DNA from: Epiperipatus broadwayi
Lineage: Eukaryota > Animalia > Onychophora
DNA length: 64,000 nt
Assembly (NCBI GenBank): GCA_028023455.1
Contig: JAQFVV010000008.1
Coordinates: 17,546,001 to 17,610,000 of the forward strand
Direction: 5' to 3'
In this document: piece by piece, positions 1-64,000 of the stretch
How the letters are laid out: the number at the start of each line of letters is the position of its first letter
How positions within the stretch are numbered: the first letter of the stretch is position 1
Position numbers and translations under genes: made by a program
Notes under the pieces: generated by a model
Told to the model about the DNA's origin: nothing
What the model saw: only the letters and a program-made list of their open reading frames with translations
Database searches by the model: none

Positions 1-297
1 TAAACTTTTATTTTTCTCTTTAATTTTCAATTCCATTTAAAAATCAAATTTCATTTCACTACTATTACTCACCTTTTAAAAATAAACTTGCTGACACTAA
101 ATGATTAATAATTGATTATGTTCTTTTTTAAAAAGCAAAAACAGAATGTGATTTAAAATGCAAAATTAACACGCACAATGTTTGAACAAATTTACATTTT
201 AATGTGTGTATATATAAAATGTGGAAATCATGATTTTAATTTCATTATTGCATAAAATCTTACTATTATAAAGCACTGAAAATATTGAAATTACTAA

Positions 298-465
298 GAT
301 GAAAGTCGAATTCCAATAATGTGCTATTACTTTCAATATAACGTAAGTGCGCGAAATTTATTATTTAAATTAATAGCGCATTATCGGAGTTCGACTTCCG
401 GTGAAACACAAATCGCGTAACTTCAAAATCGTGTTAAATAAGTACGCGTAAAAAGAGACCCAGGT
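298..465. promoter_or_regulatory. Short CpG-retaining, promoter-like patch containing a 29-bp imperfect inverted repeat
   Basis: Many CpGs in an otherwise CpG-poor window. GCGCGAAA (E2F-like on the reverse strand) and CTTCCGG (ETS-like). gaaagtcgaattccaataatgtgctatta (~301-329) pairs with taatagcgcattatcggagttcgacttcc (~371-399) with 4 mismatches. Promoter function is inference. Confidence 0.3.
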
Positions 466-1112
466 GTATTTAATAATATCTTTTTTTTTTTTTTTTTAAA
501 AAAACCTATGAAGATTTATTATTTTCCTTTTTTAATCTTTATATTAATTGAGTTGAAGTTACAATTATAAGCATCCTTCACATTTATTAGTAGTATAATC
601 ATTTTAGAATTACGATTTTCCATAGCAAAGAGTTTTAGCACTTTTAATGAAAGCAGACGATTATTGTTTTCTTTAATCAGATTAAATATAAGTTTCCATG
701 CTTATAAATTGATCAAATATTATCACAAAAATAAATTGATCAAATATTGGGTTATTTGAAATAAAAATTCACTTTATTAAATTACAATTTAAAATCTATT
801 CAAATGATTTATTTATTATTATTATTTTTTTTTACGATGATACTTCAAAACAAATCGTATATATATTTCTTTTTTCTAGAGAGTGCTTATGATTTTTCTT
901 TTAGATTTAACTAATTTACACAGAACTTTTAGAGTTATTTTATGATCAAAGTTATATTTTATGATCAAAGTTATTATATGGAAAATAAACTTTATGCTTA
1001 CTATTTTTCTTTCCAGCTTAATCCTGAAGTCCCTTCTTGTAATAGATGGATTTATTAATGTAGTTCTCAGTTTCCCTCAAGTATGGCTTTGTAGATTTTC
1101 AATCAATAAATT

Positions 1113-1867
1113 CTAATACATTAAAGATCAGCCTTCTCAAGCTATTGTGCATGTGCTTTTTACGAGTGTTAATAATAAATGAATACTTTCATTCCCAATG
1201 CAAGATATAGTATTTATGAAAGAATAACATGAATCCACTTATTCTTTCCAACCCAAATGCTTATATATGGGCAAATCTTAAGTACTGGAAATGAAAGCGT
1301 GAGGATAGACCACTCACTTTAAATTACTGTTTATGATGTCTGAATGAATGACATCAGCGAAATTATCTAGAATTTACTAAATGTCACTCTCAAATGAAAC
1401 TTAAACATATGTAAATAAGCATTTATTTTTATAGCGCTGTTTTATAAATTGTAATACATTAAAGATCAGCCTTCTCAAGCTATTGTGCACACACTTTTTA
1501 CGAGTGTTAATGTATTACAATTTATAAAACATAGCGCTATAAAAATAAATGCTTATTTACATATGTTTAAGTTTCATTTGAGAGTGACATTTAGTAAATT
1601 CTAGATTTCGCCAACGTCATTTAAAGTGAGTGGCCTATCCTCACGCTTTCATTTCCAGTACTTAAGATTTGCCCATATATAAGCATTTGGGTTGGAAAGA
1701 ATAAGTGGATTCATTTTATTCTTTCATAAATACTATATCTTGCATTGGGAATGAAAGTATTCATTTATTATTAACACTCATAAAAAAGCACAAGCACAAT
1801 AGCTTGAGAAGGCTGATCTTTAATGTATTACATTGTAATTTATAAAATATAGTGCTATAAAAATAAA
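1113..1867. mobile_element. Fold-back (inverted) non-autonomous element built from a ~340-bp unit; copy 1
   Basis: The unit (taatacattaaagatcagcc...tttataaattg, ~1114-1450) is followed by ~60 nt of a second unit, then by the reverse complement of the unit plus ~45 nt beyond the unit junction. Flanked by aatcaataaatt (1101-1112) and aatcaatgaatt (1868-1879). Confidence 0.8.
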
Positions 1868-2057
1868 AATCAATGAATTGTAGATTGAAATGTATACTAG
1901 GTGTTATATCCACCAGTTATAATACTCACTGGTGAACAATCTATGCAGTAAGCTAATCCTTGCCCTGACTATATATGCATACAATAATTTATAATCACAA
2001 AGACTAACACAGGTAGAATAAGAAAAACAGATTTAATTATAATACACTAATATATAC

Positions 2058-5000
2058 TATAACAGATGGAAAGATTCCCACTTAGATATATTGATCAGAT
2101 TCAACAATCAGCTGGTTCGATCAGAATGTATGACCAACTTACACAAAGTATTTATGTGATGATACACCTATCTATCAAGCCCCAAACGTTGCTGGTGCCA
2201 GATATAACAGATGGAACAATGACCACTAGCCCCAAAAGTTGATGATGCCAGATATAATGGACAGAATGATCACAACTAATCCCAAACATTGCTAACACCA
2301 GTATAATGGGCAGTACTCTTCATCAAGAGTCATAACTACCAAGCCCAATGATGGTGCACCAGATGAAATGGATGGTCAACTAACTTGCAGACTGTACTAC
2401 TATGCAGATGTAGCAATATGGTGTGGGATAAGTTAATATGCTCTAATTTATTACCCCTAATGAAACATTCTGCAGAGACCTACCAGGCTTAGAAGGGAAA
2501 AAATTGTGTCCAACTATGTTCAGACTGTGGATCATCTGATAGAGTGCTAATGAGAACCCGATGAAATGCTTAACCAATGATTGCATACTCTTTAATTGAC
2601 TAACTCTATCCCTATTTAATAATATTAAATGCAATTTAGGTTAGTTCATCCACTTTTCCCCCTTTTAAATTCCATTATGCCCTAATATTCAAGCCCAGAG
2701 AGAATATTGCTTTTATCTCCTTTAGCAGATATGAACAGGTACACAGCAACACCTGCACCTATATATAGGTTACAACTAGCATTTATTATATTTGTTTTAT
2801 TTTCAAGCTTTTATATGATAAGAAAAATAGATGTGTATGCATGCCTAAATTGTTTATAGACTGTGGAATGTCAGGACAACTCAATAAACCAGAGACCGGA
2901 ATAATACAAACTCTCAAACATTTATTAACAATAATAAATATCAAGTATAACAACAATAGAAATGATAAAAAAATATAAAAAATAATAATAATCATATGTA
3001 CATGTGTCACATGTGAACCTCTACCATTTTACTAATTAATGATTATTATAATCCAACCCTTATACCCCATGGTAGACATCCACCTATGTCACTCATTCTC
3101 TATAAATCATAATTATATAGAAAAATAAACTTTCGTTATTTAATATAATTGAGATGCTGGCTAACTAAATTATATATTTGCAGATGTTAACAACCTATTT
3201 AACAAGTTTCCCCAATTTATATATATGATAGAGACAGATACTAGTTGATTAGTCAAACATACTGGAAAATATATGTACATGGTTAATCACAAAATAAAAC
3301 ATATAATATGTATTCTGTATAAGTGTTGTAATTTAACCTATGAAAATAAATTTAGAGAATCTTACCTCAATATTTATGTGGATAACCTGAAGTGAAGTAG
3401 GTGGGTTAACCCAAATTTTATTTACAATGAAAATAGAAAAATATCAAAGTGAATAATCCCCCCTTTCTTCTTTGCTAATTCTCAAAAAAATGAGGCTTCA
3501 GCATCAGAGTGTGAAAATACAACAGATAACATGAATAACAAAATAATAATAAACAAACAAAAATTTACAATATTGATTCTTTGATTAAAAATTGTAATTG
3601 GAACAAAGTTCATAAAAATCATCATAATAGAAGTAGTAGTAGTTGATAGTTAGGCAAGTTGTTCTTCAAAGCAGTTTCACTTAGTAAATTATTTTCCTTA
3701 GCAAAGATAGATAGGTACAATGGTGTCTCCTGTAATTGTGTTTAATGGTAAACACCTTGATCCTCATTTGATTCACCATAAAGTATTCCAATCCTTGTTT
3801 ACTTTGGACTGCAGACATCTTCTTGTGTGTTTACAATAAAGTAGAAAAATATATATAGATATATAGAGGTTTAATGCAGCTGGTAGGAAATACCATGACA
3901 CACAATAGCATGTTTTGCTCTAGCCCATCTTCATATTAAAGTACAATTTAATAATTATTTGTAATCATAAATTTATATCAGATAATAGAGAAGCGCTTTA
4001 TATATACATTAAGAAAATTATTTCATTTTTTTTTCTTTTCCAATTTTCAGCAGACTTAATTTTCGTTAATCTTTTTGAAAAAATTTAAATAGTAAAAAAA
4101 AATTACTCCAGCAACTTTTAAAACACGATTTAATTATTTAAGATTTTATCACTTACTTTTTATTTTACTTCCTTTCCTCTGAATTTGGTAAACTTTTAAT
4201 TACAGCATTTGACTTTTAAAAATGTTTATAATTTAAATAAAAGAAAAAGCAAAACTCCATATTAGTGTTCTAAATTTTACTTTAAACTACTGTCTATTGT
4301 TGTAGCTGCTATCTCTTTTGATAAGAAGAAAGATTTGTAAAAAGTTTTTGTTTTTATATAAAATGCTGAGAATGTTGATATTTTAAACTGCCTTTTTGTT
4401 TAAATTCATTTAGATTTTTATATGTATTGTTTAAATACATTTCATTTATTACAAATAAAAAATAAAATAAAATCAGTTTTATTTTCACACATGCCCACCA
4501 CAACTTAACTTCAGGCCATCCCAAATTCATTTAACTATAAATTAATATTAAATTTTAAATTAAAAAAAACATATATATATATACATTACAGTTTATTTAA
4601 TCAAATAGTTTTATATATATATACAATATTACTTTGTAAAATACTGATCATATTTTATTTTATAATAAAATAATCTATTGTGCATTATATGTATATATGC
4701 AATAAATAACAAACAAATAATCTTCCCATTATTAATATAAAATTCCAAATGGATTGGGTTCAATAACTAGGCTTGATCTTGTTAGGCATGTGTGCATTTT
4801 AAGCTACCCTTTACAACCCCATCTCCTCACAGGGTTAGAATTTTAATCTGTCATGAAAATTTTAACACTTACACAAGGTTTGCATTTGAAGTTTGATGGG
4901 TTTTTTTTCTTTTTTAACAAATATAAGAAGGGTAGTGAAACCTTATTTTACTGTTTTCTACACTCAACTACACAAATTGCTTTCTATTCTTTCCTAATCA

Positions 5001-8000
5001 CTCTCATGAAATACTTTTCAAGGTGGGTTCAAACATAGGTTGTTTTTTTAAACTAATGATGGTTATGTTTTGAGTACACTAATAAAAATGTGTTTCTGTT
5101 TCAGGTAGCACATATTTTTTTCTTGTTATCCTCTATTCTGCTCCTATTGAGTATTATTGGATTTCCTTTGAGGACTAACAGAAGATTGGAGCAACCATCA
5201 CTTAGTGTGGTTTAACTCTTTTAAATAAAGTGGCCCTAAAGTATTCTAATATTTGCTTTGGCATCCATTAGGGAATACTCTCATCATAATTTTTAACCTA
5301 ACATCATAATATCTATTTTTTTTACTTATCAACATTCATTTTTTTTCCACACATCAGTTGAGTATGGCAATTCTACAATTAGTAAGATTGTCCATAATAT
5401 GGTTTCATAATTTGGATATTATATGTGCCCCTAACTTGTTCTTCCATATCCAAGCAAAATTCATTAGGACTCGATTGTTTAACTATTGTGTAAGGTCCTT
5501 CATATAGATGGTAAAACTTACTGTACTTATTTTCAATTTGCTTACTAACATGAGGTTTTTTTTTATTAAAACTTGATCTCCTACTTTGAAAGTATATGGA
5601 GTTCCAATCTTATTTTTGTTCCTTTTATTGGCCTTACTTACCAATCAAAGATAGGCTTTCTGCACATTTTCCTCCATTTGTTTATATCTAGTCATAGGTT
5701 ATTTAGTGAACAACATGGGAATTGATTGATTAAAATGTAGTTCAATGGGTGTGAATCCTGTGGATTCATTCACTCTCCAGTTGATATAATTAACTATCTA
5801 GTCTATGTCTTACCCACCCTCTATGCTCATCCTTTAGGTAAGTCCGGAATAAACGACCGAGCTCCTGCATTACACGTTTGCAAGGGTTTGACTGTGGATT
5901 CCTAATGGATGTGAGCACATGTTTTATTTGTGATCTTTCCACCCATTTTTTTTTATTCTTTGGATAGAAAAGGGGTACCATGGTCTGTTAAAATGGTTTT
6001 GGGTTTTCCTATCCTCACAAATTGGAGGGTATCTAATACCTTGATGGTATATCTGGTATTAGCTTGGGGTATTGGATAAGCAGAAACATATTTAATAAAG
6101 AGATCATAAGTGACCAATAGATATTTTTGTTTATTAAATGGGGGTAAGGGCCCATAATAATCGATTGCCAAGATCTCATTTGGTGCTTTAGGTAATATTG
6201 ATTTTGCAGCATTATAGTAATTTTGATTTACTGGCTTGGCTTGAAGGCACACTAAACAATCTTGAAGTGATCTTAATATGTCTTTATACATACCAGGCCA
6301 GCAAAACCAATTTCTCAAAGTATGCTCTGTTTTATGGGCATCGTAGTGTCCATATAAACAATGAATATATTTTATGAGTGGGATATGCAATGTTTCTGGT
6401 ATTACTACCCTCCACTCATCTGTAATATTATTTACTTTATATAGCAGGACCTCATTTTCTATCTTATAAAAATCCAAGATCTTTTGGCACATTCAAAACT
6501 TTCTCTCCTTTCAAAGCTCTCATGATTAAGTTTAAATTATTATGATTAAGTTGCAATTCAGGCAGGTTTTCCAAATCGTTCTCTACATTACCATCAGTCA
6601 TCATATTGACATTTGTAATATAGGCATTCTCTACTGATAAATGGCTCTGTTCTGATCCACATGGGTTTCGACTTAGCACATTGGCCACAACATTCTCGGA
6701 TCCCTTGCAATACTGCATGGTGTAATTAAATTCCTGCAATAGCAACCTCCATCTAACTAGATGGCTGTTGGTCAGATAACAGTGGTTTGGGAATTTGAGG
6801 CTTTTGTGATCTGTGACACTATCACCAAGAAGCATCTGTCGAAACTTTTGGAAGGCCCACACTCTTGCCAGTGCTTCCTTCTCTGTTACTGTATAATTTA
6901 GTTCTGGACCTTTCAGGAGTTGGCTGATAAAGTAGAGAACCCCAGGTTGGCCATCCTCCTGGATTTGGGATAATGTTACCACCAATCCAAAACCACTACT
7001 ATCTGTCTGGACTATAAATGGTTTATTAAAATCAGGGAAGGCTAACATGATTTGCTCTAAAAACCCTGTTTTAATTTTCTCAAATGCCTGATCCTGCTCC
7101 TCAGTCCATTTCCATCTCTCGTCTTTCCTGATTAATTTTAATAATGGTTCTGTGTGGTCAGAGAATTTTTGATAGAAACGATGGTAAAAGTTACATAGGC
7201 CTAAAAATGATCACATTTGTTTTTATTAGTCAGTTTAGGAAAGTTCTGAATGGCACTGATCTTGTCTGGATGAGGTCTTATCCCATCACAACCTACGATA
7301 TGACCTAAGAAGATAACCTGGTTTGAGACTAGGGTACACTTCTTGAAGTTGATCTTGATGCCTTTCTGGAAGTACTCCTGGAAAAACATAGTCAGGTGTT
7401 GAAAATGCTTTTCAACAGTGGTAGATGCGACAATCACATCATCCACATATATCATAATGATCTGCTTCACCTCAGGAGATAAGGTCTGATCTAAACATCA
7501 TATAAAAACAGCACCACTATTTACCAATCCAAATGGCATCCTATTAAATTGGTATGTATACCCCTCGTATCAGAAAGCAGTGTATTGGCGATCATTTGGA
7601 TGGAGTTCGATCTGCCAATAACTAGAGGTTAGATCGAAAGTGGAAAACACCTTCTTGTTTCCAAATCTCACGAATAATTCATGTATGGGCAGTAGAATAT
7701 TTTTGTCTGAAATAGTAATTTTGTTTAATTGTCTAGCATCCAAACAAAATCTCATCGACCCATCTTTCTTCTTCACAGTTACGACTGGATTACACCTATG
7801 GTGAAGAGCATTTGGAAATGATCCCCCAATCTAGCATTTTGTTAATTTGTTTGGTTATGACTGTTGATGAAGAGTACTGCCCATTATACTGGTGTTAGCA
7901 ATGTTTGGGATTAGTTGTAATCATTCCGTCCATTATATCTGGCATCATCAACTTTTTGGGCTAGTGGTCATCATTCCATCCATTATATCTGGCACCAGCA

Positions 8001-8130
8001 ACGTTTGGGGCTCAATAGATAGATGTATCATCACATAAATAGTTTGCGTAAGTTGGTCATACATTGTGATCAAACCAGCTGATTGTTGAATCTGATCAAT
8101 ATATCCAAGTGAATCGTTCTGTCCGTTATA
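2058..8130 (-). mobile_element. Element with Gypsy pol (RT-RH-IN) bounded by ~278-bp terminal inverted repeats, 4-bp TSD ATAC
   Basis: 2058-2336 is the reverse complement of 7854-8130 (about 20 differences, many at CpG). ATAC is duplicated at 2054-2057 and 8131-8134, and removing the insert restores the LTR sequence seen uninterrupted at ~12.86 kb. Confidence 0.88.
5400..7853 (-). pseudogene. Degenerate Gypsy pol: RT (7180-7853), RNase H (6464-7048), integrase (~5400-6492)
   Basis: ORF fragments with RFCLDARQLN, FDLTSSYWQI, YVDD, VQTDSSGFG/TEKEALA/TDHKSL, HxxxGH...CxxC, TDHGTPF and PQSNPC. Multiple frameshifts and stops. No gag or protease upstream. Confidence 0.92.
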
Positions 8131-8793
8131 ATACATATTTACACTAATACATTAAAACAATCATAATCTATTTATTAACAAACCCGAAGGTAAAACAAAA
8201 TAATAATGAAGATCTATGCGAACTACTTTATAGTCCCTATGCTGACTCTTGGACATTCGGTGGCCAGCTGTCCACTCTGGGGCTACCATGCTAAATAAGC
8301 AATGTTCAGCCCCTTTCCCAGTTCATCTGCATCGGTAGAGTTCCCAGTTTTTAGTGTCCAAATGCTTTACACTTTCACTCATTTTTTCAGTCCTGATTTT
8401 CTGGATTTGATTGGTCAGATCTTGTCCATCTTAGTCGGATCAATCCCTCCCAATTTATCTTTTGGCTTAAGTTTTACTTTGATTGATTACCCTTTGCAGT
8501 TCAATTGCTTTTTAATTAATCATCTTGTTTATCTGCAAAGTTCCTTCGTTAATTAACCTTGCTATCTAAAAGGATTTGTTTACAGGTTGTTTTAAAACAT
8601 AACACAACTATTAAAGTATAATATTATTTTAAATCCCTATTTACAACATTTACTATTATTATTTTGTGTGTATGTGTATTTTAATTATACACATACATAA
8701 CAATTCCTCCCCCAAGTTCAAAGATTATTTGTTAGTCTTCGAACTTAAAATATAGTCATTTAAATATTTGGGAGGGTTTATTTTCCTTTTTAA

Positions 8794-11700
8794 TCATTGC
8801 CGTGAATTATTTTCCATTTGTAGTGGTGACTTCTCTGTAGGCAAAATGTTTAATTGAAAATCAGTTTCTTCACTGGAGCAAATTTCCGGTTTATTATCAT
8901 TTTTTAGAGTCTTGTCGGTTTCTTTTATGCCGAGATTTAGAATCCAGTCGTCACTTTCATTTCTCCATAGCTGGTTCACATGTTTTTTTAATATCTTACC
9001 ATCGCCCATGTGAACTATCACGACTTCTTTTGACAGATGGTGAATAACTTCGCCTGGAAACCATTGATTTTTTAGTGTGTTCTTTACCCACACCCTCTCC
9101 TGTGGCTGGAATTTATATGAACAACTCTGTTGTTTGTATCGTTGTTTTGTTGGCACTATTTTTGCAAGTTTTGTTCGCAGTTTTCTGCCTAAATATATTT
9201 CCATCGGTGATTTGCCAGATTTGGCCACTGGGGTAGAATGCTGGTGGAGAAGAGCAGTCAATAGAGCTTCATCGATTTTCATTTCACCCATTTTTTTATA
9301 GCTGACTTGAGGCTTTGCACTGCTCTTTCAGCCAGTCCATTTGATTGGGGATGGTATGAAAGGAGGTGAGTACATGTTTTGTTCCCCAATCTTGAATTGC
9401 CCCTGCAAACTTTTCTGATGTGAAACTTGTTCGATTATCTGAGACTAAAGTTTCTGGGAATCCGTGATGAGCAAAAATCTTGTACAGAGTGCTAACTGTT
9501 ACCTCTGTGCTGGTATTTTTCACTATTTTATACTCATCCCATCCTGAATACAAGTTGACTACAACTAGAAATAAATGGCCTTTGAATGGACCACAGTGGT
9601 CTATATGGATTCATTGCCATGGGTTATCTGCTTTTGGCCATGTTTCAAAAGTCGATGGGGTTGCTTTAGTGCACTGTTGGCAGTTCTCACATTTCTTTAC
9701 ATATCTTTCTATATCTACATTGATGTTTGGCCACCATATGACGCTACAAGCTAAGGCTTTTGCCCTCACAATGCCCGGATGTTCCTCATGAAGCAAGTTT
9801 AATATTTGTTGTCTGCCCACCACAGGTATCAGCACTTGGTCACTCCTCAAAATGCATCCTTTACATATGGATAGCTGTTAGCAGGCATTCCATAATTGTT
9901 TGTGAAGAAAACTTGGATGTTTGTTTGGCCATCCTCCTCTTATCTTATGTATGATCCACTGATAGCTGTCATCTTCTTCTGTCCATCAAGCTACAATTTT
10001 GCTATTTAGGTTTTGCTTTTGAAGTACATCTATATAATTTATTTCTCTTTCTAATACTGGTGCTTCATCAAGATTGGGAATGCGTGATAATGCATCTGTG
10101 TGCCCAATTTGTTTTCCCTTTTTGTATTGCAGACTGTAATCATAGCCTGCAAGAACATTAAGCCAACATAACATTTGGGGGCTTAAATAATCAGGTGTAT
10201 GTTTATTTTCGAATATTTCCAGCAGTGGTTTGTGATCAGTTATAATAGTAAATTTCCTCCCATATAGATATTGGTGGAATTTTTTCACTCCGAACAAAAT
10301 TGCGAGCGCTTCCTTGTCCAATTGGCTATAGTTTTTTTCTGCCTTGGACAATGTGCATGAAGCATATGCTATAGGTCGCTCTTCTGACTGGGCTGGGTGA
10401 CTTAGTACTGCCCCGACTCCAAATTCAGATGTGTCGGTGGTCAACATAATTTCCAGATCACTGTTATAATGTACTAATAATTTCTCTGAAGTAAGCAGTG
10501 CTTTAGTGTGAATAAATGCTGTTTTTTCTTGCTTGTCCCATTTCCATTTCTGGTTTTTCCTCAGTAGATTATATAAAGAAGTGGCCACATGGGCTTTTTT
10601 TTTAAAAAAAAGTTTCTAAAAAATTCACCAAGCCTAGGAAAACTTGTAGTTGCTTCATGTTTGTGGGTCTTGGTGCTTCTGCTATTGATTTAGCCTTTTC
10701 AGGGGAATGGGATGTGGCACTTTTCGATATAATGAGGCACAGGAATTTAATGTCCTTAGTTTTCCAAATGCATTTTTCAGTATTCAGCTTTGCGCCAAAC
10801 TCATTTAGCCATTCACATATCTTATCTACTTCGTTTCTAAGTTCTTTGTCTGTGGTTGCTGTTACAAGGATGTCATCAAAATATGGTATGACTCCATCTA
10901 ATCCATTGAGGAGAGTTTCGATTTTCGACTGAAATATACTAGGGGCCGATGTTATTCCACATGGTAGTCTTTTACATTTGTATAGCCCAAGATGCATAGT
11001 AATTGTCAGTATTCTGGAAGCTTCCTCTGTAACTTGTATTTGATGGAATGCAGCGTTAAAGACTAACTTCACAAAGAAATTGGATTTCTGCAAAGAAGCG
11101 ATAACTTCTCTAGCGTTTGGTACAGGGTATGCACTCTTGTTTAATGCTTTATTTACAGTTACCCTGTAATCCCCACACAAGCATATCTGACCATTAGGTT
11201 TACTTATGATTACTACTGGGGTGGCCCAATTTGACTTTTCCATGGGTTTCAACACCCCTTTCTTGATGAGATTGTCTATTTCTTTTTCTACTTTTACTTT
11301 CTGAGCAAACGGTACCTTTCTAGGTTTGCAAATTATGGGTAGAGCTGACATGTTCATTTCTAACAATACTGGCTCAGTTTTAATAATTCCCGGCTCCCCA
11401 TTAAATAAATTTGGAAATTTATTTTCCATTTTTTTTTCCAACTCGACATTTTGTATGAATGTCAATCTAATCCCTAATTTATTAAACCACTCATGGCTGA
11501 TTAATGGATTTATCAGGGCATGCACTATATATAACGGTAAATTGACAATTTTACCCTCTACTCTATTTACTGGAGTTTTAACCATGCCCTTTATTTTAAT
11601 AGCATTGACATTTATGTCTAACGCTTTCATGTCAGTTTTTACTATTTCGGGTGTTTGCTTACAATTTTTTGTAATGGTCTGCCAATTGTGTAGTGAAATT

Positions 11701-12618
11701 AGGGTTATATCGCTCCCACTGTCCATTTCCATGTCTATAGGGTGATCGTATATTTTAACTTTTATAATTATTTTCTCATTAAGACTGGTTGCTGTAAACT
11801 GTTTTTCTTTTTCCCTGTAATTTATGGTTAGGACTGTTTCTTGTGTGTAGTGTTTCATTTTGTTCTCTCCAACCCATGTTTTGCCTATTACATAATTTAC
11901 ATTGTTTGCATCTAAAATAGAAATTAGTGATTTTATGCTCTTTTTTTCCACAACAAAAACAGATAACAGGATTTCTACTATTACTGCCATTACTTTCATT
12001 ATTTTTTGTGGATTTCTGTTCCACTATTTTGAAAGTTTTGTAAACTTTGGTCTGCTTGAAATTTCCCCCATTATTGAATTCTGTGAATTTTTTGGACTGT
12101 TCCAAGATGAGCTCATAGGCTTTACTACGTTTGATTGTCTCTGTGTAATCGAGATTTGTTACGGACAGTAGCTGTTGTCATAAGATGTCACTGTTTATGC
12201 CTGTCAGGAACTGTTCAAGGAGAGCTTTGTCTAAGTAAGAACCATACATGCAGTCTTTAGCTAACACTCGCAGTACACAATCAAAATCCTTAATCATTTC
12301 ATTTCTAGCTTGCAGATGATGGCGGAACTGTAGTCTAGCAATGTGGTGCGAAGGAGTGGGGTTAAAATAATTACCCAATTGCTCTATGAAATCACTGTAT
12401 GAGCATTGCTCAGGGGTTAAAGGCGCTACTAACCGATTTGCGATTTCTATAACCGCTTTACCCGTGAAACATAATACAATGGCTATTTTATATTTATTGT
12501 CTTCGACTCTATTAATAAAAAGATGCTTTTCTATGTGTTCAACATACAACAGCCAACTGCTCATCTCGTTTATGTCGAATTCGCCAATGGCCTTATGCAA
12601 TTTATCCATTATACCCAA
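8794..12618 (-). pseudogene. Degenerate gag-pol of the Mag-like element (gag 12105-12618, zinc knuckle ~11.9 kb, PR, RT, RH, IN)
   Basis: ORFs with CFCCGKKEHK knuckle, MDSGSDIT (protease), YFDDIL (RT), TDTSEFGVGAV/SQLDKEALAI (RH), HEEHPG...CENCQQ and VSDNRTSF (IN). Confidence 0.93.
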
Positions 12619-13220
12619 ATATTGTACTTAAAAAAATTTCTTTGTGTAAGTGGTGAATAACAGCAATTTTAATACACACTACTCTAGCTTTATTAGGTTC
12701 GAATTCTTGACTGTGCCAAATGTTATATCCGCCAGTTATAATACTCACTGGTGAACAATCTATGCAGTAAGCTAACCCTTGCCCTGACTATATATGCATA
12801 CAATAATTTATAATCACAAAGACTAACACAGGTAGAATAAGAAAAACAGATTTAATTATAATACACTAATATATACATATTTACACTAATACATTAAAAC
12901 AATTGTAATCTATTTATTAACAAACCTGAAGGTATACCAAAATAATAATGAAGATCTGTGTGACCTAATTTATAGTCCCTATGCTGACTCTTGGATGTTC
13001 AGAGGCCAACTGTCCACTCTGGGGCTACCGTGCTAAATAAGCAATGTTCAGCACCTTTCCCAGTTCATCTGCATCAGTAGAGCTCCCAGTTTTTAATGTC
13101 CAAATGCTTTACACTTTCACTCATTTTTCCAGTCCTGATTTTCTGGATTTGATTGGTCAGATCTTGTCTGTCCTGGTAGGATCAATCCCTCCCAGTTTAT
13201 CTTTTGGCTTAAATTTTACT

Positions 13221-13613
13221 TTGATTGATTACCCTTTGAAGTTCATTGGTTTTTAATTAATCACCTTGTTTATCTGCAAAGTTCCTTCGTTAATTAACCT
13301 TGCTATCTAAAAGAATTTGTTTACATGTTGTTTTAGAGCATAACACAACAATTAAAGTATAATATTATTTTAAATTAACAAAGTATTTTTATCTTCACGT
13401 ATATATTGAACCGGATTTGATTGATTACCCTTTGAAGTTCATTGGTTTTTAATTAATCACCTTGTTTATCTGCAAAGTTCCTTCATTAATTAATCTTGCT
13501 ATCTAAAAGAATTTGTTTACATGTTGTTTTAGAGCATAACACAACAATTAAAGTATAATATTATTTTAAATTAACAAAGTATTTTTATCTTCACGTATAT
13601 ATTGAACCGGATT
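13221..13613. repeat. 196-bp tandem duplication spanning the LTR/insert junction
   Basis: ttgattgattaccc...gaaccggatt is repeated with period 196. Each copy contains ~155 nt of LTR plus ~41 nt of the adjacent insert. Confidence 0.9.
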
Positions 13614-15582
13614 GATATTCGATTCAATGGTTTTATTACTAATGTTAATTTTTTTTTATTATTATTTAAAACACATACACATTTATATTTAAAATAAATC
13701 ATTTTACTGTTTATAGAATTGATTTTAAAATAATTTACTTTCACAGCTTTCTTTTAATCCATTTAATTAAAAAACAAGCAAACATGTGATTATATTCCTG
13801 TCTCTTAATTTTATCAATTCTAAAAGTGGATATTTAATTTTGTGTTATTTTAGTTACAATAATCCCTGGTTGGAATTCTTAAATTGGATTGAGCAGAAAA
13901 TTAATATTTGTCTTGCCTGAGGCATAGAATTTGACAATAAGGAAAGTTTTTCATGGGAAATGTAGCGAAGTAAATATAGCCTGCCAAGAAAGAAGGAGGT
14001 TGCTTTTTTTTAGCTAGACTAACAGGCTGTTTAAAAGGCTTGGTTCAGCTGCTGAGTAGGAAAAGGCATTCTGATGAATCTGTAGAACTTCGTATTAATC
14101 GCAGTTTGAACATTTAAGAGATTTTTGAAATTTGCCTTCATGATGTCAACAAACGCTGCCATATGTATTGGAATCCATAAGATGTATTGCTAATTCAAAT
14201 AAAGATGAGCCTCAGGCTCTAAGCTGTTCTTTTGTGATGTCATAAAACTCTAACCTAAGCTGGATCCCCAATTTGCCTCAACACTTGCCTTTGTCATAAA
14301 GAGAAGTCGCCTGAAAGATGAACTATTATTAAAAGTGCACACTCGTCAGAAAATTACTAGAACTCTGCCTTATTGTAAGATAAACTTTTTCTTATTCTAA
14401 CCAGGGTAAATAAATTGCATTTAATTAAACCTCTGCTCAATCTAATGATAATTGTGTTATAAAGTTGTATTAATTATTTTAAGTATTTATTATCTATATT
14501 TACTTTTTCTAGTATTTAAAGTGTGTCTTGGAATCTTAGTTTTAAGATTCCAAGTTGTTTTCATTTATCAGGGGGTGAATTGGAAGATTGTATTTTATAT
14601 GTTTAATATACGCCCAATTATTTCATTAACTATTGCAAAATGCTTTGGCAGTTTTCATAATTTTTATTTACTCACCGGCCCTTAGTTGTTGTTATAAAAT
14701 AATGAAATTTTAAACGTTTGGTTTGCGCTTTTTGCAAACAACAAAATCTTTTTGCTGGCTATTTGTCAAGTTATTTCTTTGGGTTGTCTGAAAGTAGTCA
14801 TTTCTTTCTGTATTACGTAAGATCGTGATCAAATATCTTTTTGTTGCCTTGTATGTGAAATCAACCACACTTGCTTTAAATGTAGTATTACATGCAGCAG
14901 TCCTGTGGTGTTGTAATGTCAGTAGGTAGAATGCTACTGATCGATCATCTGCGCTGGTTTCGTTGATTTCCTACAAGGTTGTAATTGTTTTCATATCGCT
15001 GATTCAGGAAGCTAGAGTTGCTGTTTTTTTGTAATTTTATAAATTGCCAGCAGGAAGATATTATCTTACCCATTTCTTATATTTTTAGGTGAGAGAATTT
15101 TGCTGCCAAAATGTTTAATGCCTTCATGTTTGCCATACTCTTGTGCACTCTCTGATAAATATGCGTATGTTAATATAAGTCACTTTTGTATTCATGACTA
15201 GATTTCTTTACTCTATTGTCCAATTTTTAATAAAATTATCAAATTGTTTACATTTATTTGGCTGACATTTGTCTTGGTACTTTTATTTCTCAATTGTCTA
15301 AACAATCCATAAGATCTCTTGTTTATCCGAGTTTAGTTCGGTGCATTTCAGTTCGCATATCCTGTCCACCCTTAAAATAAATGTCTAGTGATGTGATGGG
15401 ATGTATTTGGCTTCTCCTTAAATGAAGTCAATAATATCTCGGCAATTATGCCCAGATAAACCTGTTAGCCATAGTTCCGATTTTCAGACCATATGCGAAT
15501 ATAAAAAGCTTTCGTCCATTATAATACATATAACTTACGTATGTATATTGCGATAAATTATACACACACATACGTTTAAATA
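13572..15582 (-). mobile_element. ~2-kb decayed insertion in the 5' LTR (possibly LINE-derived), TTAAAT duplicated
   Basis: The LTR resumes at 15589. ttaaat is present on both sides (13370-13375 / 13566-13571 and 15583-15588). Contains a LINE 3'-tail match at ~15390-15475 and weak LINE-ORF2-like residues on the minus strand. Confidence 0.45.
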
Positions 15583-16024
15583 TTAAATCCCTATTTACAA
15601 CATTTACTATTATTATTTTGTGTGTATGTGTATTTTAATTATACACATACATAACACTAGGGTAGAAGTTTTTTACTCCATACTTGAAAAATTACAATAT
15701 CATTAAAATTTGTTCAATTGCAAAATGGTTTTGTAGATTTTTTTTTCAACTTTTTCTTGTTTGAAGTTTGCAAGTGAAGTCTTGATTCTTGATTCTCCTT
15801 TTAGACTTCCCCTCCCCCTATCTTCAGTTATTTTTTTATTGTAATGGATTGTGCTACATATAATGGACCAATAATATAATATTGTGAATACTAATTAATA
15901 GATCTCCCTTTAGTGATAACTAATTAGACTATTTCATATCAATTTGAACTACAATACAATATACTTGAAGATTATTTACAAAATTTAGAAGAATTATAAA
16001 TTGATTTTTTTCTTCTTTTAATTA

Positions 16025-16455
16025 TTGTTTAATAATAATAATAGGGAGGATGATACCATATTTCACATTTTCAACAATTGTTCATCTCTTCAGGACTGTA
16101 GAATATTGATTAATCAAATTTATATACCAAAATATCCAATTATCAACACACTCATAGAAGGTATTGCCTCTGGGGATTTTGCAACTATAAGAAGTGCCAC
16201 TTTCATTACTTTTTGTCTATGGTTTGTCAGATGCATTCTAATCTTCAAGTCAGTTTTACCTGATCAAAAATTAATTTTTCTACAAAAATTAAAAGAAATC
16301 AAAGAAAGAGATTTGAAGTTAGCTCCTCACTTTGTGGTGAATTCCACATGGAATCTTGTTAATGTTGGTCATTCCTCTCTGGAGGAGTGAGTTTTTGCTA
16401 TTTTTTTTTTCTTTTGTTGTATACATAGTTGAATAAACCTGTTTTTTGATAATAG
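16025..16455 (+). mobile_element. 5'-truncated L1/Tx1-like LINE 3' end
   Basis: ORF with DTIFHIFNNC (end of the C-terminal CCHC finger) and CLWFVRCILIF. The 3' end aataaacctgttttttgataa resembles the 3' end of the LINE at 38.6 kb. Confidence 0.65.
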
Positions 16456-18904
16456 AGTACTAAATACTTTTATACTTCCAAATTGATTCAATACTATTTA
16501 ATTATCATTTTAAATATGATTGCAACTAGACCATATGACAAAATGTATATGAACTTCATATCCACTCTTTCAGATTTTCTAGTGTATCTCAAACAGTCTA
16601 AGTTTTTATCACTTTCAGGATATTTATTGGTGAGCTTTTATTCAATTTAAAAATTATAATCCAATAAGCATTTCAACCTACTATTGGTTTTATACACTGA
16701 TTTTCCATATATATTAATTATTGCTAATTGAAATTTAAAAATTTTCATACTGGATCACTTGAGTAAGGCTTAATGTAATTGAGCCAAACCATATGGTTAC
16801 AATATATAGATATAAACATTTAGATAGAGAAAGCCAGCTGTCATTATATTACATATCTTTAAAATTAAATAAAGTTTAATAAGGATGTTACTGAAGTAAA
16901 AAAAAGTTTACCAATTTATGAAAAAAAAAAAAATTTTCATAAAAAAGTAAAATCTGCATAAATCTACTTTATAGCACTAATGATTTTAAAGACAAAAGAA
17001 TGATAATATTGAAAAGAAAAATTTCTTACTGTAAAAAAAATTATCAAAGATAGTAATTGCCTTAAGAAATCTATTGACAATGGAAAAAATTTGTACATAC
17101 ATATATTTTGAAGATTTTTAAACCTAAAGAATTTTTGTAGGCAAGACTATTTCTAAATCATTTTTAGAAAGTTAAATTTTGATTGGCAATTCTGATATAT
17201 TAAACTAACTGGAAGTTTACATCAAACAAACAATTCTAGATATGTTGATTATATATATATTACAGCATTAAATATATTTATTATATTATATCCATCATTA
17301 TAAAAGTGCATGTGTTAATTAAATATATATTATAATAATATAGTGCCTTAAACTAGAAAATCTATCTAAATAGCTAAGCTTTGTTTAATATAGTATTAAG
17401 TTCAAGTGTAAGTTCAAATCTTGTCATTTTAAAACTAATTTTTGTATCATAAAACCAGATTAGTATTTATTGTCATTATAATGTATTCCTCCTACATTTA
17501 TATATATTTGAAAATTTAGCACAGAAACATGTTTATATATATATGTAATCTGCAAATAACTTTTTATTTAGTGAGTTAATTTAATTATTATTTATTGTCC
17601 AATAAATTTGTTATATATTTAACTAAATTCTTTAGACTTATATATCTAATATCTGTTTTAACCCACACATCTTATGCATGTATTTTGTTCATATATTATT
17701 GCTTTATGTGAAGCTACATACTTGGGAATGATAATGGAGTAAATCTGTGTATGCATACATTCTAATAATTCTCTCTGGGAATTATGTAGATGGCATCCAT
17801 TTATCATCGCAAGGCATTTTCGGGAATCACTTTAAAATCTATACAAAAAATAGAATTGATTGACAAGAAATGCCTTGATGATTTCAAACTAATCTTTTTG
17901 GTAAATTTAATATTTATTAGTCAGTATATATTTAAAAGAGCACATTTGTTTATATGAGAACCCACTATGGTATTTATTTTTTATAAATTGGCTACCCAGA
18001 TAAATGGTAGTGTTTGACCCATTTAGTTATTTCAAGCCAAGTACAAATTTGATACATATATGCTTCATATTTTTTACTATTGCATGTGTGGATATTTCTT
18101 GAATTTGTTAATCATTGTTAACTTACACAGAGGCAAAACTCTCCATACAGTAGCACCACTCAGTGCAATCCAAAGTAATCAATGGATGCATTATCATCTT
18201 AATATTCATATTTACGAACATTATATAGGATTAAATATTTGGCACACCAATGTGTGGCTAGATATATTTTTAATCCTTACTCCACTATTTAATAATAATC
18301 TTTGCACTGTTAAATATATATACAATATAAATAAAATGTCCGTTAATTAGAACAAAATTATAATCTTTTTTTTTAAATTTAATGGCAGTTGAGGCAGGTT
18401 TAAGAAATTAACCGATTGAAATATTATCGTTATATTTATTATTTTTATTATGATATATATATACTTTCATCAAAAAGAAATACTATTATTAAATACTGGT
18501 CATATTTAGTATTTTTTATGAAGATCATTAAGTATGACATTCAAAACGTTTTATTTAATAGTCATATTTTTGATAATGATATTCTTTTGGATTAATATAT
18601 ACAGTAATGTTTATATTTTCTATCAATTTTTCCCTCTCTTAAACAAGATAATAGAATATAATTAAAATAGGTGTAACAAATTATGTAATATTTACATAAT
18701 ACAATTATTAAATATGTTTATAATGGAAATATTATTTTTTGATATATTATTTATATATATCATATTACATAAGTTAATGTGAAGATTGTTAGAATATTAA
18801 TAGTGAATATATTAAAAATTGATTGCTTGATTTTATATTATATTACTGTCAAAAAAAAAATTCAATATTTAGACTCAAAAAATATTCTTTCCTGTCTTTT
18901 TTAG

Positions 18905-19296
18905 GCTATTCTGGATTTCCAAAGGATAAAGCTGCTAAAATCCTATTTCTTGCTATTCACCAATTTTCAAAAGGTCCCATTAGAGGACTCAGGGATATTC
19001 ATTTTACTGATATAGATCCCGAATCAGTTTACAGTATGATACAGACTATATGCAATTATGTAATGAAAGAGAACATTAATCCTGAATCATGTGAGAGCCT
19101 ACTAGAAAATGAAATAATCACAACTAATAATAAACCTAGGAATATTTCCAAAATCCAAAATAAAGATAGTAGTGAAGAAAATGATGAAGAAGAGGATCAA
19201 CATGAGAATATAAGTGAATCAGGTGATAAAAATTATAACTTTAAATATAATAAACACATTGCCAGATATTTAAGAAATTTAAATCACTATGTATAA
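18905..19296 (+). CDS. Exon encoding the C-terminal part of a Macro domain followed by an acidic linker (PARP9/14-like macrodomain protein)
   Basis: Acceptor ttcctgtcttttttag at 18904. Translation GYSGFPKDKAAKILFLAIHQFSKGPIRGLRDIHFTDIDP fits the Macro signature G-x-x-G-F-P-x-x-x-A-A-x-I...L-x-x-I-x-F. Either ends at TAA 19296 or uses a donor near 19221. Confidence 0.7.
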
Positions 19297-20097
19297 TTAC
19301 TACTTCCTATGGTAGGAATTTCATTATAATTTACAGTAGCTATATTTTAATTTAAAAGGAATGGTAGGTAATAAATAAAATAAATAATCAAATGATTTTA
19401 TTATTCAAGAGTGCGTAAGAAGTTTGAGCATCAGAAATGACAGATTGTGCAGTAACCCAATGGACTTTGAGCTCTATAATCCACCACTAAATCATACAGG
19501 GCATGATACGCAATAAAAAACTGATGTTAGTTATTTTCTTTCTTATTCCCTCTATTGTTTCTAAAGCATATAATAAATTTTATTCTAAGAATATAACCCA
19601 GGACTATCATATTTTCATTCAATTAAATATAATTATATTATATGGTCAGAAAACATAACATATAAATTTGTATATAAATAAAATAGTTTTAAAATATCAT
19701 TGCAATGCAAAGTTCTCTTCAATATGAACAGTAAAAGTTAAAATAATTGTCAGATAGTAAGGTTTTGAGTTGTTTCTTTTCATTGTTTTATCTTCTAGTA
19801 AATAGCTACATACCAGTTTATGAATTTGTTTTACCATTGATGGTTTTTATTATTGTTGTCATCTTGACCCATGAATCTTCTTTCATGTTTATGTCCATAT
19901 ATTCTAAAGCAAATATCAACAATATAAATAATTTATAAATGCATACGGAAAAATATTTACTCGATCTTTAACATAAATTATTTCACCATCTTCATTTGGC
20001 ATTTTGCTTGGCTAAATCTGCCAAATTCCGATACTCTTCCCATCCCCCATACGATGGCAATATAGAAATACAACCTAATCTGAAAGTTCATAAACCT

Positions 20098-22350
20098 TTA
20101 GCTGAATGTTATCGCAATCAATACTGATCCCAAATTAACTGGAAAACACACTACTGAAATAAAAAATTTATTGACAAAACGTAATTTTAAACAAAGATTT
20201 AACATGAACAAAAATTCAATAAACTCTTCTTTCTCCATCACAGAGGTTCAAATACTTCAATAGACTGTTACTAGCAAAAATTTGACATGAATTTTTAATT
20301 ATCATATTATTATTTATGTGTGATTTGAAGATTCCATTATTGCTTCTACCAACTCAAGATTTGGATGGAAACTAAAATTTTAGTTTCCTTCATTTTATTA
20401 CAAGGTCTTAGCAGTTGAATTGAATCTGAATAGAATATGCATCTTTCAAATTTATATTTGATAATGAAAACATATTGCTTCTGCATTATAATATTGTAAT
20501 ACTATAATGCTATTTGAAGTAAGGATCTCATACATCGATATGTTAGATAATAACAATGGATATAGGTTAAGATATGTATGTCTATGCATAAATTTTAACA
20601 AAGTAAATAGGTACCGTGTTGTTCACATCTATATAAGAGAGGTATGTATGCTGACATATCAATTTTGAGAGCTTGAACAGATTAGGTATCGACTATAATT
20701 ATTTTTACAATATTTAAATTCTAATTCTAGAAGATACATCAAGAATTTGTTATCTCTTTTAAGATATTTCATATAGACACAAGTTCTAAATCTTTACTTA
20801 AGAAAACTCATATGTAATGGACCAAAGAATTTACTATATGGTAAGATTAAAATGCAAATAAGGTTTTTTCAGAGGTGAAACTATTTATGGCTTTATTAAA
20901 AGTTGTGAAATCTCATCTATGTTCATTACCATAGAGTAGCACTTTTGCTATACTTGCATTCATGGCTTCATAACTCTATATACGTATAAGTATGTGATGC
21001 TATCTAGGGAGCTATAGATCACATTTGCAGGCATAGTTACTTCTTTTATTTTAAATTATTAATAATATTAGTTGAAACCCTTCTGCCTTCATTTTTGTGT
21101 GGCTTAAACATGTCAAGTCTCTACTACGACTTTCAAATAATTCTCTTTTACAGCTGACAATCCATCTCATGAACTCTAATAAATTAGATTTATTATATAG
21201 CTATAAATGTAATTAAATTATCTTTGCCTTTCTTACATTAAAATAATATAATTTATTATCTATTAATTTTTAGTTTTATTAAGTAATCATTCTTCACTCA
21301 ACCTATGTCTCTCATATACACTGTGACTATCACATTATACATGCACAATCTTGGGTATTTAAATTCGCTCAACCTAATTTTATATCATGATTAATAATAA
21401 TAATAGTAAAATTGGATTTACTCCATTATCTATCAGAATTCATTATTTATTGTTTTATAATTTTATAGAAATATTGATATAATTCTCTTTATACCTTTTA
21501 TTTGAGATCCTGCTTCTCTTCTTTTAAATATTGTTTAAGCTATTTCAGTTTTAATATTTTTAAAAATAAGAGAGGTGCATATTAAAAATATATTTCTTAG
21601 CAAAAATGCACATGGAAATGCAATAGTACATCACAAGTGATGTCTGACAATGGCAAATGAATTGTTATGAAATTTATGAATTAATGCAGACTTGCCTTTT
21701 GTGATTCAGACTTCATCTACTGACATTATTAAAAATGATCTTTAATTACATAAATAAAATACTATTAAAATTTTTTACAATCATGTATATATAAATATAA
21801 TTTTCACACTTACTCATATCATTTCAATACTCGGTGTATACAAAGTATTTAGACATTCTCTTTGTTTTCTGACTTTTTTTTTTAATCATCGAATTTTAGT
21901 TATTTTGTATATCTTCCAAAAAAAAAAAAAGTAACTTACAGTTCCTAGCAATAGGACAAAGTTTCATAATGTCTGGAACCATTATCCAGTTATGATCTTT
22001 CAGTGGCATTAGAAAGGGGCTAACATATGTGTAAATTTAATGATTGGCATGCATAGATTCATCTTTATCTTTTTCTTCCTTTTCTTGACTATTAGTCTAG
22101 GATATAGGAATTTCTATAATTTTAACAAATTTTAAATATCAAAGAAGATTCCATATTTCTCCGCTGATTGATGAGTAACTAGAAAAATTCTATTTTCCTA
22201 GATTCAAATGTTATTAATGATAGATAAAATATTAATTACAAATACTACCACTGATTACAACTAACTCTTGATTGAGCTAGAACTAAGAATTAACTTTTTT
22301 TTCTTTCATTGTTTATACCCATTGCCAGAAACTCCCAAATGAATAACAAT
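20098..22350 (-). pseudogene. Spliced relic resembling pyroglutamyl-peptidase I (peptidase C15); exons 22319-22350, 21940-22019, 20098-20153
   Basis: GT/AG-bounded blocks join in frame to IVIHLGVSGNG-PFLMPLKDHNWIMVPDIMKLCPIARN-LVCF..., recalling the C15 segment VxHVGVSG...HNxGY...D....CP. The first acceptor appears broken, and no catalytic Cys/His exon was found. Confidence 0.35.
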
Positions 22351-25300
22351 TGATTTACAATGTTAGTTTAGATGTTTTATAATCTTTATCAAGTAAGGCC
22401 ATCAATCTTGTTTTAAAATTATTTTAAATATTAAATAATACATTTTTATTATATAATAATTATTATCATATTTATGAAAATCATATATTTTAATGTATCA
22501 AAATTATCTACATTCCCTGAATTTAATAGTTTGTTCAATTGTTATATTTTCTTTTTAATTAAAGCCTTACATTTATATGAGGCATTTATTTAATTGTGCA
22601 CAAATACATGAATATGCCCTTTATTAAATGCAAGATAGTATAAATAATGTATTGTGAACCTTCTGAACATATTCATACATAACAAATCACAATTTAAAAC
22701 AGTTATTTGCTGCATTAAAAATTTATACAAATTTTTTCTTTTTATTTCTTTTATGTTTAATTCTTCCTGTAATGGAGTTTTCATACCAACTAGTCTCCAA
22801 GTTATTTATCATGACTTCTTGGAAACTCAGATTATTTGTTTTTCCTTTCCCTTCTCTTCAACTCATGGCAATCTCTTCCATTCTTTATAACATAGAAATA
22901 CAATAAGATAAAAAAAAATTTTTTTTCAATAATATTGCAAAGATAAGAATAAATAAAAATATCAGTGACACAATGAATATTTTTGGCAAAATATAAGAAC
23001 CTTATTGATATACATAAAAAATTAAATGAAGACCACTTTAAAAAACAAAACTAAGAAAAATGATTGCAGTATTTTCGAAAACTGATGGGAAATTCAATCA
23101 AAGTGTGTCATCAGTTATTAGGAAAAATACTACAACTTTACGTAGGCAATAAAATGGTTAAATTTTTGAAGAAAAAAATGATACAAAATATATTATGGGA
23201 AATAGTCTGACACCATGATTGAATATATCAATTTATGTTGAGACTAACAATTGAAAAAAAAAAACCCAAAACACTTGAAAAACCGATAAAGAATAATGAT
23301 ATAATAAATAGTATAAAATTAGAAAAATTCATACAAGGAATTAAGACAGAAAAAAGGGATTCAATAATTGTGAAAAAGTTATTAAATATATACAAAGACT
23401 AGGATAAAATGAAAAGCAAGTAGATGGATTTAATGACACTGAAAAAAATTAACATCATGAAAAATTAACAAAGAAAATAAAAATATTTTGGGAGAAAAAG
23501 AATTGAGAAAAGTCATTAAAAAAAGTCAAATTAAAAGGGCATACAAAATAATTATAATAAAATATCAATTGTTTTCAAACTTTGGAGCATGCTGTTAAAT
23601 CAAGCAAAAGCTTTAGATATGGAAGAATGGAATGCTTTTCCCAGGAATACAGAAAAATGTTAAACTCCACACATTTTACCTATTAAAAAAAGATACAGAA
23701 AAAAAATAGCAAAATTTTCATCCAGTATATAAAAAAGAATGAATAAAAAAGCCAAGAGAGTTGAATGAAGATTCATAATCATAATGTCATTATGACTCTG
23801 AGTTTATGAAAAAGTGGCAAAAGTAAGAATTCAGAAAGAAAAAAAAAGTAATTTTGTCAAAAACAAAAAAAAATTTTTTAATTTGAATGATAAAGATAGT
23901 TTTTGTAATTCTGAAGAAAAGATTATAGAGAAAAAATAATAATATAAAGAAAATTGTAACCATCCATTGCATTATGCAAATATAGAAATAGTTTACTGAA
24001 AGCACACACACTGAAAAATCAGCAATCTTAAAAAAATATTAAGAGATAGTGAACTGTGAAAAGTATATAGATCTAATTTTCCAAAAGTATGCTTTATAAA
24101 CAAAGATTATGGGCAAACACAAAAAATTTTAAAAGAAAACTAAAAGCATGTATATTGGTTAATTTTTGTTCCCACTGAAAAATATATTCTGGATCATAAA
24201 AATACTGAGGATTGAAACAGAAATAAATCCATATTAAAAAAGTAAAATATGATGAAAACATTATACTGGATAAGAAAAATACATAACATATCCAGATTAG
24301 AACAACAGCAAAATGATATTAAGGAAAACTAATAATAATCAAATGAAGTTAAAATGTAGGAAAATACTGGCTATGATGATAATGATAATGAAGTTTTCTA
24401 CGAGACTTGTTAAATCCACATAATTTAAAATTTGTCATTAATATGCTGCTATTTATCAAGAAATATTTATTTAGGAGTTGAAAGGGCCACAGAAAAAAAT
24501 GGTCGCAAAAAAATTAGGACACCAGAATTTAATCTGCCTTGTATGATAGGTATTAAAATCCCTAAGCAAAATATGAATGATTTTTATTCTTAGATAAGAT
24601 TAATCAGATTAAGTGTATTCATTATTCAATACCCAAAATAGACATGCTCTGGAGATTAAATGCCCCCAAATAATTCCAATATATATTGACCATAACAGCT
24701 TCTTTTATTTTTCAAGGATTACCTATGTAACTGAATCCTTTATTTTGATTAGTATGAATGATGCAAATTTGGAAACTTAAGTTTTCACAGATCAGTTTTT
24801 TTAATACAAAATTTTTTTCAACCATATTATCAATGGAAAAAGGCAAAAAGTTTTCCCCCAAAATGCATTGAATATACAGAATACTAATAAGGTAGGAATC
24901 TTTATAAGGTCAGAGCTTTTTGGATTTTGTTAATAACTAATAGTATCATTTTTGAGCTGAGTACAATCAGAAAACCACTGTATAATCTAACAAAGAAAAT
25001 ATAAAAGTATTTTTGTTACATTGAAGTGGAAAATTATACACTTTTCAAAGTCATTTTGGGTATTCATTATTATTAGAATTGTTCAAACAGATAAATACTG
25101 GTAATAATTTGAAATACATAAGGTTTTTATGCCATATTTTCTAAGAATCAGAAAATCAAATTGTTTTTCTTAAGCAAGTAGGTCATCAGCTTTGAAGCAG
25201 AATGTCCAAATAAAAAGATGGCAATTAAGCTTCACATATATAAAACTTTAAAAAAAGATTACGAATCAGAGAAGGAAAATGTTGTATATGGTTTTTATTT

Positions 25301-26699
25301 ATTAATTCTTCATTAAGTTGATTGATTAGATCTGAAAAGCATTTTCCAGTCATTGTAAATCTGCTTACACAACCTGTGCTCACTGATAATTCTTTCCACA
25401 ATATAAGATTGCATTCTGATTTATAAATGATAGAGTTAAAACAAAATAAAAAGGAGAAATAAAAGCAGGAGAGCAAAGCCAAATTATATTCAGAAGAGAT
25501 AATTAATAATGAAGATATACTTAATTCACTGTTAATATGGATGTCTATATTGCTCGGAAATAAGACAACTAAAATATTTTAGTGAGGACTGAAAAAAAAA
25601 CCCTGTTTCTAATGTGTGGAGGGATGTTTTACATGGAAAGATATGATTAAATATGTGCAAGCTTGTATATAAAGAGAAATGTGATACTTATCAAAGAGTT
25701 AAGACAAAAGAATAGCAGCAATATACTTGAAAGATAAAAGGACTATTCTCATATGCACAGAAACTTTTCATTCTTTTTCTTATTATTATTACTGAAGATT
25801 AGCAAAAAGAAAATCTCACACAGTCCAAATTCAGGACTGTCTGTGGACATTTACTTTTTGATTAGAAAATGTCTTTCATATCTGATCAGATCTTAAGAAA
25901 TAGGAAATCAACATATGTTCATTGGAGTTACAGATCTAAATTTAAATATAATAACCAAAACATTAATCAAAGCACTTTCTAGCAATGTAAGGAAAAAAAA
26001 AAGATAATTTCTAAGCTATAGGATGATTTATCATTTTATGCTTTCTACATTTTCATATATGTGCATATTGATATCAGTAAAAGTCCTAATTATTTCTGGG
26101 CAAAAATGTAAATTTGAGTAACGAGATGAAGAAAATTATTAAACCCTTCTTATTCAAGCTTCTTTTCTCTTATATTTGGCAACAAAAGTTAGGGGCAAAT
26201 AGGAGATAGGACATTGAAAAGTTAAAACTAAAATTTATGAGTTGATTCAGAATAATAAAAAGTTAAATGTATATATATAGATTTTACATTGATGTGATAA
26301 CCAGGACAACCAAGAGAATAAAAATAAAAACCATTTAAGTTTATTACTTCATCTATTGGAAGATAAAAATGGCACTTCAAAATTGTCAAAAAACAAACAT
26401 ATGAAGTAAGGAAAATGGAACTGACCAGGAACAACTAAACTGAAAGATTATGATCCTGAAAAGAACATGAAAGGAAGGAGGATATCATAAACTAAAAACA
26501 TTTTAAACAATTATCACATTGCCATATCACTTCTACTTGAAACAATTGATAAACAAAAACTTATATATATTCAAGTGAAAGTTGAGTGATTCAATAGATT
26601 AAAATAGTTTAAATTTGTGGAAAATTTCTCCCATAATTATAAATGCGCATTATCTAGCCATAAAAAATCAGAATTATATCTTTTCCAAAATATTTCTTC

Positions 26700-27550
26700 A
26701 ATCGGAGCTGTGAAGCAGACAAGGTAAACTCTTATATTTGTGTTTAACCTCTTAAAATATAAAATGAGTAACGGTGTTGATTTCCTAGAACATAAAAACT
26801 TCAGGTCACGCCCAATCACCAGATCGCGCAGTGACACTAATGTTAGGCAAGCCTTAGTCAATCTTAATCCGAGCCCACAATCTGAAGAAGGGAAAAACAC
26901 TATTAATTATACCAAACCCTTTGATAATGATCATACTAGTTTATCTACTATTAAAATGCCAGGTAATTGCTTGCAAAATCAGAAAGAAATCACAGATAGT
27001 AAACAATAAATTGTAGCAATAGTTACTTACCCCCCCCCCCGCTAAGAATGACCTGACTACGGAAAAAAATCGGAAAAAAATACGATTTCTCCCAAAAATC
27101 TACGTAAAGCTAATTTTTCCCATGAAAACAAAATAATCCTAAAAATAGCTCACCTCAAACAGAAAATCGTTCACAAAAATACGGTACGGAAAAATTTTTA
27201 AAAATGCAGGTGGAAATGGGATGGAGCAGAATATGGGAAAACTTAGGCTGGGGGAATGTAAAATTAAGTAGCTAACAAGTTTCTCTTGGTATAATTGCTG
27301 ACAGATTCTTTACTTCGTTTAAGAAGAAGCTATAATACATCACATCACATCGTACATTGCAACGAAACCTACTTCGGTCAAAAAACCGATTTAGATCAGG
27401 ATTTGGAGCTTGATAATGGAGAAATAAAAAAGAAAGCATCATCCCAGCACCAATCTGACAGTTATACATCACCCAACAAAGCTCCCTTGAAATTTCTGCC
27501 TCCGAATCTATCATTGAAAATAGCGATATGAATCGCAGCAAAGTTTTAAA
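26700..27550 (-). promoter_or_regulatory. CpG-retaining region with a perfect minus-strand splice donor (possible first exon/promoter of the 20-22 kb gene)
   Basis: CpG-rich, with repeated CGGAAAAA motifs at 27059-27195. acttac at 27025-27030 is GTAAGT on the minus strand. The link to the gene is inference. Confidence 0.3.
27205..27355 (+). repeat. Isolated 3' tail of the RTE-like LINE family also at 56.8-58.2 kb
   Basis: tggaaatgggatggagcagaatatgg...acttcgtttaagaag...tacatcacatcac aligns with the reverse complement of 56826-56960. Confidence 0.75.
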
Positions 27551-27556
27551 GCACAA

Positions 27557-30500
27557 AGAATGCTAGAATTACAAATCGTTCAGAACTTGTTCAAATCAGA
27601 TTTTCCTAGTATTAACTCGAATAATAAAGCTAAGAACTCACAGACTGACAACAACATGGCATCATATCAAAAGATAACAACTCATATTCAATCACAAACC
27701 AAGTTGAACGTGCTTAAGCAAACAAACGATAGAAGTTACACTGCAGCACTTAATAATAAAACAACCAACGTGTAAAATCAAATGACATAACACAACATTA
27801 TAACATTCTAGATTTTGTTGAGGAAAACAACACAACACACCTATTAATAAAGAGACCAACTCCCAACTCAAACAACTAAGCTCACTATATCCTTTAAATA
27901 ACTATGAAGAAATTAGGAATTTAATTCACGAATCCCACCACTACTCTTTAATTCATTTCTGAATTATCATAGTGATAACACACTAATCCTCAGTACTACT
28001 AATGATAATTGCAACCTATTTACATTTCCCAACTGATGAAGCTACTAAAATGTCAACAACTAGGAGATGCCATAAAACGTATTTATCATCATCCTAACCG
28101 AAGATATCTAATCGTGGAATTTCATAACTTAATGCAAAAAGAGCTTTTCAAAAGAAGTCAACTCTACCTCAAGCAATGATACTTAATTAAAATAGAGATG
28201 AATAGGTCCAGAATAGCATATGGCCTTGCTCGAAACTATTACTTTAACTTCTCAGAACTTGACTTGCAAAGACTTTTAGCCAAATATGGAGTAATTACCA
28301 ACTTCAAATATCTGAGAAAAGGGCAGACCTCGAGCTACCATCAAACAATGCTGCATTTACCTTTAAGCTTAACAAAGGTTACGCTCCAATTGACATTCCC
28401 TCAACATTGGAGGAGGGGAAATGTCCCATCTTTATTTCAATCTGTGGTGTGCATCCCCAATGCTTCTTTTGTGATGATCATACACATCTAGTTAAATCAT
28501 GTCCAAACAGAATTTGCAAAACATGCAACATCAGGAAAACAAAGAATCATAATGCTTTCCAACCTCAAAATATTCCACACTCGTCCTACTCCACCACTTC
28601 CAATGCAGCAAATAGTTTAGTGCAATCAACAAATAAATCAAAAATGGACATACCTTACCAAGATGAACATGAAACCTTGCCCGAGATCATGAAGAATATT
28701 CAAGACACTGGCTCTGCCACTCAGCAGCCAGAAACACTCCATTTACACCAGCTCTCACATGAAGTCATAACTCAAAATAAAACCAAAGAGCAAATACAAC
28801 TACAGAATACAGCAAATACAGACAAATCATCAAAACAGCCACATGCCACTCAAACTACCCAGAGAGATCATATAGCTTCCAACAACAAAAGAAAGAATCA
28901 TGAATCTTCAAGCTCTCAGCCTGAAGAAACTAGCAACTCCACAGTGGACTCAGATCCAGAACCCAATCACTCACAGAATACAACAAATAGAGGTCCCAAC
29001 ATCAGAAGGAAAAAAAGACAAGAAGAGAACCAGAATAGCCAAAACACAATCCAATCAAGACAGCATTTCTCTGGAATTATCAAACCCTACAAATTCTCAC
29101 TACAACACCAACTTCAACTCAAATCAGCGCATCACAAATGAAACAATCACAACATTGCAACTTACTGCACTACCTCAAGTTGCTGACTGCCAGAGTAAAG
29201 AATCCCATACCCGGAAGAACAACAGGATTTAACTGACAATTTTTATACTAATGAATAACCTCAAGTCTGCTCACTTATAATGTTATCATACCAATCATGC
29301 TTTTAAAAATTGGAGGTATCAATGTAAAGGGTCTCAATTCCATAGCTCAAGCATTCTAACCTACACATTTCATTCTTCTCAGAAACAAAGCTTCACTTTC
29401 AATCAAACTTCAAAATTAATGAACTAATGCAGCAATTTGGTGAGTTTCATTATGCGCCATCTACCACTGCCTCATCTGGAGTGGCGTTTCTTATCAACAA
29501 GAACCTGTTTTATAACAATTACAGAACTTTATATCTCAGTAAAGAGTTATTGATTGCAAATCTAACTTTTGGCAATAACTCAATCAACATAGTATATCTC
29601 TATATCAAGAATGACCCCAATATTGCTCTTTCAGTTAGCTACAAAATCAATTCCCTACTGTTTAATTATTCCTCATCAACTATCTGCTTCAGAGACCTTA
29701 ACATGAGCTACGATCAGTTTAACATCAAATATCTTCACCTTCTCAACAGTGTCTTCCTGTTTGAAGGATTTTTCTCTCCTGACTCTTCGTTCTATACACT
29801 TTGAAAAAGATCATTAATAGATCTCCTTTATTACACTTCAAAACTACATCATAATCTCAATGCCAAGCTTCAAATAGTACCCTTTTTTGATCATCTTGCA
29901 ATATTAATCTCACTCCAGTTAGACCCTGCTATATCCTTCCACTCAAATCACACCCATACCATTAGACTGCTAAACAAAGCTGCTACTCCAGAGTAGATTT
30001 TTTCTGAGGCATATATACTGTAACAGTCAAATATGTACATTCGCATAACAAAATCTAGAACTTTAGTAAATCATCCCAAGGCAACCAGAATATGGTGGTG
30101 AAAACATAGGTTTGATATAGCCTTAGTTCCTTTACTATTGCTCAGAGATTTACCACCTTACGAATGACACACCTGAGTTTACAGCAGTATTTTTCTTCAT
30201 CATGTGCCGGCAGTAGAACATCAGTAGAGCAAAAGACTGGGAGAAAGTTGACATTCTATATAGTATAGCTGTATAGGTATCATGTGGCTAGGATATGATT
30301 ATTAAACAGTGAAATGATTTTTAATAACTAATAATAAATAATTACTAAATGGTGGAATGATTATGAGTCGGTGAGCAAGACTGAGACATGAGACAAAGTT
30401 AAATTTAAAACAAATTTAATAAAGTTAAATTTTGAAATAATAATTAAAACAGTAATTACAAATGTCTATATGCATTGTCTCACTCGCAGGTGATTAAGGA

Positions 30501-33500
30501 ATAATTTACATTTTAGTTGGGTTCATGTGCAAGTGATGGTTTTAGATATATAATTCTTTATGGCTGAGTTATACATACCTTGGTTTACATATATAGGTGG
30601 TATGTGAAATCACTCGCAGGTGATATCAAATCTCTAGTTGCACATCATCTGGTTTCTTACACATACGTATATCACTCATAGGTGATAATTTAATATTTAG
30701 GCACTTCCGGTTTATATATAGCATTTTAATCACTCGCAGATGATTGTAGTTTTTAGGTTACAAATATTTAATTTACTTAGCTATACATTGTAATGATAAG
30801 AAAAGTAGAGCTGCTTTAACCTAACCTAGAGATGCAGATAGAGGGGGTTCGAACCTCACCTACTCCTCTAGATTGCTACTAAGCGACTTACTCCCCAAAC
30901 CTCACTAGAATTTAATCTTAATATATGCCCGGTGGTCAGGGAGAGAAGAGACCATGAAAAGGAATTTTTACATATATAATGATCAGATGTACATATGTAT
31001 GTTACAAAAGAAAACAATACTAAGTGGTTTTATTTATAGTGAATGAAAGATAACACAAACTTTTATTATTTACATTAAAAGAATTCATACGTTTTATTAA
31101 TAGTGTCACAGGTTATTTTCACTGCAACCGGATAGACATATTTGAAAGATCCATTGATAGTAATGATAAGAATAGACAAAATTTTACATTATCATTTCTT
31201 TCTTTAAAATATTCCATCCAATGGAAGTGTTACATAAAAGAAATCAAGAGAGAGAGAGAGAGATGATTCATTAACTCTGTGGTTGGAGAACATAGAAATA
31301 AATAGGTGGTCAAACTCAACTAAACACTTTGGACAGGTTTAAATCACCACCCTACTTATGATTTAAGAAGAATGATAAAGTGACCCCAACAGGAATTTCC
31401 AGCTATAATTGAAACATTTCGATGATATTTTGAGAAAGATTTCCTAATAAATATAAATATATAAGACCATGCACACAGGCGATAGCATATAGTGGGCTGT
31501 GAGGCTCTAGACATAACAGTTACCAAGAGGTTAACACAAGTCCGGATAGCTCCCCGTCTCTAAGCTAGGTTAGAGAGAAAAATGGAACCTGTTCGCTAAA
31601 CGCGTGACCCGGATTCAGGATCGGAGTTTTATTGCTTATGTCCAGTTACGTACATTGAAGGGACTGAAATCAACATGAGATCAGAACATTTTATTTATTT
31701 TAGGAAGATCCCAATGTAGGTATGTTAACCTAAGCGAACTTGGCAAAAAGAAGCACTGTAATTTATGCGGAGCGGCCCAGTAGATCCCCCGAGGCACGAT
31801 ATCATATAAATACGGTCAACGACCTTTAAATTTAAAAAGAAACCCTCTGCAAAACATATATATATATATTACGAACGCTCAACTATCACCGAAAATCCGC
31901 AGAAAATAGTAACTTCCCTTTTTATAAAATTCAGATCACTAAACAAGAGGGCGGATATTTTATTGATTTAGTTGAAGTTTAACCAACACCACAGGGCCAA
32001 TGTGATTTAATAATTCTTAATACATATTATATTGTTAAAACGTACTCTCTCTTATTACTAAAATATAAATGTGAACGTTTTATTTCACGTTCTTTAAAAT
32101 ATAACTTTAAATTTGTAACTCTTCATTGACTAAAATATAATGGCATTTGATAAGGATCTTTCTTTTATATATATATACAAAAAAAACTAAGTTAAAGTTT
32201 GGAAAGTTTTATAATAGCATATTTAGCAATTTAAATCTTGATTTTAAATTAGAGTTTTGCACCTTCTATAATTTGCTTCCCTTTCTTTCCAAAATATCTA
32301 TATAAAATAACTTAAACTACTTGAGTATAATGGGGGAAAATTAAAGTATTTTTCAATTAAATTAATAAGAATTACTGCCCCATTATATGTAATAACCCTA
32401 CCACCCATTAAAGTATTTAAAGAAAAAAGAAAGCAATTAATGAAATATAATTTCACAAGACTCGAATACATAGATTTAAAAAAATAGATATATATAGAAA
32501 AGCATAAATATACATTGAATTTTCAAATTGCAAAGATATTTTAATAATTTATGGAAACGTTACTGGTAACTAAATGGGTGGGTCAAAATGAGTTCATTTG
32601 ATGTTTCCCCGCAGGTCTTCTCGGTTCTTCAAATTTGTTTTTCCATGTTTTTGAGGGCAGATTTTTTTCACGGATACAGGGTAGATACTTTTGTTCTCTG
32701 GCTGGCTTACATGATTACGACTTCGACCTCAGGAACAGCTCAGGAGAGCGAAGGCAAAAGAGGTTACTCCCACATTTTTGCAGAGCAACACATTTCTGGA
32801 TTTTTATTTATATGCCGAAAAATAGAGTGCAGCTTGAAGTAAGTACAGCAAGCAAGAGTTCGCTATATTGTCTAATTTTTCAGCAAAATTTCTTCCAACT
32901 AAATTCTTAAGACTTTCTCTCTGACCTTCAGCACTGGTTACCTGCAAGCATAAGACCAAGAACAAAAGAAAAGTTCTTTATTTATACCCTTTTTCCATTA
33001 TGTTTTTAATCTGCTAATTAGTAGCGAATCATGCCCGTTGTTTCAAATTTTTCCTATTATCTATTTTTATCTAAGAAATTCATTGAATTCTAACAAATAT
33101 ATTTTAAAAATAATTGCAATTATAATTTTAACCTTCTATATTTTATTTTATTAAATCTTTTAATTTAGGCAACTATTTGAGAAAACGATAAATTTAGTTT
33201 GAAAAAGAAACATACATTCACTGTGGTTGGACTTAGGGTCTTAGTTAGTCCACAGTGAATGGTGAAGCCAGCATATATATTTTTATATATATATATGCAC
33301 AGCTTCAATATATGATTCACTCGCAGGTGATGAAATTATAATACATTTGAATTTACATTTTCATGAGCTTTAATATTATTTTTATAACTAAATGAATTTG
33401 CTCATGATTATCTATGCCTAGTTTATATTATATCATAGGATGTAGATTTGCTTTAGTTAGTAAAAGTAAATATAAACATTTATAAAGAACATATTTTATT

Positions 33501-36500
33501 AAGCACGAATAATCAATATATTCTCTATATAGCTAATATGCATATTAAATTGGATTCGAATTCAGATCAAAGCTGAAAATAACTATTATAATGGCGGGAT
33601 GAATTGATTATTGGCAGCCGGACTTCACATACTAAGGCGTATAGAAAACATATAATTCTGAGTCCCTGCGTCTCATATATGTGCCTTTTTCATGGGATTC
33701 GTACCAAGTACCGGTTCCCTTTTACCATACTCATTGCTGTGAAAATAAGAGACCTTTAGTCCGATGATCGAGCAATTTATTTAAGTGGGAGTCTCATGCT
33801 CCATTCCTAAGGATGCAGAATGGGGAGGTGCGAACCTGTCTACCATCTGAAGAAGATAATTGCCCGAACTAAGAGTACTGGTGTAGCCCTAACACATACA
33901 CCCAGTAAGGAATACAGCAACAAGTGATTACACTGTACCGTTTTTTAAGGACACATACATACCGCTGACAACATTATCATATAATAAAAATTAAGACGCT
34001 AAACAATAGTTTCCTTCATGAAACTACCATGTATCATGATGTTCATATGATAGTATTTATAATTATACTATTAAAGAAAGCTTATGAATCCAAGTTATAA
34101 AGCTATCTATATAGGCTTTTATTTCTCTAAGGAGGATTACAGCATCTTAAGGGAAATTACAATATAGATTATAGATTTATGCTGTATTTCATCACTTCAA
34201 CTGAATATTGGTTAAATATTATATTTAAGCAAATCTATCTTAGAACAACTGTAAGCTGGGAATTATATCTTAATTAAGATATTTTATCCATTTTAAAACA
34301 GAGCTTTAGTTTGTGCGTCAATATATGCGGAATTACATATATATGTGAAATTACATATATATGCGTGAGAATCTAATTACCTCTCACTAATGATTTAATT
34401 ATGAACAAAACTCAGTTTGGAATACATATAGCATAAACAATAACATAACTGAAAATAATAAGATTTGGCATAGATTTAATTAAAAGAAATCTAAGGTTTA
34501 AAATAAGATAAGATTTCATGTACGTGAAATCTAAAATTTGGCTTTGTTTTAAAATGAAACTTATGCGACATTAGCTGAAATTTGATTGATTCAGTTTCAA
34601 TAATTATGAACTGTTTATAAAATTAATGATGGCAAACATTATCATTAATTTAAAATATACAAAATAACTTAGAAATTAAATAGTTATTTTAAAATAGATC
34701 ATTTTGCATTATAAGTGACTAAAGTTATATTAAAACATTTAAAATATAGATTTTAGCAAGTTAAAACTAAATAGCATTTAATTACTCAATAATAGGATGG
34801 ATACGTAAAACTAAATCAATCATAAATAAATAAGTTCAGCAAGTAAACCAATACATAAAGAAATCTTATCAATAAATGAAATGTGTTGTTAATGCAAATA
34901 ATTCTGATAAGAAATCATAAAGTAGTTAAATCAGTATTTATCAGTTAATGAATTATAACAGTAAATCAGTTTATAACTCAGATAATAATGTCGTATATCA
35001 GGCAAGATTTTAGGATTGAAATAAAACAAAAATTACATTTAAGAAATAAGTTTAGTTTACATTATTATTATGGCCATAGATTTAGATAGCATTTTAGAAT
35101 TAGTTGACTTTAGTTGAAAGCTCTAGAATTGAAGTATTTATTACCATTTTCTTCTTTCTCTGCTGACAGGCTATTTGATCATCAAGGAACTTCTTTAGGT
35201 GGTGACAGCTGTTACTTCATCTCTTCCGTCATCAGGTAGCTTCTCATTGAGGTTGAGAAGGCAAGAGTTTTAGCCCTCTACCCCGACATCATCACCATCA
35301 ATGCTTTTGTAAATACTTTTTTAAAATAGAATCATAGTGTTTCAAAGATGGCTGCAGCAGCTTTTATATTAGCTCACCCCCCTCTCCTTCATTATATTAT
35401 TTTTAGATTCATTTTCTTAGCTTACTCACTGTTTCTAAAATTTAGTAGGATCCCGCTGTGATTATTTTTCACTTAGGTCAATTTAACCTCGGTGACTCGC
35501 GGTAATTTATTCAATTTTTTTAATTTAAATCTAATTTTAACCTTAAATTGAAATTGGGTCAATTTTCAGCGAGAAGGATTAACTTTTTCTGACATCATCC
35601 TTTCTAGAAAAACAAATCTAAAATATGGAAAAACATTTTGTTATATATGTAACTTGACCGTTTAATTTAGCGATATATGCAAATTATATAGCAATTTCTA
35701 ATATTACTTTTAAGAATATTAAATAATATTTTAGAATATTATTCTTCTAGCATATATGTAGTCTTAAGTTACATATAGAACTTGTTTTTCATTTATTTAT
35801 TATTAGAAATATATGTGTGCATTTAGAGGTTTACGTATATAAATGCAATTTTCTCTCTATATGTAGATATACGTACACATACATGGTTAACGTATTTAGG
35901 TTTAAATTTAGCCAGGTTTTTATGATAATATTAGTATGATATACAAGGATTTGATGATAGTTATATAGATAGAAATACTACTATAGAATATAGTAGGTGA
36001 AACAGTTGGATTGTCAAAGCCAACTGTTTCAATACTTCTAAATATTCTCACACTTCCTCTGTTTCAAGCTTGGTCTTCACTAGTAGGAATAATGAGCTCA
36101 CTTATCGCTGTTCACACTAGAACGTCAAAAGGTCCCAATCAGCTGTTGAAGAACTTTGACTCCATCAATACTAGGCTGAGTGCTTTTACGCAAACAGACA
36201 CTAGTATCCAAGATATCATGGATCTCAAAACTCAATACCATGATAAACAGGAGCTGGTGCAATATATAGCCACAAAAACATCCAAAATATTCTTATCTAA
36301 CCATCACAACTGGACTCGGTTACATTAGGTGGACACTGGGTTCTGCAAAGAGGCCCACACCTACTATGATAATAATCGATCAAAACTGCTACAGTAGTCC
36401 TGAAATGCTTGCAAGAATTCACGAACATTTTATAACTAAACTGCAAAACCAAAATTTTTCAGTTGGAAAAATCTGGAAATCCTCAAGTGACAATCTTCAA

Positions 36501-38625
36501 CATAATATCATAGAGATGCAAATAATTCAAAAACTGCAGTCTTACCCTGAAAGCACTCACCCTGGACTTTCATGGAATTCCCAGCTTTGTGCTCCTTCAC
36601 CTTAGTCAATTCACTGCACCCATCATTCATAGGATGATTGATGTTCTTTCAGATTTCCAGTTCATTCCCGATCTATACCCAGTGGCATTGGTGCCTTTTT
36701 TAAAAAAACAAGAAAATCCATCCAGCCTGTATAACCTCCGCCCATATCCATGATTCCTTTACTTATCAAAACTATTGAATCCTTAATCAAAGATTTGATT
36801 CAAGATCAACTTTATCAGCATATCTCTAAATATCAATTTGCTCGGAAAGGGGCTTCCACTCTAAATGCCGTTCAATGCTTCTTGTTTATTACAGAACATG
36901 TCCGATTGCATAGAAAGTTCAAACCTTTAGTAATCCAATTAGACTTCTCTTCTGCATTCATCTCTGTAATTCCATCAGCCCTACTCCAAACACTTCAAGA
37001 CTTTCAAGTACCAGAAGTCTACATACACATCATCGGAAATCTCCTGCTTAATCATTCCTGCTTCACCACTCTAGATGGTAGGCTAACTGATGGAATCAGA
37101 CCACATCTGTCGATTCCACAGGGATCCCTGATGGCTACCCTTTGCTTCATTACATATACCAACCCACTCCTCATTGAAATCGAATGCAAATTGCCTGGTA
37201 TCTATGTGCCAGCATTGAAACACCAGGTACATCACCTCTTACATTGACAATGTCTCAATATTCCTTCCTGCTCAAAAGCATCTACAACTACTCCTGCAAA
37301 TCATCGACAAACACATAAAAAATTAAATCTACACATTAATTATAACAAATCCTTAATGTGGACCATAAAATTTGGCTTAACAATTCCATCTATATTCATG
37401 TCCCAACCATAAAAATTTTTAGGTTTTCCCATAGCCAAGTCTAGGTCGGCTATGTCCAAAGAGATCCAGAGCTCTATACTTGAGAAGACTAAAAAGATCA
37501 CAAACTCATTGTCTAGAGTTTCCCTGTCACTCACTGGGAAAACCACCCTACTCAATATGTTAGTTCCAGACTTAGTTATTATCTTCCCATAATAAAACTG
37601 ACCAAATCATTTGAGGCTTCACTGAACCTGCTATTCTCGAAGTTGCTATGAAAGGGAAAAGTGGTCACTGTAAGCATAAGCATCTTTAAAGCACACATGC
37701 CCAAAGACCTAAATGGTCTTGGGCTCCATTCAATTTCTACAGTCTAGCTACAGAAAGCAATCAGGGTCATGAGGGTAACTCACATCAAATACCCAGAGTA
37801 GAATCCATTCTTACCAGTAATTCCTATGGACACTCCTCCCCCCTTCCACAGCAAATGGATGACAGACGTATGGACTTACATAATAAGCATGACAAACCTG
37901 ACAAAACTTGTTTTAGAAATAAAAAAAACATACTGGGAGACATATAAACTCAGACATCCCAATCTTATGGCACTTCAGAACACTCTTGGCCTAAATAACA
38001 AACAGTTAATCTACAAATCAAAAAATTGGTACATTGAACCCAAATTCATTGATTTTCTCTTGAAGCTTAACCTCTCCACTCTGCCAATGAACCCCTTTCT
38101 GGTATGGATGAGAGGCTTCGCTAACTTCAATCCACAGTGTCAATTATGTTCAACAGTGGATGAAACCGTCCCTCACCTATTTCACATCTGTTGTTTCCTC
38201 AGCCCACTCAGATCCTTCATTAGTGAAAGAGTGTCTCTCGACTATAGAGACACTCTCTCCATCCAAAACGCCATCAAGACTGGCATTTACTCAATTATCA
38301 GAATTTCAATGTTTCTCTCCTTTGCAGTCTGGCTTACCAGTGTAAATATATATTTGGTCAAGCAAACTCCAATGTTACTGAAACTTTCATAGGACTATTG
38401 AAGAGTATTTGTATCAGAGATCGCTTACTAACTCCTGACTGGCTACACAAGGAATCGTGGTCCAGAGTTGATTTTGCATTCCTGTTAGTTTCGCATCCCG
38501 GTTTAAAATCAGAACTTTAATAATTTCAAACCTCTGTAGAATTTTTTTTTCAAATGTCTCAATAAATCTTCTTTATTTTAGAAAAAAAAAAATTATTCAG
38601 TACCGTTTTTGATAAAAAAAAAAAA
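27557..38625 (+). mobile_element. L1/Tx1-like LINE (ORF1 with CCHC knuckle, APE, RT, C-terminal finger, polyA), split by a 5.97-kb insert
   Basis: ORF1 starts MASYQK...RSYTAAL at ~27656 and has CFFCDDHTHLVKSC. APE runs from KIGGINVKGLNS (~29.3 kb) to DHLAI (~29.9 kb). RT has LDFSSAF and PQGS. C-terminal CQLC...ETVPHLFHIC. PolyA at ~38614-38625. Candidate TSD AAAGCACAA (27548-27556, 38626-38634) preceded by TTTT. Confidence 0.85.
30028..35997. mobile_element. Unclassified ~5.97-kb insertion inside LINE ORF2
   Basis: Flanked by tgtaacagt (30019-30027) and tgaaacagt (35998-36006). Removing it joins ORF2 as ...YCNSWIVKANCF.... No TIR, LTR, polyA or long ORF seen. Confidence 0.6.
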
Positions 38626-39265
38626 AAAGCACAATAATAAAGATTTACATTTTCTTTTGTTATTGCTTTTCCTGTTCAGGCCAAGTATAAAAACAAAAAA
38701 AAAAATTAATTAACCTCTATAAAAGAAATAGCCAAGACAATATAAAAAAAAGGGAGAGGGGAAAACATAATTCATTATTTTAAATAGAATTCCAGACTAT
38801 ACTGGATTACAAAATTCAAAAGTTTGAGGTTGTGAAAATGTGTATTGTTTAGTTATTAAGGACATTACTTTTTTTGGAGCAAAGTGTGCATTTCTTTTTT
38901 GTGAATGTAGATTGTGGTGAATATATTCCAATAATAATTTTTTTTTGACAATGATTTTATATAATAATCTAACAATTTTTGGCCAAATTGGTATATGTCA
39001 CTTAACAGCAATAAATGGATGTTTTGGTACTGTCAAACATGTTAATATAATAATTTTTAATTTCAATCTCAATAAATTATTTATACACTAAGATTAAATT
39101 TCATATTCATATTGATAATCATAATGATGGCTATTTACAGATAGATAAACAATCCACATTTCTTTCTCTCACACACAGACAAAACACTACATACTGAGAC
39201 TATGTGAGAATAGTTTAAAATCGTACCCACACCAACCTTTAGCTACCTGAGATGTTGGACAATAC

Positions 39266-39711
39266 TTAGTCAAGATTTATATCTAGTACTACTGTAGAAA
39301 TTTGAGGAAATATACATGAATAGCTATATAGGCATACTGTATCAATGCTGGGTTACATTAATAAGTCATGTTACCACACTGTACATAGCTATATATTTAA
39401 AACAAATTAAATTCCAATGGCTAAACAAGATAAAGTAAACACTGAATAGATTAGTACAAATATATATGTATAATAACAATCATTTTGTGTTAAATGTTTT
39501 GTAGGTCACCAACAAACAAAAAACAATGACCTAAACGATGACAAGCTAACCATGGTAATGATCAAAGGTCAAGTACTGTACCAAGAAACCTAAAATAAGA
39601 ATGAGATGATAATGCATAATTTTATTTCTTGAATCGACATTCGCGATACATATAGATTGACAATAATAGGCATACACCGTGAATAAAAAGGATGCCAGGA
39701 AATGACATTAA
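39266..39711 (-). CDS. Three small in-frame exons of an unidentified gene (39676-39711, 39551-39589, 39266/39247-39291)
   Basis: Pyrimidine-rich AG acceptors and GT donors. Spliced translation is NVISWHPFYSR-C-FLVQYLTFDHYH-V-VLDINLD*. No family recognised. Confidence 0.45.
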
Positions 39712-40733
39712 CTATAAAAAGAAAAGGCTATTGTCATTTTTTTTCTCTTAAAAATCATACGCTTGCTATGGGAAGTCAACTCCATTGAAGCAAGAGTTTT
39801 CGAAAACCATCCAAAATGGACACCTTCATTCGAAAAGTTTTAGCCTCAGAAAAATAAGTTTAATATGAGATTTAAGGATGCAAATAAGAGATGTTGCATA
39901 TAAATAAAGCAAGCAAATAAACCCAAGTAGCCAGATAAATTTTTAAAAAAAAATCATTTTAAGCTTCAAAAAAAAAAAAAAAGGAGACCAAGATCCAACG
40001 TTTGACTGAATGAAAACCGGGGAATAAATATATGTATATCCGGTAGCAGATATTAAGATAAGTATATTTTATCATGCTTAAAAGTATTTCTTTCAACTGT
40101 AAACTTATATACATAGGACTAGAACAATGTGTTTTGGCTAGTGCGATTGTTTGTCACAACCCTATGACCATGGAAGTTTAATAGCCATATCTCTACATTT
40201 AAACCACCTGATAATCTTCATGCAGCATGGAATGTCTATGCAAGGGATAAAAGAAAATCAGGAACTGTCGATGCAGAATTGTTCAGAGTATGCCATTGGT
40301 AAGTGGCAATGAGCAATCGATATGTGCAGGGAAGGTATTTGAACTGTAATATTGAACCAATTTTAGCCATTTTATTTTTTCCCCTCATTATACCATGAGA
40401 GATAAAAAAAAACCAACTTTTATTTGTGAGAATAACCAGGCAAATTGATTTTTAGCCCTTATTTGATGAGCTACTAATCTGCGTAACTGTCAATCTTTGA
40501 TTTGAGACAAAATCTAATAATCCATTGGGGGGAGGTTCTGCCTTTATTAATAAGAATAACCACCACTCTCGTTTGATTTAGAAATATTTTTATCAACATG
40601 CCAATAATGTTTGCAGTCAAATTTTTTGATTAATGCCAAAATGTAATGACCTGCAGGGACAAGATTTTGTTGTTTAATTTTTTTTTCCCAGCCCTGGAGG
40701 GGGGGGGAGATTTTATTTTGTTTCATCAGCTGC

Positions 40734-40941
40734 ATCAAATCTGTTGTGTTTAGTCTGGATTATATATATGTGATTTAATAATCACAGACACATGTAAATA
40801 CAAATACGTGTAAATACTGAATATGAAAGCATAATAAATATAATATTAGAAATGTATTTACATGTGTTTATATTTATTTATGTGATTTTGTCATTATTAA
40901 ACCACATACATATAATCCAGACTAAACATAACATATTTGAT
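40734..40941. mobile_element. MITE-like element with ~50-bp terminal inverted repeats
   Basis: atcaaatctgttgtgtttagtctggattatatatatgtgatttaataat pairs with the reverse complement of ~40893-40941 (about 4 mismatches). An inner IR acacatgtaaataca is also present. Confidence 0.7.
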
Positions 40942-40959
40942 CCTTAAGGCTCACCAAGC

Positions 40960-41560
40960 AATCCCTGAGGTGCCAGCTGATCTGGATTTTGACAAGGTAT
41001 TGTCTTTACTAACTAAATTTTTCACTCCAAACCCCCTACCAATAATGCAGAGATACCAGGAGATGGGAAAAAGCTAGAGATTTTGCTATTAAATGAAAAA
41101 AAAAACTAGCTTTAAAATGCAATTTCAAAGATTTCCTTAAAGAAGCTCTTCAAATTCGTCTTATTTGTAGCATGAGAAACCGTAGTCTCAGGGTCAAGTT
41201 TTTAATGGAGCCTGACATAACATTGATTCAGCTCTCTCAAGCAACTCTAGAAGAATCAATAGTTAATTAAGCAAATCCATTGGATTAAAATGTATTATAG
41301 CATTCAAACTGTGGAGCAGAAAACTAGATCAGTCGAACACCCAGATGACAGTAAAAATCATTGTTCGTATACATCAACAATGAGTGAAAAGTGTTGTTAT
41401 AGATGTGATCATTTGATGCATAGCACATACTGAATATTCATACCAGTATACAGTGCATACATATTGCAAGTATGTTCGCCACACATACGATACTTGTTTT
41501 ACATGAAAACAACAAGTTGCTAATATTAGAATGGATGAGTCCATTTCAAAAAGCCAGAAA
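40960..41560 (+). pseudogene. Gypsy (Mag-like) gag relic
   Basis: Reads PADLDFDKVLSLLTKFFTPNP...KLALKCNFKDFLKEALQIRLICSMRN...LMEPDITL and CYRC...H, like the gag at 12.1-12.6 kb. Confidence 0.65.
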
Positions 41561-42622
41561 GGCAATTTAAAATCTAAGAACCAAAAACTTTACTAGGGCC
41601 ATTTACTGTAAATTTGAGCAATCAATGGATTCTAGATATTGAAACTAATAGTCTAGTCTAGCTTTAATTTTTTTATACTAATAAATTAATAGCCTATAAT
41701 TAAAAAAACAATTCTAAGCATTATTTTCTAAATCCATTATTTATCCAAACTTTACGTTAAAATATACACATCCTGGCCTAAGATTAGCTAAGAAGTTTTT
41801 TTTAAAATTTCACTGTATTAAATTGATAGCAATATTAAGCTGAAGATGGGTGCTGTATCCATTTTAAATAAATTTGTTTTGGCATTGAATCCAAAATTCT
41901 CATTGTAAAAAGCAAAAGTCAAAAGCAATCCTGGAGATATAGATAAAATAGCATTATCATGTAGTGTTCATTGATAAAATTTGATTAGATCCAAAGAGAA
42001 AAATGCTCTTGCAAGTATATGCAAATATTCTTTTAATTTGAGAAAGGATTTTGGAGCTAAAGGTCTCTGAAAAAATAAACCCAATTATTATTTTATTCAT
42101 TTGAATTTAAATGCAAAAAGATAGAGAATTTCAATGATACATTGCTTCAAGGGTTAGATGACAACAAAGAGGTAAATTAAATTTCTATCATTTATAGATT
42201 TTAAATGATCAAAATGATATATCATTATCAATTTACATAATATCAAGAAACTAGATTTTATTCTACTATAACTTATAATGATGTAAAGATTATTCATTCT
42301 TATAAATCTCAATAATAATCTACATGTCTAAAAACAGTAATTCATTCTATTTATTCTACTCCAGAGCTATTTATAGTAAGCTTGAGTAATCACTGAATTA
42401 TATGAATATTATTACTACATAACACTATATAACAATATCCCAGGTTAATTTTTGGCTATAGGATGGCTACAAATCCAATACTCATTGCTGAAGAAGAGCA
42501 ACAGTCAGAAACTAGTCTGGAGAATTGAATATAACATTATGGTACTAATTGTCCATTTATTATTTAAGCTTATAATAGATAATTATGGAGTAGAATAAAT
42601 AAAGTGAATTAATTATTACCTA

Positions 42623-42730
42623 AAATGATGTTAGAATAATAATCTGTAATCTAATTTCATCTAATATTTAAAAGCCAAATGATGTTAGAATAATAATCTG
42701 TAATCTAATTTCATCTAATATTTAAAAGCC
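42623..42730. repeat. Perfect 54-bp tandem duplication
   Basis: aaatgatgttagaataataatctgtaatctaatttcatctaatatttaaaagcc occurs twice. Confidence 0.95.
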
Positions 42731-42899
42731 ATATTTTTTATTAAATTATATGACTTTATATTAATAAAAAAATGAAATCAAGCAAAAATTAATTTATATT
42801 CAAAATTGAAATAATTAATTATTGTTGTATTTTTGTAAAAATTACATACAAGTTTGTGCACTCCAGAAAAACTAGAATTTATTCGAGAGATTGTTTTTA

Positions 42900-43700
42900 G
42901 ATCGTGCACTGATAACTGAAGAATTTAATGTAATGGCGATCAACAATTCCAAGAAATATTTGCTGACTGCAAATATTTCTAGATAAGAGACCTTACTTTA
43001 TTGGACAATGTAATTAATTGTTGCAGTTATCAGAAAGCTATAAAAAGAGTATGTAAAAACTACATCAGGTCATTCGAGTGCATCTCTAGTAGACTTTTCT
43101 GTTCAATTCTGGTAGGAGAGATCTCGCGTCAGTGTTTCGTTTAATGTCCAGCACTCAATGGAAATGTAGTTCACGGGTATAGCTGAAAGGGCCCACAGAG
43201 ATTGGGAGACCATAGCCTGAGGAACCGTCCGGATAGCAGCTGAATTAAGAGTTGAGTTTCCAGCGGTTTTCAAGTGGAGTTTACTGGTAGACTGTTGCAG
43301 AGACGGAAACTGTAAGGAGCTTAAGGTTAGTCACAGTTACTATATTTTTTCGAAGCATTTGTGCGCAGCTAAACTGGACTGGGGCTAAGGTGTATGTAAA
43401 CCTAGCCCATTGTGAACCATTTTTGTAGCAGCCAGCCTGAGTCTACATCGAGGGAAGTGAACATTAGCGAACTGTAGAGATAGAGTTGTTGCGGATTATT
43501 CGCTATTCTGATTACTTAAAAATATTGTGAGTCTTTTATTGTATATATTCATTTGCTGGCCACCCAGTCATACTTGCAGACACAGCAATTATAGAAATAT
43601 CTAGTGTTATATCTTAAATATTTGTTATATTTGAATTATAAATTATTATTATGTTTTTATTTAATGTCTAACATCTTAATTGTAAAATTTGTATTTCATA
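42900..43700. repeat. Possible solo LTR (GC/CpG-richer non-coding block with TATA-like ctataaaaag)
   Basis: Compositional contrast only; termini and TSD could not be defined. Confidence 0.25.
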
Positions 43701-44356
43701 AAATATCAGATCTAATTAATACATTATTAATATTAGATTTTTAAAATTTTTTATGAATGATTCCTTGAAAGTGCAAACATTTTCAATATTTACATTTTCT
43801 TTATGATTCAATATAATACGATCAATGAGATAGTTTAATAAAGTTTACAAAACTTTCATTTAGAAAGATAAATAAAATGGGAGATAAAAAATAAATTGTT
43901 AATTAGTTTTCTCAAAACTGAAATCTTCAAATCTAAATTATATTCCATCACTATTTATTGTAATTCTTTTTTCTTTTTTTTTATGTTACTAGAATCATAT
44001 CCCTGATGCTGCTGATCTGGGTTGCAATACTAATGAATTCTTCTTCAAAATATCTCCATTTTTTACTATACAGTTACAATAATTCGACAAATTGTATCTC
44101 TTAAACCATAATTTCTGAAATATATTGCTTTATTTTATCTGTACATAAAAATAATAAAAAAAATATGTTTTGAAAGAAACAAATATAGCAAGTAATAATT
44201 TGTTTTTGAATAAATGACATATGGATTATTAAATATTTTAAAAACATAAATTTATATCATATTAAACAGCACATTGAAGATAAAACTGATAACTTATAAA
44301 ATAGTTTACAAAAGATAGTAGAGATGATAATAATAATAGTTTATTACTTTGGAGTT

Positions 44357-45203
44357 TAATAAACTAAAGATCAGCATTTCAAGCTAATGTACATGTGCTT
44401 TTTTATGAATGTTAATAATAAATGAATATTTTCATTTCCAACATAAAATAAAGTCTTTGCGAAAGAATAGAATGAATCCATCTATTCTTTCAACCCAAAT
44501 GCTTAAATATGGGCAAATCTTAAGCACTGGAAATGAAAGCATGAAGATAAACCAATCACTTTAAATTACTCTTTACCATGTCTGAATAAATGACGCCTAT
44601 GAAATTTTCTAGAATTTACGACACGTCATTCTTAAATGAAACTAAACATATGTAAATGAGATATTTATTTATATAGCGCGAGGTATATAAATTGTAATAA
44701 ACTAAAGATCAGCATTTCAAGCTAATGTACATGTGCTTTTTTATGAATGTTAATAATAAATGAATACTTTCATTTCCAACACAAGATAAAGTCTTTGTGA
44801 AAGAATAGAATGAATCCACCTATTCTTTCAACCCAAATGCTTATATAAATAAATATCTCATTTACATATGTTTAGTTTCATTTAAGAATGACGTGTCGTA
44901 AATTCTAGAAAATTTTGTAGGTGTCATTCATTCAGACATGGTAAAGAGTAATTTAAAGTGATTGGTTTATCTTCACACTTTCATTTCCAGTGCTTAAGAT
45001 TTGCCCATACTTAAGCATTTGGGTTGAAAGAATAGGTGGATTCATTCTATTCTTTCGCAAAGACTTTATCTTGTGTTGGAAATGAAAGTATTCATTTATT
45101 ATTAACATTCATAAAAAAGTGCATGTACATTAGCTTGAAATGCTGATCTTTAGTTTATTACAATTTATATACATTGCACTATATAAATAAATATCTCATT
45201 TAC
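44357..45203. mobile_element. Fold-back element built from the ~340-bp unit; copy 2
   Basis: Full unit 44357-~44695, then ~150 nt of a second unit, then an inverted arm to ~45203. Flanked by ttactttggagttta (44344-44358) and ttactttggaattta (45200-45214). Confidence 0.82.
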
Positions 45204-46134
45204 TTTGGAATTTATAAGTTCAAAGATTGGAAATGATAAAAGTGGGACTTAATCTATAGATCCAGAACTCTATAATCTATCACTCTACCACTATAGCAAA
45301 CCATATAGAACAGTGGAATTTTATGATATGTTATTAAGATAATGGCACATTAAACTTGGTCAGAATTAAGAGTGAAAAATAATAATTTCAGGTGCAAATA
45401 TAAAATAGTAAGAAAAATAAAATAGAAATATTTTTTATAGCAACAATAATATATATATATATTATGCCAGAATTATTTTATAATAAATCTTGATCACTGA
45501 ATGATTCTCCTAATGTATATCTGACATTACATTAATATTAGTAACTAATTCTACATAGACACAATAAATTCTGTTAAAATTGGATGCTGTAATAATTTTG
45601 ATTAATGTTAAGAGAAAACAATGATCAAGTATTTTTTCAATACCTAGTCACAATGTGCCTTCCTTGAACTTATTAAGAGTTAAAATTATTTCGAAGACTC
45701 TTAATTTAAAAGACTTTAAATACTTTTTAACAAATTGTGTATATATACAAAATTCTATATTTGTAAAAGACTTCAAAATATAATCCCCTTGATTAAACAT
45801 TAATTATATATTTATTGCAATTTTAAATTGATCTATATTAAAAAGAGTGTCCATCCTAAACTTGATAATGCAAATAAGAATTATAAATAAAACATATAAA
45901 AAGTATAGAAGAATATTTTGATCCAAATAAGTTTGTCTATGATATAATACATTTACTTTAAGATATTCATACAGAATAAATTATGCTACTTTATTGTTCA
46001 TAATGGTATAAAAAGGAAGAAGTATTCGAGGGGAGGGGGTATTAGTATTGAAATGATTATAGTCTTATATAGAATGATAACTCTAATTTATTTACTAAAT
46101 GTTTTAAAAAATAAAACTTAGCAATAAAAGATTG

Positions 46135-46275
46135 CATTATATATAAGGATATATGGCTTTATTACTCGGGAGTTCATAAGAAATATGAACGCCAGACCTA
46201 CGAGTGCCAGAATCTATTCTGGGACCTCCCAATCTCAAGTCGGACCCTCTACTTACTGTGCCAAACTGCACAGAG
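46135..46275 (-). repeat. tRNA-derived SINE-like sequence
   Basis: The minus strand reads tggcacagtaagtagagggtccgacttgagattgggaggtcccagaatagattctggc: A-box-like start, tRNA-like body and decayed B-box. Weaker relics at ~45243-45302 and ~51488-51535. Confidence 0.55.
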
Positions 46276-47071
46276 CATATAATCTTGTTGAAAAAAAAAA
46301 AAGAAACAGAATTATACATTGTTACTAATATAAATATATGAAATAACAAAGAAAAATTATCCAAAAAGTTTGGATAACAATAGATTTCCAAAACACACAA
46401 TAGAATAAATTTCTGTATAAAAACAAACAAAAAAAAAGAATCAAATATATATATGGCTATGAACTTAAAAAATTTACAAATAGCTTCATAGAATAACTGA
46501 AAGGCAAATTCTAACTAGTGATATGTTGTAGAAAAATATTCTTTGAGTATAAATGACAGTTCATAAAATAAATGATTTAAATAATACATTTTTGAAAATA
46601 GTTTGATAAGAATTAGCATTAGTAATGATTTATCTAGACAAACAGTATTAGAAAATTATTCAAACTTCATATACCAATAAATATATTATTAAAAATTTAT
46701 TTGAATAAAGGATATAAATGTTTCTTAATATGATTTTTATGATTAAATTTATAAAAACATTTTCAACACAAAATCTGAAAAAAAAAAAAAGAACTATAAA
46801 ATATTTTTAAAATGCACTGCATTTATCTTAGTGATGTTATCATCTTAATGTATAGTAAATACAAGAAAAAAGAAAATCATTGTCTCTTCTAGAACATATA
46901 ACATATATACAAATATTAAAGGTGTTTTTTTTATTTTTAAAGAAAAAGAAAATCCTTGATACAAGAATTAACTATAAAACTTAAAAAACAACTGAACTAA
47001 TTTTTATCTAATTCTGTGTCATGTTATTACTTTTTCACAAGTAACTTTAATATAAATATTAAAAAAAACTA

Positions 47072-48522
47072 TTATTTTGTTTGACCATCTAAATTATCTA
47101 ATACAAAAGACAAATGTTCACTTATTATTCCATGCAAGTCTTTTGAAATGCTCATTAAAATTTTGAAGTTATCTTTTATGCTAACTACTCCACATGGAGA
47201 AGCGAGGACATCTGACAAGCTTTTATGAACTTGACTTATTTTTGTAAAAAGATCAGCTTCAATAGGAACAGGTACAAGTTTGCATAAAGTAGTAAAATTT
47301 GATAGCCAATTATAATATTCTTGGCTACTGAAATCTGGGTTTAAAATATAGTAAGAGTCAATAGGAATTTTTAAAACTTGCACAGAATCAACCAATTGAT
47401 TAGAATTCTCTGAAATGTCATTGTCAGCCTTAAGTTTTGCATCAATATTTTTATTAGATGTGCTGTCATCTTTATTAACATCATTAATTTCTCGTAGAGA
47501 CAATTGTAAAGATTCATTTTCAGCTGTGATAAGTAAATCATCAGAACCAGGGTCAGGAATTTCATTATTTGGCTGTACTGGAATATCATCACAATCAAAA
47601 AATGACTGATCAATATTTTGAACAGTTTTATAACGAATACCACATTTAAAAACAAATTTTAAAGAATTATCATTTGGTGTTTTTATAATAGTCACTTCAT
47701 TTAGTTCTGATGCATGTTTTTTATAAAGGTGAGCTTTAAGTTGACCAGCACGTTTGAATCCATCTCCACATAACTGGCAAATAAAAGTCTTAAAGCCATA
47801 ATGTTCTTTTATGTGACGTCGACGACTTGAAGGATCACTAAATCTTACTTGACAAACTGGACATGAATACGGTTTAATTCCTAAGTGAATGACTTTATGC
47901 CTATTTAGATCTGATTGATGAGAAAAACAGCGATTACAAACTGAACATTTAAATGGTTTCTCTCCAGTATGAATTCGCATATGTGAACGCAAATAAATCA
48001 TCTGAGAGAAAGTGCGACCACATTCATTACATGAAAATGGTTGAGAATTGCTATGAGTAATTAAATGTCTTCTAAGGCAGCTAGTTTGCCGGAAAAAGCG
48101 GCTGCATACTGTACACTGATATGGTTTTTCATTTGTATGACGAGCCTGATGTTCTTTTAAAGATACAGCACTGGAAAATCTTTGATCACAAAATTCACAT
48201 AAAAATGGTTTTACTCCAGAATGAGCTTGTTGATGACGATGTAATGTTTCCTTACTTTTAAATCCTTTTTGGCAAATTTGGCAAATAAAAGGACGTTCAT
48301 CAGTATGAGTTCTTAAATGAGTTTTTAAATTGCCTTTTTGAGAAAATTTTTTCCCACATAAATTGCATCGAAAATTAAGACCTGATGTTTTTTTTCCTCT
48401 TCTAATTGGAATTCTTAGAGAAATTTCTTCTGTTTGTGTTTCTGGATTTGATGCTTCAGAAATTTCTTTGCTTAGCTGCAGATCACTCTCTATTTTCATT
48501 GGTGGATATTTTCTTGGGCGAC
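47072..48522 (-). CDS. Terminal exon of a C2H2 zinc-finger protein (AT-hook, 8 tandem fingers, helical C-terminal region)
   Basis: Intact long ORF with eight CxxC...HxxxH fingers and TDERPF/TGEKPF-type linkers. Acceptor ttatttttaaatag at 48523-48524. Begins (G)RPRK. Confidence 0.93.
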
Positions 48523-50917
48523 CTATTTAAAAATAAAAAACTCTGTAAGACAATTGGATTACTAAATAATTATAATAATATTAAAAAAAAAACCAAAATT
48601 ATTCATTTTATTAGCTAATTATTATTTATAATTTTGTACAAGTATTTTTTTTTTAAAAGTTTATTATATAAATAAAAATTTACACAAAATAGTAAAATAC
48701 GATATATTAAAAATTCACATATTAATAATAAATTAATAATAATATATTAATAATAAATTAGGCTACCAATATAGAGAACAAATTTCATAAAATAATATCA
48801 ATAAAAAGAATAAACATATGCATTCACACATATGTGTATATATAGACAAACACATGCTACCTTCCAAACCAATTACATTATTTTTATCTTAAAAAAATTA
48901 AATACATTTAATTAGTTTTTGAATTAACAATCTATAGATTTATAATGAGCTAGAATAGATGATTCAATATTTAAATTCAAGTTAGAAAGTAATTTTCTAG
49001 CAAGATTTTATTAATTAATGAAATAATACTTTTTTAATTAGTTTAATTTTTTTTTAGAGCCCCAAATTGTTGATGGAAAAACTAGCTATTGCATAATGAT
49101 TATGAATACATTCAGTTATTAAAAAAAAGAGGCTAAAGTAATCTACTATATATAGATTGTTAGTGAAATATAGAGATATTGTCATTTTTAAATTAATGTT
49201 TTAAAAATATTTTTACAAATGTGACTAATATTTATTGAAAAAACTCTTTAAAAACCTTATTTATTTTTTTTTATGCAAAATAATCTAAAAATTATCATTG
49301 AAAAAACTTAATCACTATCTATTAAGTATAATCACATTAAGATGTTCAGAACAGAATAAGAAATCTTTGCCTATCCCACCTTGTCTGACTTCTTATATGC
49401 AATATCCACTTAGCTACAGTCTTTCATAACAAGTGATTGATAATTAATAAGGATTCAATAAATGCCAGGAGCAAAAACATCCCTGAGATTCTAACTTTTG
49501 TTGACGAGTCTAGGAAAGAAAAATTCTTTAACCAGTTTTATTAATTTCATGGTTATTAAAGTTTTTCCTTTCCAATTTCTGTTTAGTCATTTTAAGAATA
49601 TTGATGTTTATGTCTATTGGTGAAATGTAAATACTGATATAACTAGTTACAAATTCAACAATTTATCTTCTTTATTTGATTTGGGGTATTTTAAACATTG
49701 ATAGTTTTCAATGGATATTATTAAAAATAAAAATATTTATTTCACATCAAAAACTAATTTAAAACTTTTGAAAAATAGATATCTATGTTAGTTGAGACTT
49801 CTTTACTAATATAAAAAATTCAACTTATGATTAAACAAATCATTTAAATTTCATGTAATAATAATTTTTACATACTTTTAAAATGGCAAAATTTTTTTGA
49901 ATCTGAGTCCAAAAAAAATAATGAAGTCACCAAAAATAAAACATTTTTGTAAAATAGACAGAAATGAGTAATAATATGAATGGAAAATTATTCGTAAACT
50001 AACAAATCTAGTTGGTTCAAAATTGAATTATATAATTGCATGCAATATATATATAAGACTTTGTGAAAAATTTTATTATAATAAAATATTAATTTTATTA
50101 ATTCAGTAAGAGAATAATGTGCAAAGAATAAATAAAGTTTTAGAGTTATATGTGATAAAATATATTCATTTATTGTGGATATAATATATTAATCAAATAA
50201 ATAAAAATATGAACAGAACAAATACATGAAAAAAAAAAAAAAATTATAAAACAATGTAAAAATTTTAAATTTATAAAAAAAGATTCAACAGAAAAAGCAG
50301 TCAATTTATATAAAGGAAAACATTCATTAATATTTGTAAGTCATTAAGTAGAAGGTATTAAAGATTAAGATAACTAAGAAAAGTGATAAAAAGAATAATG
50401 ATTGGGGATATATTAACATACTGTTCTGCTTTGAGAAAATTTCCAAATGCCCATTAAAATGGACATGTAATGTTTTTTTTTTATATCAAAAAATATTATT
50501 TTAGAATGACATAAGAAATGAATTTATAGAAAACTATCTTGATTTTTAAAGAAAATAGAAGTGGACTGAATGCTACCTTAATTTAAACAAATTTGGCTTT
50601 ATATATTGATAAATAGTATAAGTATTATTTAAAATGAAATAAAAACTTTGTGAAAAAAAAAAAATTGCAGATGGGCACATCTCCATAAAGGAAATTTTTA
50701 TTCTCATATGGGTTTTTAAGTTTTCCTATAATTAGGACTTTTCTAAAGTGTTAGGAAAATGGTTTTTTTTTACTACATATTTAGATAATAAATCAGCTTC
50801 TATGACTATTGCATTCTTTCTAAATAAAAGTTAAAGAAATATTTTTTGTAAAATAATATATCAACATAAATAAAAAAAGCACAATAAAATATTCTAATTA
50901 TTCATGATACAAATTAC

Positions 50918-51015
50918 CTGGACCTTTTCTTCTTTTCAGTTTTTGAATGTTGTCTATATCATCTCCGGGTTTATAGTCCATATCTCCTTCAACAATATCA
51001 TCATCTTCAAAATCT
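50918..51015 (-). CDS. Upstream coding exon of the zinc-finger gene
   Basis: atttcag acceptor and gtaatt donor. The 98-nt exon DFEDDDIVEGDMDYKPGDDIDNIQKLKRRKGP joins in frame to GRPRK, completing an AT-hook. Confidence 0.85.
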
Positions 51016-52699
51016 CTGAAATATAAAAAAAAATATAAATTTTCTTTAGGTAATAAAAAGTGCATATAATATGAATTGAATTAATTCCATTTATAATAAA
51101 AACTAGTAGAAAGTTGCTTTTATTCCATTTCTTATTTGAAAATCTGTCATCACAAAAACTTCTTTGACTAACATTTTATTTTCAATCAAATTAATAAAAA
51201 ATATAATAAAAGCAAGAATTTTATTAATATGGAAGATATTTACACTGCAACTCTACAGCTACAAGAAAACCGAAAGTATGCTAAAATGTTCATAATTTAA
51301 ACTAAAGTCATTTAAATAAAATAAAGTGAACCACAATAAATAAATTAGAAAATAAATGCACAATATCTTTTGAGTATTTTAAGACCACAGTAACCTCAGA
51401 ATAAAAAGTGGAAAATTGCAAAATATTACAGATAAAATATGATAAGCTTCTATTAGGAAATATCTTTGAATACTTTTACAATTTTCATACGTATAGGGGA
51501 TTTGAACTCAGACTTTCAGAAACCCACCAACTATCCATTCTATCTCATACAACACACACACCACACATGTAGAAAAGATAAATAATCACCAATATACGTA
51601 TTTCATGCTAAACCAGCACTTATCAGTTGGTCCAGATTATCATCTCCCACACACATATATATAATCAGTGCTCAGTTTATATTAAGATAGCAAATCTTCA
51701 CACTTTAATGGACATGCTTCAATCCACTCTAACCTCCAACTTTTCAGCCATCCATATTATTGAAAATCTGATGATGAAAAGTCAAATCCCATGCTGATGC
51801 AAACATTATTGCCAAGCCCATGTTGACCTGAAGTCACTCTGATCCCTCATGTATAGGACCTTATCCATTTAAATACATAGAAGAGGCATGGGCAGGATAC
51901 AAGCTTATATGTAAATATTTTGTAAGTCAAAAATTTTTTTTAGAAATAATGTTTTTAAATTAATTTATTGTCAATTCTTTTAATTCATAAAACACAAATA
52001 TATTTCAGATAAATTCAGAAAAAAAAGTAGATTGTAATATCTTGATGATCATGTTAGAGTTATTTTACTGTAGCTTGTCCATTCTTTTCCTATAAAGAAA
52101 ATCTTGACACTATCTATAATGATATGTAAATTTAAAAACATTTATGGCCAAAGCAGATCTTAATTACCAAAAAATTATATATTATTAACTTATCTTTCTT
52201 AATTGTCAGATGGATTAATTTTAATTTAATAAAATAAGCATTAAAAAAGTAAAAAGAAAAGGGCATTGTTTGATTTTTTTTTTTTTGTTTCAAAAAATTA
52301 TACAAAGCTTAGAGGCTATTGGAGATAAATCAACTATTGACTATGAGTACAATGCCTTCAGAACTGAAGTTAGCAATAGAAAAATAACCTTGCATTATAA
52401 TTGAAAATAATATTTTTCAAGTCTTTCTAGAGAATACCAGCTAATAGGCAAAGATGACTTTGGAGTTCTACAAAACAACTTTTGGCTATTAATTATAAAA
52501 ACAGTCAAATATTCTAATAAATCTTTAGAAAAAAAATTTATTTAACACAGGATGAAAATCCTAGGCCAATAATATGCAACAAAATTAGAACTTCATTCAC
52601 TTTTAATGAAATATCATTTCAATGTTACCAAATCTTGAAATTCTAGAGCAAAGTCAGTAATACAGTGAAAGTGATGGATGATTCATAGAGTTAAGATTC

Positions 52700-55600
52700 T
52701 GAAATGTCCACGTATATAAAACTGGGTATGTAAATAAAAGATTTTTTATTTTTGTAAATGTGCACATATTTCTTCACTTGAATAACATTCCCTTTATTGG
52801 AGAAATTTACTCTAAAAATTTGCTGGAGAGATTGCCCCAAAATTATAGATTAAATTAGAAATTGAATTTGTATGCAAATAAAGCTAGTTGCATACAAATT
52901 AAATCTTATATATTTATCGCCAAGTAAATAAAAAGAGAGAGGAAGCAGTTAAAATGGTTAGACTAAAGTAAAGTTAGTGCTGATTTGAAGTGATAACAGA
53001 TTAGCAGTAAAGAATAATCAATATTAGATTAGTAGATCGACTAACAATGATTAAGTCTAAAATAGAATAGTTGCAAGCAAGAAGCAGTTATTTGTTTGTG
53101 CATTGAAAAGGCTATTATCAGTGAAGAGTAATTAACTGAAGCTTAACCAAACCGCAAGAGACAAATTGGAAACAAAAATGGTTAATATATAACTAAGTAC
53201 TGCTTTTGTGAACTTTAATAAATGTATTCTATATGTGAAATTATATATGCTTATTTATGTTTCAAGAGACATTTGATTTAAAAGCACAAATATATCAACT
53301 GGATTACTCCTAGTGTGGAAGAAGACTATTTTCACCTGAGGAAAATATATGAATATTAATAGACTATTACCTTTTTATGTTGTTTTTACTACATCATTAT
53401 TTGTTATTAAATAAATCTTATTATATATACATTTTGAAGTACATTGTTTCTTTATTTAGTTCCCTGACTGGTCTTTAGAGACCCTCAGGACATAGCAGTT
53501 GGTGCAGTAATGACAGAATTGCTACAGGATTCATCACAGAATAACTTCTACTGCGAATAATAAAATATGGCAGCACTTAAGTTCTGTAATCCATGAATTT
53601 GATATAAACAACAATGGATTCATGGAAAAGTTATGTAGAATACTACATATTTATAAATAAAATGGAAAACGAGCATCTCAAAGTGTCAACTCATCTACAT
53701 TTTTCAGGTCAAGATGTTATACAATTTGAAAATAGATTTACAAATCCCAAAGAACCAGAAAAACTTCCATATAAAAAAGTTGTAGATATTTTACTTTGAG
53801 AGTATCAAAATGGGTAGCGTGGCCAAGATTGAGAAACCAAAACCAACTACCATAAAAAAAATACATGAACTACAGTTTAACTCTAAGGAAGCTGGCTAAA
53901 TACTGTGATTTTGATATGGAAATAAATGATATATTCTTGAAACAACTCCTACATGGCATAAAGAATGAAAATTTATTGCTCAGTGACCCCAACCTAAGTT
54001 ATAAAAGAGCTGTGGAAAAATGTGTCACATAAAAAGCTTTACAAAATAACGCGCTGGAGTTTAGAGCAACAACAGTTGAGAAAAATTTCACTACTAAATC
54101 AAAAAGTAACAAAACTTATTACAGAGCCTTGTAATGATAGAAAAGAGTAAAAGTGCTATGGTTATGGTAAATCCAGACATTTTAAATAGAAGTATAAACA
54201 CAGAAATTGTGACAAAAAAAAATCATTTAATAGTGGTCTGTCATTTTAGGAAGAGCAGAACTATTGATTTTGTAAAAGCGGACTATAAATTTGAAGGCAG
54301 ATTAAATTTTGAGAACGTTAGCATAAAGAGGCTGAATGACAGAGAAATGGACCACATATTTTTAGATGCAGTTAGTTGCAATCAAATAGTAAAAATAAAA
54401 GTGGACAATGGAGTCGATCTATCAAAAATATCTTGCAATAGACACCGTTATTTGCGGTCAAATAGTAAAAATGGAAGTAGACAGCGGAGTTGATCTATCA
54501 ATGATATCGTGCAGATTGGATTAAAATTAGCAGAAAATGTAAAAGGAAGATAACATTTCAAGATACAGATGTGATGGCTATAGATTTAAATAGCAATAAA
54601 ATTGATATTTGAAGAAAAGTGGTAGTGCCTGTAAAATTAATTTCTAGTGTGAAATGGCTGTCACCTTACTCAGTAAATAAAAATTTCAGCCCATTGTTAG
54701 AAAGAAATTGGTTCCAACCACTGGGTATTCAAATAAATGTAAATATTAAGTTGTTAAATTCCAGAACTTTAAATTCTGGTAGTGTGGCTATATCAAATTG
54801 GGTATGGAAAAAATCTAGGACTCCCCAGGCTGAATTAACAAAGTTAGTACCACCAATTTGTAAAAATAATGAAGGTCAAAATTGGTTCAAGTTCTTAGTA
54901 GAAGAAAAAACATGACTTGACTACATGACTTACTTAATTGTAAATGGATGCCTGAAGAAATAGTCAAAGTAATATTGAATGATATAAGAATAATAAAATT
55001 AAAGAATAGGTGGGAATTGAAAAAGCATGTTAAACACCTTTGATGTCATAATGAGAATATCTTGCCAAATATTCATTTAAATAAATCTTTAGAAAAATAA
55101 TTAGAGAAAAAGATTTTTTATTGGAGGATTTAATTACTGATTCATACCAAGTTAAAGTAATTGATGATTAACAAATGTTTGTACAGACGGAAAATGAAGG
55201 CAGAATTATTTCAAAAGAAAAGAAAGTTATTTCTAAAACTCCATGTAAACATAAAAGTAAACCACCTGTGAAGTTTAAAGATATAATAATAAATTAAGTC
55301 AATATTTCTAGGTGTAGAGAGAGGAGTGAAATGGCTACAAGTATAAAACTGTATATGCAAATAAAATATTTATTTTTGTAAATATGCATGGATTTCTTCA
55401 CTTTAATAACATTATCTTTATTGAAGAAATTCAATGGAGAGATCATCCCAGATTTATAGATTAAATTAAAATATGTATGCAAATAAAGCTAGTTGCATAA
55501 AGAAGAGGGAGGAAGCATCTAAAATGATTAGACTGGGGTAAAGTTAGTGTTGATTTGAAATAATAACAGATCAGCAGTGAAGAATGATCAATGGTAGACT

Positions 55601-56093
55601 AGTAGATTGATTAGCAGTGATTAAGTCTAAAATGGAATAGTTGCAAACAAGAAGCAGTTACTTGTTTGTATATTGAAAAGGTTATTATCAGTGAAGAATA
55701 ATTAATTGAAGCTTAACTAACCACAAGAGACAAGTTGGAAATAGAGATGGTTAATATATAGCATATAAACTGTGCGTGACGAAGTAAGCAATGATATTGT
55801 GAACTTTAATAAATTTATTCTATATGTGAAATTATATATGCTTATTTGTGTTTTGAGATATTTGATTTAAAAGCACTAATATAATAACTGGATTATTCCT
55901 GGTATGGAAGAAGACTATTTTCACCTGAGGAAAATGAAAAAGCATATGAATATTAATGGACTATTACCTTTTTATGTTGTTCTTACCACATTATTTGTTA
56001 TTAAATAAATCTTGTTATATATATATATTTCAAAGTACATTGTTTTTTTATTTAGCTCCCTGATTGGTCTTTAGAGATCCTCAGGACATAGCA
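52700..56093 (+). mobile_element. Internally deleted LTR retrotransposon (gag + protease relic only), Mag-like
   Basis: LTRs 52700-53497 and 55327-56093 (TG...CA). TSD GATTC (52695-52699, 56094-56098). PBS-like tggtgcagt. PPT agagagaggag. The internal 1.8 kb has gag (SWKSYVE...) and protease-like (VDNGVD / VDSGVD) fragments but no RT, RH or IN. Confidence 0.9.
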
Positions 56094-56825
56094 GATTCCA
56101 TAATCAATTCTTGTTAATAACTGAATAGAAATGTTTAATACTCATTTTGCCATTAATGTGCTCAAACATAACTTTATTTATATCAATCTCCATAAAAGAT
56201 AGATATTCCACAAATTATTCCTGTTAATTCAAAGGCTTCACCAAAACATCTGTAGCTGGTATGATAGTTTTGACAGTCCAGTATTTATCGTTAGAGAACC
56301 AAGAAATTTTAATGACCAAAAGTATACTGTTGTACCCATTAATAATACATCTTAAGTATCTGTCCAATCACATTTCTAAAAATTTCCTTTATTAAATTTA
56401 TATAATTAAAGAGCATCTAATTTACCAAGCTATCTTCTACAAAAGATATTTCTCTTGAGCACCAAATCAAAAACTTGCAGATAAATTAAACATTCATTTC
56501 ATGATGAAATCTGAGATTTAAAAAAGCAATTTAAAGATCAGTCATCAAAAAAAAAAAAAAAAAACCTTTCTAACTAGAAATTGCCTAAGAAAGAATAAAA
56601 AAATTTGCTAGCAGAAAATAATCTAAAAGCAAAATGAATATTAAGAAAAAACTGCAATGTTTAATTTACAAAAATATCAACAACTGCACAAAAATTTTTT
56701 TGACTTTTAATATTAGAACCTAATGCCATAATAATATTTTTCAAAAGCATTAGATTAGCAAAGATAATCAGTATTTACTTATATACCATTATCATTTAAT
56801 AATCCTGTTCATTAGTATACAGAAA

Positions 56826-58240
56826 CGTGATGTGATGTATTTTGGCTTCTTAAACGAAGTCAAGAATATCTCAGCAATTATGTCCAGATAAACCTGTTAG
56901 CCACTTTATTTTCCATTTCCCACTCTAAGTCTTTCCATATTCTGCCCCATCCCATTTCCACAACATAATCTTTGTCAACTCTATAGCCTTTATATCTAAA
57001 TCCCCCTTATCTTTCCGCAAACCCAGCATAAAAACCAATAACTAACTTTCTGTATAATCACTTTGTTCATATCTATTCTCCCATAACTTCATTATCTGTA
57101 CCCTTTCTGCTTTCAAGCATTTACATTCAATCAACAGATGCCTAATATTTTCTATACCTTCCTTACACAATTTGCTCACTAAATCACCCATATTTCTCCA
57201 TTTACATGTATATTCTCTGGTTGCTAATGATCCCGTTCGAGCCTTAAACAATAAACTACTTTCTTTACTATTATCATAAATTAACTCGCATCCAATGTTC
57301 TGTTTACTTCTATATATATTTAAACTCTTCTTACCCTCCATACTAGTTCTCCATCTCTCCAACTTCCTATTTTTTATTAATACTTCTATTCTTTTATCTC
57401 ATTCATTACCACTATAACACTCAATAATTCTCCTAACACAATCATCCCACCTTTTATACAAGTATACTGATATAAATTCTTTATCCAAATCTTTTGCATA
57501 CCACATTACCTTTCTTAACCATCTTGTTACCTGCCCTTTACTCATAACAAAATTAAACACTATTTTGCTATTCTTTTACTATCCATAAACTGCAACCTAC
57601 CAAACATTTTCATTTTACTTTTTGCATCTCTCATATAAAAATTTGACCATCCCATTTCCCCTTGAATTGCCTCCTTTGCTGACCACATCTCTGCATCTAA
57701 TGCAGGTCTTCCTACTTCCCTTTGTACTTTCTCTAAATAATCTAAAACTCTTTTACTAACACATAATGCATCATTACCATACGTTAACCCTACTACTGCA
57801 ACTCCCTTCCATACAATTCTAGCTACATCATAGTTATTATATGAAAATACTGTTAATTTTTTTTACCAAACCCATTCTTTTCTTTGCTTCATTTACCAAT
57901 TTTTTTCTCCCATTCATCCAAGCAATTTTCCTGATTACATAAGATAATTCCCAAATACCTATATCTATCCACCACACTTAACTTTATATCCCCCAATAAG
58001 AATTCTACATCTTCTCTTTCCCCATCATTATATTTGATTTTTCTTCACTAAATTTAATCCCCATCTCTTTGCCCACCCTTGCATATGTCCTTAACATAAT
58101 TTCCATATCTTCTCTTTTTTCTGCACACAAAAAGATATCATCTGCAAAAAAAAGACTCGACAAAGTATATACTCCCTTGCCACCTATTAACGGTATCTCT
58201 ATCCCTCTTCTTATTTTTTCTATTGCTTTCTCAACCAAAC
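56826..58240 (-). mobile_element. 3' part of an RTE/RTEX-like LINE
   Basis: FFADDIFL (RT), LLFKARTGSL and C-terminal (C)KLCKEGIENIRHLLIEC. The 3' UTR ends in a catca-type tail. Confidence 0.85.
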
Positions 58241-58244
58241 ACTA

Positions 58245-61200
58245 TTCCCCACATGAAATTGGTGTCATTGGATGTGTCCCCTTTTGATACGAAACAGAGC
58301 CATTGGATCAATCGTGTCCGTGCATTTCTCTGATCTTGGCTGGGGTCGATAGGTGGGTGGCCCTTTGGGAGAAGTGTCCTGAAAATTTCCGGACATGTTT
58401 CTCCAAAATGGAGTCTTCTCGGAACGAAACCAGTGGACTCATTAACGAGGTTAATGTAAGATATGACTTCTCAGTTTTATTCACCCAATCATGATGATCC
58501 AGTGTGAAAGAGTCGATTGATCTCTCTCATAACTCTTTCACACGGGTTAGACTGGGGGTTTCTGATAGACGGTAAACAGTGCTTTAAATTTTGTTTAGAC
58601 ATCCAAACTCTCCATTCCTTAGATGTAAATGCAGAGCCATGATCAGAGAATTGTGTCAGGTTTTCCAACTTCCAAAAATTGCCTGTTTTGGAGGTCGGCA
58701 GCCCTGACTGGGTATGCCCGCACATACTTGGAGAACACATCATATGTGACTAGAAGATAACAGAACCTCCAGAATGTGGGAAGGGGGCCATAATGGCCAA
58801 TTGCAAGTAATTCATTTGGTTTGGATGCTGCGATGGGTTGAAGAGTACCTGCGTATGATTTATTAGGAAATTTATTTTGTGCATTTTATGCATTTTCTTA
58901 ACGTGAGGAGGATAAGGCTATACATGCCTGGCCAGTAAAACTGTCTTTTTAGGGCCTCTTCAGTCTTCCTTGCTCCAAAATGCCCTAATGCTTGGTGCAC
59001 ATGATTTATAAGCTGGATTCTTAGTTTATGGGGAGTCATGATTTTCCATGGGTCATCTTTTCCCGGGGATGTATGTTTGCAGAACACCATCCCTTAATCG
59101 ATATTGCATGTGTTTCCTCTTAGGAGGGTTTATAGGGTTAGAGCTACCATTCTGTAATTCGTGAATAATCTGACAGTACTGAGGTTCTGTCTCCTGCCAA
59201 TACCGGAGATTTTTCAGTTCGGATTCTATTGATGTGCCCTTGCAGATTGCCATGATTCTGACTGTGTTGTCTAACAATTGGGGGTTTTGTGCTTGGATTG
59301 GTACAGGGTGACGGCTCGCGATATCAGTCAGTATATTTTCCGGGTCAGGGCAATACATTACACTGTACCTAAATTTTTGCAATGTTAAGCTCCACCTGAT
59401 GAGATGGTCATTTGTGAGGAAACTCTTATTTACGAACTCCAAGCATTTGTGGTCAGTGATAATGATTACCTCGGAGCCCAGTAAGAATTGCCGGAATTTT
59501 TGGCAGGCCCAAACAATGGCAAGGATCTCTTGCTCAGTGGCAGTATAATTCACCTCTGCTCCTTTCAAAGTCTGGCTGCTAAAATAGAGTACACAATGTT
59601 CTCCATCCTCACCAGTCTGGAATAACACTGCACCCAGGCCCCTTCTGCTAGAGTCTGTCTATACATAGAATGGTCTTCCAAAGTCGGGGTGGTGTAGCAT
59701 AATGGCGTGCAAGAAATTTTGCTTTATGGTACTGAGGTCTTGATTATGTATCATTGTCCACTTCCATCTTTGATACTTTTTTAGCAAGTTAACAAGGTTC
59801 GTAGTTTCACAGGCAAATCGTGGATAAAAATTACATAATCCTAAAAAGGATTTGAGCTGTTTATGGTTCTGAGGAGTTGGAAAACTCTCAATAGCATCCA
59901 CCTTTTCAGGGTGGACTTTTAACCCGTGCTTGTTTATTACGTGACCTAAAAACGTTATCTCTTGAATTGCGAATTTACTCTTTTCAAGTTGATTGTGATA
60001 TTTCCCCTCTGGCATTCTCTGAAGAACTGTTTCAAGTATTTCCAAATGTTCCTTGATGTCCTTTGAGGCAATGACAATATCATCGATGTAGCATACCATG
60101 TGTTGCTGCATGTCCTCAGATATTACTTGTTTCAGACATCGCATAAACCCTGCCCCGCTATTGATGAGTCCCAACGGGACCCTTTTGAATACATGGGTGT
60201 GACCATTGTATCTGAAAGCAGTATACTTCCAGTCGTGCGGGTCCAAAACCATCAGCCAGTAGCTAGAAGAAAGGTCCAAGATGGAAATTACAGTTTTTTC
60301 AGCTAGCTGAATGAATATTTCCTGTATGGGTGGAGGTGTGTCTCAGGAATTGTTATACTATTAAGATGGTGGGATCAAGACATAACTGAAGGTTCCCATT
60401 CTTTTTCTTGACCACAACAAGAGGGTTATTATATGGGGATGAGCTACACTTGATGATGTCCCAATCTATCATTTGTTTAATTTGCATTTCTACTTCTTCC
60501 TTATACTGGAAGGGAATTGGATACATCTTGGATTGAGCATAGGACTCCTCTTTGATCCGTATCCGGTGAGTATATCCTCTGATCTTACCGGGAGTGTTCG
60601 AAAATACATGAGAGTACTTCTCCAAGATTTCATTCATATGGAGTCTTGAATCAGGTTCTTGAAGATCTGCCTCTCATACCTTGGTTGCGATTAAAGCTGG
60701 ATCAACTGGCTCAATGAGGCAACTCCCCTCCCCCAGATGTTGATTATTGATTTCAAAATGGATACTTTCATTGTGTATCTGACAGGTCCTTTTGGAATAA
60801 TCAATGATGCAGTGGTGCTGTTGCAGAAAGTCGGATCCTAGTACTATGTCATAGATTAGTCCTGACATTATCAGGAATGTGTGGCTTATATAAGTTTTTC
60901 CAAAACCAATCTCTAACCACACCTGAAAATTCTCACAGTTTTTTTTCCGTTTGCTAGGATTAACGTAATAGGGCGAGTCGGGAGTTGCATGATGATGGTG
61001 TTTTCTTCCTTGAGAGTATTTACCCATATCCGTGATACTATTAATACCTGACTTCCGGAATCTAATAAAGCCTTCATGCTTTCATCGTTTCTCTCTCTTC
61101 ATGGTCATCCTTCTCATGAATAATCATATTCCTCGGGCTGATGCTGCCTGACATTAATTTTTCTCCTCTTTGGTTGTCATATTGATGACGAAGCTCTAGA

Positions 61201-62065
61201 TCCTTGTCTTCTCTTGCCTTTTGATTTCTCATAATGTCAGTTTCTTTGACCTGTGCTGCGGTTCTTGGATTCAATATCCCATTGTCAATGAATGTTAAAA
61301 ATTTGGTCATTTCTGTTATATCAGAAATTTGACTGCAGAGCATCATCCTCTGCAACCAAGCAGGCATGTTTTGTCTGATGATACGAATGATTTGAGAATT
61401 AGAATAAGGAAATGCTGTGAGGGTTTTAAACTTGGCCACCTGATGCAAAAAAAAATTGTGTGCATTTCTGGATGTTGAGCCTGGTATTTCTCGGTCATCA
61501 ATGCATGTAGGATATCCTCCTGACAGTCTTCTCCCCAAAAATTCTGCAATAGAATGGCCTTATACTCTTCAAACATGGCAGGCTGCTTTTGCAGCGAATG
61601 CCACCAATCCTTGGCCGTGGTTTTTAAATAGTGGCTGGCAATAGCCACACCATCAGCTTTATTGGCTTGGCTAAGACAAAACAATACTTGAAGACTCTTG
61701 AGATGTTCCTGTGAATTTGTATGAGGTTCGCAACTGAAAATCTGCAGATGCACAAACCGTGCCATCTGTGATGATCTCTGGTAATGAATGTTGTTGTTGG
61801 GGTCCTTAGTCACCAGGTTACTTTGTTCTTCTCTGGCCTCTGCTGTTGAGGATGATCTGAGATTTAGATGACTTTCATCCTTTATGTTCTTATTCTGTTG
61901 ATCCTTCATGTTCTCAATCTGTTGATCCATTTTTTCCCCTTTATATATATATATCAAAATGTTGGTTAAAATAAAATGTGGATCAAATTTTTTTGCTGAC
62001 TTGGATTTAATAACTTTGCTTTTGATTATGAAACTTTCTCTATTTATAATATTGGAAATGAACAT
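58245..62065 (-). mobile_element. LTR-less degenerate Ty3/Gypsy internal region (gag, PR, RT, RH, truncated IN)
   Basis: gag-like ORFs 61074-62065, protease-like 60674-61027, RT (DLSSSYW, YIDD), RH (TEQEILAI, TDHKCL), IN (HQALGH...CIKC, SDHGSAF, PQSNPCERV). No LTR found in the window. Confidence 0.88.
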
Positions 62066-62069
62066 CTCC

Positions 62070-62240
62070 CCCCCCTCTTAAACTGTCTCCATTCCCACAC
62101 AACCACAAACTCCCATTTCTTTATTTAAACTATCCCCTTTATGCTGCACCTATCCATTACTCACTGTTGACCACGGCTTAATTTTATTCCATTACCCTCA
62201 ATTTGCTCCTTAAATTCTCCATTGGTTGCTCTGCCGCACC
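62070..62240 (-). pseudogene. Possible LINE APE-endonuclease N-terminal fragment
   Basis: Frameshifted residues EFKEQIEGNGIKL..VV..E.W and W.WRQFKRGG resemble the APE N-terminal motifs. Confidence 0.3.
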
Positions 62241-64000
62241 TGAACAGACTAGAACAAAATATGATTTTACTTGACAAACATATGTATGATACCCAGAGAT
62301 ACAGTCCATGAACATACTAGAATTGACTCTCTCTATCCCAATTATCCAGGTTCGAATACAATTTGGTTGAATGACATGACTTTTAACACTTCCTGTTGGC
62401 ACATTTATATGGCGCCAGCCAACAGTACAATAAACACATATACAATATTTAATAATATTCACAAAATGGTATTCTATAAATACCTACAATATTCCTAGCT
62501 TTAAATTTGTCATATATATACAGTACACTACATTTATGTATACATATGTTAATATATATATATATACATGAACACATAATATATAATAAATCTATATCTG
62601 AGGAAAAAATATAAAGAAAGAAAACGCACCATAATCAGGAGAAAAAAAAAATCCACTGTACCCGACTAAGATAAGAGAGCTAAAATAATATATCATCATA
62701 TAAAACCTTTTTATATTTAAAAATTAACCAAAATAAAGATTCAAACTTGGATAGGATTTTAAATGTGTTTTAATATCAAAATAGCATGAATACAACATAT
62801 ATCTATATATAGCGATTGATCTATATATAGCTATTTCACTTTAGACAGGTTTACATTTATTACGTTAACAATGAATAATTCTTAATTGTTGTAAACAGGA
62901 GTTATACAATATGTTGCTCTAAGTCATGTGCGCGAATTCACCTTGACAAAATAAACTCTCTTTACACAAGAAATGAAAGATCGATGAATGATTTAAATTA
63001 GTAGGAGCCATATTTATAGCAAAAATAAAAACATTTATTTTATTTTTATATTTTATATATTTTCTTTTGACTATTATTAGAGAATGAAAAAATATGCGTA
63101 TATGGGAATGGTTCATTATTTTTAAAAGGGTAGGCAGCTTTAAATCAAGCGCACTACAGGAATCTATACAATACTTCTTCTAACATGATTCACACTTCTC
63201 ATATCCTTATTTCTTAATGGGATAAAACAAGCAAAACAATTTAATGAATGTATATTGTGACTACTAACATAGAAAGGTTAAACATATATGTAGGAAAGTC
63301 CCAGCTGGTCAAATAGTTCGTCATTGAACGTATTGTCATGAAGAAGACGTACGTTCGCACGTACGGCGAAACGGTACTAAGTTTGAGGTAGGTTTGGTGA
63401 TATGGGAGCTGGTGTACGATCTCTTCCATAGAGCATCCAAAACCTTAACCTTACATTTCACAAGGAGTATAATTCCTGATTACGAATGATTTCAAAAGGA
63501 AGGGAAAACTTCAGAATCTTGAAGATTCCCGAATGACCAAGCATTTGAAATACTGAGGAATTGTTAGGCTATGCCGGCAGTACAATATACATATGAGAAT
63601 AAAAATAGTGTTTAATATAATAACGTTAATGGTTTAATTCCCTAGCATAATGGTATGTATAATAGTGAATCAGGTTATAAATATCAAATGAGACATTTAA
63701 TTAAATATTTATTTGATTGGTCAGTTATGCTTTCCCATATACACTTCAAACAAAATTAAAACTTCTAATTGTTTGGCCCATTTGGTGATGACAGTAATTA
63801 ACACTTCATTCTTTATTGCAATCTTTCATGAACAAAAATAAAAAATAATTAAACAAGAGAGTTTTAGAATGATCAACCCCGCGAGTCTATTTTAACATAA
63901 TATATATTCAATTTTATAGGGAGCGAATGACAAATACATCCTTATCATTACAATTTCCTTTGCTTTTGTTTCTTTTCTTTTTTTTTAAAAAAAAAAACAA

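Follow-up and report, generated by a model that had tools for sequence, protein, structure and literature searches.

The window analysed here is a 64,000-nt stretch of Epiperipatus broadwayi (Onychophora) DNA (GCA_028023455.1, JAQFVV010000008.1, positions 17,546,001-17,610,000, forward strand), in which an element at 2058-8130 interrupts an LTR of another Gypsy-type element. The structure of 2058-8130 was read from the assembly and from its internal consistency. Domains were called with Pfam profiles on ORF fragments of the element's minus strand, and genome-wide searches covered the whole 5.6-Gb assembly. Read-level material consisted of four DNA runs from one sample in the form of Logan contigs, which were matched to the window at 98% likeness. 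The locus comprises the following features.

1902-2057, no strand assigned: left piece of the host LTR (another Gypsy-type element)
2054-2057, no strand assigned: left copy of the target site duplication (TSD), ATAC, present once in uninterrupted paralogous host LTRs
2058-4815, minus strand: complete 3' LTR of 2,758 bp, 5'-TGTAAAGG...CCATCTGTTATA-3' in sense orientation, with its U5 terminus at 2058
2058-2336, minus strand: left arm (haplotype A, GATTCCCACTTAGAT), the 279 bp at the U5 terminus of the 3' LTR
2178-2327, minus strand: set of three 50-bp tandem units within U5, with its mirror image in the right arm at about 7863-8012
4816-4829, minus strand: polypurine tract (PPT) GAGGAGATGGGG, immediately upstream of the 3' LTR
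4830-5482, minus strand: stretch between integrase remnant and PPT, collinear with the family (11 pol-family loci aligned)
5483-6492, minus strand: integrase remnant, three ORF fragments in differing frames (Pfam Integrase_H2C2, rve)
5483-5644, minus strand: C-terminal part of the integrase
5790-5981, minus strand: continuation of the integrase core
5953-6492, minus strand: H2C2 zinc finger and rve core
6464-7048, minus strand: RNase H domain, 194-aa ORF fragment (RT_RNaseH, 2.8e-25)
7201-7776, minus strand: reverse transcriptase (RT) domain, two ORF fragments at 7570-7776 and 7201-7470 (RVT_1 profile positions 2-94 and 148-205)
7854-7858, minus strand: junction microhomology ATAAC, common to the family's pol and LTR
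7854-8130, plus strand: inverted cap (haplotype B, GATTCACTTGGAT), 277 bp from the U5 terminus of a family LTR
8131-8134, no strand assigned: right copy of the TSD, ATAC, in the window sequence
8135-8634, no strand assigned: right piece of the host LTR (another Gypsy-type element)
12721-13375, no strand assigned: second host LTR, uninterrupted, serving as empty-site reference

Removal of 2058-8134 joined 1902-2057 and 8135-8634 to a sequence of 656 nt that aligned without gaps to the second host LTR (94.2%), and the restored site (...ACACTAATATATAC/ATATTTACAC...) matched that LTR exactly. At least 10 host-LTR paralogues at other genomic loci had the flanks contiguous with a single ATAC, as reflected by coordinates overlapping by 4 bp. 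Loose ends of Logan unitigs at 8131 also matched empty-site paralogues. The exact empty site with its single ATAC shows that the element entered the host LTR in one insertion event with an integrase-type staggered cut; the length of the ATAC duplication equals the 4-bp TSD length of the element's family, as seen in the normal copy L032.

The inverted arms at 2058-2336 and 7854-8130 measure 279 and 277 nt, respectively, with 257 of 279 alignment columns identical (92.1%), and both start at their outer end with TATAAC. A repeat search revealed an ungapped core of 258 nt (2079-2336 and 7854-8111; 94% complementary), which is extended to the termini 2058 and 8130 by one 2-bp indel. In a preliminary description of this DNA, inverted repeats of ~278 bp with 92-93% identity and a TATAAC start, an ATAC duplication and restoration of the host LTR upon removal of the insert had been reported, with all of which the present measurements agree.

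Comparison with the normal copy L032 revealed that 2058-4815 aligns over its full length to the LTR at 62-2818 of that copy (94.3%). Given that 2058-4815 is a complete LTR of 2,758 bp, the left arm makes up just the last 10% of it, that is, the U5 end. Likewise, all of 29 other U5-end loci were found to run on into the 2,758-bp LTR. No long inverted repeat was found within the LTR, and in L031 and L032 the start of the LTR did not match the arm in reverse orientation. The initial statement that a direct LTR pair is lacking holds insofar as only the 3' LTR is present, but the complete LTR at 2058-4815 had been overlooked.

In the interior of the element, Pfam analysis revealed the pol order RT - RNase H - DDE integrase to be kept on the minus strand, without a gag or protease match on the minus-strand ORF fragments, which are the same domains as had been recognised originally. 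There was also no Pfam match to a tyrosine recombinase in the element, an rve integrase being present instead. A homologous-protein search with the RNase H fragment returned one match, at 42% identity. The pol remnant is interrupted by many stops and frameshifts; the element at 2058-8130 is a dead copy that stands alone.

On sequence grounds, the element belongs to a large, high-copy Ty3/Gypsy family, whose ordinary members number in the thousands. A normal copy is ~12 kb long and has direct LTRs of 2.76 kb with TG...TA termini, a primer binding site (PBS), a PPT and a 4-bp TSD. In L032, direct LTRs at 62-2818 and 5952-9424 (97% identical) occur together with the TSD CTAT, the PBS TCTGGCGTGCAACGTGG and the PPT AAGGAGAGGGGG. 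Genome searches gave at least 1,544 candidate matches for the arm and, at a first look, over 6,000 for pol; a 52-mer of the U5 terminus matched 309 times, and 9 of the 10 close U5 pairs among the matches listed were direct. The window copy was collinear with all 11 fetched pol-family loci from 4376-4611 to 7858, beyond which these loci run on into putative protease and gag; ORFs upstream of the junction in L047 gave weak matches to RVP (0.0015) and Retrotrans_gag (0.0079), neither of which reaches the curated Pfam cut-off. The integrase region showed 90-95% DNA identity to, and collinearity with, ordinary LTR-bearing family copies. As targets, the family prefers AT-rich sites of the (AT)n type, such as ATAT and ATAC. 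Locus L056, where an inverted LTR piece seemed to break off at nearly the same LTR position, was rejected, since it proved to hold a copy from a related subfamily nested into an (AT)n site.

At the other end of the element, family homology stops a little upstream of the RT domain, at 7858; the inverted LTR end begins at 7854 and has its outward-facing terminus at 8130. When 19 family copies were set beside the LTR and the window, the shared ATAAC was found to be perfect over its 5 nt, with 11 of 13 nt matching when CAAGAG is counted. The junction of RT and inverted U5 occurs a single time in the 5.6-Gb assembly. The two arms differ by a linked 2-bp indel and a non-CpG A/G change, both of which segregate in the family (about 19 versus 12 of 34 copies). 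Since the arms differ by segregating family polymorphisms, they would derive from two source copies; later gene conversion could be an alternative source of the haplotype difference.

These features are best explained by one aberrant product of reverse transcription or integration with two U5 ends, which we consider probable. In place of its front part (5' LTR, PBS, gag and protease), the element has the inverted 277-bp U5 end of a family LTR, and with this cap both outer termini are U5 ends. In a single event, the family integrase would have joined both U5 termini to the target and produced the usual 4-bp duplication. As the LTR has a short terminal inverted repeat of its own (TGTAAAGG / TATAATGG, 6 of 8 positions matching), its U5 end should be a substrate near-equivalent to the U3 end. 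Of the possibilities raised at the outset, we favour that of an aberrant cDNA that carried one LTR end twice and was integrated nonetheless.

We infer the molecular route, and the 277 nt may correspond to R plus U5. On the likeliest route, the growing minus-strand DNA would have halted just upstream of the RT domain, and its 3' end would have annealed via ATAAC to minus-sense R-U5 DNA made from a second co-packaged genomic RNA, for which spare minus-strand strong-stop DNA is a natural candidate. Copying of this R-U5 DNA as far as the tRNA-defined end would leave a linear DNA duplex that has a proper U5 terminus on either side. In a near-equivalent variant, the integrase complex would have paired U5 ends from two separate cDNA molecules, whose inner ends were finally united by the host through microhomology-mediated end joining. 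It is possible, if doubtful, that the cap represents the complete minus-strand strong-stop DNA (R plus U5) of the second co-packaged RNA and started the plus strand, in which case the copy would be a fossil of U5/U5 integration in vivo by a Gypsy integrase. Inspection by eye of the LTR ~30 nt upstream of the inner end of the cap revealed neither a convincing TATA box nor a convincing initiator. Two RNAs are co-packaged per particle of this kind, and each can yield strong-stop DNA (PMC6894440). Rearranged proviruses arising through reverse-transcription errors are known from HIV-1, including inversions and asymmetric LTRs (PMC9278108). In the open-access literature, no description of a U5/U5 or inverted-LTR Gypsy integrant was found, with papers on DIRS elements at most.

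Differing arm haplotypes would also be expected from two elements, that is, if two insertions of the same family in opposite orientation at the same 4-bp target had been followed by a deletion of 15-18 kb through illegitimate recombination at ATAAC, spanning from the RT of the first element to the last 277 bp of the second. Microhomology deletions are frequent in LTR-rich genomes, and the preference of the family for (AT)n-type targets raises the chance of a repeated hit. However, the second insertion would have had to hit exactly the same site and leave just two ATAC copies, with the middle TSD copy and either missing 5' LTR gone without trace, and three events would be needed instead of one. 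The paralogous host LTRs found by both flank searches were all uninterrupted at this position and thus gave no sign of a hot spot; on balance, we consider a double insertion unlikely. The junction microhomology would equally suit an in-place rearrangement of a normal element, in which an MMBIR-type template switch or fold-back repair copied the element's own 3' U5 over its 5' part, and the short terminal inverted repeat of the LTR could have served a second switch at the outer boundary. Such a second switch must fall exactly on the boundary between element and TSD, however, and a cap copied from the element itself should share its own U5 haplotype, whereas the arms differ, so that we judge this rearrangement quite improbable.

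Concerning the assembly itself, a misjoin or chimeric read could have created the inverted 277 bp, given the highly repetitive surroundings, the single occurrence of the junction in the assembly and the absence of a bridge across 7854-7858 among the matching Logan unitigs listed, which are 60-170 nt long. Against this very improbable artefact it speaks that a misjoin would not stop at a U5 terminus that is followed by a matching TSD and then by the exact host LTR, and that assemblers rely on long overlaps and not on 5 nt. Long inverted ends, a 4-bp TSD and an internal integrase gene are also what would be seen in a cut-and-paste family bounded by terminal inverted repeats (TIRs) with a Gypsy-type, Ginger-like integrase, or in a TIR transposon with captured Gypsy pol. 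We give these two readings hardly any credence: the left arm lies inside a complete LTR with a PPT, RT and RNase H are retained while the integrase is fragmented, and the target is ATAC and not CCGG/CCGT. Moreover, with the junction unique in 5.6 Gb, the repeat occurs elsewhere as an ordinary LTR end, as evident from the 29 other loci and from the predominance of direct pairs among the matches listed, which is the pattern that the preliminary description had linked to a one-off insertion as opposed to a family. Its headline of an intermediate between LTR retrotransposons and Ginger-like transposons is not borne out, and neither are its proposals of a captured pol and of a cut-and-paste family, in view of the arms, which are U5 ends from a Gypsy LTR of normal build and 2.76 kb in length, and of the unique junction, the broken pol and the collinear ordinary copies. 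Target-primed insertion of LINE or Penelope type is excluded by the complete U3-R-U5 3' LTR, together with the precise U5 termini and the chromosomal 4-bp TSD, and autointegration was rejected for the same features.

Compared with Ty3/Gypsy elements (Metaviridae), the order RT - RNase H - integrase, the H2C2 and rve integrase and the TGTNR-type LTR start are the same, and the family likewise has direct LTRs, a tRNA-type PBS, a PPT and a 4-bp TSD, although its LTR ends in TA in place of the usual CA. The window copy differs in having an inverted U5 end instead of 5' LTR, PBS, gag and protease. LINE-1 twin priming is a target-primed reverse transcription of RNA that gives a poly(A) tail and variable TSDs. 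Its inversions resemble the window element in 5' truncation, an inverted 5' segment, origin in one event and microhomology at the internal junction; the window element has, in contrast, integrase-substrate ends, a complete U3-R-U5 LTR and a 4-bp TSD, and its inverted part is a U5 terminus, whereas that of LINE-1 stems from the RNA body. The rearranged HIV-1 proviruses (PMC9278108) are also integrated template-switch products from particles with two RNA genomes, but keep one U3 and one U5 end, compared to two U5 ends here. DIRS elements are retroelements with inverted terminal repeats, too, but rely on a tyrosine recombinase and insert without a TSD, in contrast to the DDE integrase and 4-bp TSD of the window element.

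Ginger1 has long inverted ends of 40-270 bp, a Gypsy-type integrase, 4-bp TSDs and a CCGG/CCGT target, and its TIRs were hypothesised by Bao et al. (2010) to originate from oppositely oriented LTRs around an integrase (PMC2836005). Both Ginger1 and Ginger2/Tdd share with the window element the Gypsy-type integrase, long inverted ends, a 4-bp TSD and Gypsy-like termini; they form TIR-sharing families without RT and RNase H, whereas the window element is a lone copy with both enzymes. Its structure resembles the hypothetical precursor of Bao et al. (PMC2836005), who reached the layout of an integrase between inverted repeats solely by assuming two separate elements.

The element is not a new kind of transposon but probably a copying accident, which removes a false lead towards a class standing midway from LTR elements to Ginger. 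What remains is a rare natural integrant with two U5 ends, a microhomology junction and arms apparently from two templates. If it arose in one event, the family integrase would accept a symmetric end pair in vivo, and a single reverse-transcription error could set an integrase gene between long inverted repeats. Should such integrants recur in the genome, reverse-transcription errors would provide a one-step source of the structure from which Ginger-type transposons have been proposed to arise. Being dead and alone of its kind, the element is without functional consequence and has its value as a mechanistic fossil; it also calls for caution in annotation pipelines that call TIR elements.

Within the U5 of the 3' LTR, each of the three 50-bp tandem units at 2178-2327 was found to be a degenerate U5 end followed by the start of the PBS, with GCCAGA/TATAAC comparing with the true junction of LTR end and PBS.

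A repeat search of the window revealed an inverted repeat of 258 nt with 94% identity (2079-2336 and 7854-8111). With one 2-bp indel allowed, the arms extend to 2058 and 8130 (279 versus 277 nt, 257 identical columns, 92.1%); either arm begins with TATAAC, and ATAC lies immediately outside both termini. The inverted ends and the ATAC target duplication of the preliminary description were thus confirmed, as was restoration of the host LTR: in silico excision of 2058-8134 joined 1902-2057 and 8135-8634 to 656 nt, which align without gaps at 94.2% identity to the second host LTR (12721-13375), and the resulting site is the same as the corresponding site in that LTR. Genome-wide searches with the two flanks gave matches whose coordinates share exactly 4 bp in 10 or more paralogous host LTRs; therefore, 2058-8130 was inserted in one event with a 4-bp duplication. 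The host is a different Gypsy-type element on the minus strand (1902-13616), with LTRs of about 656 bp that are 94.2% identical.

Features of the element and the host region
2058-4815, minus (coding) strand: LTR of the element, 5'-TGTAAAGG...CCATCTGTTATA-3'
9989-10588, minus strand: host RT_RNaseH domain
10605-11999, minus strand: host RVT_1 domain
13220-13611: tandem duplication of a 196-bp unit in the host region

The assembly searched (5.6 Gb, AT-rich, eukaryotic) gave at least 1,544 candidate matches to the 279-bp arm at first look, 40 of which were scored. Comparison with loci having two neighbouring matches revealed the repeat unit to be much longer than the arm. The complete LTR of 2,758 bp aligns end to end to both LTRs of the normal reference copy L032 (62-2818 and 5952-9424, mutually 97% identical; 4-bp TSD CTAT), and the left "TIR" therefore belongs to the element's 3' LTR, whose U5 end it forms. 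A polypurine tract lies upstream of this LTR on the coding strand, and in normal family copies a tRNA-type PBS (TCTGGCGTGCAACGTGG) follows the 5' LTR. The interpretation of the arm as a true TIR was not borne out, since ordinary LTR sequence continues from the U5 end in 29/29 other fetched U5-end loci. A 52-mer from the arm had 309 matches genome-wide; the 100 matches listed include ten close pairs, of which nine are direct and one, the window's own, is inverted.

The family's LTR termini are non-canonical (TG...TA), and its insertions show a strong preference for (AT)n-type targets, with flanks ending in ATAT, ATAC or TTAC, often within ATATATAT runs (window 2058/8130; fetched loci L002-L030; L056 260-290). 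Three 50-bp tandem units lie within U5 (2178-2327, mirrored at 7863-8012), and an additional unit is present in some copies (L014 and L017 examined). Each unit is a degenerate copy of the LTR end together with the initial ~25 nt of the PBS region (GCCAGA-TATAAC...), which suggests earlier duplications spanning the U5/PBS boundary.

Pfam analysis of the element's minus-strand ORF fragments detected RVT_1, RT_RNaseH, Integrase_H2C2 and rve and neither gag nor protease, in agreement with the interior described previously. Read as assembled, without consensus building or frame repair, the pol remnant has at least 40 stops in each frame, with ORF fragments spread over several frames. The pol region gave more than 6,000 candidate matches at first look, scored copies being 88-95% identical. 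All fetched pol copies (11/11) are collinear with the window, starting at 4376-4611 and ending at 7858. Past 7858, family copies enter ORFs whose protease and gag signatures are weak, and a direct-orientation 5' LTR lies another 3.7-3.9 kb upstream (coordinates on C6211, C12487 and C6264), which makes the normal element about 12 kb long. The window copy departs from the family at 7858, ~27 codons ahead of the RT domain, and passes into the inverted U5 end, here called the cap.

At this junction (7854-7858), family copies read ...GGCAAGAG-ATAAC-CAAACAAATT, the LTR counterpart ...ATCAAGAGTC-ATAAC-TACCAAGCC and the window ...ATCAACAGTC-ATAAC-CAAACAAATT, a microhomology of 5 nt (perfect) or 11/13 (imperfect). 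No second copy spanning both sides was found with a junction-spanning query of the assembly, and when the whole assembly was scanned for 47 nt across the junction, allowing 3 mismatches at most, the window was the sole match. With ordinary U5 ends at the other loci fetched, this is the outcome which the preliminary description had held to mark a one-off insertion.

The arms differ by 20 substitutions and the 2-bp indel. Two haplotypes, GATTCCCACTTAGAT and GATTCACTTGGAT, are distinguished by this indel together with a non-CpG A/G change linked to it; both are frequent in the family (about 19 versus 12 of 34 copies). The two host LTRs, an older pair, differ by 5.8%, and the arms by no less (7.2%), consistent with arms that already differed at the time of insertion.

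On either side the element ends exactly at a U5 terminus, and the terminal inverted repeat of the LTR itself (TGTAAAGG / TATAATGG) makes its U3 and U5 ends nearly equivalent. Together with the family-length TSD, these features point to the integrase having joined a linear DNA carrying a U5 end on either side. In the simplest route, the growing minus strand would have switched template at the ATAAC microhomology to minus-sense R-U5 DNA of the second RNA in the same particle; elements of this kind package two RNAs, each open to tRNA priming (PMC6894440). A switch of this kind would account for the exact terminus, set by the tRNA primer, the cap haplotype unlike that of the left arm, the junction microhomology and the missing sequence upstream of RT. 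If 277 nt equals R+U5, the cap would be complete strong-stop DNA. In an equivalent variant, the integrase complex would pair the U5 ends of two cDNAs, and host end joining would seal the inner ends. Similar errors are documented to have produced inversions or asymmetric LTRs in retroviral proviruses (PMC9278108). Target-primed insertion was ruled out, the LTR being complete (U3-R-U5).

Arms of unlike haplotype would likewise result from two insertions at the same site followed by a 15-18-kb deletion; this course is unlikely, since it takes three events, one of them a second hit on exactly the same target, and host-LTR flank searches revealed no hot-spot signs for the site. In-place fold-back repair of a resident element is less probable still, as it would copy the element's own haplotype, whereas those of the arms differ. 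No junction-bridging read was recovered (60-170-nt unitigs), as an assembly error would allow, but such an error would not give a precise terminus, a TSD and continuation into the host LTR, and we regard it as very improbable. The evidence contradicts a mobile TIR family, proposed earlier as a cut-and-paste option: the junction is unique, RT and RNase H are retained, the integrase is broken and the target is AT-rich, which leaves this option hardly any credence.

Ginger1 transposons have TIRs of 40-270 bp, 4-bp TSDs (CCGG/CCGT) and a Gypsy-like integrase without RT, and Bao et al. speculated that their TIRs may stem from two opposed LTRs flanking the integrase, with two elements contributing (PMC2836005). 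The window copy has this geometry and would have acquired it in one step; unlike Ginger1, it contains RT and RNase H, and its target is ATAC. Being a single dead copy, it can serve only as an illustration of a possible route.

A non-autonomous family variant is abundant (L031, G000:C14:6408000-6417999; L032, G000:C4:15116000-15125999), in which PBS through integrase C-terminus (to the equivalent of window 5816) is replaced by region B of 2.1-2.5 kb, comprising 168-bp tandem repeats and two ORFs, one of 147 aa and coiled-coil-like, the other of 257 aa and without Pfam match. This variant seems to account for most of the close LTR pairs among the matches listed (spacing 6.1-6.6 kb). In L031, whose LTR haplotypes differ, PBS and region B recur after the second LTR, so that the locus reads as a tandem LTR-B-LTR-B array. 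A related LTR subfamily with shorter U5 (L056 1-273, G000:C12541:2098070-) lacks the segment with the window copy's junction point, which was lost by deletion between a pair of CTGGTG repeats; this copy lies nested, in opposite orientation, in the U3 of a family member. The window also contains two short fold-back insertions (1101-1879 and 44357-45203) of inverted ~338-nt monomers, with arms of 171-319 nt that are 96-98% identical.
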